Shown piece by piece: positions 1-64,000 of a DNA stretch of 64,000 bases. The position numbers were made by a program, and so were the translations under genes. The stretch covers positions 70,759-134,758 of the forward strand of contig NMRA01000378.1 in the NCBI GenBank assembly GCA_002633005.1. The letters are read 5' to 3'. This DNA is from Phoronis australis. Lineage: Eukaryota > Animalia > Phoronida. The notes below the pieces were generated by a model, which did not search any database, was not told the origin of the DNA, and saw only the letters and a list, made by a program, of their open reading frames with translations. Position 1 is the first letter of the stretch; every line of letters starts with the position of its first letter.

Positions 1-1265
1 TAGTCAAGTAGATCGCATTGGTCGTCAGTGTAGCAATGTGCTCCTGTTACTGAAAATAAGTAGGCCAGTAAACGTTTTTCAATGGCAATTGAACACACGC
101 GGTGTGTCATGACGCATATTTATCTTGAACATTGATGCGGCGGTGCGTTGTTTAGCTTTCTATATTTGCAATACAAAAGAGTAACCAGATGCAGGCTGAA
201 TTGGGTTGGAACTCCTTTTTTTAACCGTAGCAAGGTACCAACAATATGCCCTTGAATTTATCTGTACCTTGATAACTACTGACTCGCTGTAATAAAAACA
301 TATAGGAAGGACACTAAAAATCAGTATGCTCAGGATTTTGTACTGAAATATGCATGGAACTCTACGGAATCATTTTCGAACAAATCTTTAGATAACTTAT
401 TTACCCCTAATCTAGACTCTGGGATGCCGGGTCCCCGACAAAGTTGATCAGGCTTCGGCCACCTGTTGTCTCGCTGTAACCATAGCCACGACGACGCTTG
501 TTCAGCTGATCTCATCACTGTCTGAACCAAATTCTTGACACTTTCCTGATACCTAGGAACTTCATCAACCTCCACATATGCTGCTCCCGATGCCCTTTAC
601 ATCGTACTTCCAACCAGTACTGAACAATCATGGGAAAGATTCGCATACTTTAGCGTTTTCCTCTCGTTGGAATTATATATAAACAAAAAAGAGCGCTCAA
701 CAAAGGAACAGCGTTATCAGAAAATCTCAAATAACTCGAAAAGTAGACGTCCTAGCGTAAAATGGAAACCATCTTCTGAAAGCCCGATCAAAATTCTATA
801 TAAACTGATGGTATCGCTTAATTCCGTAAATTTTTCGAAAAAAATGAAATTTTGCGTTTTTTTTAAGAAATTCCAAGTCAAATAACTCGAAAACGGTAAG
901 TCTGAGAAAAAAATTGTTACAGGCCATTTGAAAGATTATACTTCAAAGAATCTACATGCAAAAAATCACGTCTTTTTCTCTTCCCGTTTAAAATTGCACT
1001 CCAGACAAATGAAAATGGGTCAGCATGCGCCATATCCGCCATCTTGAAAGCAACTTCCGGTTTTCGCTCGTTACTCCAGAGATCAAGGAGACCGAGGTAG
1101 ACGATGTAAAGTCATCTAATATGACTAATACAATTACAAGTAATAGATATTGAATAAACATAAATAAATAAAAAATGATCTCTGGTAAGATGGGCAATAA
1201 AAAGCGCCACAAGAGATTTTGTAAGACAGCTCATGCGTATCTTGATTTATCTGTCGCAGGGCAAT

Positions 1266-2394
1266 ATCTCACTTGCAAGTTTCTCGTTAGTCAATGTGAC
1301 GTCACCGGAAAAGGGGTAAAACTCGCCATATTGCTCTTGTTTGGCCCCGAGTCTTTGCTACACACACTAAATTTTACTGGAGTTCTTATAGTGAATTTTA
1401 CGCTTAAAACGTTAACACAACTTAAAGGATGGTAGGTGGATCGTGGAATAACTGTGAATGGACGAAGAAAATGTGAACTTGATATGTTGAGCGAAGCTGT
1501 GAACGGGCTGAAATTGGAACTCAACCTGGTCTAGGCCTGAATGCCGCAGGCACACAGGGGCGATAGTTTATCCCCATAAAAAGTTACTCACTTCAAAATA
1601 CAGCAAATAAAATCAAATGAAATATGCATATGCGCACATGGAGTTATAATTAATTAAAACATACCCTGACTCTGGTTACAATTTAGTCTACAAATAACTT
1701 GAACCTATCCATGAAAACCTCGCGGTTCGCTCAAGTTTCTCTTACAGGGCCCCATTTTGAGGAAGTTACGTGAAATCACGAACAATAAGTCCAAGGAACA
1801 CAAATCTTACAAATTCACTTGATATGTTCTCATGTTATTTTGCAAGTGTCACGCGCCAGGTCTCGCGCTTCACCCAGTCTCGCGCTAGCCTTTGCCTCAT
1901 ACTCACCTGACCAGTTGAACTACTTTGTGGTTATCGCGCGCGCGGTTTAAGTTAACAGTAACCACAATGTGGAGTTGGAATTCTTCGCCAAAGTCACCTG
2001 AATTCCCGTAGCTATGCTTCATCGAAGATATGTTTAGAAGCAGAGAGGACCAATGGAGGAAGTAAGCGCCTTTTTAGGTGACAATTTTAATAGATGTAAA
2101 TGTATTCTTGACGTGGTGAAAACTTAATCAGTGAGCGGATTTCGCCTATCGCCCGTTTAAAATACACGAAACGAAATTAGTACAAAACGCGATAGAACGT
2201 ATTGTAGTGCGAATCTGAATTTCATTTGCCATAACAGCAATGCTTGTTTGTCATTTTTCGAACTATAAACGGCCAAAAAGTGGAAAAAATAACAGAATAC
2301 ACTCTGCTAACGTATTGGGCAAATGAGCCAAACGACAAGCTTTTGCCCCACTTCCCGTGACGTCACAGTTATTGTTATAAACTCGCAAAGGACT
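1266..2394. mobile_element. ~1.1-kb non-autonomous TIR element with AT TSD (ISL2EU/Harbinger-like), copy 1
   Basis: An inverted copy lies at 57683-58833. Imperfect TIRs contain TTGC[AG]AGTTT and TGTGACGTCAC, with AT on both flanks. The paralogous site near 17762-17790 is empty. A THAP-like relic reads MTNKHCCYGK*NSDSHY on the minus strand. Confidence 0.75.
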
Positions 2395-3472
2395 ATTTAG
2401 AATCACTAGCTGTCCACGTGCAACTGCAGCACAGCTAAAGCTTTGGCCGGGACCTCCTCCGCTGCACACTAGGTGGCGCAAATACTCGTAGGATAAGAAA
2501 ACTCGACGCTGTTCGTCAAACTTTAGAAACTCGGCCCTTTTTACGGCACATTGTAATTTATTAACAGATTTATATAAATGTTGTCGCCAAGAAGCCCGTT
2601 TTCTCAGGGAGCTTGTTCAAAAGTTCTTATATTGTGATTAATTACCATATAATAATTTAGCGATGGCTTCACGGTAATGAACCAATAAATACACAAAACG
2701 TGCTGAGAGTGGCGTAGATGAAGTAACATCCCAAGAGACATTATTCTTCATCGCAGTGAGACATGGTTATTTCAAGAGGTTTACCCTTTTCCGTAAGCCG
2801 TTAGTGGGCCCAATATCCCAATATTGGTGAAAATGTGCCTGCATTACAATATCAGGAAAGATGTTAAAGACATGGACGGCGCAGCACTGAAATAAGTGGG
2901 GTTCTATAGTCCCCAGCCCGCTATGTTGCGCAGCACTGATGTAAGTGGGAAGTTACAGTCTTCCAGCCCCCTATGGTGAGGGGCCCATGATAGAGGCCTA
3001 GAACGCGAACATCAAACTACAATTCATAGCATTATTGAAAGTGGGTCTCCACCAGTGAAAAAAGGAGTGAGCCCGTTCACCAGGTAGTTTTATGGTTTGT
3101 TCGTCAAAATGAATTTCTGTTGATGTCAAAGTATATTTCTCCTAGTTTTAAATTTCAAAAACTACGTATACACGTATGTCAACCGCTCGTCACTGCATCC
3201 ATTTTTCTCGCATAAAGTGAAGCCCGTCTCCTTATTTGGTATGGCAAGACATACATGTAGTCACGACACATTTTCCTTGACCGGCATTAACGTATAATGT
3301 AAACAAAACAAGAGCGATCTGAAGCACACGCCAGTCCGATTAAAAAGCAATTCACGGAAGTTCTAACTGAAGGTATCGCAGTATTCAAATATATTATCAA
3401 ATGCATTAGGAATTCTTTTTGGGAAATCGCTTACTTCACTTTTTGCCTCATACTGTTCTGTCGATTATATAT

Positions 3473-3546
3473 TGTCCGAAGAAGGATTTGAACCTCCGAC
3501 TTCTGAAACTAAACATATTTTGAATCCAGCACCTTAACTACAACTC
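3473..3546 (-). pseudogene. Degenerate tRNA-Leu-like / tRNA-derived SINE head
   Basis: Minus strand reads TAAGGTGCTGGATTCAA...GGAGGTTCAAATCC...TCGGACA (B-box-like). The 5' acceptor strand is not recognisable, so it cannot be a functional tRNA. Confidence 0.3.
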
Positions 3547-6267
3547 TAAAAAATCACACCATGATGAGTGTACCACATATCCATGCCCGCAGGAACACCT
3601 GGCGATGGCCGGAGAATAGACAGACCGAAACGTCGTGACTGTGGAAGTAGTCAAGAGGTCGGTGTGATAGTGGCATGATATACAAAGAATTTTCCGCTAA
3701 GGGAGACTCCGACAAGCTCCCATTTTCGATTGGATTCAACATGTCTCTGCACTCATCAGAGGTCATTTTCGTTATTTTTGCATCTGCCTCCCTATCCTAC
3801 AAAGTGTGTTCCTATTGAGATGGTCACGACTGGCCTAGGTTTTCTGATGGGCCACGCCTCTATACTAGCTTCCCGAGTGCCTTTTTTGCCTGTGCCGCAA
3901 GATCTACCAACTTCTTTACATTTTTAAGATTTGGTGTATGCGCTCCAACTGAGGAGAGCATGCTCAGAATTAAATTCGGGACATGTCTGACTACTGTGGC
4001 ATCCTCTGGTGGCATTTTATGGTTTTCATGTGGTTCTACACCTACCAGCTTTATTCAAGCATGAAATTTGGTAATTAGATGTCACAGAAACGGCAGCGAA
4101 AGCCTTGCTGTGCCCGCTAGTGTTATTTTTATTTTATAATTATTGGGGACAAATAAAACAACAAGAATAATAAATATTTTAAGTTGTATTGGGAATTTCA
4201 GGGTCACAGCTCTACAAATAAATATTTCACAGAAGGAACCAGACGTGTTCCTTAATTACAAGAGATAACACACACATTTCCAATACCCAAAGTGTAATTG
4301 AGTATCGGATACTAAGTGGTACAGGTTAGCATAGTACCAAATGGGTACATAATACTAAATGGGTATTGGCCGATTGCTTACCGAGGGTCGAGCAAAGCGG
4401 CAAATTCAATAACGATGTACCAAGTGGGTACAAACTGCCAAATGGGCAAATATCATATAAAGTACCAAGTGGGTGCACCAAACAGCCAACTGGGCTATAA
4501 CAACCTGCAAAGCAGGTTCCGGACAAGTTGAGTGAGCAGACCAGCCGGAGTGATAAAGAGATTTTGTAAGGAACGTGGTGCTGTGGCTCAGTATGTGCCA
4601 CATGGGCAGGGTTGTTCATGGATGAACAATCCTGTCCACCGTTGAACACCCCAAGTTAAAAACATACCGGTAGTTGTGCAGACACGGGTGCATTTTATGG
4701 CTCTGCGTTGCTTTTGCTTTTACATGACAAAAAACTGTAAGGTGATGTGATGAGATGGTTTCTTTTTTACTTCTTTTGATCACAATTTCGCACATTTGTT
4801 ACCCCGAGATTCCACTCTGTCAATCACTTTTAAGTTTGTGAACTAATTTGTCCTGTTCAAACCTTGACTGATCACAGCCAAAGGCAAAGGCTGCTGGTTA
4901 CAAAATTCCTATGAAATAATAACTGTACAAACATATCTTTTTGTGTGTTCCAAGTCTGAGTTTCCATTGATATTAAAAGATAAGACACGTAACTTCACCA
5001 TGATATTCTTCCTGATACCTCACTCAAAATAATTGAGTTTCTTGTAGGCTGTCTGAATTCCAGATTTTGAAAAGGTCAATAGCAATGACAGTGCTTTAAG
5101 CGTATTTTAATAACTGGTATAAAAGTCATCGACCTTGTTGCAGTGAATGGCTGGCAGACAAAGGAAGTTCTGTCGATTGGTAATAAAAACAGCAAAAACA
5201 CAATAGACTTCGTTGAATTATAGCCAAGTCAATCCCCGCTAACGTTATCAAATAAGCCGTTTCGGCCGTAAACACCATAATGTCCCCAATGAATAACATT
5301 AAGCGTAGATGCATAAACTGTCACTTTAAATCATTGAGGGTCTCATAATTTGATGTGCTCACACATGATGGCGTTTCTTCACGGGAGTCGCAATATCTTT
5401 CACCAGCAAATATAATTTTTGGGACGAAACCTGTAAAAGTTCAGCTTCTTTATGATTTGAATTCATATAGAAGTCTGGGATATTCTCATGCATGACGTAC
5501 ATGTACATGTCATCGACAAATCTTTGTATTTAGCCAAAAATTTACCAAGTTGTAGACTTGAAATGAGTAAAACTTTACACATTTCGAAAAGAGGAAGCAT
5601 GGAAATTTTGGTTTTTTAAATTTATTTCAATCTGTCGTAAATTAGGTCACGTGTCTTTATCAAAATGTAACAAAAAGAAAGGAATGTCGTAGCAAAATTG
5701 TATTCAGTAACAGGAAGGAATGTCAAAAACCCTGCCAAAGTTTTTTTATCTCCAAAAGTGGATCACACACGGTTTGGCAAACAACATGCATGTAGACGCA
5801 ATTTTAGATGCGTCTGAACGAAACTCTTTATACGTGTAGGTACTGTTTCTGCAACTACACCAAACTAACGAAAGTAGGCAGCGTATTAGACGTCTTCGGT
5901 GTAACTACATGATAGCGACTCCAAGGAGGTCACCACCATGAGTCGCCAACTAATATCGGGAATGATTATGTGGCAAGTTGACTGTCGTTTGACTGGTTTC
6001 ATGGCAGTAGGACTCTGCTAAGTGCCTCTGAACTTCTGTCAGTTTGTACCAGAAACCTGTGAATTAGGTACTTCGTAAGAACATGTACTTTCCCCTAGCA
6101 ACTACTGTAGGTTCCGCGCCTTCCAGTGGTACTCTACGTTTAAAATTGAATGCCACCCGATTTACTTAGTTTTTTACCGTTTTAATCGGTATACATGTAT
6201 ATCCACATCACTTCGTATACAGTCGATCTCACCTCGTCGAAAGATGTCGCGTTAACCTGTAAGGAAG

Positions 6268-6540
6268 GTGAGTACACGAAGCAGCGACGTCAGTGGTTCT
6301 TACTGTAAGCCATGTGTGTGCGGACATGGTGTGGCGTATTGTTCCCGCTTGTGTGAACCACTGATGAAGCAGTGTGGAAAGCGGGTATATCGCTTTTTTC
6401 GATTTCCTCGAGAACCCGAAATGCTTTGGAAGTGGTTCCCAGCAGTAAAGAACGAAAAGTTCGCCATTAATACCAAGTATGAGACCGTGAAATACATGTT
6501 TCTCCTTATCTATGGCCGGGACTATCCTGTTTCAAAATGA
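6268..6540 (+). pseudogene. Degenerate THAP zinc-finger fragment, probably a transposon relic
   Basis: AYCSRLC...YRFFRFPREPEMLWKWFPAVKNEKF resembles the THAP C-x-x-C...FxFP...W...AV core. The CSxHF end is not intact. Confidence 0.55.
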
Positions 6541-8706
6541 ATTATTCTCACCTTAACCAATGTTTACATAAAATTGAAACAAAGTGCCAAAGTATGTCTA
6601 AGTAGATGCAATTTGTAATGGCATAGGAGTGTTCGTGCTTGCAAATGTTTTGAGGAATCGACAATCACGGAATAAATCATACTGCGTTATAGGCGTCAGA
6701 TGTAAATTGACCGACTTGTGGGCGCATGCTAATTATGTGTTTGCTGACAGAAAGCTGCTGTGCTATGATCAGATGTTAGGGTAATCTTTATTTGGATATA
6801 CATGTGTGTGTGTGTGTGTATTTATCCCAGGCGCGTTGAATCTGTCGAGGGAAATACGGACATGTAATAATGTTTTCCGTATTCACCTCCCGCACTACTT
6901 CAACAGTGATCTCTGACATTGAAGGTTTAAAAGGTAGGTCAATGTCGATTCGACGTCGTTAGCCGGTTAGATCATCAAACTTTCGGCAAGTAGTTTAAAT
7001 ACAATTGTAGCAGTATAAATACCACTCAACATGCAACCAAGTCTCAATCGTAACATCTGGAACAGGACTGTTAATTATATTACAGTTCTGTCTCAGTTTT
7101 CAATTTCTATACAGTACACTGACAAGGCCTATGTATTAGACACCGGTGCCCTAAAGTCGTGAATATAAGCTAAAAAGCAGCTGATTGTCATACTACCCAA
7201 TGTCCTTTAGCAACTGCTCATGCGACGTCATGGACATATATCAGCCTTCACAAATATACGTGTTTTGCCAATCTTAACCCTTGCAACTCAGGCACTGATT
7301 CCTCGACAATATCAAACATTGTTGTCACTGGCCATGACAGCACCCCGATACTATCGGCGACAGTATTACACGAGCAACAACGACGACCGCCCCAGCAACA
7401 CATGAATTTTTCCACGCTACAGAATTCGTATCCAGCCAGCTAGCTGTATGAACAGACTGTCGTATATTTAGTTTACAGCTTTCTACCAAGGCTACAGAAT
7501 CCGTAGAAATGCGACAACGTATCTGCAACAACGCATCAACAGGCATATTCGCCGGAGCTGTCATCAACGACAACAGTGGCACTTTTGATATCTTCGAGAA
7601 AAAAATGGACGACGTGTAGGTTACGCGCTCCGGTCAATGACCTAGTTTCATGAATGAGTGCACTCGATGAGGATTTTTCAATGTTATGAATATTCTTGTT
7701 ATTTTTTTTCGAAATATGATACAAGTTCAATGCACAATAACTGTCGTTTTCACACTTTTTATCAATTTTAAGTAATAAACCGTTACATTTAAAGTGTTTT
7801 CTTTTACTATAGTAAGTTAGCTTTTAAAAATGTCAAAGGATATCAACCATGTTCATAAACTTTAGCCAGAGACTGCTGGTTCGACTTTGCAGAGACAACT
7901 CTGATTTTATGTTATTTTTGATTATGGAGAATTGTAGTTGGCCATGAAAACATAAACATTACAATTAATTTAAGGCGTGAGAACATAACGTTTTAGTATA
8001 ACCTGCTTGATGACTGACTCGTTCGTTAGGCTTTTGTTTGGTCCTCCGGGTGAATAGGATGTTTTCTCCACTCAGCCCTAAAAAAAATGTCGTACGCACA
8101 CCTTCTTTAAACGCGGTTCAAAACCAGGGTGGTTCGCGAGACGCATTTGCGCTTCTCCAAGAATTCGTTTCACTTGCAGATTTCGTGGCAGCCAAAGGCA
8201 AGTGTCAGTCGTTCCATTATCATGCAGTTAGCTCACTGACACCATGACAAGTCATTCGGTTTTCGGTACTATTCATATGTTCCGTCTGGTGCACGTCCAC
8301 GGAGTCTCTCTATTATTTCTTGATCAGTGTATTCCTTTAAACCTAACAATCGACCGGTGAAGTCTTCGTCGAATGAGCACTCACCTAAGTCGGGATTGCG
8401 AGTTGCCAGGTTGACGTTGATATTGTGTGTTCAGTCTGTTTCAAAATTAATTATTGTCACTCTAACCAATGCTTATATCAAACTGTAACAACGTCTGTCT
8501 CATTAGATGATTGCCAATGTTTTGAGAAGCCAGCAATGAATAAATCACTGCGTTACTGGCTTTAGATGCAATAAACCGCCTAATTGACCGGGCACCGAGG
8601 ACGTGTGAGCGCATGCTAATCCAGTGTTTGCTGACAGAAAGCTGTTGTGAAACAATAACTCCATTTTGTACCCTATGGTCAGATGTTTGGGGAATCTTTA
8701 TTTAGA
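6527..8706 (+). repeat. Pair of ~270-bp direct repeats (about 6527-6800 and 8436-8706)
   Basis: Shared CTGTTTCAAAAT.AATTATT, GCGCATGCTAAT...GTGTTTGCTGACAGAAAGCTG and CAGATGTT.GGG.AATCTTTATTT. Confidence 0.7.
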
Positions 8707-10227
8707 TATTCATATACATTATTTGAATCATTGTTTCTGTAAATTTTTTTGCCCTGTCGGTTCTGTGGAAATGTAACTTGACTTCGCGGACGCCGACGAG
8801 CTAGTAAGTATATTTGCAGTTTCGCGGCAAGTTCACCAAAATGACCAGTGTGCACATTTTTTCATTGCCCCACTTGTATAGTCTTTTCGTGACTGGAAGC
8901 TTAGTTTACAACTTTGGGTGGTTTATGTTCGTGATGTCTTCAGTCCGGCCGCGATGGGCCTGACCGGGGTCCGAGCCACTGGCCGGGATAACAAGCGTTT
9001 TGTGTGTTTAGAACTGAAAAAAATCGTAAGTGTAAATTACAACACGCAGCTACCTCGGTATTTTCTCCTGTCTGTATTTTGCAGACTAATAATTTGAATT
9101 AATCATCAAACAGACCCCATACTCCCGCGACCGGCCTTGCGATAAATTGGCCTTCCGAACTTTGTAGGCTACGGTACCCTACGTTCAAGTACCTAAAAAT
9201 CCGTCACAGCGAAATAAAACTAACACGTTTAATAACTCGATGTAATTTTAAGGGTTTTACATCGAACTTTGGTGATTTATTGGTGTAAAACGATGAATTC
9301 AGGCGATTAGCTGACACCAGTAAGCGTGTTGTAACCTGCTGAACACACTGCATTAGAACCTCTGACGTCATTGGTTAATTTCAACGCCTCCGTCTGCCGT
9401 CAGGTGCTAGCCAAAAGAGCTGAACTTGCTGTTGTCGAGTAGAACTACTCGGTCTAAATTGATACAAAATAGGTTTGTTTTGGGTAGTATTCTCCTTTAA
9501 CATACTTAACATTACTGCTACTTGTGATTCATTGCCCCAATTCGGTAAAATCGATGTCGCAAATTTTGTGAAACTGAATTATCGACAGTCAGATACTGTA
9601 TGAGATCGCATGGGAGCAAACACGGTTCTGGAAAAGAAAATATTCTAGTAACGCCTAAAATTGCCTAGATGGCGTCCAGAGAGGTCCTTCTAAAACGATG
9701 TTTCGGTGAATGTTAAAGAAAGTTAGGTAATTTATACAAATCTTCATAACACACTTCCCAATTGCAAAACCTAGATGGGCTGGCCCGTGTGTGTGCACGA
9801 AGTGAATGTCTCGAGCTTTGGTGTTTAATTTTCTGCTTTTTCCGCAATAAATCTCGGTTACGGATTCAGAACCTAGATCAAGTGATATTTTTTAATTTTT
9901 TAACCGTCCAGTTGCGCCTTGCTCAGAGACACTTTTTAAAGATGTTGGATTTGGGCCAAATTAGCAGTACAAAATTGAAAACGATAACATTGTACGATGT
10001 CCAAGGTTTCGAAAGAAAATAACTGATGTTCATTGAATTTTATACAATCGTGTATTAATAAAGTCAAATCGGATACGGGTAACATAGAATGCGGGGCTGG
10101 GAGACAAAAACTCGTTCATCAGTATGCTGAGTGAACCTTGGTTTTACGTTTGCAGTTTGTTAAACAGTCAATTAGTCTACATGGAATTCGTCTCTGAAAC
10201 TCCCTGTTGTACAAATCACACGTAACG

Positions 10228-11528
10228 TCAACCACATTGATCCGTTGACGCTCTATCTACAGCAGTGCACTCTAGCCCAACGTCAAAAAATGCCAGAGCA
10301 ACGTCTTTTTCAGAATATCGCTGAGATTTTGCCGCGTCCAACACGCCACAGACAGCCTTTGCCATCCCCGTACATCTCTTCCACGACATGACATTAGCCA
10401 GCCAAAACACTACGTATGCTCTCTTAACACCCCACCCCGTTTTAGTAGCCAATTTGTAAAAGGCTCTGTTAAAAATTCCAGAAGTGTAGTGGATATCTAC
10501 GGAATCTGAATAATCCCGGAAGTGGGATTTCGATTTGCCGTCGATTCCTGGCGTGTCGAAATAACGCAATGCATCCAAAACGCCACCTTTCTTTATCGAC
10601 CGAGCGACTTTCCAGTCAACTTTTCCGTTTAAGTAAAATTCCAATGCTTCTCCCGAGATATCTGCGAAAGATTCCGAAATTGCACCAGATTGTAACCGAT
10701 TTTGTAAGCGAGAAGTTTCCAATATAAATGCGTGTGCCATTTCGTGACCAACGACGTTTTCATCAGTCATAGGATGGAAAACTGTGTGGCCGTCCCCCAG
10801 GAAAACAGACTTTGAAGGAGGGTCGTAACGTGCAATGTCAAGCTTGTCGCCAAAATGAACCCTAATGGTCATTGGGGGGCTCAGCACAACTCCTCTTTCA
10901 AACCACGCCTGGAACATTTCAAACATTTTTGTCCCATGGTAATGGGCGTCGTTGATTGGTGACCTACCACCATTTATTGCGTCCGTGCTGCCTGTAGCGC
11001 ACGAATACGTGTGCGGCAAGATGTTGCTCGTCTCCGACGTGAACTTGTTGTGGACGAGGACTACTTTCGAATTCGACATGACGCACTGTAACGCTTGGCC
11101 CTCTGACACGTCTAGGAAACCTTTGTGCTGCCCAAAATAATACTCCCCAATCTTGTCATTGCCCCCTATTCCTATTGCGTTTAATCTCAAACCACTTTCT
11201 CTCCACAGGCTAAGGACAGTACTTGTCTCTGCGTCAACCCAAACGGTATACAAGAAAGTATCAACAATCACCCTACGTTCCCTAATAATCCCACAAATCT
11301 GAATTTCGTAATATTGCCGAACAACCGAGTCATTGCGCACATCTATCGATAACTTGAAGTCAGTCACTTTCCTCACATAAGGTCGCCGTAGACCCATCGT
11401 CAGCAGATTTACCACAGCATGTTTAGCGGCTTTTTTGGCCTTGTGACGCGGTGGTAATTCAGATTTTGGCCTGAGATGCTGGATGCCTACGAACAAGGTA
11501 CCGTACACGTTGTCTGTTAAAATTTGTC
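10228..11528 (-). CDS. M4 peptidase exon 5 (end of FTP, PepSY and the complete mature catalytic domain)
   Basis: Acceptor tttcag|GA at 11529-11530. Motifs present: PepSY-like VWVDAETSTVL, GIGGNDKIGEYYFG (LasB mature start GPGGNQKIGKYTYG), SPINDAHY, HEMAH (10732-10746), GAISESFAD, LRYF, DIHYTSGIFNRAFY and GWGVKRAY. Stop TGA at 10228-10230. Confidence 0.95.
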
Positions 11529-14500
11529 CTGAAACATAAATGTTCATATGACTCAAAATAATTTCGCAAAATCCTTTGTTTCTATGTACCAAACTAAAAA
11601 AGTATCGTAAGTGTAGATGTAAAGCTCGAAAAGTAGAATTCAGATTCTAAAAGATAGCTTTAATACTGTGGTCAAAAAAGCACACTAGATTTTAGAAAGT
11701 CATCCACTGATCCACACCAACCATAACACACAGAACAAAATTTTGTATTGAATTAGAACACAAATGACAAAAACTATTCGATAGAGTACACAGATTAGAC
11801 TTCAGGCTTTACATACGATTTGCTACTGTGCGAATAAATCTACACTGAAATGGTGCCCTATAGTCGCTGCAGTAACAGTTCTGCACATTTCAAAATAATA
11901 TTATTACTTTGAAACTGTATGGCTCAATAAACAGGTCTATACTACAATAGAGGTGTATATGTATTTCTCATCAATCAGGACCTTACTGGAACTGTGAAAC
12001 TATGTAAGTCAACAAATAGGACTGAATTTTTGAAGTGAAACAAACGGGGTTTTACTTGGACAATACAACCGTACTGTAGGACTCAGCAAACAGAACATTA
12101 GTTGGACAGTGCTTGGGAAGCTGTTTGTTACAAACAGGACTTTACTTGGAGAGTGAAACCGAATGTCTCAACAAACATCTCGCAAGAAATTAAATGTAAC
12201 TTGTTAAATGCATTTATCGTCATTATTTTGACATTTGTCTCTTTAGTTTGATACTAACCCTTAGGGTTTATTTTGCATTACTCATCTCTATTTATAGCCT
12301 CAAGGGCCTACTTTTGTATTCATACAAGTCTCTACGCGACACCTGATTGGTCGCCCATATTTCCTTTGTTCAGTTCAGCCTGGTCTCTCTCATTCAGCCA
12401 CCTACCTTGTCGTCTACAAGACCTACGTTCGTTCTCTGCGTTTTTCCCCCACCCCCCATACCGGGTGTCGGTTCCACTTTCTCTTTTCTCCTAAACATTT
12501 CCTGTTAGGTTTTTTCAATTTTTGTGTTCATGTTCTGTACTTTTCCTTTACGCCCTTCAGGCAGTTCTTTTGTTTTGGTTCCCTCTTTCAGGGCTATTCA
12601 TTGTACACGCCGGTGGGTGTTTTGTCCATGCCCATCTTGCAGAGTCTTAGTTAGTTTTATCTATTTACGTCATAATAAATGACATTATTCNTGACTCACA
12701 ATAGAAGCCTGATAAGAGTGAAGGTGGATAAATGCGGTGTTCCTACAGTTTCTTGTTTTAGTGGATGTGTTCACGACATGTCCATGCCCATCTTGCAGAG
12801 TCTTAGTTAGTTTTATCTATTTACGTCATAATAAATAACATTATTCGCAATCCTCCTCTGGTTTTACTCTGCAACATAGCTCGTGGCTTACCCCGGGCAA
12901 AATAGATTACGATAAATAAGACTTTACTAATTGGGCAGTAAAACTGCATGTGCCAACAAACGTTTCTTTAGAAACGAGACCTTACTTGGACAGTGAAACT
13001 GTATCTCGTAATCTTCACACCTCTTCCTTTTTTTCTGGTCCTTATTCAAGCAAACAATGCCATCGACCGGGCTACATTTTATGGCCAGTAGATTTGGAGG
13101 AATCCCGGTGTCAGCGGTGAATTCGCAACATTTTTTCCCCTTAACACGACACACAGCGTAATCTGGCGTACCTCCATTACAAACGTTGATGCCACTTCGC
13201 TGAAATGATGCAATTGTTGCATACATGAAGAAACTATAGCATTGTTATTTTGCTGGTTCTAACTTGAGGCAAATGAAGTAAAATGTGACTGCTAGTTACA
13301 GCTAAATGAGTGCATATTATAGGGAAGAACTTGTAGCCCCCAGACACAATATATAGTCATTAAATAAAATCGCCACGTTTCAAGATTTCAATTGATTAAA
13401 TAAAGGCGAACTTCATTTCTATTTGTTAATACATGTAAGTCAATTCAGAAAATAATCGAGATCACCGGAACTTTAGCACAGAGAATACTTTTGAAGGATG
13501 ATTCTCTTGACTGCCTAAAAGGCTCGCACAAGACAGTGGATTGTACACCATTGATAGTTCTAAGAGAAACTATCTTTGTTTAGGCAATAGTCAGTCAAGA
13601 GTAGAAATGATTCCATGACAGAAATGCACTGTCCAACCACGGTTGTCGTTACGACGCCAAAGCCGGCAAAGTCCGTCAAACGAAATTGACGTAAGTAGGT
13701 AGACTGTAACATACAGTGGGTACCTCGAGAGTAACCACTGAGCTTGTTTTAACCCTCTTGAAGAAAAGTTTGTATTGGTCAGAATAAGAATAGATTTCAA
13801 CGGAAACGTGTAAACAGGAAATATAACAAGAAACTTTGGAAACTGTAGGCCTCTTCTTGCATGGGGTGAATCGTCCGAGTACCGTGATAACAATTATCTA
13901 ATTTCCTCAACGGGCCAACTCTCTCTGAATGATATAAAAATATACTATTTGTGGAAATAAATCGGAGACATCTTACTTGCATATCTGGTATTCTTTCAAA
14001 GTCTCCAAATCCATCTGGTGTATCTATACTCGTGAAGTTGGTCCAGTAGCCTACGTGGGAAGAAAATCAGGTTATAATCCATAGTCAGTCCCGAGTAAAA
14101 TACCTGCGTCACAACCTCGTTACGAGAGCTGAAAATGCGACCAAGGTTGTCAAAATAAAGTTCACTTATTATGACAGAACAAAAACACAATAAATGTTTG
14201 TGAAACTAAGATAAAATCAGTAAAATATAATAATGTCTGGTAAGATCAGCAATAAAAAACCCACACAGAGTTACAAGGTTGTGACAAAAGTGACGTGAGG
14301 TAGTGGGCAATCGAGTAACACTGAAATGTTTAGACACGTGCGTCTGTGTAGCTGACACAAGACAATAGAACTGAAACATGTAAAAGCAAACAAAAGACAT
14401 GTTACAGAATTGAGGAAAAAGGGGGTACAAGGGAAAGGAACTCATATGTTCATATCAATCTATTGAAAAAGGGAAATAATATATGTTGCACTTGCGCTGT

Positions 14501-15596
14501 ACATTAATGCACGTACAGGAAATTCTCTGTCGTTCCAAATGGTTTGATGGTCGCTTACGGAAACGGAAATACATCTTCCAATACACTGATCAGGGAAAAT
14601 ACTTACAAATTATTTTCATTTTAATATCTTATTTCTGTACATACAACAACATTCACCAATTGGTCACCGTAATTTTATGTACCGTTGTCATAACAATTGT
14701 GACGTTTCACAATTTCCCAACGTGTACATGTACCTTTTCGCATTGACACGAATATTGAAGCGTCCTCCACTCTCGTGTCTAGGTAGTATTGGTGAGCTCG
14801 GCACCACGTCTGATTATTCAGGACTATGTCCTCGCTAAGCTTCACTGTGTTGTTCAGTCCAAGGTCGAAGTAGTCGTTAGGATCGGGCGACACAACATTC
14901 TTCTTTATGAGTGACGCCGCACTGCGACTGCGGGCGGGGATATGGTATTTCAAGGCCCTCGCAGGCAACCCACCTGCAACATGACCACTAATTTAAATAG
15001 AGTGTGTTTTCATTCGACCGTATGCACTGCAGGGACAACTTTTGCTTGTTCAAAAAGCAAAAATGCGCACGTAAAACTGCCAAGCGATGTAACATCACTC
15101 CGCGTGTTCAGCTTAATTGCATAACAGGGAGCCAATACATAAATGAAATCAAACAGGTGCTTACTGTTTATTGTTTCTTTATTTTTTGTGTCGAGTACTT
15201 GTAAACGTTCAAATTGGGATTGAGATTTACTCATGCTCTAACATTCCTGTTTAGTAAACGCTCTTTTGCGGCAAACCCACCAACGCATCATCAGCACAGC
15301 TGAGAACGTTAGGGGTTCAGTGATACAATACATACCAATGAACTAAGTTGCTTTGTTACCCCCACTTCTATGCTCTTTATCAAACCTCCATTCACACCAG
15401 TGAGTGAATACAAGAACCAGTAAACTGAACACACGAGTTCACTGAACTGTTTCTACTTCGGAAAGGTAGCCGTCGATGCTCCACGGCAAGCTCTAGCTGG
15501 TGCAACGGCGTCTCATTGTGCACAGTATTTCTTCTTTGCAAATATCTTCGCCTACTTACACGTTAACAAAATGTATACGCAGACTGCACGCGCCAT
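10228..15596 (-). CDS. Secreted M4-family (thermolysin/pseudolysin/vibriolysin-like) zinc metallopeptidase preproprotein with an inserted Mucin2_WxxW domain; join(15560-15596,14734-14973,13977-14050,12986-13199,10228-11528), 1866 nt, 621 aa
   Basis: All four introns have GT..AG ends, and the phases (1,1,0,1) join into one open frame. Domain order: signal peptide, FTP, WxxW, rest of FTP plus PepSY, M4 catalytic and M4_C. Confidence 0.85.
12986..13199 (-). CDS. M4 peptidase exon 4 (Mucin2_WxxW C-terminal half)
   Basis: Acceptor tttcag|CGA in phase 0, matching exon 3; donor CCA A|GTAAGG in phase 1. CSPVDGIVCLNKDQ...CEDYEIQFHCP is the G-x-x-C-x-N-x-D-Q...C-x-D-Y-E-[IV]-x-F-x-C motif. Confidence 0.85.
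13977..14050 (-). CDS. M4 peptidase exon 3 (Mucin2_WxxW N-terminal half: GYWTNFTSIDTPDGFGDFERIPDMQ)
   Basis: Acceptor cacgtag|GC, donor CAA|GTAAGA. Matches the W-T-x-[WF]-x-x-x-D-x-P-x-G-x-G-D-x-E signature. The ORF track missed this exon. Confidence 0.8.
14734..14973 (-). CDS. M4 peptidase exon 2 (propeptide, FTP-like N-terminal part)
   Basis: Acceptor ttgcag|GT, donor AAAG|GTACAT, 240 nt, phase 1-1. WCRAHQYYLDTRVEDASIFV resembles the FTP R-x-x-Q-x-Y-x-G-x-x-V pattern. Confidence 0.8.
15560..15596 (-). CDS. M4 peptidase exon 1 (start and signal peptide MARAVCVYILLT-C)
   Basis: ATG GCG CGT GCA GTC TGC GTA TAC ATT TTG TTA ACG T|GTAAGT, a perfect donor in phase 1. Joined to exon 2 it gives MARAVCVYILLTCGLPARA-LKY, a hydrophobic core with an A-X-A cleavage motif. 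Confidence 0.7.
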
Positions 15597-16728
15597 CGAT
15601 CGCCGATTCGAAACAAAATACTGGCCCAGACTATTGCTTATGTATGTTCCTCCACCCCGGTAACTGCACACATCAATTTTAATTCCCTGTCATACAGCAA
15701 TGTACATTTGCGACAGACGTGTAATAACACGTGCTTAAAATAGGTGAAGAGCGGAAGACAGTCGTCCGATGTGAGTTATCCTTGTAGATCTTGTCGGTCG
15801 CCAGTGTATCAACTCAAAAGTGGCCCTTTTACTGAAACTACGTTGGTCAATTATTTCTCCCAATAAACGTTTTTTCAATGGCAATTGAACACACGCGGTG
15901 TTTCATGAAGAAAATTTATTGTCCCGACGCATGCTTATCTTGAACATTGATGCTGCGGTGCGTTGTTTAGTTATCTAATTGCAATACAAAAAAGTAACCA
16001 GATGTCAGCTGAAATGGGTTGGAACTCCTTTTTCAGCGTAGTCTGGTGCCAACCACAATCCCTTGAATTTATCTGTACCTCGATCACTACAAACGAGCAC
16101 TCGTTGTAATAAAACATAAAGAATGGACACTAAAATCAGTACGCTAAGAATGTTCTACTGAAATATGCATGGAGCTCTACGGAATAAGTTTCGAACAAAA
16201 TCTTTGAATACTTCTTTCATTTGATCACATTAAATTTCCTTGGAGTGGAGACTTGACGAAGAATCCCCAAAACAACATCACACCTTTAAGCCGGCTAAGT
16301 AACGACAAGACAGACGCACTTTGCACAGACCTGGATTTGTTTTCACGGACGCTCTTGAAGCAATACCGAACATTTATTTTCGAGCGCAACGGATAGTTTT
16401 TTGAGCTCAGTGTCAAATTAAAGGTAATTATACTCTGATTTTGTATTAGGTGTTGTTTATAACCAAAGTATCAAGGGTTGCTGGTTTCTAACGTGCGTGA
16501 TTTCATGGGTGATAAACGTGTGGTCAATCTGAAATCTCCGCCAAACGCCGAGTGTATGTTGTACTTCAAAAAAGAGTAGCACACAAGAAGAAAATAATCA
16601 TTGGTACATGTAGGTCTACCACCGGAATATCACCAGGGCCTAGTGTCGTGGCACCGGCTAAGGACAGATCTCAGTAGTGATGTCGAAAAAGGAAAGATTA
16701 GAGAGATTCTAAGTTTGGCAGATGTAAA

Positions 16729-16850
16729 TACATGTATATACACATACAAAGACAGATGCACACACACACACACATGCACACATACACACACATTCACACA
16801 CGCACCCACACACAGACACACATATATATGTATATATATACACACGTGAC
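16729..16850. repeat. Imperfect (CA)n/(TA)n microsatellite
   Basis: cacacacacacacatgcacacatacacacacattcacaca...tatatatgtatatatata. Confidence 0.9.
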
Positions 16851-17258
16851 ACAATTCAACCAATAAAGACGGTAACTGAGCCGAGAATCCACACAATGTG
16901 ATAATGAGGACACAGCAGAATAGCTTACATAAAAATTTAATACTTAAAAATATATACTTTCTTCTTATAGGATCTTGAGGCGTTATGGACATTCGATCAA
17001 ACATCGTTTCTTTAAACTTTGGGGCGTACTTCAAACCCAGTCTCTCGCCCATTATAACCAGTTACGCTATGCTTTGGCATTACTGTCTCTAGATTCATGA
17101 TCAACATGCATGTACATGTCCCGAGTAATATTAATGAAAAGAAGACCGATTACAAGTAATAGATAGTGAACAAACATCAGTAAAATAAAAAATGCTAGTC
17201 TCTGGTAAGATGGGCAATAAAAAGCGCCACTAGAGATGTTGTTAGACAGCTCATGAGT

Positions 17259-17733
17259 GACCCGTTCCAAACGCCGTAACAGCATTCAAGAGCCTACTAA
17301 ATGCAAGACGTTACATGCTTGCAGCACACTGTAATATATTACTATAATACATTATATACCGTAACACTCTTCAACGAGTGCCACAGTGCCCACAATGAGA
17401 CGGCATTTTCTTTGAGCAAAGAAAACAAGTTTGAAGTCGCGAGACGTAAGAGCTCTGAGATAGCGGTACTTTCATCTGAGGCTGCCATTTTGTAAATTCG
17501 GCCCGAAATACAGATTGCTGCTAGTCTCGAACCTGAACTTAAGCGAAAATCTTGGAAACAAGAGTAAACAGACTTGATCCTGGAGCTCACTGAAAAACGA
17601 ATGTAGGACTCGTTGAAGAGTGTTACGGTGTGTAATGTATTGTAGTAATACAGTATAATACAGTGAGCTGCAAGCATGTAACGGCTTGCATTTAATAGAC
17701 TCTTGAATGGTATTACGGCGATTGGAACGGGTG
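17259..17733. mobile_element. MITE with ~120-bp TIRs and 7-bp TSD CATGAGT (P-like CA..TG ends)
   Basis: (G/C)ACCCGTTCCAA...TTGGAACGGGTG, with CATGAGT at 17252-17258 and 17734-17740. The element is absent from the paralogous site near 1230. Confidence 0.9.
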
Positions 17734-17802
17734 CATGAGTAGCATTCTTGATTTATCAGTACGCACTGCGACTTAGAATCACTGGCGGTCCACTCGTGAG
17801 GG

Positions 17803-20800
17803 GCCTCTGTCTCCGCATCTGCTGGATTACAGCACTAGTCTAGCGGTAGTCCAAGGAAAGATGTTTTTAAGGACATTTTTATTATTTTTCATCTATTTTG
17901 ACCCATAGTGGACATCGTTCTGTTTCGTAGCACAGGTGCATTTTTGTTATTCATATACCCGTAGGCTAGCGTTCAACTGAACTCTCACCAAAACTGCTGG
18001 GAGGGCACTTGATTACTGAACTCAAAGCCTAGTTCGAGTTGTTGTCACGAAAAAATAAACAGCTAATGAATTACTTTTTGATGAGAACCTCTAGTATACA
18101 CTTCGTCTGCAGAGTTAAGGAGGCCTCATTTTGTAGTTGTTCAAACACGATACTTAGATTTATGAATCTTTAAAAACAACATTTTTGTTTTTTTTGTAAA
18201 TGTGATGGCCACTTTTTGCTAATATACCAGACTTGTTACCATACCACAGCTTAGTAATCATCCTACGTTTAAGATTAAATGCAAACTACCTTTATGCAAT
18301 GAAACCACAAAAAATATGAAGTTCATCAGAAGATTTGCCTTGATGGTGCACTGAATAACGGCCATTATTCCATGCGTTAACTTTGACTTTTGGAAACAGC
18401 CTTGGACCTACTTGAAGCTAACTGCTTGCCTAGGATAAGATGGGTTTTTGCCTGAGGTACGAACCTGATTTTTTAATCAAAATAATTTGCTCGAAGATTA
18501 GGAAACTATAAACAGTGCTATCGACTTGACATAATTTACTTGGAGAATACAATCAGTTGTGGTCTACTTTTCATTTGGCGGTATTTAGCACCAGGCAGAA
18601 TAAAAATATCTGCGAATCTTCACTGATTTTGTTCGAAATATCCTGAAATCTATGGCATCGTACAGAAAATTTGACTTGAAGGTAAATATTCAGCTTTACA
18701 TGAACGTATCGGATCAGTGGCCTTGTCAGTTTTCAAGTGAAGATGAACCCGGTGTGGGGTTCTTTGGGTTTTCGCCTGGCTCCGAAATACTTTTCCTCGA
18801 ACACTTATTTTTTCATCGTCGCAGCTTTAAAAATTCCCAATGCATGAACGTACGATTCTAAGCTGAAAAGTACCGCCTGTTTTCTACGTCGAAGCCCTTT
18901 CGGAAAGTGCAAAAACGCTCATCAATTCCACCAGGAACGTCGTTTAGCAACTGTGTATTTGCCTCTTACATCTTGTTTGTTTGTCGGTTATCACGTGACT
19001 TTTCGCAAGGACGCAGCGCTTGCGATAGGTCAATTTCTTTGACTTGGCTGCTATGACAAACCACGCGGAAGTGACGTGAGCACTGGAAAAATCCACAGAT
19101 TTCATCAAACTTTGTATCTTTTGCTCACTCAACTCTGGCTACATTTGTATAACGATATGTGCATTATTTAGAGGGGGTGGTTTGCTCATAAAACTGGAGG
19201 AAGAATTTTTGGTGTTTTTCTTGATGTAGAAATTTCAAATTTAACTTTTACAAAAAATAGGACTTCTAACAAAAAAATTAAAAGTTCTTCGTCCCGATTC
19301 TAAAAAATCGACCATATTTTCGTATATAAATAACCTTCACACCCTTGGTAAGGACTGTCCTATGTGAGCATAGACAGGTGTGCCGTCCATTCTGCGTGTT
19401 GTGAATTGACCTATCGCCAGGATTATGACGGACGGCTTAATTGACCAGTCAGAACGCAGCATTCTTGGCACACCTTCGTCTGCGTTGAAGCTGCTATTTT
19501 ACCCGAGAAACCACACGTAGTCGAGTAAAACTCACTTTAGTCTATAGCTCAAGAAATTGTCCGCTAAGAATGGGGAAAAGGTGTTGATATGGCGTGTGTA
19601 TCACCGACAGCCGTTATGCTGCTCCACTGAGAAGAATATCCCGTCATTTTTTGGCATGTTCTAAGCCGAAAGATGATGTTGAAAAGCGTTAAAATGGATC
19701 AAACTGTACGGCCACACGAGCAGCTGAACTTAGCGATGTTGCTTGATAACTCGAAGGCTATAGTAAACACAAATATATTAGTTCCAAGATACAGTGTACG
19801 TACTTTTCAGCTTGGTGGCTATGGTGCAGGGCTATCTCAGATTCTGACTCCCGAGTTTCCTACGTCTGACCGCCTTTTTCTCGGCACCTGCTCGGGATCT
19901 CAACACTCTAGCGGTAGTCCCCGGAATTTGTTGTTTTCAAGAACATTTTTGGTTTATTTTTTATTTATTTCAACCTAATGGACATTATTTTGTTTCGTAT
20001 CAGAGGTACATTTTTGTTATTCATAAACCGTAGGCTGGCGTTCAACTGAACTTCTCTCCCTGTCAAAATTCAGAGATTCGATCGGCACAGGGAAGGGCAC
20101 TGGATTACTGTCGGAACTCAAAGCCTTCTTGGTCGAGCTGTTGTCACAAAAAATAAACTGTTGAACTACTTTTTGACGTGTACCTCTAGTATACACTATG
20201 TCTGTAGGGTTAGAGAGGTTTCATTTTGAAGTTGTTCAAACATGATATTTAGATTTATGAAGCTTTAAAAAAGAATTTGAGTTATTTTTGTAAATACATG
20301 TACCCTATTTTTGCAACTAACACACCAGATTCGTAATCTTTTGTAACCATACCACGACTTAGTGATCATGCTACCTTCAAAATGAAATGAAAGCTACCTG
20401 TATGGAACTGAACTACAAAAAAATGCCAAGTTCATAAGAAGTTAGGCTTAATTTAAATGTCTTATTGGTGCAAACGGACAATTCCATAGGCGGATTTAGG
20501 GGGGCAGGGGCCCCAGCCCCCCCTTGACTGCCGCAAGGAAAATGAAACAGCAAGAGCGTGAGGAAATATTGAGTTCAGTAACTAGGACCGGTAAAGGAAG
20601 AGGGGGGCTCAGACGCCAGATCGCGGCGGAATCGTGTTCCTGTTTTTTTAGTCCACCGATAGATTTTCTGAACAGAAGTTCCAACGGTATACATCCCTGG
20701 CCCCTGCAACTTTCGGGCCGCCTGTACACTATACAATTGCACTTTGCCCAATTCCACGAGGCAACATATGTTGGCCCCCCTGTGGTATCCTAGATCCGCC

Positions 20801-21416
20801 ACTGAATTCCAGACATTAATTCGACTTAGACACTGCCCTAGACCTACCGGAGCTAACTGTTAGTGGCCAGGACGAGATGAGTGTGTACCTGAGCTATAAA
20901 CCTGAATTTTTTATCAAAATATTTCTTTACAAGATTAGAAAAGCGTAAACAGTGCTATCGAGTCGACCTTTTCAGAGACTATAGTGCATGTGTTGTTTGT
21001 AATCTATGACTTACTTTACTCCAGGAGTCCCACCAGTTGTAACCTACTTTTCATTTGGCGAAATTTAGCAGACGACAGAATAAAAATATCGGTGAATCTT
21101 CACTGATTTTATTCGACAGATCATGAAATCTATGGTTACGTACAGATAATTCGACTTTAAGGTACATACCCAGCTTTACATGAACATATCGTATCAGTGG
21201 CCTTGTCATTTGTCACGTGAATGTGGCCCCGAGGCCGGGGGGTTCTTCGGATTTTCGCTGGCTCCTCAAGCACTTATTTTTTCATCGTCACCTTAACAAA
21301 TTCCCATATCATGAGCGTGCGATTCACTGTTGAAAAGCATCCCCTCTTGTCTCTGTCGACACGTTTTCAAATAGTACAAAAACACTCATCGATTCCACCA
21401 GGAACGTCGTTTAGCG
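17803..21416 (+). repeat. Local direct duplication: 17803-18947 vs 19872-21416 (the second copy carries the 20485-20804 MITE)
   Basis: Shared CTAGCGGTAGTCC start, CCTCTAGTATACACT, AACAGTGCTATCGA, and end ATTCCACCAGGAACGTCGTTTAGC. Confidence 0.85.
20485..20804. mobile_element. G-rich-end MITE with 5-bp TSD AATTC
   Basis: CATAGGCGGATTTAGGGGG...CCTAGATCCGCCACTG; absent from the paralogous block near 18365. Confidence 0.8.
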
Positions 21417-21970
21417 CCAGCATAGACTATAGATAGAGACTGACAACTCCCGTTAGAGCGCGTTGCGCATGTCGCAGGCCACGGGACATAAGCACTAACG
21501 ATTAGAGGGCGCTGCACACGCAGGATAGAAAACTATCCTGGTTCCCGGGCCTCACAAGCTGACGTCACGGATTGCTTGTGAAGGCCCAGGTACAGCGCAC
21601 TAGAACGATGGTTTTCATTGGCTGTCAGCTGGCAATTTTTAAACCAGGAAGTTTTCTCTGCGCATGCTGACATCCGGTATTACGTTATCAGGTCGCTAGG
21701 TGTCGCGAGAGTAAAAGTTATTTTGAGACTGGGTCGAGTTTGCGGTCGGGGGGAACTCTCTGGTGAGGTAGCTGTTTATATATTGTGATATTACCAACAA
21801 ACTGTAGTAAAATCATGTAATTATCGATTCCTTACTAGGAAAATAAACATGAATTAACAATGGCTTCACTCTTTTCACTTGGCATTTTTTCAGTTTCATT
21901 GTTTGAATGCTTTTTATGAATTGAAAACGTCCCGAAATCCTGTATCCTCCCCTGCTGTAAGATCTTACAG

Positions 21971-22129
21971 CAGGGGATGGTCCAGGATTTTGAGTTAGGG
22001 GGCAGGGGCAAGGGCAGAGTATTTTGCCCGTCAGACATTTGCACCCCCAAACTGCTAAATGGAATCTGGGAGAATTTTAGGCAGGGCCATGACCCCCTTG
22101 CCGCCCCCACTTCCCCCTATCCGTCTCTG
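21971..22129. mobile_element. Short G-rich-end MITE with 5-bp TSD TACAG
   Basis: TACAG|CAGGGGATGG...TATCCGTCTCTG|TACAG. Confidence 0.65.
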
Positions 22130-25100
22130 TACAGTGTTAAAGTAAATACTGCTGGCACCCAATTTCCACCACTTCGCAGCCTACACAGTATTCGCCCCCT
22201 AGAACACCACAATTTTCGACCCTGCAGGTAGCCACAATTCTCAAGCTACACCCCCCACCTTGTTGAAATACTAATTTGTTCTTCCCCATTTCCCTTTTTG
22301 AGGTGGTACCCCGCACAACTTGAGGGTCCTAAGCCATTCAGATCACTTTGGGTATATTCGGGGCCTCAATTTTCTCATTGGAGGTGAATTTAACCTGCGT
22401 GATTATCAAACTTAGTGGAAAATGATTGGCCATAAAGTTCGAGCATGCACTGAAAACATTAACTTCCAAGGGCATCCAGAACACCTTGGGTGTTTTCGTA
22501 ACCTCAAATTTCACCTAATAGGTGAATGCTCTCTGCATGTGTGCGGACTTCAGTTTGCCTATTATTGTCACGATTGCAAATCACATGACTTGCCATATTT
22601 TGGATAACGTTCATCTCCGAGAGGATATTTGAGGGTACGAAAATACCTGAAGTGTTTCTAAGAAAAATTTGTACATGCAAATAGGAAAATAGCTGAGGTG
22701 CTCCGGATGTTCTGAGGGTAAATTTGTAGCTAGAAAATACCGAGAGGTGTTCCAAATGGGCCCTAACCTTCAATTTTGTGCATAATCGAGTACTAGAAGA
22801 ATCTCCACCCATTTAGACAGTGGTTAAAAAAAACATTCTGTTTGTGGTCCGAGGTTTGGACTTCAATAAAATTGCAGCCTAGTGTTTCAAATGCACAATC
22901 TTTTTATAACAGCTAATGCTAACAAATGAATCCTTTCGTAGTAATTCTTGTACAGCTGTTGTTTTCACCCATTAAGCTTGAAGAAGTCGGCTCAGAGATT
23001 CCTGTTGTCAAAAATGAGTCTGGTGTCCAAGGTTTTAAAAATACAGGTATCGTATTAAAACCCCTATTGCAGCAGTAAAAAGGTACCACTGGCAGTGTTT
23101 TTAACTTCCAGAGAGAAACCTGTTGTATTCATGGGAAAAAGTTTGCTGTGGTAGGGTTTTTTTCAAGCACCATTTTGAAGAGAAATTGTTTGAGAAGAAT
23201 CACCCAGTTGAGGGTTGTGTCTTGTATAAACCTGTGGGAGTACCCCCTTGGAATGGTTTTAGGAGGGTACTCTGAAAGCCCAAGGATGGTGGAATGAACC
23301 CTATCCCTATACCTAACAATGTGAGTTGAACATCTTGGAAAGTACAAGCACAATTGTTGATTTCAGAATGCGCTTATCAGATGGTGTCTTCTAGCTTCCA
23401 GATTTCCTTCGAATTAAATCCCTTAAAGTTGCTTCTTATGTGAAAAAGAATAAATTTTGATCTGAACAAATTACCACTATATGCAGGAATTGGAATGACT
23501 ATAAGAGGAAAATTTTCCAGGTGATCTATCATTTCACAAATAGGCTTGTGTGATAGAAATATTTTTGTGTTGTAAAATTAAACTGAAATAAATGTTTTTG
23601 CATGAATCAAGCCAAAAATGATGACAAAAAGAAGCTGGAAATCAAATAAAAGGAAATAAAAACAAAAAAAAAGAAAATTCCAAGCCCTGTATATATCCGT
23701 CTCAACTTGTTCCTTAGTGGACTTGGAAGAATTCAAACTTTGTTATTGCTCAAAGCCATGGTTATTGCACCAGGTCTTAAGCAATAAGAAACTATCCGTT
23801 CAACCGAAGCCAATATACCACATGTAATCTCAGTAAGGAACAGTACAAGATCAAGAGTCTAATCACGAGCACACACATGAAGATTGACATCAGACACTAT
23901 TATCCAAATCCAATGCCAATCGTCATGTGAGTGCTTGTGATTTTTGCTAATTTGGCCAAAAACAACATTGTTTGTACCAGACCAATCTTATATTGTTACA
24001 TGACAGTTCTAAAAAGAGTTTGGATAAATAGCAGCTTGAAAAATGGTACAATTTGTGGATAAGGAATGTCAAAAGGGTTCATTTTTTTCAACACAGTTTA
24101 GTACAGATGTTTTATTATTCTCCACATAGCATTTAAATGCTTTTTGGGTTAAACAGATTCTAGCCCAGTCTTGTATAGATTGATTTAAAACCCTGAGAAG
24201 GGATTATGCGATCATGTTTTGGGAATACACCTCTAGAGTGAAACTTTCAATCCAAATCGAACTCGAAATTGTTTTTGACACTTCTAGTCCACTTCCTTGC
24301 GAGATCAAGATAGTGCTTAATGACCACTAGATTCGAGCTAAAATGTGAGTAAAAACTCAAGATTTCTAGTAAAACCTCGAACTCAGACTCAAACTTTTAG
24401 CTGTAATGCAGGGATCATTAATTGCCATCAATAAGTACTCAAGCATAGAATAAAAGAAACTTATCTCAAATTCAAACAAAACTAGAATAGAAAATAACAA
24501 AAATAATTCTGAGTAAAAAGTTGAAACCCAGGGTCCAGGTGTTAATTTTATAATGGTTTATGCTTTCACAAGGCAGTGAATGTGCAACTTGAATGGCAGT
24601 CGGGTCTTTAGTAACCTATTCCCATGTAGCAACACTGGTGTAGTCAGAATTATTCAAGAGGTTGCTAAACTTGAAATTGTTGGCAACCAATGACTGTATT
24701 GTGAGGCAACTTGGAGGCACTGCATGAACAGGGGACAGGGACAAGGAAGCTTGGCAAGAACAAAACTGAAATGAGTTTCTATCAGGGGAAGGGTTTGCAA
24801 TGAGGAGGGGATTGCCCTGTTGTGCGCCCACGGCTATGTTAATGCCCAGACTTAGTACTTCAGTCTATCGCTAAACTAAACCATAATTAGTAATTAATAC
24901 ATCAGCAAAATAAAGTTTCCGATGGTTAGATAAATTTCTTGGCATGTTGTGTGTTTCGTAGCTTATGAGTATACTATTTCTGGGAACACATTAATGATGT
25001 CAACGTGAGGGTGTTTGCCAGTGCGAATGTTCTGAAACATTTCACACTGCCCAACTCTTGCCACGAGGAGGCCCCCTCAGTATAATTTTGAAAAACTGTT

Positions 25101-26023
25101 CGAAAAGACCGAAATGTTGACTAAAATCACTGCTGTATTATGTACATCATAACCACAAGAATGAAACACTAGCATGTTGCTCAAAACACTGAGCAAAACA
25201 TAATGGTAATAGTAACATACAAGGCACCCCCACTTTGAGAGCCAGTGTTTTCTACTGTACAACAGGAACCTGTTTTTCACTGAGTAGCAGGGGTTAAAAC
25301 TTGTTCTCAAAATTTGGATTGCCAGTGAGTGACTATTGCCTGAATAACAATCCAACCCAAGTAACACACAAGAAACCGTCAATTTGGGTTTAGTGACCTA
25401 GCTTGAAATCTTTGAAGTACCCTGAGCTCCCAATTTTGAAATGTGAGATGTTTTTGCAACTAGTAGTCATTTTAACGAACCAGGTTTTTAAAGTTCGTTT
25501 GCATACAATGTCTAACTCCAGGATGCTTTGATTACAGCGAACCTTAGTAGATTCAGAATGGTTCTGAGATCTTGTTTTGCAATTAGACTGAAATTAATAG
25601 CTGATTGTTGCAAACTCTACAACACTTGACATCATGTGAACGTGGAAAGCAAAAATGAAACAGTCGAAGAGTCGGGGTCCAGGAGAGAGGAGACTTGCAT
25701 AGATTTCATATGATCAAATGTGACACTCTGACCAGTGACTCGGGCATTGCAAAATTCACCATGAAAGGGTGAATTTCCAAATAAATTCCACACAAAAATA
25801 TTTACTTTTTGGTTGTAACTGTATAAAATAACCCATTTTAGCACCAAAAACCACGGAAGGTTTCAGATGCAACTGAAGTTTCTTGTTTTAAAAAGAATAC
25901 AGCCCAGAGAGCTTTTTGCTGAAATTCAATTCCCTGTAACTTTGCATAATTATGTTATCAGAAAATTTGACTCTTTCATTGAGGCTCTCACCAAAATGGG
26001 TCAGTTTTAATCACTGTGCCAAT

Positions 26024-29000
26024 GGGGCTATTCGGAAAATCCACAATCACTAGAGGGCGTGCGTGTACTAGTGGTGATAGATTAACAGCTTCGATTTCGC
26101 GAGCCCTTTAAATACATGGTGAAATGGCTTGCAGCCGTGCCAACTGAATCTGAGATTGCGTAAAAAGGGTGCTTCTATGAGAGGAAGTGAGCACGACCTC
26201 ATACAAAGGTAAGGTTTGTGATCATTTTAACGATTATTACATGATTATTCTACCGATGCCTGTTAACTGAGGCACTCGCCGATGTCGACTTCGCGGCAGT
26301 CAGTCGCCAGCCAGAGTCTGGTTAATCTTTGTATGTTGTGATATGTGATACGATACTTGACGTAGCAATCGGGATCTTTTCGTACATCAAAGCATTATTA
26401 TTGTTTGGAATGATTTCTAAAAGTTTATCAGTGACAGTTACATCAACCAATGCTGAATATTTATGCTGTCAACTCGATACAGGTTAATGAGTTAAGATTA
26501 CAATCCAATCCCAATGGCAAAGGGTACGTGAGTGATAAATATCCATTGCATTAGACTATTTGTTTACTCCCTATCATGTCTTCTGGAAATCTATTACACG
26601 TTGAAATGGAAATCTATTACGTCAGTTTTCACGTAACCTTTGGTTTTTAGGTTTGAAGGCTACTACCGTGCAGAGGAGATATGCATCGCTTCTGCACCGT
26701 CCCTGAATGGACAAAAATTGGTTTTTAGCATTTGACTGCAGCTAACCAACAAGATCTTCCCATCCAGTACAGATCTGTTGTCAAAGCCTACTTTCAATAT
26801 TTGAGACAACGAACAAAGCCTTTGAAAAGGAACAGCTATTTTTAAAGTCATTTTGTTAAATTACTTATTCAGGTCCCGAGGGGGGATTGTCATGGGGGGG
26901 TTGTAATATTTGGTACAACTGAATATGTGGAAGTAACAGGTAATGCATGTTTGGAGAAAAGAGCATGGTGAGGTAATTTTTAACCTTCACGAAGTCCCTT
27001 CAAGTTGATTTCATGAAACTGTTTTGCTACTTGTATCAATTGCAAAACCACGAAAATATATTACATTTTCCGAATTCACAGTGACTGAATAGCCTTAGCC
27101 CATGCCTTGAAATGTTGCAAGTCGTTATAAATTCAAATGACTGCCATTTTTGTGAAAATTGCATTTTTGATTGTGCCTTATTATTTGTAATTACTAGTAC
27201 TCTTAAACAACAGAAAGATTATCCATCATTTTTAAATGACCCAAGTCTTCATATCTTCTATTAGAAGAAAAATTAAAATTAGTCTGAGAAACGGTTCCCT
27301 CAACCTTAGTCTAGAAATATGCTTGACAGACCCATGAACCTATAATCTGAGTTTAAAATTGCTGAAAGTATCAAAATTAAAAAGGCTTGAAAATGGGTAA
27401 CAAAGGTTTGAAGTTGTCTCAAAAAACTTGTATATTTTACAGACGAGTGATGCTTTAAAGAATTGTTATGGCTAGGGATAAAAAATAAAGACACAGTTTT
27501 ATGCAATACTCATTATATACACTCTTGGTTTCTGAAAATAGTAATTATTTACTTTTATGTGAAACTGTAGACCGATCACCACATATTTTTGAAAAACAGG
27601 GATAACATATTTGTTCCAGGTTCAGTGACATTTTAAGGCCACTTCAAGCTGTATCATAGACAAGCTTTGTTACTCCGTTCTCTTCCCACAGCACTTCCAC
27701 ACACCAGCAGTGCTGCATGGCACAATGTGCAAGTCAGTGGTCCTGGAGAAATGTGAATCGCAGTACTAAGTTACCATAAGACAATGTGCCAGTGGAGTGT
27801 CTGTGTATCCAGACGAACTATATCTGACTGCTACACAAATAAGCCTTGTTGGTGAGGATGCCCTTTCATAGGCAATGAGTCATGTGTGGACAATAGCTTA
27901 TTTCCTTTCCTGGAAGAAACATGAGGGACTGAAGCTAAAGAAGACCTAGTAACACTCTGGTCTAGCTCAGAGTCTGATTTTGGGCTCAAAACGATTCAAG
28001 TGATATGCTGCTGTGTTTACCTTCAAGGGTCTAATTGTGGATGTTATTGAGGCTGAATGAGGTTACATGAAAGAAAGCCACGTGTTGAAACTGGACCTTT
28101 TTTACAAGCGCTTCTATAGGCCATTGAAACTAGAACCCAGTGAAATGAAAGCCAAAAGCTGAGTGACATTAAATTTTCCTTTCAGAAGAAAGGCTTTATA
28201 CTATTGGTAAAAACTTTTCAATTTGGTACAGATTATGGGGAAATGACATTCAGTGACTGCATCGATTGTCTCATTGTATGTTTTCAATTGTAGCTAGCTG
28301 GATAAGAATCTGCTATGCACAAGATTCGAGAATAAACAATTATCAGTGTATTTAAAAACAAATGGCAAACTGAAAAAGCACAGAAAGAAACAACATTGCG
28401 AGGGAGTCCATAATCAGGCATATCAGGTGCTGAATTTCTGAATTACGTTCAATTCTCTCAGGTTATTGCTGAAGGATTGCTTTTCACTTTGTCCAACGGT
28501 GAAATAGATGGTCAGGCGGTTGGTTTCAGTTGTTTTTTCTTGCCTGTAACAGAATAGAAATATTAGCAAATTGTAAAAGAAAAGACAAGACAAAACTACT
28601 TTTGTAAGGCAGAACATACTTGACATTTCATCTTCATGTTTATGTGTAGAAACTAATAACCTTTGTACCCAAGTCTTATTTAATATCTGAATTAAAATAT
28701 GTGAAACAGGCTAAAAGTGATTTAACAATGTGTATTTTTCATGACACTTAAAATGTGCTTCTGATCTCAACAAGTAAAATTCATTCTAGGTGTCAATTTT
28801 TTTCCAATGCAATGTTACGACATTTACTGAATTAAGGCTTATTCATGTTAATTCGATAACTGAGCTGGTGGTCCTGGGGGTGGGGTCCACGATAAAATAA
28901 GGAAACTCACTCATCTAGAGAATTTTATTGGAAACAGCATAGTTTTGAAGAGAAACTGCTGTGAAAAAGTCACTCTTGACTTCTGTGCATCACGTACCAT

Positions 29001-29522
29001 ACACCTCTTATTTTGGGAGCACTCCCACCCAGGACAATATGAATATGTGCTGCTAGCCTACCCGGCATCGGGTGAGTTTCCAAAAAGAAACACTTAGTTC
29101 CACTCAATAAAACTGTTATTCAGTGGGGTAACTGGTGGGGATAACATCACCGAACGATGTTGATAGAAACTGATTGCTAAAAACTTACCAAGTAATGTTG
29201 TGTAGTCTCCGAATGGAACTGCATAGTCATAGACATAGAGCACACACGGGGCTTCAGCATCCACACACTTTTTGTCAGTTAGTTGACCCTGTTGACCGCA
29301 ATTGTCCACGAATATAGTAACCTTAGGTCTTTTGGGAATTTGTGGCCACCTGTCGAAGACTTGCACCAGGGAAATTAGCAGTAATAAGGCTTAGCGCGAC
29401 GACGTATTTTGATAAAAATTCCATCTTTTACCAGTTGTTCACATGCAGACAGCCACGCATGCGCAATTCAATCACCACTAGTACAGCAGCGACACCGCGA
29501 GGAGAATTCTCCGAATAGCCCC
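26024..29522. mobile_element. 3.5-kb degenerate TIR transposon with AT TSD (ISL2EU-like), copy A
   Basis: AT|GGGGCTATTCGGA...TCCGAATAGCCCC|AT, plus a subterminal inverted pair GTACTAGTGGTGAT/ATCACCACTAGTAC. A second copy at 38530-41569 has unrelated flanks. No intact transposase ORF. Confidence 0.85.
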
Positions 29523-29928
29523 ATTCAAAAAAGGGTGAGGTTTTATCTTGCTGACTATACAAAAGAGTGTGTATAATCTTAATTTCACAGCAACAAACAC
29601 CCTCCGAAATAACTGAATACTCTGTACGACTGTAGGATGGCAGTCAGAGGCACTGCTGAATGGCACTGCTGAATGCCACCACTACAAGCGATGTCAGTCA
29701 TAATAAAACTATTGCTAGACTGGTTATTGTTTGTGTGTTTAGGACCATTGACTCTATTTTTATGCTCCTAACTTCTGTGTGTAGTGACAAGTGTGCCAGT
29801 GTATTATACATTACAATGACAATGTCATAAATAGCAGTATTTCAGCATATATCCTTATCTGACCCAATTCAACCTTCACGGTAATCACGGGAGCTTACAT
29901 AACATACATGAACATGTTAACATACGAG

Positions 29929-30816
29929 TAGGCAATGACCAGAGGCGATGCAGCTCCTATATTCGCTCCATATGCCGGAAGCTTTTCGGCGAATTATGCC
30001 TCACACTGGGTAAAGCATGAAAGTCACGTTGTTATAAATACCTTTTGCGTATGGAGGGACACCTTAGGAGGTTGGAGGTGGGTTTAATTCCTTCCAACTC
30101 GAACAAATACTCCGGTTATCGAACTTTTTTTCGAGCAGTCACTCATTCAGTTCCCAAAATCGTGAACTCACCATTTTTATAATGCACACGCTCCAATTTT
30201 TACCGCGCTCGCTAAGTGATGTGACTTCATGACCTTATTGACCTCAATCTTTAAATAGGGCAAAGGTGAGCAATTGCGGTCTTGTCAGTCAAATGTTCAT
30301 TTCCAAAATGCCACCACTACTTGTCTTTAATTGGTGTTACTTGAAACTGATTGTATTTCAATGAATTATTGTTTGTATTTGATAAAAATAAATGCTGTTG
30401 ATATGACATTTAATAGTCTTTGTGCACATATTTGACATGTTAATGTTTAACAACACGGCAAATGCACGGCTGGTTCCCGGCAGCACGTACGCAAAGGGCG
30501 AGAACTTCAGCTTTCAAAGTTCGCCTGTAGGACCGCAACTTCTAACCTTCGGCCTGGTTAAAAGAATGAGTACATCATATCTCTTGGCGTGCGCCGAGTG
30601 AAAATGTTGAGTTCACAATTTTGGGACTGCTCGAAGAAAAAGTTTGATAACGGGAGTATTTGTTCGAGTTGGAAGGAATTAAACACGTGGACAACCTGAC
30701 TTCGATGTTTTAATCGGAGCGAGGCATAATTTGCCGAAAAGCTTCCGGCGTTTGGAGCGCCTATTAGGAGTTGCATCGCCTCTGGTCGGGCCAACAGAGG
30801 CGATGGTCATTGCCTA
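29929..30816. mobile_element. Foldback MITE with 9-bp TSD ACATACGAG (Mutator-like)
   Basis: TAGGCAATGACC...GGTCATTGCCTA termini; long inverted arms (about 29935-30200 vs 30590-30790); TSD at 29920-29928 and 30817-30825. Confidence 0.85.
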
Positions 30817-33800
30817 ACATACGAGAGGGTGTGCTCTGAAAAGATCGAGGCAATGCCCCGTGGCCATGACGCACTCAGCTACTCCTTTCCCGCTATTCAG
30901 TGCTATAGTGTGCCTGGCCCTAAAATGACTTGTTGTGGATGGCCTGCTAATCAGCTAATGCTAATGGTTATCTCTTGGTCTTACACAACTTATTTCGTAG
31001 AAAAATCACATCACTTCAGAATACAACATAGTATACAAGATAATAATTATCATTAAATGTTTCGTATACGTTACTGCTGATGTATTCCTTGACTCGTTAG
31101 CTTTGAAATGCGGGAGTTTGACGAAAACAGAGAGATTTAAACAGCTGTAAATCCATCGACATTACTTTGCTGGAAGTCGCCATGTTGGTGAACTAGTTTG
31201 ACTTATTATTCAACTGACCAATAGAATGCCTTGTTTCTTGAAATCGGAACAGCCAATGCTATTCCAAGAATGCGTATGGAAAAGTGCGCTGTAGCAGACC
31301 CCAACCAACCTCGAGGGTCAGTGCAGGAGACTAGATAGAAAACTTCCGGTTTTATGAAGCTGTCGTTCCCTCGTTTCAAGATTTGGTAAAGTAATTAGTC
31401 GAATTGCTCGATTTTTGGAGTGTTTAAGACTTGTAAAAATAAAATGCGTATACTGTTCTCTGTCATGTCATTTAAAACATTCACAAGATAATTCAGACAT
31501 GTTATGAGTTATTAACGTCAGAAACGTCTTCAGCTGATTTTCCCGTGTTTATCATTTACACTTACGCAGTCGCATCAGCTGATTTTTTTGTTGCAATTAG
31601 TATTGATGTTTGTTTAAATTGAGTACCGTACAAATCGGCTCATAATCATGGGCACAAGTATTAACCAACAAAAATGAATTTGTAACAATGTTACACAATA
31701 AATATTTGTAATTCACACACACTTTGTTCCATTTGCAAAACTTGAGTGTCAAAAACTTGTGTGTCAAAACCTTGCTGTCACTACTATCATAGGCGAAAAG
31801 TACATTGTAAGGCAACTTCTAAACATAGCTACGATTATGCAAAATTGGTTCGATACATGACACTTGTTGCTGTTAACAATCTTTATTCCATTCCGTTCTC
31901 GTCAGAACATTGGTAAAGAAACTGACCAAGAGACGACAAACTATATTTCGAAAATACTTGTTTCATCAAGTGGAAATAAAATGACTCAGTAATACCACCA
32001 CAAAGTAAAAGCTAATCAAATATGCAATGGTACACAGCAGGTGTGAAATACTGCAAGGACTGACAAATGGAGGGGGTAACAAGAATGTCGAGCTAACAAG
32101 TGCAGCATGACCCTGTTTGCTGCTCATTCAAAATGGGCTTCGTGAATGTAATCGAAAAGGACTCTCAATATTTTCAATATCGCATTGAGCGTGAATGTTT
32201 AATTGCCACAACAGAATCAGTGCCACTATTGAGTAGTGGAGATAACCAGCGATTGAATTGAAAGCGTCAAAATTTGGAAGGACCAGTTGGCACTGTAATT
32301 TTCTTTAGGGTTTTGCGACCCGAACAGATATTCAATGTTCGAAAGGAAACTTGTATAGTATATTTTTATAAATTAAGTTTTTGTACTTTATACACAGTGA
32401 AGGGAATTCAGTTTAAATTGTTATATTTTTGCCTGCAGAAGAAAAAAGTTACATGTATAACATGAAATGAAACCACCAACTGAAACAAAATACAAAATTT
32501 GAAATAGAGAACATGAGAGGTAAAGATTCGGGTTATGAAAGGTGTTCTGTCAGCCTTATTTTTAGTGGTTATCAGATAGCACAGAACACACAAAATAGAC
32601 ATTTTTCATTTTTTTTATTTTCCCAGTTCCAATGAGTAAGTAACAGGGGTCTGGGATTCCCCTACCTTACTTTACAATTGGTAAGTGAAAAATGACAACA
32701 CGAATATGCAATGGGATTTTTACAATAACAAAGAGGAAAAAAACATAACAACATTACATAAAGTGTTGCATACATTTCTGAGAACGAATACAAAAACACC
32801 CTATGTTTTACAAAATAGAGCTGTCAGAGCAAAGTAAAATACAAATTTCATCAGAAACACTTCAATAGTCTAAAATGGTAGCTTTAGCCATTTATATATA
32901 TTTTTGAAATATATTTTCGAGTTTCTTAAATTTTTTCAGCCTCAAAAATAGCCTTTTTTCAGGAAATAGCACCCAAAAATTTCAGGCCACAAAAATATCA
33001 AGTTTAGACGACTATGTTTGGGAATCCATAGCTTACTGTGTTGCTAAAACAAGATAGAGTCCTTAACATGTAGGTTAACAACATATCGTCACCAAACCAC
33101 TTTTAAAACGACAAAACACTTAAAGAATTACCATGGTTCGGCGAAAATATTTTTTTTTGTTCCAAAATATTTCAAAACAATTCTAAAAATGAAATTGGTG
33201 TAACAAATGTTTTCAAAAATAGCAAAAACCAGAAACCTAGTTTTTTCATATTATTTTGTCATTTATTAAAAAATCTTTGAGGTTATTCGAATTATTCATT
33301 TTTCCCCAAGTGAGATCAATGTTTTCACAATCTTAAGTTACGCATAAAAATGGTCATGTGCATTTTTAATTAAACAAAATTAAATTGGACAATAAAATTT
33401 CAATGAAATTTAAATCAATTTTATTCCTGTCAAATAATATAAGAATTGAGAGGCGTTGTGTTATTGACAATCCAAAAAGAGCATACTCGTATTCTTAACG
33501 GTTTTGATGTACTGCAGCCTTGAATAAACAATTATTTTAATGCAAAATATATTTTTTTAAAAATGAGACTGATCACAGCACCACAAGGTAGAAAACATGT
33601 AACAAAATTATTTTTGAAGAAAATAGACTGAATCTATCCCCAAAACTTAAGTTAAATTGAATTTTAATAATATTCTGTACTGTTATAATGAAAATATTTC
33701 ACCAACTTGGGTCACTATGTAATTTAGGGAAGTTTTGACTGATTCTGTTTAATCCATTTGACCAAACAAATTTGAATTCAGTTTTAACCCTGTAAAGGTG

Positions 33801-33970
33801 GTCTGCATAGTTCTTGAAACTGACTGAATTTACCTTTTTGGAAGAGTATACTTGCAGGATTTTTCCAGGTTAGAAATTGAAAAGGCATTAAATTAAAAAA
33901 ACTACATTTTCCCATACTTTTATCAAAAAAAAAACAAATAAAAGTGTAGATGTTTTTAGTAGTTTAACAT

Positions 33971-34133
33971 CAATAGCGGATTTAGAGGGGGGCCAAGAGG
34001 GCTACACCCCTCCTAAAATTCCCCCAGATTCCACGATTTGGCAGATCGGGAGTGCCAATGTCTGAATGACAAAATCCTGGCTAATACAGCTCTGCTCTGG
34101 ACCTCCTAATACAAAATCCTGGATCCGCCCCTG
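33971..34133. mobile_element. Short G-rich-end MITE, same broad family
   Basis: CAATAGCGGATTTAGAGGGGGG...CTGGATCCGCCCCTG; TSD degenerate. Confidence 0.6.
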
Positions 34134-37100
34134 GATATACATATCATTAAAATCAGTTCAGTAACGGCCATTTAGCAAACTGAAAATTTATCCATTTATC
34201 CCCTTCTCAAGTGCTGCAGTACTTCGATTTTTAAAAATATTCATGAATTACCCCATTTTTTGAAACGGATATCAATATAAAGAAGGAACTTTAAATATTT
34301 CGATGGCATATTTTTCATTTTCCACCACTTTTCATCATGCTAATATATATGAGCTTCTGAAAATCATGAAAAATGGCAAAATTTCGCTCTTGCTGAATTT
34401 TGGATATATTGATAAACCATGGCTTATGTATTGTAAACATAGTGTCGAATGAGAAACTGCATTTAGGTGGATCCAAAGTTCATACAAAATCACAAAATTC
34501 AAACTAAATTTCATCGTAAATGACTGAGAATTCAACTGGTGAAAAGAATTATCCATTTAGCTCAACCTTTTCTTTGGGCCAAACAAACTCCTCGATTCCT
34601 GTGTTGAACTGTGCCAGCAAGCGGGACGATCAACAACTTGTCAAGTTAATTCCGACACGTTTCGTACCAATAATCCGGCTTGAATGGTTCGCGATTTAGT
34701 TTGCATTAAACACAACAAATTAATTTCAAACTCAAAAATTTGCTTGACGTGCGTGAAATAAAAAACAAATTTCACCTTCGTCACTACGCTTAGCCATGAG
34801 ACCGGAAGTTTTGAATCCTGCTCACGTACTTTTGCGTTAGGCCGCGAGACTTCACGGAGTCGCGAATCTCTTTACTAATATCTATGGCGCCAGTGTATTT
34901 GCCTCTGACATCTCGTTCGAATGTCGGGTATCACGTGACTTTTCGCATAGTGGCGGTGCTCGCGATAGGTCAATTTTGAACTCAAGGTCGTAAGCAAACG
35001 TCCCGTGGAGTATGAAAATACAGTTGAAGTCCGTGCAAAGATTTGGAATTTGGTTCTGATTGTTTCTGGAACTTTTAATGAGTTTTGTTTGATAGATTAA
35101 ATTTTCACGCGCGTTCAGCACGACCGCGGTTTCACGTGACTGAGATTTCTGAAGCTGGGCCTTCAACCAAAGGTGAAATTTCACACTTCAGAACTTAGGA
35201 CCATGACAGCGTTTTCCCGTTCAGTGACTTTACCAGACGAAGGGGGTTCTGAGCGAGTGACAACATGTAGCTTCTTTGTTAACTGCTGAAGACAGTCTGT
35301 TATGACAGCAGGCTTACTGTATAGCAGACCGCGTGTGAATACAATCAAACCCAGAGTGAATTGATACATTCAGAAAGAATAGAATATCGTAACTTCGGTT
35401 GCAGTTGGGCGATTTTGGCGATTCAAAAACTAAACACGATCGCCATTTAACGAGGATTTCAGAACTGCTATTGGTTTATGTTCAAATATGTTGTAACTTA
35501 ACTTTTATTTTTAACAGCACAGCCCAGTCAGACTAGATAGGATCTTATTAAAGATTACAGTGTAGAACAATTATCGAACAAATTTTGAAGAAATACTATG
35601 GAAATAGCCAAAACAGAGGCTTCATGATTCGGTTCTCTGGTACTGGTTGATAAATGGTTTTAGTAACTGAATCGTGTCACAGATAATATAAGAATCTTCA
35701 CATTAGCGCTCTCAACTGGAGCAAGAAAACGACTTCTCCCTGACACTCGACTCAGGTTTGGCGGTTCGTGACAGAAATTCGCTGCTTCACATAGTGGTTC
35801 AACAATTTACACGAATACAACACAGGAGTAAATTCCACAATCAGCTATCTTTCTTTGACTAAGTTCATTCGTATAGTTTAGCTTTTTGATATCGGCTGGT
35901 TTCGAAATTCTCCCGCTTTATCATTCACAGCCACCGACTAGTGCAGACGCGTATTCTTCATCGCGGTGGGACATGGATATTTCAAGAGGTTTGTCTTTTC
36001 CCGTAAGCCGTTAGTGGGCCCTTTATCTTACATACATGTATCGGTAAAAATGTGTCTGCATTATTATATCAGGAAAGATGACAAAAACATGGGCGGCGCA
36101 ACACTGAAATATGGGTTGCTATAGCTCGAGCCCAGCCCGCTGTGGTGTGCCGCCGATGAATCAGGCCTGTAACGCGAACGGCAGACTGCAATTCATAGCA
36201 CATTGAAAGTGGTTCTCCACCAGTGAAACAGAAGTGAACCTGTTCACCAAGTAGTTTTGCTGTTGGTTCGTAAAATGAATTTATGATGATGTCAAAGTAT
36301 TTTCTCTTAGTTTCAAATTTCAAAAAATTATATGTCAACTGCTCGTCGCTGCGTCTATCTTTCTCCCATAAGGTAAAGCCCGTCTCCTTATTTGGTATAG
36401 CAACACATAGACATGACACATTTCCCTCGTCAGGAACAACTGACCATTGACCTATAATGTAAACAAAACAATCATATGGCGACCTGAAGCAGGTGCCAGT
36501 CCGATTAAGAAGCAATTGCCGTAAAATCTACATGTAACTATTTAAAATTAGTCATGAGGTTATCGCAGTAGGCCCATTCAAATATATTCTTAAATGTACT
36601 TGGAATTCTTTTTGGGAAATCGCTTGCTTCACTGTTTTGCCACATTCTGTGCTGTCGGCCTCCACATGGTAAGCTGCCTTGTCAGTAGCTCTGATTTGTC
36701 GAAGGACTGTGAGCGCATGCAGGTATTTGTCATGAGTGGGAGGAAGATTAGAAACTTTGTGGTGAACACAGATTTTTTCCTCGGCGTATATTAAAAATCA
36801 TATCGTGGATTTTGTGATTGTTCGTGGAGATTCCCTCAGAGGGAAACTGAGCAAAATCTGCAGTAGGCGCTGCAAGATGGTAGTTTCAGCATTTGTTCCA
36901 TGCTTTTTTAAAACCACGTTCATAGCAGTAGGTTCATACCTCCCGTCGGCGTATTACATGTGATCCATAGGTGGCGTTGAACGCCTGTCCACCAGAGACT
37001 TGATCAACGTCAGGCGGAATAGCGAATTTTAATATGGCGCGTCTACTTCGAAAATCAGTAATTGGCCTGAGAGCTGGAAAAACGAAGGCCAAGGGAACGC

Positions 37101-38529
37101 GTAACAGCAAACCACGACCAAATGAAAAATCAAATAATTGCTCCCCTAGCGATCACGTTTTATATTCACTTAGCGTTGTGTATGCATCAATGATGTGGCT
37201 CGCATACAAAATAAAAAATGCATTTGTTGATCCTTTACTTTTTACCAACAAGCATTTACGACTAAAATGCCACATTTGTTTGTGCAAATGAAAAATAAAC
37301 ATTTTCAAATATTAAACAGGTACTTCGAGAGGAAAGATATATAGAAATTAGGAAGTACTACAAAACGGCTTACAAATAAGTAGCGGTAAAAATATCCACC
37401 ATGCATCAAGTGTCAGAGGAGACAAAACTGAAGGCACTTTTTTGAACAACTGAAAGTAGTTGACATTCGCTGGAATCCAGAAGTGTGTCATTTCCATGAT
37501 TTGAGTAAACATACAATAAAACTGCCGTTTATCGAATGGATTTAATTCCACGAAGGAGCTTTAGGTTGCATGGCTGCGGAATGTAGAGGGTCGATTATGC
37601 GCTGCCGCTCCTTTCAGACGTTGCTTTTATCGCCGATTATGCTCGATAACAAACATTGAAATAGAAAATGTCAAAGCTTTCTTCTGATTTGATTTAGGGT
37701 AAAAAGATAGACACCGGGAACTGCCAGGTTTAATTAAAGTCCTACTCTCAAACTGCCCATACGGTTCCAGTATCCGAAAATACTAACTACATAAAATCTT
37801 ATTTTCGAAACCCTTTCTTTATATTCTTTCGCCTTTCTTGCCAAAAGCGATTTTTGAACAGTATTTGACTCTTCTCTCTGAGCGTATGATTACCGGTTGT
37901 CATCCGTTATTTCCGTACCCACATTTCCGGCTCATCAGTTCAGGAACTTGTCCTGAAAGCCGCCATTTTCCCCTTGTAACTGAATGTGCTATCGCTTGCT
38001 CGAAAAGTCTTCATTTTGTTTTGTTAGTAACATCTCGTGATTCGTTTGCATATGTAGTGTATTGTTAGTGGTCGTTGATGTTTTTTGGAATGTTACGCGT
38101 ACTTAGTAGGTTAAAATAGCATTGGTGTTTAGTTCCTTACGTAGGCGGGTCGAACCTAGGAACCAATATGGGTCGAACCTATTTTTTTCGTTTTTTTTTC
38201 TCGTTTTGAAAAAGTACTTTGCTATCATCGGAAAGGTAGTGCATTCTACTCAGTAAAAATCGAAAAAGTATCAAAACCGGGGCAAGCAGTGTAAAGTTAT
38301 TGCAAGTTTGTGGCGAAATTTGGGTCACTTTGTTTAGATCGCGTCGGCCATATTGGAGGACAGCGGGATAAGTTACGAGTTTAAAACTTTGTGTAAATTG
38401 TTTTCGCCAACAAATTACGGTGAAATTTAGTTAGACATATCTTTACTTACTATTCTGCACGATTTAACAGTGTTCACCCAATTTCAGCCTCGCAGTTGTT
38501 ACTCATTAAGTGATAAATGAGCTCACAAT

Positions 38530-41500
38530 GGGGCTATTCGGAAAATCTGCAACAACTAGAGGGCGTGCGTGTACTAGTGGTGATAGATTAACAGCCTCGA
38601 TTTCGCGAGCCCTTTAAATACATGGTGAAATGGCTTGCAGCCGTGCCAATTGAATCTGAGATTGCGTAAAAAGGGTGCTTCTATGAGGGAAGTAAGCACG
38701 ACCTCATACAAAGGTAAGGTTTGTGATCATTTTAACGATTATTCCATGATTATTCTACCGATGCCTGTTCACTGAGGCACTCGCCGATGTCGACTTCGCG
38801 GCAGTCAGTCGCCAGCCAGAGTCTGGTTAATCTTTGTATGTTGCGATATGTGATACGATACTGGACGTAGCAATCGGGATCTTTTCGTACATCAAAGCAT
38901 TATTATTGCTTGGAATGATTTCTATAAGTTTATCAGTGGCAGTTACATCAATCAATGCTGCATATTTATGCTGTCAACTCGATACAGGTTAAATTTGAGT
39001 TAAGGTTACAATCCAATCCCAATGGCAAAGGGTACGTGAGTGATAAATATCCATTGCATTAGACTATTTGTTTACTCCCTATCATATGTCTTCTGGAAAT
39101 CTATTACACGTTGAAATGGAAATCTATCACGTCAGTTTTCACGTAACCTTTGGCTTTTTAGGTTTGAAGGCTTGTACCGTGCAGAGGAGATATGCATCGC
39201 TTCTGCACCGTCCCTGAATGGACAAATATTGGTTTTTAGCATTTGACTGCAGCTAACCAACAAGATCTTCCCATCCAGTGCAGATCTGTTGTCAAAGCCT
39301 ACTTTCAATATTGGAGACAACGAACAAAGCCTTTGAAAAGGAACAGCTATTTTTAAAGTCACTTTGTTAAATTACTTATTCAGGTCCCGAGGGTGGATTG
39401 GCAAGTGGTGGGTTGTAATATTTGGTACAACTGAATGTGTGGAAATAACAGGTAATACATGTTTGGGGAAAAGAGCATGGTGAGGTAATTCTTAACCTTC
39501 ACGAAGTCCCTCCTAGTTGATTTCATGAAACTGTTTTGGTACTTGTATCAATTGTAAAACCACAAGAATATATTACATTTTCCGAATTTACAGTGACTGA
39601 ATAGTCTTAACTCATGCCTTGAAATGTTGCAAGTCGTTATACATGTACATTCAAATGACTGCCGTTTTTGTGAAAATTGCATTTTTGATGGTGCCTTACG
39701 ATTTGTAATAACTCTTAAACAACAGAAAGATTATCCATCATTTTTAAATGACCCAAGTCTTCATATCTTCTATTAGAAAGAAAACGGTTCCCTCAACCTT
39801 AGGCTAGAAGTATGCTTGACAGACCCATGAACCTGTAATCTGAGTTAAAAATTGCTGAAAGTATCAAAATTAAAAAGGCTTGAAAGGTTTGAAGTTGTCT
39901 CAAAAAACTTGTATATTTTACAGACAAGTGATGCGTTTAAATAATTGTTATGGCTAGGGATAAAAAATAAAGACAGTTTTATGCAATACTCATTATATAC
40001 ACCCTTGGTTTCTGAAAATAGTAACTATTTACTTGTATGTGAAACTGTAGACCAATCACCATGTATTTTTGAAAAACAGGGATAATATTTTTGATCCAAT
40101 CTGGAGTACTTAATTATTCATATTTCAATATTTGTTCCAGGTTCAGTGACATTTTAAGGCCACTTCAAGCTGTATCATAGACAAGCTTTGTTACTCTGTT
40201 CTCTTCCCACAGCACTTCCACACACCAGCAGTGCTGCATGGCACAATGTGCAAGTCAGTGGCCCTGGAGAAATGTGAATCGCAGTACTAAGTTACCNNNN
40301 NNNNNNNNNNNNNNNNNNNNNNNNNNNNNNNNNNNNNNNNNNNNNNNNNNNNNNNNNNNNNNNNNNNNNNNNNNNNNNNNNNNNNNNNNNNNNNNNNNNN
40401 NNNNNNNNNNNNNNNNNNNNNNNNNNNNNNNNNNNNNNNNNNNNNNNNNNNNNNNNNNNNNNNNNNNNNNNNNNNNNNNNNNNNNNNNNNNNNNNNNNNN
40501 NNNNNNNNNNNNNNNNNNNNNNNNNNNNNNNNNNNNNNNNNNNNNNNNNNNNNNNNNNNNNNNNNNNNNNNNNNNNNNNNNNNNNNNNNNNNNNNNNNNN
40601 NNNNNNNNNNNNNNNNNNNNNNNNNNNNNNNNNNNNNNNNNNNNNNNNNNNNNNNNNNNNNNNNNNNNNNNNNNNNNNNNNNNNNNNNNNNNNNNNNNNN
40701 NNNNNNNNNNNNNNNNNNNNNNNNNNNNNNNNNNNNNNNNNNNNNNNNNNNNNNNNNNNNNNNNNNNNNNNNNNNNNNNNNNNNNNNNNNNNNNNNNNNN
40801 NNNNNNNNNNNNNNNNNNNNNNNNNNNNNNNNNNNNNNNNNNNNNNTTTTTTCCAATGCAATGTTACGACATTTACTGAATTAAGGCTTATTCATGTTAA
40901 TTGATAACTGAGCTGGTGGTCCTGGGGGTGGGGTCCACGATAAAATAAGGAAACTCACTCATCTAGAGAATTTTATTGGAAACAGCATAGTTTTGAAGAG
41001 AAACTGCTGTGATAAAGTCACTCTTGACTTCTGTGCATCACGTACCATACACCTCTTATTTTGGGAGCACCCCACCCAGGACAACATGAATATGTGCTGC
41101 TAGCCTACCCGGCATCGGGTGAGTTTCCGAAAAGAAACACTTAGTTCCACTCAATAAAACTTTTATTCAGTGGGGTAACTGGTGGGGATAACATCACCGA
41201 ACGATGTTGATAGAAACAAATTGCTAAAAACTTACCAAGTAATGTTGTGTAGTCTCCGAATGGAACTGCATAGTCATAGAGCACACACGGGGCTTCAGCA
41301 TCCACACACTTTTTGTCAGTTAGTTGACCCCGTTGACCGCAATTGTCCACGAATATAGTAACCTTAGGTCTTTTTGGGAATTTGTGGCCACCTGTCGAAG
41401 ACTTGCACCAGGGAAATTAGCAGTAATAAAGCTTAGCGCGACGACGTATTTTGATAAAAATTCCATCTTTTAGCAGTAATGTTGTTTACATGCAGACGGC

Positions 41501-41569
41501 TACGCATGCGCAATTCAATCACCACTAGTACAGCAGCGACACCGCGAGGAGAATTCTCCGAATAGCCCC
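38530..41569. mobile_element. Same 3.5-kb AT-TSD element, copy B (contains the N gap 40297-40846)
   Basis: Same TIRs and AT flanks; collinear with copy A apart from SNPs and small indels. Confidence 0.85.
40297..40846. other. Assembly gap (550 N)
   Basis: Run of N. The equivalent interval in transposon copy A (about 27776-28797) is about 1 kb. Confidence 1.
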
Positions 41570-44500
41570 ATTACCGTTGGACTTGTCTCGTTTCTGGCGG
41601 CACCGACAACATGGCGACTTTTGCTGAACTGAAAGGCATGTTCAATCGGCTACTTTGTAATTTGTGAAGATTTAACGTTGATACATTTTGACAAACGTTG
41701 CTACAAAAAGAAACTTTGTTCAATTTTCGTGTTTTTTGTGCAAAGATATAAGATATAAGATGTATTCGAATTATTTTACTGTAAATTTCCCATTCAGGTG
41801 ATCTTACACTAAGCTAAAAAAATAGTTGAAATGTTTGACTGTCAACTGCTGTTCAAGACTTGATTTGGTGTCACAAGATGATTCAAATTTTTCTAAGTTT
41901 TAAGTCTCAATTGCTTTCAAGTCATGTTTTGTAACTTATTTCTTCTTAATTCAGGTTATCAAGTCAACAATATGAATAATCTTAATTTGAGAAATAAGCT
42001 ATGTTGGATTGTGAAGCTTCAAGCCTCTAATTCTTGTTCCTTGCAACTTCATATTTTTTAAATGACGCTTGTCAAATTCTGGTGTAAGGAAACACTATTC
42101 CGTCACCATGGTAATAGTTACATGTATGTCCACTTTCATATCATTGAAACTGTTGCTGTTGAATAGTGTTTGTAATGCTAAATGTTGTAAAGTATTGTGC
42201 ATTTTAAGTTACTTATTATGTTAAAAGTTTTAATCATTTTGGGTTAATGAATAAAAAATGATAACATGTTGTATAGGACTTGTCATACTTATGTGGTCGA
42301 ACGAGCCCCCTGCCTCAGTCACAGAAGCACGAATTCCGAAAAAAAGTAGAAAATGAGACAATATTCCACTAGAAGACAGGAAGTACCAAAATTTAGGAGT
42401 CTCAGTGCAATTCATAGCTCTGAACATACCCACTGAATCTTATAGTAAAAGATAGACATTCCCAAAAATTCCAGCCCCCCCTCCATTCTTTTAGGTTGAT
42501 GCGCTCATACAAAGTCTGGGTAAATCTCTATTGAAAGCCAACAACTTTGCACAGTTCGCCAGAAGTACCCAAGTTCTAAGTAAACCTCGTTTGAGTGAGC
42601 GCTGTGGCCAGCGACCAGTTAGGCCTAAGGGTAGCCTTGGCGCAAAGCTGTATAGGCCTCAGTACTAACAAGCTGTATTTTGACGATAGCCTTCACTGGT
42701 AGCTGGTGACTGAGGCTAACTAAGGTCTGCCGCGGCAGTGTGACACAGGACTAACCAGCCCGTAATTTCATGCAAGTGTCTGAAACTACCCTTGAATATA
42801 TGCAGCATTTATGATTTGACCATTTTACTTCGACAAAACAGCTTGCAACCGCATGCATTTACCGTTCGCCAGTGTCTGGTCTCGATCCGATCCGCACCGG
42901 GTCCGATAGGCTGCGGTCCCGAGTCTGGCAAAATAATTTCTGTCAAAATTTATTCGCCACATTTCTTCAGCAAATTCGATAAAATTGTCCGTAGTTTAAT
43001 TTTATTAAACTTAAGGCGAGCTGTCGATTATTTTATCCCCGTTGCTGGCTGGTAACAGTACAGGCACTGCTCCAGTCGCACTGACGGCGTTTTCTCGGCC
43101 TGGGTTCCTGAATGAATTGTACTTCCGGGGTCGCGGCAAGTTCAAAATGGCGGTGTTTCTTCGGGTGCGAATCGTGAGTGGCGCGTTCATTTAAATTTTT
43201 TTCGAGTACGGATCGTGTATTAGTTATGGGGCAGGTACTTCTTGGATCCTTATAATGTCCTCTAACCATGTAATAAGGGTTAACAACTCGTGAGAAAAGG
43301 ACTTTAAATCATTATTGATGCCGTCAAAACATGGAAAAATAAGAAACTAGGAAATCACCCTTACATAATATTTTTTGCTTTGAAAACCTTGATAAATAAA
43401 TCCGAGATGATGGCAGACGGTATTGCCATAGTGATGGGATGTATGTGTGAGAGTGGCGAATGTCACTTTGCTACTGACTTGACATGAGGTTTGTGTCAAG
43501 TGTGTTTTCTGGTTTAAGCTATGCCTCTACACCATCTTAACCACATAAATTCCTAATGTGACACTATCTGGGATCAGCCACTGAATCGCTTTAGGCCTAT
43601 ATTATGTACCACCATCGCGTGCACTTTTAGCGTTGAACGCGACTGAGAGGCAGTATGGCAGTTCAGAACTGTGTTAGCCTGTGCGTGTGTGGGGGAGACG
43701 CAGAGAGAGTGCACTTCTTAAGATCTTAAGGGGGCTGCTTTCTTGGGAGGCGGAGTTATTTTTTGTGAGGAAGAGTGCTCTTTTGGGAGGAGGTATTTGC
43801 ATGGGTTGGGGGGTGTCCGACACGGCGTTGCACTTATACGCAATTCCATATACCATGATTAACACGCCATCAAGACTGTGTGGAAATGGCCGCACTCGTC
43901 AGTGTCTAAGTTAAAGCCCACTCGATCAATGACATGTCTAGTAATTTATGGTGCTCTGAGTCCTATTTGACCTGTGTGTAATCGAGAATGAACTTGGCCT
44001 AAAGGGATATTTTTTGGTTTAATTTACGGCTGAAATGCTTTTTGAGATTATTATTGTAGGCTACTGGATAAACTTTTTGCATTTACGAGCTTTGGCCAGA
44101 GCTAACAAATCCATTGTGTTTTTGTGATTTTATACCAAATCGCCAATTTTGTCGTTGCCTGGCAAAACGTTTGTTGATATCATGATACTAGGTGACTTTA
44201 CCATTACGCTTAAAATACTCAATTGACATCAAGACATGGAACATCATTCAGCGGCCCAGCGTTCGGCTGTTAAGATAGTTAGATTTCGCGATCCTGCTAA
44301 TTTCTGTAAAATCAATTTTTCGGACAGGATTGATGTCTCTTTAACTCGTTGCCGGGTAATTTGTACATACAGGTTGTACACTGTATGTAGGCCTATATAC
44401 GGAGCAAGTTAAAGCGGTCCAAAAATCATGCGAAAGCTGAATTCCTCGTCAAAATAGTCTTTCCTCGTAACCGAGAATAAAGAGGAATAAATTGTGACTA

Positions 44501-47500
44501 AGCCGTTCCCTATTTAGAATTCCTTCCCCTTTGTAGTTGTTACCCTTAGGATTAGTCGCCATGACAGGTAAAGCGATATAATGTCTGATTACTTTTGTCT
44601 GATACTGTACTGGATTTTCATAAAATTTGACACACAGAATACTTATGGCGATTACACTTTTTCTTTTTCCTATGAAGTCTAAGTAATATGCCCCCCTAGT
44701 AGTGTTCCATCTGCAACACCGCTGAAAGGATCATTTCAAAACTTTACAGGTATGTTGTTGTTTGCATGAAGAAGATTGATGTTGATTGTTAACTGGTCTA
44801 TCTTCTGTGGTGCCTGCCATATAGCAATTTACATGTAGCTTTCTTAATGTATCCTTCTATATCGACCAAGCTCCATGATGCATTTTCATGATGCATGTAC
44901 ATGACAAATAGTTTTCTGTTAACGGAGACACCGACAAACTCCTATTTTCGAATGGATTCAACATGTTCTACACCCACTACAGACTGAGGTCCTTTTCATT
45001 ATTTTTGTCACCTGCCTCTCTGTCATCCAAAGCCATGAGTTCCTATTGAGATGATCAAGGCTCTTTAGCTTCCCGAGTGGCTTCTTTTGCCTGTGCCGTA
45101 ATATATACCAACTTCTTTAATGGACATTTGTAAGATTTGGTGTATATGTAGCCTACATGTATGCGTTCCAACTCACAGTGAGGAGAGTATGCTCAGAATT
45201 AATTTCTGGACGTGTCAGATTACTGTGGCATCCTTTGGTGGCAATTTAGGATTTTCATATGGTTATACATCTACCAAATTTCTTCATGCATGAAATTTGG
45301 CAAACAGATGTCAAGGAAACCGAACGGCAGCGATTGCCTTGTTTAAGATGGATGAGATGTATGCTGCGCCCCCTAGTGTTATTTATATCTTATAATTAAC
45401 GATACTTAAACGAACACCACAAGCTAGAAACACTGTTAGTGGTGCAGTCATAGGTGCATTTTATACGATGCTTGTACACGATGCCAAGAAACTTATGTGA
45501 TGAGATGGTTTCATTATATTTCTTTTGATCACCATTTCGCACACTTGTTGCCCCGAGATTCCACTCTTGTCAATTAATTTAAAGGTGGACCAGTGGTGAA
45601 CTAATTTGTCTTGTTCATATCTTGAGTTCAGGCAAAGGCTGCTGGTTACATTTCTATGGAATAAAAACTGAGGAGATGTCTTCGAGTGTATTGCAACTCA
45701 GTTTCCATAAATATATACTCAGTGTAATGATACATGTAAGACACGTAACTTCACCACGCTACTCTTCCGGAAACCTCACTCAAAATAATCGAGCTTCTTG
45801 TAGGCAGTGTGGATTCCAAATTTTGTAAAAGGTCAATAGCAGTAACAGTGGTGCTCAATTGTGGACAATTTTGGACTCAGATTCTTTTACAACAAAGCAG
45901 CTACAATTATTTTTTGGAAACCCGGCCAATGGGGCGTCTTGCACAGGCTAACAAGCCCGCAAGAAAGAAAATATTTTGGGGAAACTAGAACCAATTNACA
46001 GATGTCAAGGAAACCGAACTCAGTGTAATGATACATGTAAGACACGTAACTTCACCACGCTACTCTTCCGGAAACCTCACTCAAAATAATCGAGCTTCTT
46101 GTAGGCAGTGTGGATTCCAAATTTTGTAAAAGGTCAATAGCAGTAACAGTGGTGCTCAATTGTGGACAATTTTGGACTCAGATTCTTTTACAACAAAGCA
46201 GCTACAATTATTTTTTGGAAACCCGGCCAATGGGGCGTCTTGCACAGGCTAACAAGCCCGCAAGAAAGAAAATATTTTGGGGAAACTAGAACCAATTCGA
46301 ATTTAATCCCACGCGCTTGCCAATGCACTCCCTGTCGCAAACAGAGAATTGACCAACACAAATGAGGTTACGCCAAGAATACTTGGCTCCCGACCCCTCT
46401 GTTTCCTTAGACTCTGAATATATTCGGAAAATACAAATCTCAAATGTGGATTTCCACGATTGTTTTAAGAAAAATGAGGCAGTCGCTAATACGAAGTTGC
46501 GCGACGGAACAGCACCAGAGACAAAATAACGTGTGAAAGATGACACGAACACTGAATCGGAAACTTGAATAGAATAATGTGACCCACAAGCCCCCCCCCC
46601 ACACTCACCAATAGATTACAGACCTTGTGAAGAAATTAACTTGTATGCACGTCTCTTAAACCAATCCCCGCAATACACCATGTTCTCCACACTCTGCTAC
46701 CATTCAAGTGTTCTGAGAATTGGTAAAGGATTTTCGTATCCCAAATGGCATTCGCAAATTTTTAAGTCAATTTCGTTTATTCACCCCACACAAAAATGTA
46801 AAAATAAAAAATCAAAGGCAAAGTAGATACAAAAACTTTAATGTCAAAAATCCTAAATGCAACCAAAACGCCGAAACGCAGCGCGGTTGTCGCTCAGACG
46901 AGTGAGCTGTTAACATCATTGTCCAAAATGGAGTAGCTCTCGTGCAGTGCACATGTATATGAAAACCTCACGGCCGCAACTAGCCTACCTACACGTTCGC
47001 CGACCCATTAGTTCTACACCAGTGCAGCGCCCTGTAATGGTCGTCTGTTCTGCACCGGCAATGCACTCGAGCAGACTAATAAAACCGCAAAACATTGTGA
47101 TGGATGAAACGCAAGATTCTACACATTTGGCCACTCAGATTACCCTTGATGTATGTCTGCAGGACCACTATTTGGTTTCGGTTAGCGTCATGTGTCATAA
47201 TTCAAGGATCCCGTTAAGATGACACCCTAAGACACGAATCTGTTCTCTTCAGTTAAATCACTTGCAGAACACCGTTCCATGGACAAAATTGTTTTGTGAA
47301 CTGTCTATAAATTAACTGAACAAGCCACCCCCCCTTGAACAGGTAATTGGGCACTTTTTCTTTCCGTACACTTGTGAATGTCAGTTTGTGTGTTTAAAAC
47401 CGCTCACTCAGTTGCAAACAAGTTTAACAGTCCCATTAGCCAAAACTGACCAGTGGGTAGCAGTGCTTGGTCAAGGATAGCTGCCAAATAAATAGCAAGA

Positions 47501-47861
47501 TGCAGCAGCGCTTCAAGCCAACTCATTCTCAATAAGCAATGATGGTTCTATTCAAGCAATGCTCCAGCCAACGAGTGCTACGTCACTCAATCATGCAAAC
47601 TGGGAATGAGCAAGGAAATACAAACAAAGTTAAATGTTATAATTTTCTTGTCATGGCCAATGTATATACATAAAAAATCTCAAGAACCGAATCCGCATGT
47701 GAAGTCGTGCACAACAGAGGTTGGTATCAAAAGTTGAAGTGTGCTAGGCGATCAAGGTACATGATAGAATAAACTGTACACGAACGTCAACAAAGCACAC
47801 CAAGGCGGACAACAATGGTGGACGAGGGAAGAGCATTCACTGACGTCTGTCCTGCATACAT

Positions 47862-47890
47862 CTACTTGGACGTCATCATCTTGACAAACT
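47862..47890 (-). CDS. CaM: Calmodulin alternative terminal exon 5b (EFVKMMTSK*)
   Basis: gtctgttgcag|AG TTT GTC AAG ATG ATG ACG TCC AAG TAG; same phase and length as exon 5a. Confidence 0.85.
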
Positions 47891-50570
47891 CTGCAACAGA
47901 CAACAACTAATGCTGTATCTAAGTCAGTCTAGCCAACAAACTACACTAAGCACATACATATACAACTGGCAAAGCAATAGGAGCTGGTAGTCACTATAAA
48001 TTTGCACTGGGTGATGATTGGGAGACATGTTGACATTGTGAGCTGTAAGAATTATCACAGCATTTCTGCACCTCAACGACGACTCATACACGACCAGTCA
48101 CAATTGATCGGTTATAGTAGCCTGTTTACTTTGTGTTCATCCTACATCTGGGGAGCAGCAAGTATGACATCAGGTGAACCATTAATACATAAGTGAAGTC
48201 CAAACTGACAAGCTAATAATCACTTGTACATTCACTCAGGCCTCACAACCACAAGCAGGACAAGGACAAAAAGCATAGTTGGTTCTCAAGGTCATTCCAT
48301 TGTCTACCAGGTCCACTTTGTCCACAGTAATTTGGATAGAGTTAGACCTACCCCAGGTTCTATGTCCAGCCCCTTCACCTAACCAGTTTTTGCAGAGGAC
48401 CATAGAACTAGCGTGCAAAGGACCAGGGTATAAACCAATTGGTTCTAGTGTTCTTTCATTTATTTATTTTTTTAACGATTACTACCCTTTGATGACGTGA
48501 AGTGCCAGAATGAGGCGCAGGTTTCCAAATAAGCCCGATTGTTGTAACCAGAAATCAAATATGTGACCCACCACCACAAAATGAGTCTTAAGTCGGGATT
48601 TGTCATTTTTAATTGTTATTTTTTTCTGAAAACGCAGTGTTTTCTGATCATTTTGAGGTATAAAACATGTCCTTATCTTCACAAATGACCGAGTTATTGC
48701 CAATTCTATTCGGGGAAAGCGAAAATTTAGAGCTTTCAAAAGTCAAGGAAAATGGCCGACGAAAAGTGCCGACAGTGTCTTTAAAATTTCCATAGCAATC
48801 TGCAGTTGAATGCTACATTNAGACTTTTTGTGAGATTTCACAGCGAGTAGGGCATGGACAGCCTGTGTACGGGTATCAGTGCAGGAGAACACACATTTAC
48901 TTTGAACACTCATCACACCACGATCATTCTCTAAGCCGATCTACAAGAACAGAATCTCCAACAACAATGTATTGAGCAATAAACGGTTTGAAGTCTCACA
49001 CAGCGCTTAGCTGGACAAGCCAAATTTGAAAACTTCCAAGTTAGCTGCCGTGAATCATAGTGCTGAAGTGGTCAATGGATACCATCAGTCCATGTTATGA
49101 AGTGCGATTTGGAATGCATTGGCCTCTACACACATAAGTAGCGAAGTGTCACCCCCTCCCTCCCCCTTCCCCCTAACATTCTCTTTCAACCATCTCGATT
49201 TATTTCTGAGGCATGGCTTAAGTTTCAGCAATAAGTCAGTTAGTCAACAGCTACACAACGTCCCTACAATTGCCAGGTCTACGAACTGCAATCAAATCGC
49301 TAGGTGCACACAGGTTTTAATTTGTGGTATTAAACAACCAAAACCAGGGAGGTCGCTCCAAAACATGAACTGAAACACACAGGTATTCTCAGATAGCGCT
49401 GTATGAGACTTGTCAAAATATCAATCTAATATGGTATCCCATAAAACATCTGGATGGATCAGGTAGAACACTGTAAAACAAGACAAGGCTATGCCTATAG
49501 TCGCAATGTAATGAGAATTAACACCAGCCCCAGAAGCAGCCAAAGCAAGTAGTTGTTAGACGACCTTGGGAACATGCAGCGATAAATCTCTTGTCAACTA
49601 AATGACATGTCAGATATGTGAACCCCAATCCATTGATTTTGGGATGAATATCGGCCCCATTCCCCTCTGAAAAATACCAAAAAATCACGCGAAATTCTCC
49701 TCACGAGACCCAAAAATTCACCTCAAGGTTTAACTCCTTGTAACTCAAGCAGTCGACAATTTGAAACAACAGCACAACATGTTATGTTTTGGCTACTAGA
49801 AGAATAAGCCTTTGACGGCTAACGAAACAGGTGGGGTAGAATTTTCCCTTGCCCAAAAAAGTTCCACTCTCAGAAGAAGGCGCAGGCACTTTTCTCCTTA
49901 GGAGGAACGAAGGCCAAACGCTTTTGGTTCATACTGAACAGGTATGAACTTCTTGTAAACAATTATAAACCAATCAGGATGGTCACCAGACAAATTTCCA
50001 TGTCAAAAATGTATGTCACAGATTTTTCAAGAACTCTCCAAACTGGTTCGTGTCTAACTCAAGATGACATACTTGACTGAAAAAACGCCCACACGCACAC
50101 ACAGTCACGCAGACACAGACACGCATGCTCACTCAAATTATTTCAAGAATATCAACATCAATAAGCAACAGTCTGTGTTGGAAATAAGCGTGTGCCAGTA
50201 AAACAAGCTCAGCGTAGCATGCGTGTATGAAAAAAAGCATGACCTGTAAAACAAGCAAATGAAGGTGGAAACCTGCAAAAAGGGTAAGCCATTTCAGCAA
50301 CAATAAAAACGACATTAAGACTAAATTAGGCAGCGGTAAAATAAGCAGCGTTCAGGCATCATCTAAACCTAGAAAGCCATTAAAAATAAAATAAACAATG
50401 TATGCTCCAGGCGAGGAATCCTTTTTGTGTATTCTCCAAAACATTTACAAACAAACTGCCCCAAGACACCCAAGAGTAGAAAACGCACAAATGAAGGAAG
50501 TCTCATAATTAACATGATGGGGAATTAGTCCTTTTTCACAAAAACAAGAGAAGTCTTTCATTGCTGTCTT

Positions 50571-60529
<9,959 letters not shown>

Positions 60530-61152
60530 GACGATTGAATCTGTGAATCCAAGCTCCGCGGCACGGTACCCTAACCTGTGATGACTAACTGTCAAATGTA
60601 CTAAGCCAAGATTGACCTGTAAATATTGACCGTCGTGAATAATCCCAATTCTTACGCGGTTTGAATTACTCGCTGAAACGTTTCTTGTTTCATAGATTTC
60701 CTCTATAAACTGTTATATAGCGTCTTTACAGCCATAAGTAAGCATGTGTGAGTCTTAAACAAGAAATAACTAACGGAATATGGTTGATGGCAAAGAATTA
60801 TTTCTTATCGAATGGATACTGACAAACAAAATGTTGTCTTCTGCGCCGCCGAACAGTACGACGAGCACGGATGTATTATCAAATGTGATTGGACAACCAG
60901 CCTCTGCAATGCACCATCATTTCACTGCAGTGACTTCATAATGCTGTCAAAGTATAGGGTTATTAATTCCCATATCGACTTAGGTTTTATCTCATTTTGG
61001 CTAGTGTATCAGTGGGAATACAAACGTAGAAGTTAACTTTACATTGATTGGGTAATTTTGTAAAATGGTTTGTCGGAAATGAGATTTTCTGAGTTCCCGA
61101 TCCGCTGGCATTCCTAGGTATCGCTCCGGCGGCCGGGGGATATTGGCACTCC

Positions 61153-62009
61153 CTTGTCTCGTTTCTGGCGGCACCGACAACATGGCGACTTTTGCTGAAC
61201 TGAAAGGCATGTTCAATCGGCTACTTTGTAATTTGTGAAGATTTAACGTTGATACATTTTGACAAACGTTGCTACAAAAAAGAAACTTTGTTCAATTTTC
61301 TTGTTTTTTGTGTTTGTGGCCAGCGACCAGTTATAGGCCTAAGGGTAGTCTTGGCGCAAAGCTGTATAGGCCTACTAACAAGCTGTATTTTGACTATAGT
61401 CTTCACTGGTGGCTTGTGACTCAGTGAGGGCTAACTAAGGTCTGCCGCGGCAGTGTGACACAGGACTAACCAGCCCGTAATTTCATACAAGTGTCTGAAA
61501 CTACCCTTGAATATATGCAGCATTTATCATTTGACCATTTTACTTCGACAAAACAGCTTGAAACCGCATGCATTTACCGTTCGCCAGTGTTTGGTCTCGA
61601 TCCGCACCGGGTCCGATAGGCTGCGGTCCCGAGTCTGGCAAAATAATTTATGTCAAAATTTATTCGCCACATTTCTACAGCAAATTCCATAAAATTGTCC
61701 GTAGTTAATTAAGGCGCGCTGTCGATTTTTTTTTATCCCCGTTTGCTGGCTGGTAACAGTACAGGTACTGCTCCAGTCGCACTGACAGCGTTTTCTCGGC
61801 CTCAGTGGGTTCCTGAATGAATTGTACTTCCGGGTTCGCGGCAAGTTCAAAATGGCGGTGTTTCTTCGGGTGCGAATCGTGAGTGGCGGCGTTCATTTAA
61901 ACTGTTTTCGAGTACGGATCGTGTATTAGTTATGGGGTGGGTACTTCTTGGATCCTTATAACATCTTCTAACCATGTAATAAGGGTTAACCACGCGTGAG
62001 AGAAGGACT
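61153..62009. mobile_element. Right-arm fragment of the TTAA-TSD (Kolobok-like) element, upstream of CaM
   Basis: Matches 41582-41740 plus 42603-43303 and lacks about 860 bp present there; ends TGAGAGAAGGACT|TTAA. Confidence 0.7.
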
Positions 62010-62222
62010 TTAAAACAAGTCTTTGGTGATCGAGCTTTTCTCGAACTTTATCGGGCGATCATTTCAAGTGAGCAGTTATCCTACATGTATCTTGCCAAGA
62101 CATTACAAACTCACATGGCCAGCAATGACACCGCCACTAATCTTGATTTCTCATAGCGCAAGGTTCTAATTAAAAAATTATGGCATTACCCTATCTCCAC
62201 TGATCTGCTGAACTATATCATG

Positions 62223-62377
62223 CATGGGCGGCGGACCATGGCGGGCTATGATAGCCCCACGAGCCCACTTTTTCAGTGGTGCGCCGCTCATGGTCAATGG
62301 GCTGGGTGCACCACAGGGGGAGAGGGGGTTGGAGGGGGACTATAGCCCCCACATTTTCCAATGCTGCGCCGCCCATG
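62223..62377. mobile_element. Short MITE with 11-bp TIR CATGGGCGGCG
   Basis: CATGGGCGGCG...CGCCGCCCATG; flanks TCATG/TTATG (4/5 match). Confidence 0.55.
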
Positions 62378-63543
62378 TTATGCAGTTCAGCTTCGATCCT
62401 TGGTTTTCCGAAAGCAAAATTAACCATGTTTATTATACTTTTATTGTAGACTAGTGTAAGTTGATGCCACCCGGCGTCAGTTCTGATGTTCTGATGTTTT
62501 TTGATGTTATAATAAACTGGATTTGAATCCTAAATTGTTTTAAATTTGCCCTTGCAAAAGCTATTAAAGATCATCAAGCCCTCACGTAGGCCTAATTAGC
62601 ATCATCAAGAACGATTCGCCACAAGCTCTTTAGAAGTTATTTTTACGTGTTCCCGCGTTCCATACCTCAGGATGTGATTATGGTGGTGTAGTTGTAGTTA
62701 TGAGCCTGGATTTCCTAAACAAACAACGAACAGTCAAAAGTGGCGGATTTTAGAGGGGTAGCAAAGGGGTCATTGCCGACTGGAGACTGAAGGAGCTGCG
62801 GACTGGGCCGGCCGGCAATGAGCTCGGCAATTGGCCTCGCAGCTGTAAAGTGTGAGCCTGCCCAGAGCTCAATGTGTAGTCAGCTCAGTGGTTTGACGTG
62901 ATGTTAACTGTTACCGAGAGCCACGGATGCTTTTGAGTCAAGAATGTGCAGAAATTCTTTGATCTGTAAACAATGGGTGTTGTTCTCATAACCAATGAGC
63001 TATATATAGAGAGACGACACGATTACCCGCAAGCCAGACAGTGCGTGACACGCGGTCCGCCATATTGATGATGAACGCTATGTAAACAAAAGCGCGGTGG
63101 CCTTATGGAAGCCGGGGAATTTTCAGAATAAAATTTGAAATTTTAAATTCTAACGGGGTTTTAAAATATTGGTAACATAAAGCAATGTGAATATGTGACC
63201 CTTGAATTGCTTAAACGGTCATACATGTATAAGCCATTGCAAAGACAAAATTCCTATATAATGCGTTGGCTGATATTCTCACGGAGTGCTGCTACCAGGG
63301 CCTGGGAGGTTTTGCCGGCTCATTCGAAGACAATCACTGAAATATATAAAGTTTAGAAAATGATATCATACAGCAACAAGATTAACCTTTTTCGTCGTTA
63401 TAATTGTATAGTAACTATTTTCAGTTGTTTTAGACCGGCAGCCCAGAGCACTTAGCATAGATGAACGAGGTACCAACATCTGACCACGGGAGCATTTAAA
63501 GTCCACCTCAGTATGTACAGAAATGGACGTCTGCCGTTGTCTG

Positions 63544-64000
63544 CACTCTGGGTGTGACCCCTGGGGGCCTTACAAAGACCCCAAAAAATGAGCTAGACTA
63601 GATATTCGAGGTACCAACCAAAACTGATTTAAAACGAACAATAATACCGCACTGAACACCGAATGACCCATGACAGAGACAAATTGCACTCTGGAATGGG
63701 TCCGGCAGAAGCCAAAAAAGGACTCCCCAAAATGAGCTAGCACATACATTCGAGGTACCACACAAAACCAATTCCATGTGATTCAATACATGTCACAGAT
63801 CACTAAAACCCCTATGACAGACAAAATACACTCTGGGTTGTGCCCGCCAGAAACCCCCAAAAATCTCAACCATGGTATGCCATCAAAAATTTGAGCTAGA
63901 CTAGATTTTCGAGGTACCGGCCAAAACTGATTTTAAACGAACAATAGTACCGCACTGAACACCAAATGACCCATGACAGACAAATTACACTCTGGAATGG
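63544..64000 (+). repeat. Tandem repeat/satellite with ~145-160-bp units, running off the window end
   Basis: CACTCTGG at about 63544, 63687, 63829 and 63988; GAGCTAG...TTCGAGGTACC at about 63590, 63734 and 63893; alternate units are more similar to each other. Confidence 0.85.

What the first reader, a model, noticed from the sequence alone, without database searches (positions are those of the whole stretch)
10228..11528. Pseudolysin/vibriolysin-type protease embedded in an animal genome: candidate domesticated horizontal transfer
Seen: the mature domain follows the gammaproteobacterial LasB/HapA pattern (GIGGNDKIGEYYFG start, SPINDAHY, DIHYTSGIFNRAFY, GWGVKRAY, and Cys positions matching the two LasB disulfides at QCVM/YSCA and VCGV/LECT). 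It lies in one 1301-nt exon, with all introns in the pre-pro region, and it is linked to an intron-containing calmodulin gene. Established: M4 is mainly bacterial with a patchy eukaryotic distribution, and it is absent from vertebrates. Inference: an old bacterial acquisition that later gained introns. Related genes probably exist in other marine invertebrates, so the event may be ancient.
Basis: partly seen in the sequence, partly recalled or inferred. Interest (0 to 1): 0.7.

Follow-up and report, generated by a model that had tools for sequence, protein, structure and literature searches.

The report
Bacterial-type protease carrying a mucin module
This spliced, expressed animal gene encodes a zinc-protease-family protein built like the secreted elastases of bacteria, likely taken from bacteria long ago, and an animal mucin domain has been spliced into its safety-catch region, where it would likely anchor the unactivated enzyme in mucus.

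Summary
A five-exon gene (minus strand, 15596 to 10228, 621 aa) encodes a signal peptide, a propeptide and a LasB/vibriolysin-type M4 domain in one 1301-nt exon. Stranded RNA reads from a roughly 90%-alike organism support all four splice joints, so bacterial contamination is excluded. (1) Exons 3-4 encode a mucin CysD (Mucin2_WxxW) domain, flanked by phase-1 introns and inserted at a hairpin turn of the FTP propeptide. No skipping joint was listed, and 0 of 307 homologues matched this CysD. (2) The zinc ligands and catalytic Glu, His and Arg are intact, but near-invariant Asn112, Trp115 and Tyr155 (LasB numbering, recalled) are replaced, so activity may be altered. The domain sits inside the bacterial LasB-type clade (100/99). 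A shared origin with Lingula M4s and seven unnamed look-alikes is favoured but not shown, and the donor is unresolved. The calmodulin link is scaffold-level only (about 32 kb, across a 550-N gap). Ten literature searches found no description. Verdict: new variant of a known kind, interest 0.5.

The parts
15560..15728 (-). Exon 1: 5' UTR plus first 37 coding nt (ATG at 15596); start of a predicted signal peptide (about residues 1-19)
   Evidence: X1 contig and reads cover 15558-15728 and join to exon 2; GT donor and hydrophobic stretch. Signal peptide judged by hydropathy only.
14734..14973 (-). Exon 2 (240 nt, phase 1-1): N-terminal propeptide up to the FTP-like strand before the hairpin turn
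   Evidence: joint to exon 3 in 38+6+7 reads; the 41 unaligned letters in the exon 1-2 contig joint fit an acceptor at 14973
13977..14050 (-). Exon 3 (74 nt, phase 1-0): first part of the inserted mucin CysD/WxxW domain (W-T-N-F in place of W-x-x-W)
   Evidence: no Pfam hit on its own, assigned by motif and position before exon 4
12986..13199 (-). Exon 4 (214 nt, phase 0-1): rest of the CysD domain, 8 Cys
   Evidence: Pfam Mucin2_WxxW 32 bits, cut-off 22.4; MUC5AC 8ov0 E 0.023; Atlas top hits PF13330; joints
10228..11528 (-). Exon 5 (1301 nt): second half of the split FTP hairpin, PepSY-like region, mature M4 domain, stop
   Evidence: joint from exon 4 in 23+3+8 reads
10231..11181 (-). Predicted mature LasB/vibriolysin-type M4 domain (about residues 305-621); boundary inferred from alignment
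10732..10746 (-). HEMAH zinc motif (H450, E451, H454); third ligand E474 at 10674-10672, R510 at 10566-10564, H535 at 10491-10489
   Evidence: H450, E451, H454 and E474 match 397 of 397 homologues; R510 and H535 match 396 of 397
10825..10836 (-). Altered edge-strand motif I420-A-R-Y423 where homologues have N-A-F-W
   Evidence: Ile in 0 of 396 homologues (Asn 383); Tyr in 6 of 397 (Trp 389)
10699..10701 (-). N465 in place of the near-invariant Tyr
   Evidence: Asn in 3 of 396 homologues, Tyr in 389
12187..12913 (.). Host repeat in intron 4, abundantly covered by RNA reads on both strands

Best explanation
This expressed five-exon gene encodes a predicted secreted M4 zinc-protease precursor, likely of old bacterial origin, whose propeptide carries a spliced-in mucin CysD domain that would likely tether the unactivated enzyme in mucus. 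Shown: exon structure, splicing, expression in a close relative, the intact zinc and catalytic core, and the CysD splitting the FTP hairpin with no skipped form listed. Inferred: a vibriolysin/LasB-type gene entered an invertebrate lineage, probably in the same old event that gave Lingula its copies. It gained introns in the pre-pro part, and a phase-1 CysD module was shuffled into an exposed turn. The propeptide probably still folds and inhibits the enzyme. The CysD would bind other CysD-bearing mucins non-covalently and hold the zymogen on a mucosal surface until the propeptide is cut and the mature enzyme is released. The loss of Asn112, Trp115 and Tyr155 equivalents probably slows or narrows catalysis and self-activation. 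My odds: real spliced gene 0.98; bacterial origin 0.8; CysD by exon shuffling 0.9; still an active protease 0.6; mucus tether 0.45.
For: Splicing and strand: all four joints in stranded RNA. The joint table is complete: exon 2-3 in 45 reads, 3-4 in 21, 4-5 in 31, and no exon 2-5 joint. CysD. Insertion site: a profile of 292 homologous propeptides aligns straight across the junction once the CysD is left out (16.5 bits, against 5.5 with it and at most 11.9 for 500 shuffles, 472 reported). In a model of homologue P0102 (pLDDT 89) the matching place is the two-residue turn between strands 92-98 and 101-112 (mapping by eye). Flanking introns are both phase 1. Core residues. Tree. Selection: 30 of 57 listed coding differences to the relative lie at third positions (p 0.002), none makes a stop. 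CysD forms non-covalent dimers in MUC2 (PMC3195396, abstract) and first appears in Bilateria (PMC4948705, passages). M4 propeptides act as chaperone and inhibitor and are cut off autocatalytically (PMC10017501, section 9).
Against: No activity, localisation or tissue data. The query departs at 25 of 96 columns conserved in 90% or more of homologues, tied for the most in the set. The CysD has 8 Cys rather than the 10 of MUC2 and lacks the second Trp. Its third-position excess alone is not significant (9 of 17, p 0.075). Pfam FTP and PepSY do not hit the separate exons, so the propeptide is very divergent. The query's tree position is unstable: inside the Lingula group (with two long bacterial-looking rows), outside it (20% of bootstrap trees hold all ten). 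The seven unnamed look-alikes are not verified as animal. No fungal or protist M4 was sampled.
Confidence: 0.55

Rival explanations
1. Same gene and origin, but the protein is a weak or dead protease that is never processed and works as a zinc-binding, CysD-anchored structural or binding component of mucus or matrix (for example a decoy for bacterial protease inhibitors or substrates).
For: Asn112, Trp115 and Tyr155 equivalents replaced; longest ingroup branch in the trees; from memory, Asn112 changes in thermolysin block self-maturation.
Against: All three zinc ligands, the catalytic Glu, His535, Arg510, Asp478, Asp533 and three acidic calcium-site positions are kept, which is unusual for a long-dead enzyme.
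Confidence: 0.2
2. This copy comes from a separate, lineage-specific transfer from a Vibrio/Alteromonadales-type bacterium, independent of the Lingula-type animal family.
For: The careful pro+mature tree put the query outside the 9-row Lingula group (81/100). Best identities of the mature domain are to bacterial-type rows (44-47%) rather than to Lingula (40%). P0096 (M4 plus two ShK domains) groups with Vibrio/Veronia rows, which hints at repeated transfers.
Against: The tree with the query held in the Lingula group had a higher likelihood than the free one (+6.4); the quick tree gave that group 100 SH-aLRT; one clade was not rejected on the mature domain (p-AU 0.379; 0.258 with P0096).
Confidence: 0.25
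3. Vertical descent: LasB-type M4 was present in early eukaryotes or opisthokonts and was lost in most lineages; the bacterial likeness reflects conservation or transfer in the other direction.
For: No fungal, protist or choanoflagellate M4 was in my trees; the nesting test is only marginal (p-AU 0.040); the deep backbone is poorly resolved.
Against: The animal-like rows sit among a much wider bacterial diversity of the same subtype; the mature domain is intron-free; a bacterial-type PPC domain is found on four of the look-alikes.
Confidence: 0.12
4. Bacterial contamination or a mis-assembled chimera.
For: Scaffold gap between this gene and calmodulin; no DNA reads of the source individual were available.
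Against: GT-AG introns removed in RNA from three raw-read runs of one study and one older contig set; an animal domain in the same transcript; repeats shared across the gap; exon GC 0.41-0.52 in a window of about 0.40.
Confidence: 0.01

Closest known systems
Pseudolysin (P. aeruginosa LasB, PDB 1ezm/8cr3) and vibriolysin MCP-02 (3nqx/3nqy/3nqz), peptidase family M4
   Same: Pre-pro-mature layout, HExxH plus Glu zinc site, catalytic His and Arg, four aligned Cys; 231 and 201 bits. Like LasB, no PPC domain was detected.
   Different: Four spliceosomal introns; CysD inserted in the propeptide; very divergent propeptide; Asn112, Trp115, Tyr155 equivalents replaced; two extra Cys (574, 620) in the mature part.
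Lingula anatina uncharacterised M4 proteins (XP_013384835.1, XP_013378819.1, LOC106154862)
   Same: Animal-encoded LasB-type M4 with FTP and no PPC domain; about 40% identity in the mature domain.
   Different: They keep Asn112 and Tyr155, have an intact FTP and no CysD, and carry a Thr/Gly-rich insert in the mature N-terminus instead.
Mucin CysD (Pfam Mucin2_WxxW) of MUC2/MUC5AC
   Same: Pfam hit above cut-off; C-terminal half aligns to MUC5AC 8ov0.
   Different: Sits inside a protease propeptide rather than between PTS repeats; 8 Cys; W-x-x-F.
Unnamed M4-ShK protein P0096
   Same: LasB-type M4 joined to a domain typical of animals (two ShK).
   Different: ShK is appended at the C-terminus of the mature enzyme; it groups with Vibrio/Veronia rows; its source is unknown.

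Membership tests
Peptidase family M4 | Pfam Peptidase_M4 and Peptidase_M4_C above curated cut-offs | tested here: met
   53.4 (22.4) and 90.4 (24.4) bits
Peptidase family M4 | HExxH plus downstream Glu zinc ligand | tested here: met
   H450-E451-H454 and E474, as in 397 of 397 homologues; the motif around E474 is altered (S473 for N, A477 for S)
Peptidase family M4 | Catalytic helper His and substrate-binding Arg (roles recalled) | tested here: met
   H535 and R510, 396 of 397 each
Peptidase family M4 | Edge-strand Asn/Trp and transition-state Tyr (LasB N112, W115, Y155; numbering and roles recalled) | tested here: not met
   I420 (0 of 396), Y423 (6 of 397), N465 (3 of 396). Near-invariant but not family-defining; lowers 'works like LasB', not membership.
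Peptidase family M4 | Signal peptide plus FTP/PepSY propeptide | tested here: inconclusive
   No Pfam FTP or PepSY hit on the separate exons; custom profile 16.5 bits against shuffles up to 11.9; signal peptide by hydropathy only
Peptidase family M4 | Zinc-dependent endopeptidase activity and self-maturation | not testable with these tools
   needs recombinant protein
LasB/vibriolysin-type subgroup | Groups with LasB-type, apart from Bacillus, Streptomyces and emfourin-linked M4 outgroups | tested here: met
   100/99 in the careful tree of 59 rows; 231 against 58 bits
LasB/vibriolysin-type subgroup | Two pairs of Cys at the LasB positions | tested here: met
   C337, C365, C582, C609 align with pro-elastase Cys; bonding not tested
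Legionella ProA equivalog (NF045902) | NCBIfam cut-off 900 bits | tested here: not met
   209 bits for exon 5 alone
Mucin CysD domain | Pfam Mucin2_WxxW above cut-off | tested here: met
   32 bits against 22.4
Mucin CysD domain | W-x-x-W motif and ten Cys as in MUC2 | tested here: not met
   W95-T-N-F98 and 8 Cys; MUC2 has five disulfides (PMC3195396 abstract)
Mucin CysD domain | Non-covalent self-association | not testable with these tools
   not attempted
Domesticated bacterium-to-animal gene transfer | Integrated in the host genome and expressed | tested here: met
   spliced stranded reads; repeats shared across the scaffold gap
Domesticated bacterium-to-animal gene transfer | Nested with support among bacterial sequences | tested here: inconclusive
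   inside the LasB-type clade at 100/99; sister position rejected only at p-AU 0.040; donor unresolved
Domesticated bacterium-to-animal gene transfer | Absent from unicellular relatives of animals and other eukaryotes | not tested
   no such sequences were retrieved or sought with a suitable tool

The most novel reading that the evidence does not exclude
One old transfer of a vibriolysin-type gene founded an undescribed family of M4 proteases across marine invertebrates, and in this lineage exon shuffling put a mucin CysD into the bacterial propeptide. That makes a zymogen that docks into mucus through its own inhibitor and is released only on activation: a bacterial virulence-type enzyme refitted as a mucosal tool.
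Probability: 0.3. Interest if true: 0.72.

Novelty: new variant of a known kind. Interest (0 to 1): 0.5.

Why it matters
M4 proteases are studied as bacterial nutrition and virulence enzymes, and I found no paper on animal members, although database entries exist (Lingula). This gene shows each step of domestication in one locus: intron gain, capture of an animal module by symmetric exon shuffling, and drift of the active site. A localisation tag placed inside a cleavable propeptide would be an economical way to park a protease in mucus, and it can be tested with one deletion. It would also give the CysD domain a role outside mucins and matrix proteins.

Tried and rejected
No whole genome is held for this window, so paralogues and copy number could not be checked; no second M4 or CysD copy lies in the window. 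The word-index search with exon 5 gave only 7 hits, at 29-40%, and the full scan's best 150 reached 45% at most, so no close orthologue was found. A search with the CysD exon for longer proteins found none at E 0.01 (weak evidence). No relatives in viral contigs. The 9 phage-record hits were not followed. GTDB scan: best 54% to P0170, with 24 of 64 parts scanned; metagenome scan best 57%; neither fetched the DNA of the unnamed look-alikes. The fold of exon 5 with a 3-row alignment failed (pLDDT 40) and was not used. The hhalign step failed and was not repeated. No RNA holder was listed by the index at a useful share; the raw-read runs were laid instead. Rfam: nothing in the window or in intron 4. 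I rejected two look-alikes of the exon 4 end in intron 4 as micro-exons: no joint uses them and they belong to a degenerate short repeat. Ten paper searches found no description of animal M4 transfer or of an M4-CysD protein. The data tables of the metazoan transfer compendium (PMC13342648, PMC12637581) could not be read and may list such genes. The Lingula genome supplement had no M4 term.

Full report
Gene structure. The finding's exon is real: 11528-10228 on the minus strand, 1301 nt, in a 472-codon open frame. Four further exons lie upstream: 15596-15560 (ATG, 37 coding nt), 14973-14734, 14050-13977 and 13199-12986. Together they give 621 residues and one stop, with GT-AG introns of phase 1, 1, 0 and 1. 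The N-terminus has a hydrophobic stretch ending near A-R-A, which I read as a signal peptide from hydropathy alone.

Expression. Three stranded raw-read runs of one study and one older contig set, all labelled organism A, were laid on 9800-17800. Most laid reads are 90-95% alike, so they come from a close relative or a divergent population, not the source individual. About a fifth of each raw run was read. Exon reads all come from the minus-strand transcript. Joints in X2, X3, X4: exon 4-5 in 23, 3, 8 reads; exon 3-4 in 19, 4, 2; exon 2-3 in 38, 6, 7; exon 1-2 in 13, 0, 0, plus the X1 contig. The exon 3-4 joint is reported two letters off my model because the relative differs there. The exon 1-2 joint leaves 41 letters unaligned, which is what an acceptor at 14973 predicts. 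A second lay with X2 and X4 gave a complete joint table and no exon 2-5 joint at the listing threshold of 3 reads. Of 57 listed differences that fall in coding exons (only the best-supported 40 rows of each table were shown), 30 are at third positions (p 0.002), 24 lie in codons that stay silent and none makes a stop. That points to purifying selection on a fast-changing protein.

The mature domain. Both M4 Pfam models pass their cut-offs. The closest solved structures are P. aeruginosa elastase (231 bits) and vibriolysin MCP-02 (201 bits), far ahead of thermolysin (58 bits). Against 397 LasB-type homologues the protein keeps H450, E451, H454, E474, D478, R510 and H535. It differs at 25 of 96 columns that are 90% conserved, tied for the most in the set. 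The notable ones are I420 for Asn (0 of 396), Y423 for Trp (6 of 397) and N465 for Tyr (3 of 396). By spacing these are LasB Asn112, Trp115 and Tyr155; the numbering and their roles in substrate binding and transition-state stabilisation are recalled, not from a call. So it is an M4 member whose catalysis may be slower or narrower than that of LasB.

The inserted module. Exon 4 hits Pfam Mucin2_WxxW above cut-off, aligns weakly to MUC5AC and finds only PF13330 clusters among its shown Atlas hits (recognition score below the tool's threshold). Exon 3 supplies the W-T-N-F start. A profile from 292 homologous propeptides aligns across the exon 2/exon 5 junction once the module is left out: 16.5 bits, against 5.5 with it and at most 11.9 among 500 shuffles. 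In a confident model of homologue P0102 (pLDDT 89; fold matches the vibriolysin enzyme and propeptide) the matching place is the turn between two strands. Both flanking introns are phase 1, the pattern expected from exon shuffling. None of 307 fetched homologues matched this CysD at E 0.1 (a single-sequence query can miss distant copies), and no PF13330 appears in the domain lists. CysD domains dimerise non-covalently in MUC2 (PMC3195396, abstract and outline seen) and first appear in Bilateria (PMC4948705, passages seen). M4 propeptides fold and inhibit the enzyme and are cut off after export (PMC10017501, passages and first part of section 9 seen). From these I infer a mucus tether on the zymogen; this is untested.

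Relatives and origin. The full scan found 4702 representatives at E 0.001; the best 150 are 33-45% identical. By eye I picked seven unnamed proteins (P0022, P0068, P0102, P0109, P0123, P0134, P0170) as animal-like before the maximum-likelihood trees were built, though after a first FastTree had grouped four of them. Five come with a near-identical partner, four of these on long ENA contigs. Their eukaryotic origin is not verified; the GTDB scan gave at most 54% to P0170 in the 24 of 64 parts scanned. Mature-domain tree (59 rows chosen from 404, 306 columns): the query lies inside the LasB-type clade at 100/99 against six outgroups, on a 1.52 branch, with Lingula, three look-alikes and two long bacterial-looking rows (92/86); the other four look-alikes sit elsewhere. 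One clade of all ten is not rejected (p-AU 0.379), nor with P0096 added (0.258). Holding these eleven outside all other LasB-type rows is marginally rejected (0.040). Pro+mature tree (50 rows, 462 columns; outgroups and three short rows left out): the quick search grouped all ten at 100 SH-aLRT; the careful search left the query outside a 9-row group (81/100), with 20% of bootstrap trees holding all ten; the tree with the ten held together then scored 6.4 log-units higher than the free tree, p-AU 0.63. So a shared old origin is the best estimate but is not shown, and no donor can be named. No fungal or protist M4 was sampled.

Genomic setting. The calmodulin gene is real (exons at about 56970, 53550, 51195 and two alternative last exons) but lies about 32 kb away, beyond a 550-N gap. 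Five blastn matches link the two sides of the gap, for example 1263-2371 with 58836-57729 at 87%, so both sides look like the same genome. I did not determine the host taxon. An unreviewed AI note on another piece of this genome calls it likely a mollusc, and another describes an abalone M4 family shared across molluscs; I could not test either directly.

Literature. Ten full-text searches (listings seen) found no description of M4 transfer to animals or of an M4-CysD protein. The library lacks most subscription papers, and the tables of the metazoan transfer compendium could not be read (main-text passages of PMC13342648 seen). Passages of PMC9848320 and PMC5785536 and the supplement of PMC4595640 did not bear on the question.

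Verdict. A real, domesticated LasB-type M4 gene, probably of old bacterial origin. The transfer is probably not unique to this animal. The distinctive features are the CysD inside the propeptide and the altered active-site rim. New variant of a known kind; interest 0.5.

Noticed in passing
window 50600-50571 and 47891-47862 (minus): The calmodulin gene has two candidate last exons, each with an AG acceptor in the same phase, encoding FVTMMTSK and FVKMMTSK; possibly mutually exclusive terminal exons with different 3' UTRs. Not checked with reads.
   Followed up: partly
window 12187-12913: A 727-nt repeat in intron 4 is heavily covered by RNA reads on both strands, and reads join its end back to its start (62 reads in X2, 25 in X3, 41 in X4, one X1 contig): tandem arrays or a circular form elsewhere in the genome. 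It has a 68-nt internal duplication and a 38-nt imperfect inverted repeat; no Rfam match.
   Followed up: partly
window 11906-12182 and 12914-13000: A degenerate repeat of about 44 nt, interrupted by the 727-nt element, includes the end of exon 4 and its donor site, leaving unused look-alike donors in intron 4.
   Followed up: partly
window 28798-29525 and 40847-41572: The stretch starting exactly at the right edge of the N gap is a 96% copy of a stretch 12 kb to the left: a young repeat or an allelic overlap at the scaffold join.
   Followed up: no
protein P0096 (unnamed ENA record, 1873-nt contig): An M4 protease with two C-terminal ShK domains that groups with Vibrio and Veronia rows: a possible second, independent eukaryotic capture; joining it to the other animal-like rows was not rejected.
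   Followed up: partly
proteins P0110, P0161, P0169 (Lingula anatina): Lingula has at least three M4 proteins, each with a Thr/Gly-rich insert ending in basic residues inside the start of the mature domain.
   Followed up: no
window 45717-46297 and 51503-52476: Tandem duplications with periods of 301 nt (100% identical) and 451 nt; the first may be an assembly artefact.
   Followed up: no

Follow-up and report, generated by a model that had tools for sequence, protein, structure and literature searches.

M4 proteases and CysD modules

The closest described relatives of the enzyme studied here are LasB and vibriolysin MCP-02 (1ezm, 8cr3, 3nqx), gammaproteobacterial proteins in which a signal peptide, FTP and PepSY propeptide domains and an M4 domain follow one another; many marine M4 relatives also have a PPC domain. 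Thermolysin mutagenesis has shown that N112 and the Tyr are important for catalysis. M4 proteases have been described almost exclusively from bacteria (PMC7851659), their propeptide acts both as a chaperone and as an inhibitor (PMC10017501, PMC5078317), and the S1 residues of pseudolysin are N112, Y114, W115 and the Tyr (PMC4407726). Animal M4 proteins are already in the databases, namely Lingula anatina XP_013384835.1 and XP_013378819.1, which have FTP, weak PepSY and M4 domains.

Canonical mucin CysD domains have a WxxW motif, two bound calcium ions and a capacity for dimerisation or VWD binding, and the CysD/WxxW module is also found in CILP. CysD domains assemble into non-covalent dimers and have a conserved Cys-bounded hydrophobic loop, the MUC2 CysD carries ten Cys, and outside gel-forming mucins the module occurs in Oikosin 1 (PMC3195396). 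Within MUC2 filaments, CysD1 clasps VWD1/C8-2 (PMC7599080), while gel-forming mucins are themselves defined by VWD-C8-TIL units and PTS regions (PMC4948705).

Gene structure and transcript

In the window, the whole 64-kb stretch of Phoronis australis DNA that was analysed, a five-exon gene on the minus strand (15596-10228) encodes a 621-aa pro-protein without internal stops: a signal-like N-terminus comes first, then an M4 propeptide, and last a catalytic domain of the vibriolysin/LasB type. All four introns are GT..AG, with phases 1, 1, 0 and 1. Exons 3 and 4 form a CysD-like cassette of 96 aa (phase 1-0-1), and the same reading frame minus the cassette codes for 525 aa. The initial annotation, made from the sequence, had proposed these exon coordinates and phase-1 borders, as well as a symmetric phase 1-1 cassette giving 621 aa with and 525 aa without it; all of this proved right, exons 2-5 and their GT..AG introns being confirmed. 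The features are as follows.

Exon 1, 15560..15728, minus strand: 5' UTR, reaching 15728 or further, and coding sequence 15596-15560 for the first 12 residues, hydrophobic and signal-like by eye; phase-1 donor (sequence; an assembled contig covers 15558-15728 and runs into exon 2)
Exon 2, 14734..14973, minus strand, 240 nt: rest of the signal-like region and putative FTP-like N-terminal propeptide half, ending at the predicted hairpin turn; phase-1 donor (custom propeptide HMM)
Exon 3, 13977..14050, minus strand, 74 nt: N-terminal part (24 residues) of the CysD-like module; phase 1 to 0 (sequence, RNA joints)
Exon 4, 12986..13199, minus strand, 214 nt: core of Mucin2_WxxW/CysD-like type, containing 8 Cys; phase 0 to 1 (PF13330)
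Exon 5, first part of its 1301 nt, 11184..11528, minus strand: remaining FTP sheet and PepSY-like propeptide half (HMM columns 125-216, AF2/Foldseek)
Exon 5, second part, 10228..11183, minus strand: vibriolysin/LasB-like M4 catalytic domain (Pfam, PDB, Foldseek, residue census)

RNA runs were chosen by species label, with tissues given as codes, and about a fifth of three runs was read. As the annotated model implied, reads link exons 3 and 4 with one another as well as with the protease exons on either side: 51 reads carry the exon 2/3 joint (38+6+7 in the three runs), 25 the exon 3/4 joint (19+4+2) and 34 the exon 4/5 joint (23+3+8). The exon 1/2 joint is carried by 13 reads in the first of these runs, where the exact joining position is not resolved, and one 724-nt assembled contig from a second study spans exon 1 to exon 5. 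In the first run, depth is about 44, 49, 37 and 40-54 for exons 2, 3, 4 and 5 (bins corrected for exon length). The cassette was always included in the RNA sampled.

The reads match the window at only about 90-94% (about 6-10% differing), and therefore come from a diverged allele, a population or a close paralogue, and not demonstrably from this gene copy. Assembled contigs differ from the window at 52/549, 19/211 and 12/198 letters, and of the 25 codons in which the displayed reads differ, 14 are changed synonymously and 11 nonsynonymously. No second M4 or WxxW copy was found by tblastn within the window. The same 64-kb stretch also contains a calmodulin gene split by introns.

The CysD-like cassette

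In Pfam scans run exon by exon, exon 4 matches Mucin2_WxxW (PF13330; E 2e-7, 32 bits, cutoff 22.4) over profile positions 23-88 of 88. A PF13330 cluster is also its top match in the Atlas (score 0.93, low recognition 1850), and a weak match links it to MUC5AC chain 8ov0 (E 0.023). Exon 3 bears a WxxF motif and an acidic D/E stretch and, taken alone, finds nothing in Pfam and nothing meaningful in the PDB. With the CysD domains (PF13330) of MUC2/MUC5AC/MUC5B and Oikosin 1 the cassette shares a length of about 96 aa, a Trp-led N-terminal motif and the Cys-bounded hydrophobic loop, the spacing of which is retained in exon 4. Unlike mucin CysD, it has WxxF instead of WxxW and 8 Cys (residues 124-187) instead of 10, and it is present as a single copy inside an enzyme propeptide. 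The Mucin2_WxxW domain of the initial annotation thus stands as far as exon 4 is concerned, whereas the motif is a variant one and exon 3 alone has no match; going by its sequence, the cassette is best filed as a CysD-like variant and not as a canonical mucin CysD. The 621-aa model is not that of a gel-forming mucin either, as it contains no VWD-C8-TIL units or PTS regions.

With regard to the distribution of the module, Mucin2_WxxW appears in the excerpted parts of a Lingula supplementary domain-count table and of a protein table, and therefore does not seem to be rare among invertebrate secreted proteins. A weak search for exon 4 homologues among longer proteins gave 5 unscored candidates, and metagenome scans gave 550 pattern matches for exon 5 and 89 for exon 4, none of them confirmed.

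Propeptide and insertion site

When the cassette is removed, exons 2 and 5 are scored as one continuous M4 propeptide by a custom HMM built from the propeptides of 271 of the 285 homologues (24.0 bits; 200 controls with shuffled exon 2 reach no more than 9.3), in keeping with the earlier proposal that joining these exons restores the domain. Exon 2 alone reaches 9.0 bits, and its shuffled versions 2.6 at most. No Pfam or NCBIfam model matches exon 2, Pfam FTP included, Pfam PepSY matches none of the exons of the gene, and a profile-profile comparison of exon 2 with the homologue alignment (hhalign) gained nothing, with a probability of 0.2. The FTP and PepSY propeptide typical of the family is hence seen by the custom HMM and not by Pfam, and the FTP-like propeptide of the initial annotation is upheld by the former while Pfam FTP is silent on exon 2, whose probable propeptide identity rests on the custom HMM.

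The insertion site, carried by alignment to the AF2 model of homologue P0103 (mean pLDDT 89), falls between two strands (92-98 and 101-112) at the turn 99-100. The cassette is thus predicted to sit at a surface beta-hairpin turn of the propeptide, in agreement with the FTP surface loop raised as a possibility at the outset; its fit in the propeptide is deduced from a homologue. Phase 1 at both borders, together with a host domain that is continuous without the module, corresponds to an exon-shuffled symmetric module. The propeptide part of the AF2 model of exon 5 matches the MCP-02 propeptide chain 3nqz_A in Foldseek (E 0.036, prob 1.00), and alignment to the LasB pro/mature boundary points to a processing site at R303|L304, with a hydrophobic P1'. 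Electrostatic tethering via a basic propeptide was rejected, given that 44 of 268 homologues are equally basic.

Catalytic domain and substrate cleft

Exon 5 matches Peptidase_M4 (PF01447, 53.4 bits, cutoff 22.4) and M4_C in Pfam, and LasB in the PDB (E 2e-67). The HExxH zinc motif is present as H450-E451-H454 (at 10746), and E474, D478, R510, D533 and H535 align with LasB E164, D168, R198, D221 and H223, among them the third zinc ligand (E474), the transition-state His and the substrate-binding Arg. HExxH and E164 are kept in all 284 homologues and in the window protein, in which F129, V137 and L197 (LasB numbering) are also kept and the S1' pocket is largely conserved. The AF2 model of exon 5 (mean pLDDT 89.2) predicts a thermolysin two-lobe fold, and Foldseek aligns it with 3nqx at TM 0.97, rmsd 1.3 Å and E 1.3e-31. 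Besides this fold, the order of domains, the zinc ligands, H223 and R198, the GGN motif at the mature N-terminus is shared with LasB and MCP-02, at 36-38% structural-alignment identity. Unlike these enzymes, the window gene has four introns and a 96-aa animal module inside the FTP sheet, and unlike many marine relatives its exon 5 product has no C-terminal PPC domain.

The substrate cleft also departs strongly from that of LasB, with N112, W115, Y155 and N163 (LasB numbering) replaced by I420, Y423, N465 and S473, the Asn preceding the third-ligand Glu thus being Ser, and with the Y114 equivalent likewise replaced. Among 284 homologues, N112 is kept in 270, W115 in 277, Y155 in 278 and N163 in 275; none has all four changes together, the maximum being three, and self-activation may therefore fail. 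Judged by these residues, the protein would not be filed as a canonical LasB/vibriolysin-type enzyme, and with a non-canonical cleft the analogy to the mucin-degrading LasB and HapA is weaker than the initial annotation assumed.

Homologues and ancestry

The cassette is absent from the 285 M4 homologues retrieved, Lingula included (best E 1.6), and PF13330 was found in none of the 120 homologues listed. The Lingula proteins differ from the window protein in having a continuous FTP hairpin, no CysD insert and canonical N112/Y155, and the cassette-bearing propeptide appears to be a derived state. The chimeric zymogen architecture, which the initial annotation did not recognise from characterised proteins, is real and apparently not yet described: among the literature matches listed, from queries of which some were too broad, there was no paper on animal M4 transfer or on an M4 + WxxW protein. 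The main text of the hemichordate genome paper contains neither 'thermolysin' nor 'WxxW', and the excerpted Lingula supplement neither 'thermolysin' nor 'Peptidase_M4'.

In FastTree and IQ-TREE trees (one of the latter a quick mixture tree) the window protein sits on a long branch that pairs with a second one (P0060), likewise long; the trees do not place it and do not establish a grouping with Lingula. By eye only, 14-17 matches look 'eukaryote-like'. Similarity and the distribution of the family make a bacterial ancestry of the protease likely, in databases whose animal coverage is thin.

Possible roles of the inserted module

On the observed exon structure, splicing, cassette inclusion, domain identities and residue changes, the reading we prefer, with a probability of roughly 0.45, is that of a probably secreted M4 precursor of probable bacterial ancestry whose module, borne on the propeptide hairpin, would hold the latent enzyme on mucin as long as the propeptide has not been cut off. 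The protease gene would have gained introns, and the two-exon phase 1-1 module would have landed in a phase-1 intron located at the hairpin turn, without disturbing the propeptide fold. The CysD-like module may bind mucin domains or other CysD domains, so that the zymogen would be co-packaged with mucus and held there, and a cut at R303|L304 would free a catalytic domain carrying no anchor. The loss of the N112, W115, Y155 and N163 equivalents would likely make for a slower or narrower protease, fit for limited processing and not for bulk mucin digestion. Several observations speak against this reading: the cassette has neither the second Trp nor one of the Cys pairs, the basicity of the propeptide is unexceptional, the four cleft changes may preclude self-activation, and the RNA is not demonstrably from this gene copy. 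Moreover, Oikosin 1 and CILP show that CysD/WxxW modules are not confined to gel-forming mucins, so the partner need not be mucin. More tentatively, a horizontally acquired bacterial protease may have been domesticated by the CysD graft, parking a latent enzyme in the animal's own mucus with its cleft retuned from bulk degradation to dedicated mucus-processing or antibacterial use; the same doubtful proposal includes a zymogen whose address label goes on activation.

The replacement of four near-invariant cleft residues, with no homologue lacking more than three, the S1 positions among them (PMC4407726) and the long branch in the trees would also suit a pseudo- or near-dead protease, in which the uncut precursor is a structural or binding part of a secreted matrix, the CysD-like module cross-links and the zinc cleft binds peptides instead of cutting them. 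We consider this rather unlikely, because no change is seen in HExxH, the third ligand, H223, R198 or either Asp, the fold is predicted to be whole, the inferred P1' is hydrophobic and most of the listed read differences within the core are synonymous. It seems unlikely, too, that the insert is genuine and serves something other than mucus docking, be it as a tolerated passenger, as a folding or dimerisation aid, or as a binder of another matrix (shell, cuticle, cartilage-like tissue), to be discarded with the propeptide. Hairpin turns accept inserts, the motif is degenerate (WxxF, 8 Cys), and the module does not look rare among invertebrate secreted proteins, going by the excerpted Lingula tables; however, both exons have stayed in frame and are present in RNA whose exon 4 differs by about 9%, and the acidic motif and the Cys-bounded loop have been retained.

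The cassette is symmetric and its skipping therefore keeps the frame, for which reason the initial annotation suggested a switch between a 621-aa isoform that is tethered and a free one of 525 aa. This is now very improbable: the 14734->11528 joint is absent among the best 15 of 17 joints (3 reads at the weakest of these 15) and among the best 15 of 50 in another set, against 51 and 34 reads at the flanking inclusion joints, and cassette depth equals flank depth, with about a fifth of three runs read. Although the closest matches of the protein are bacterial and no DNA run is listed as containing the stretch, an artefact (bacterial contamination, a chimera made in assembly, or WxxW exons that lie in an intron but belong to a different transcript) is a negligible prospect already largely refuted by the junction reads, as four canonical introns are spliced out in stranded RNA, a contig of the second study links all exons, the intron-split calmodulin gene shares the window, and the most similar protein found is only 44-45% identical where the two match.

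Significance

Animal M4 proteases as such are already known from Lingula, and what is new here is the cassette insertion together with the altered cleft. The gene appears to show how a bacterial-type enzyme was rebuilt in an animal, by intron gain followed by insertion of a module inside, and not beside, a domain. The altered cleft offers a natural test of the residues needed for M4 catalysis. If the module does dock the zymogen on mucus, it would represent a natural case of propeptide-based targeting, as well as a test of CysD binding partners beyond the mucins and a place in M4 propeptides where an insertion is tolerated.

Gene structure and splicing

The recomputed gene model contains an M4 protease gene of five exons, which lies on the minus strand and accompanies the following features.

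15596-10228, minus strand: M4 protease gene; exons 1-5 of 37 (CDS), 240, 74, 214 and 1301 nt; introns 1-4 of 586, 683, 777 and 1457 nt, all four GT..AG
12187-12916: intronic repeat (protease gene, intron 4)
19000-24000: repeat-rich region upstream of the protease gene
40297-40846: 550-base gap
45717-46297: perfect 301-bp two-copy repeat around the N at 45997 (likely an overlap in the assembly)
53551-53402 and 51201-50941, minus strand: canonical calmodulin gene (EF-hands), two exons split by an intron

The protease intron phases are, in order, 1, 1, 0 and 1, and the protein has 621 aa with all exons and 525 aa without exons 3 and 4 (the cassette), with no internal stops in either form; these figures agree with the initial annotation. 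In Pfam searches, exon 4 matched Mucin2_WxxW (E 2e-7, above the cutoff) and exon 5 matched Peptidase_M4 and M4_C; exons 2 and 3, each searched alone, gave no match.

RNA runs were chosen by species label and mapped twice. Three were raw (X1, X2 and X3, with about 18-19% of each covered), and a fourth, from another study, was assembled (X4). First mates fell on the plus strand across exons 2-5, except where the intron-4 repeat intrudes, which is the pattern that a stranded library gives for a minus-strand transcript. The three inclusion junctions predicted earlier are all supported, with 38, 6 and 7 reads in X1, X2 and X3 for exons 2/3 (14734->14050; 51 reads), 19, 4 and 2 for exons 3/4 (13977->13199; 25 reads, with two letters replaced at the joint) and 23, 3 and 8 for exons 4/5 (12986->11528; 34 reads). 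The exon 1/2 joint was crossed by 13 X1 reads, although too much divergence at the beginning of exon 2 prevents its exact placement. A single X4 contig of 724 nt spans exon 1 through exon 5, and intron coverage is almost nil apart from the intron-4 repeat. Read depth over the gene differed about five-fold between X1 and X2/X3.

With regard to the skipping switch proposed earlier, the direct exon 2/exon 5 joint (14734->11528) was absent among the best 15 of 50 joints in the first mapping and the best 15 of 17 in the second, where the weakest listed had 3 reads. X1 depth, in bins corrected for exon length, was about 44 in exon 2, 49 in exon 3 and 37 in exon 4 versus 40-54 in exon 5, so that the cassette is present in nearly all sampled transcripts.

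Many differences between reads and window were fixed, and X4 contigs differ at 6-10% of letters, which points to RNA from an allele or population that has diverged, or from a close paralogue; the architecture persists across this divergence. The 28 coding differences among those listed (several hundred others are unlisted) touch 25 codons, synonymously in 14, a weak sign of purifying selection.

Other features of the window

The intron-4 repeat is read on both strands, to a depth of up to ~540 per 200-base bin, and contains a 68-bp direct duplication flanking the N at 12691. Its end is joined back to its start (12913->12187) by 62, 25 and 41 reads in X1, X2 and X3 and by one contig, which suggests that the repeat also exists in tandem elsewhere or as a circle. 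Many divergent RNA reads map to both strands of 19000-24000, where the ORFs scanned gave no Pfam match. Among 150 other ORFs scanned, out of 204 with 62 aa or more, calmodulin was the only Pfam match, and this intron-split gene gives the window an animal setting; its intron carries a 451-bp two-copy tandem repeat (51503-52476), and the Phe in its third EF-hand is of the invertebrate type.

Insertion site in the propeptide

On a propeptide HMM built from 271 of 285 homologue propeptides, the cassette-free propeptide is matched as a single domain over columns 69-216 (24.0 bits), whereas with the cassette present the match breaks into columns 69-121 and 126-216. By itself, exon 2 scored 9.0 bits, against at most 2.6 for 200 shuffles, and shuffled exon 2 joined to real exon 5 reached at most 9.3; the earlier claim that removing the cassette restores a continuous propeptide is thus borne out. 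The cassette-free junction (14737-14734 and 11528) reads AAG|G, the proto-splice consensus; this would fit an older phase-1 intron here, although exon ends in general often show it.

In the AF2 model of the homologue P0103 (60-row alignment, pLDDT 89), the matching site is a turn of two residues, flanked by strands 92-98 and 101-112. The module is therefore predicted to project from the propeptide hairpin tip, as modelled on this homologue. The FTP hairpin is continuous in the Lingula anatina M4 proteins and in several eukaryote-looking matches.

The protease domain and the CysD-like module

Exon 5 most resembles the LasB/vibriolysin group (pro-elastase, E 2e-67), and its model superposes on 3nqx in Foldseek with a TM of 0.97 and an rmsd of 1.3 A. 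Identity of 44-45% over matched stretches was the best among the 150 listed of 4702 matches (1.84 billion representatives searched). R303|L304 of the 621-aa model aligns with the pro/mature boundary. The zinc ligands, E141, H223, R198, D168 and D221 (LasB numbering) are kept, as is most of the S1' pocket (F129, V137 and L197 retained, L132 replaced by Met). The cleft carries N112 to Ile, W115 to Tyr, Y155 to Asn and N163 to Ser, together with Y/F114 to Arg. Among 284 homologues (one of 285 was too short), these four residues are retained in 270, 277, 278 and 275, respectively; 257 proteins have none changed, 21 have one, three have two, three have three and none has all four. The Asn at 465 of the 621-aa model is preserved in the RNA form through a synonymous change. 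The available text of PMC4407726 describes the S1 site of pseudolysin as made up of N112, Y114, W115 and the Tyr. The altered cleft is a second puzzle beside the chimeric architecture.

The module has 96 aa and 8 Cys, compared with ten in a MUC2 CysD, which forms non-covalent dimers (PMC3195396, in excerpt). At its start, exon 3 supplies a WxxF motif together with an acidic stretch, and the module keeps the Cys-x7-Cys hydrophobic loop put forward by Ambort et al. as a dimer surface in the same excerpt, which also reports CysD repeats in Oikosin 1. Exon 4 matched a MUC5AC chain weakly, and its first Atlas match was a eukaryotic PF13330 cluster, at low recognition. CysD is described as bilaterian (PMC4948705, in part). 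Javitt et al. (PMC7599080, in part) show it as a small beta-sandwich, which holds two calcium ions and, within MUC2 filaments, clasps VWD1 together with C8-2; they also revise the disulfide map.

Possible function

The leading, still tentative reading (probability about 0.45) goes beyond the observed gene structure and infers each functional step: the protein would be a secreted zymogen. The propeptide would still fold and inhibit the enzyme with the module inserted, as M4 propeptides do in general (PMC10017501 and PMC5078317, available text); the CysD-like module would dock the zymogen to mucin or CysD partners, within granules or gel; and processing would then free an unanchored enzyme of slower or narrower activity. 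An uncut pseudo-protease within a secreted matrix, considered with both the kept zinc ligands and the altered cleft in view, is rather unlikely. An insert with no role in mucus is unlikely as well. A splicing switch is highly improbable given that no skip joint is among those listed and that depth over the cassette is even, and an artefact, with reads across every joint, is scarcely credible.

Relatives and origin

That phase 1-1 modules spread by exon shuffling is textbook knowledge, and animal M4 proteins are already deposited for Lingula anatina; the chimeric architecture is confirmed here at the RNA level. Outside subscription journals, no description of an M4 and WxxW architecture was found in the literature listings. 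M4 is called almost exclusively bacterial in the available part of PMC7851659.

The cassette matched none of 285 fetched M4 proteins (best E 1.6; mostly prokaryotic databases, best-ranked rows only), PF13330 occurred in none of the 120 M4 homologues listed, and no close relative appeared among the best matches listed; in view of these databases and rankings, this is a weak test of absence among animals. The Lingula protein P0111 (XP_013384835.1) carries a different insert, ~65 aa long, Thr/Gly-rich and mucin-like, close to where the mature domain begins (homologue alignment A1, columns 301-370); here an M4 protease has independently received an animal-style insertion.

In trees, the window protease sits on a long branch with no supported sister, and it may derive from one old animal origin or from a separate transfer. 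P0023, P0170, P0171, P0069 and P0103 form a well-supported clade of M4 proteins, eukaryotic-looking by eye, apart from Lingula; P0135, P0124, P0204, P0211, P0173 and P0183 form a second, separate well-supported clade of similar appearance. If both clades are animal, animals may have acquired M4 proteases on more than one occasion.

Follow-up and report, generated by a model that had tools for sequence, protein, structure and literature searches.

Does a single calmodulin gene of Phoronis australis yield two different calmodulins, by splicing one common upstream part to either of two duplicated last exons? Animal calmodulin is a textbook invariant protein, whose diversity arises only through extra genes or untranslated regions (UTRs), and sequence forms made by splicing would break this picture. 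The question was raised by an initial annotation of a 64,000-nucleotide stretch of contig NMRA01000378.1 (positions 70,759 to 134,758), hereafter the window, to which all coordinates refer unless another locus is named.

Layout of the calmodulin gene

The window carries on its minus strand a canonical calmodulin gene of five exons and four introns, in which the 29-nt last exon exists in two alternative versions:

60527..60558, minus strand: exon 1, 3' part; holds the last bases of the 5' UTR and, at 60529-60527, the ATG, with a GT donor next to it
56936..56966, minus strand: exon 2, 31 nt; joints on both sides
53407..53550, minus strand: exon 3, 144 nt; codes for EF-hand 1 and the beginning of EF-hand 2; joint given below
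50952..51194, minus strand: exon 4, 243 nt, common to both isoforms; donor 50952 used with both last exons
50571..50599, minus strand: exon 5a, proximal, FVTMMTSK, Thr143, stop TGA, minor form; joint 50599/50952
50401..50570, minus strand: short 3' UTR of 5a, 170 nt; poly(A) tail evident from one X1 contig, whose loose end at 50401 is a poly(T) run of 24 letters
47891..50400, minus strand: stretch between the last exons, intron for the distal form; contains the assembly-gap N at 48820
47862..47890, minus strand: exon 5b, distal, FVKMMTSK, Lys143, stop TAG, major form; joint 47890/50952
46780..47861, minus strand: 3' UTR of 5b, mostly ending near 47650 after about 210 nt; a minor, longer form extends to about 46790

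RNA from four runs carrying the same species label was placed on positions 46100-51300 at 90% likeness. Three of them (X2, X3 and X4) are raw RNA runs of one study, with sample types not given, of each of which about 18-19% was read; the fourth (X1) is a contig set of a second study, considered as RNA by guess. All four introns of the gene were backed by RNA joints, and the first coding exon contributes the ATG only, as in the invertebrate five-exon type. The joint 56965/60526, present in 4/4 runs (X1 depth 4291; 29, 24 and 28 reads), sets the end of exon 1 at 60527, and the joint 51193/53406 was carried by 1387, 1099 and 1525 reads of the three raw RNA runs. Joining exons 1-4 by script to either last exon gave predicted products of 149 codons with four EF-hands and more than 90% identity to human calmodulin, the sole difference between them being residue 143 (144 when Met1 is counted). 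It is to be noted that intron 3 (51400-53300) is full of diverged repeat copies with an RNA coverage of 800-2300-fold, mostly on one strand; since this coverage stems from low-identity reads, the repeat family appears to be abundant in transcripts of other loci.

Sequence and divergence of the two last exons

The two homologous last exons lie in tandem on the same strand behind one donor. Re-reading of the sequence bore out the description in the initial annotation of two 29-nt exons, each preceded by a pyrimidine-rich TTGCAG acceptor and fitting the phase of exon 4, as well as its account of their differences: 6 of the 29 bases are changed, through the Thr/Lys replacement (ACG/AAG), the silent pairs ACT/ACG, TCA/TCC and AAA/AAG, and the stop codons TGA/TAG. 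A degenerate pattern of the exon matched the window twice, at 5a and 5b only, and matched in 0 of 100 shuffles. Apart from 5a and 5b themselves, no remnant of a calmodulin exon was found between positions 40900 and 50940. The 2.7-kb spacing reported between the exons holds for the sequence as assembled, whereas the true distance exceeds 2.7 kb owing to the N at 48820.

The flanks of the exons, said to be unrelated, indeed gave alignment scores at the level of shuffled sequence (z 1.4 on the upstream and 0.4 on the downstream side). Within the exons, silent changes numbered 3 in about 4.3 sites and replacements 1 in about 19.7 (pS 0.69, pN 0.05), a silent excess with a Fisher p of 0.008 over 8 codons only. 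Because the flanks cannot be aligned while the changes in the exons are mostly silent, these comparisons support the proposal that 5a and 5b derive from an old tandem duplication, both copies apparently having been kept by purifying selection.

Both last exons are joined to exon 4 in RNA

The initial annotation had named an absence of reads spliced to 47890 as the observation that would speak against its proposal. Reads joining 50952 to 47890 and 50952 to 50599 were found in 4/4 runs. In X2, X3 and X4, respectively, the joint of exon 4 to 5b was carried by 615, 515 and 609 reads from 93-98 start places, with short-side overlaps of up to 75 letters, and the joint to 5a, which removes a 352-nt intron, by 111, 95 and 255 reads. 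Contigs of X1 also carry both joints, at depths of 4410 for 5b and 1609 for 5a. Read on the minus strand, both introns are of the GT-AG type, and the first mates of these reads all map to one strand. One locus thus gives two mRNAs with different 3' UTRs, as had been proposed.

The Lys form (5b) is the major one in each of the three raw runs, with distal shares of 0.85, 0.84 and 0.70 (X2, X3 and X4), i.e. 70-85%. The X4 ratio differs from that of X2 (p 1.6e-11, an overstated value, as reads were taken as independent), and X2 and X3 agree. This shift between samples could reflect regulation by tissue or condition, or alleles. A few reads run backward, from 51007 to 47864 (3, 2 and 0 reads) and from 51011 to 50952 (5, 8 and 7 reads), and these joints are probably artefacts of template switching or of alignment between the EF-hand repeats. 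A homologue search with exon 4, restricted to longer proteins, yielded for the most part fused or multi-domain proteins, none of them annotated as an isoform of the locus, and looking up the exact 149-residue Thr form gave no record.

Each last exon comes with a separate stop codon and 3' end: TGA and a poly(A) site at 50401 in one contig for 5a, TAG and a coverage end at about 47650 for 5b. In a signal scan, the poly(A) site of 5a was preceded by a variant signal only (AATACA at 50433). For 5b, coverage collapses near 47650 (depth about 600 before, about 35 after), and many molecules begin at 47647-47655; its long form is seen as a depth of 10-40 continuing to about 46970, an X1 contig at 46789-47501 and an AATAAA at 46781. 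Between the last exons (47891..50400), the same-strand depth of about 1-51 was mostly above the 0.4-7.5 measured in the intron upstream of 5a (50624-50797), some bins being repeats covered on both strands; it was highest in X4, the run with the highest use of 5a. This excess over the intron and its peak in X4 suggest a long read-through UTR, and the stretch likely serves as such for part of the 5a mRNAs.

A single set of exons 1-4 feeds both last exons

We then considered whether each isoform could have its own upstream exons. Instead of separate exons 1-4, introns and 5' UTRs, one upstream set was found in the DNA as assembled and in RNA. A single 460-nt contig, unbranched and of constant depth, spans exons 1-4 including the 5' UTR and has 0 differing letters and 0 gaps in the listed pieces, which cover exons 3 and 4. 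It stops past the 9 letters common to 5a and 5b, and the contigs of both last exons overlap its end. Since one difference-free contig forks to both last exons, a hidden second gene is unlikely. None of the variants listed (40 of 223 and 40 of 1971) falls in exons 2-4. The depth of the shared X1 contig (4291) is below the sum of its branches (6019), a shortfall that may arise because its depth is averaged along a contig extending to the 5' end.

The single N at 48820 is flanked on both sides by unmatched read ends, no joint among those listed bridges it, and it conceals missing sequence. The Ns that stand alone at 12691 and 45997 may be of a similar kind. As an alternative to its own proposal, the initial annotation had offered that 5b is a leftover of a separate calmodulin gene or the result of a mis-join at this N; the gap is real, and the leftover is disfavored by the shared contig.

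Last exons of calmodulin genes at other loci

Metagenome contigs were scanned for a Lys143 last exon, which gave 15 loci with approximately 12 distinct sequences, L004 and L014 being near-identical, as are L002, L003 and L015. The first of these (L004, and likewise L014) holds a whole calmodulin gene in which exons 2 and 3 are fused, and therefore represents a different lineage. At positions 6364-8950 of L004, its DNA shows behind a single exon 4 three clear candidate last exons in tandem, coding for FVSMMMSK, FVKMMTSK and FVKMMTSG, together with a doubtful fourth candidate with a longer coding tail. The flanks of these last exons are mutually unrelated, and no other calmodulin exon lies between them. 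A receptor gene neighboring this locus points no further than to a protostome-type FMRFamide-receptor-like family.

At L007 (338-1102), two last exons 597 nt apart have near-identical flanks (z 8.7 and 18.3) and differ by one replacement (Thr146/Met146), the upstream exons lying off the contig. Judged from these flanks, L007 is a recent tandem duplication of about 600 nt and likely represents the birth stage of such a cassette. In L005, two last exons are present because whole genes stand in tandem, and the other 11 of the 15 loci have one last exon, in 1.2-3.6 kb of sequence. A Thr143 exon, and hence the Thr/Lys pair, occurred in 0 of the 15 loci, which had been found with a pattern demanding Lys. 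The 3' flanks of the window exons showed no similarity to L004, L006, L008-L011 and L013 (20 comparisons, highest z 2.5), and pattern scans of prokaryote genomes and viral contigs gave 0 matches, as expected.

Tentatively, several invertebrate lineages might run their main calmodulin gene as a cassette, in which helix H (141-148, around Met144/Met145) is exchanged together with the 3' UTR through a choice among two to four last exons in tandem, so as to provide tissue-specific calmodulins with different target preferences; on present data we would sooner bet against this generalization than for it. If true, it would be the splicing counterpart, within one gene, of the calmodulin gene families of plants and mollusks, and the small size of the exon, 29 nt, would account for such a system having been overlooked.

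Occurrence and possible role of residue 143

The predicted Thr form is identical over 149 residues to the solved calmodulin chain PDB 8zlw_N, and P0119 and P0120 each contain it in full. Human-type chains carry Gln143, and the Thr form aligns to them with 3 differences. Among the calmodulin-like tails fetched, a set biased toward long or fused proteins of plants, fungi, protists and animals, position 143 was Lys in 23, Arg in 7, Thr in 5, Gln in 3 and Ser in 1. Thr was found in P0051, P0093, P0121 and 8zlw_N, and Lys in P0114 and the 15 outside loci. On these sequences, Lys143 is widespread in eukaryotes and Thr143 occurs in insects and a mollusk, and the mRNAs of the present gene are predicted to code for both. 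As both are ordinary calmodulin residues in other animals, the exchange may be near neutral.

The accessible part of one structural study describes Gln143 as touching the target in some solved complexes, though not in Kv7.4 segment B or apo NaV1.5 (PMC3904923). Excerpts of two further papers place residue 143 among those shifted on peptide binding (PMC4703387) and describe a simulation in which a target lysine is bonded to Gln143 (PMC9599780). Since residue 143 contacts the target in some complexes, Lys143 is predicted to be likely to alter some contacts with basic target helices.

Proposed working of the gene and alternative explanations

We propose, with a probability of roughly 0.86, that one gene splices a shared exon 4 to either of two duplicated last exons, producing a major Lys143 and a minor Thr143 mRNA, each with its own 3' UTR and a predicted protein, and that this switch likely tunes both target binding by the C-lobe and control of the mRNA by tissue or condition. 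The donor of exon 4 would choose between two acceptors, one close by (352-nt intron) and one distant (more than 3061 nt), in a race in which the closer acceptor is tied to a weak poly(A) signal. The weak signal of 5a likely lets most transcripts continue and splice to 5b, and the Thr form would become more frequent in any cells that strengthen the site at 5a. The choice would be exclusive automatically, because each exon brings a stop codon and its own 3' end. Replacing Thr by Lys would place an extra positive charge on helix H beside Met144/Met145 and would change the affinity for some basic target helices.

Two explanations deny the switch itself. Two tandem calmodulin genes could have been collapsed in the assembly, with near-identical exons 1-4 belonging to 5b hidden in the gap at 48820. 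Indeed this gap is real and unbridged, and whole calmodulin genes do occur in tandem, as in L005 and, in the part of the abalone study available, as four genes (PMC6171432). We nevertheless regard such a collapse as very improbable: a single difference-free contig with exons 1-4 and the 5' UTR feeds both last exons, there is no second exon-4 contig of similar depth, and a copy so old that its last-exon flanks can no longer be aligned would not retain identical silent sites and UTR, as UTR and intron variants are common in the species. The minor 5a could alternatively be a relic that enters mRNA through leaky splicing and whose protein is not needed, in line with its 15-30% of joint reads and its variant poly(A) signal. 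This share is, however, well above splicing noise for an abundant mRNA, and 5a has retained an intact frame, stop and acceptor despite fully diverged flanks; furthermore, its predicted product is the solved invertebrate-type calmodulin 8zlw_N, and its use doubles in one sample. That 5a is such a relic thus seems to us a marginal prospect, on a par with the collapsed genes.

The main rival accepts that the switch is real and differs from our preferred reading solely in its purpose: the switch would be kept for the two 3' UTRs (stability, localization, translation), residue 143 would be functionally indifferent, and both exons would be conserved merely because each must complete a working calmodulin. 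It is a serious contender, which we place somewhat short of even odds, and selection on the UTRs is compatible with tuning by the residue. The coding difference amounts to one residue whose two states are both seen in other animals, the 3' UTRs are unrelated and have several 3' ends, and our literature search yielded no paper on a substitution at 143. Against an indifferent residue, contacts of residue 143 with targets in some structures (PMC3904923, seen in part) can be cited. Calmodulin is, moreover, nearly intolerant of change, the protein of exons 3 and 4 being identical in L004 and differing at 0-2 of 80 residues in five other loci, whereas the tails of L004 and L007 also vary, at positions 143, 146 and 148.

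Comparison with known systems

In vertebrates, three genes (CALM1-3) encode one protein with Gln143, and their UTRs are subject to alternative polyadenylation. The present gene resembles them in having several mRNAs with different 3' UTRs, whereas CALM1-3 have a single last coding exon and yield an identical protein from all mRNAs; either form described here differs from that protein at 3 of 149 residues (by alignment for the Thr form). The solved chain 8zlw_N corresponds to the Thr143 form, whereas the major form here is Lys143.

According to the portion available of a study of calmodulin genes (PMC6171432), the layout of the Phoronis gene equals that of the abalone and sea squirt genes, vertebrate calmodulin genes having one intron more. 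The isoforms described there come from separate genes, splicing having been weighed and rejected by the authors. Both systems share the five-exon/four-intron layout, the ATG-only exon 1, near-identical proteins and, as far as that portion goes, different UTRs and tissue patterns; they differ in that one gene with shared exons 1-4 is at work here. Tandem duplicated, mutually exclusive terminal exons are known from the Drosophila genes pip and PGRP-LC (PMC9013439, accessible in part). Like these, the present gene has homologous tandem last exons, one per mRNA, each with its own 3' UTR; from what that source gives, pip and PGRP-LC diversify variable enzyme or receptor domains, whereas here 29 nt change one residue of a highly conserved protein.

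Our literature search, outside whose scope most subscription papers fell, brought up neither a calmodulin gene with a choice of last coding exons nor a comparison of Thr143 with Lys143. The device is thus known, and its use in calmodulin was not found described. The locus may offer a natural test, within the same cell, of whether the few variable positions of calmodulin, 143 included, matter for the choice of targets. Additionally, cDNAs that differ in their 3' UTRs and have been taken as evidence of two calmodulin genes may in some cases stem from a single gene, and 29-nt last exons are easily missed by annotation.

Other features of the window

At 6256-6537 on the plus strand, a weak match to a THAP domain (E 0.002, below the curated cut-off) is possibly a transposon remnant. 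A 472-codon frame at 10228-11646 on the minus strand matches zinc peptidases of the M4 (thermolysin/vibriolysin) type with a Pfam E of 1.5e-25, and the upstream pieces at about 12985-13200, 13977-14050 and 14735-15000 comprise a Mucin2_WxxW exon and, as judged by eye, further exons. A search for relatives with the WxxW exon found nothing. The named relatives of the peptidase, from 10 of 150 matches looked up, are nearly all bacterial (29-45% identity), the only animal ones being two proteins of Lingula anatina, with 44% identity over 247 residues for the Lingula relative, which hints weakly at a lophotrochozoan. From these matches, the peptidase is a candidate for an old transfer from a bacterium to an animal that may since have gained introns and an animal domain.
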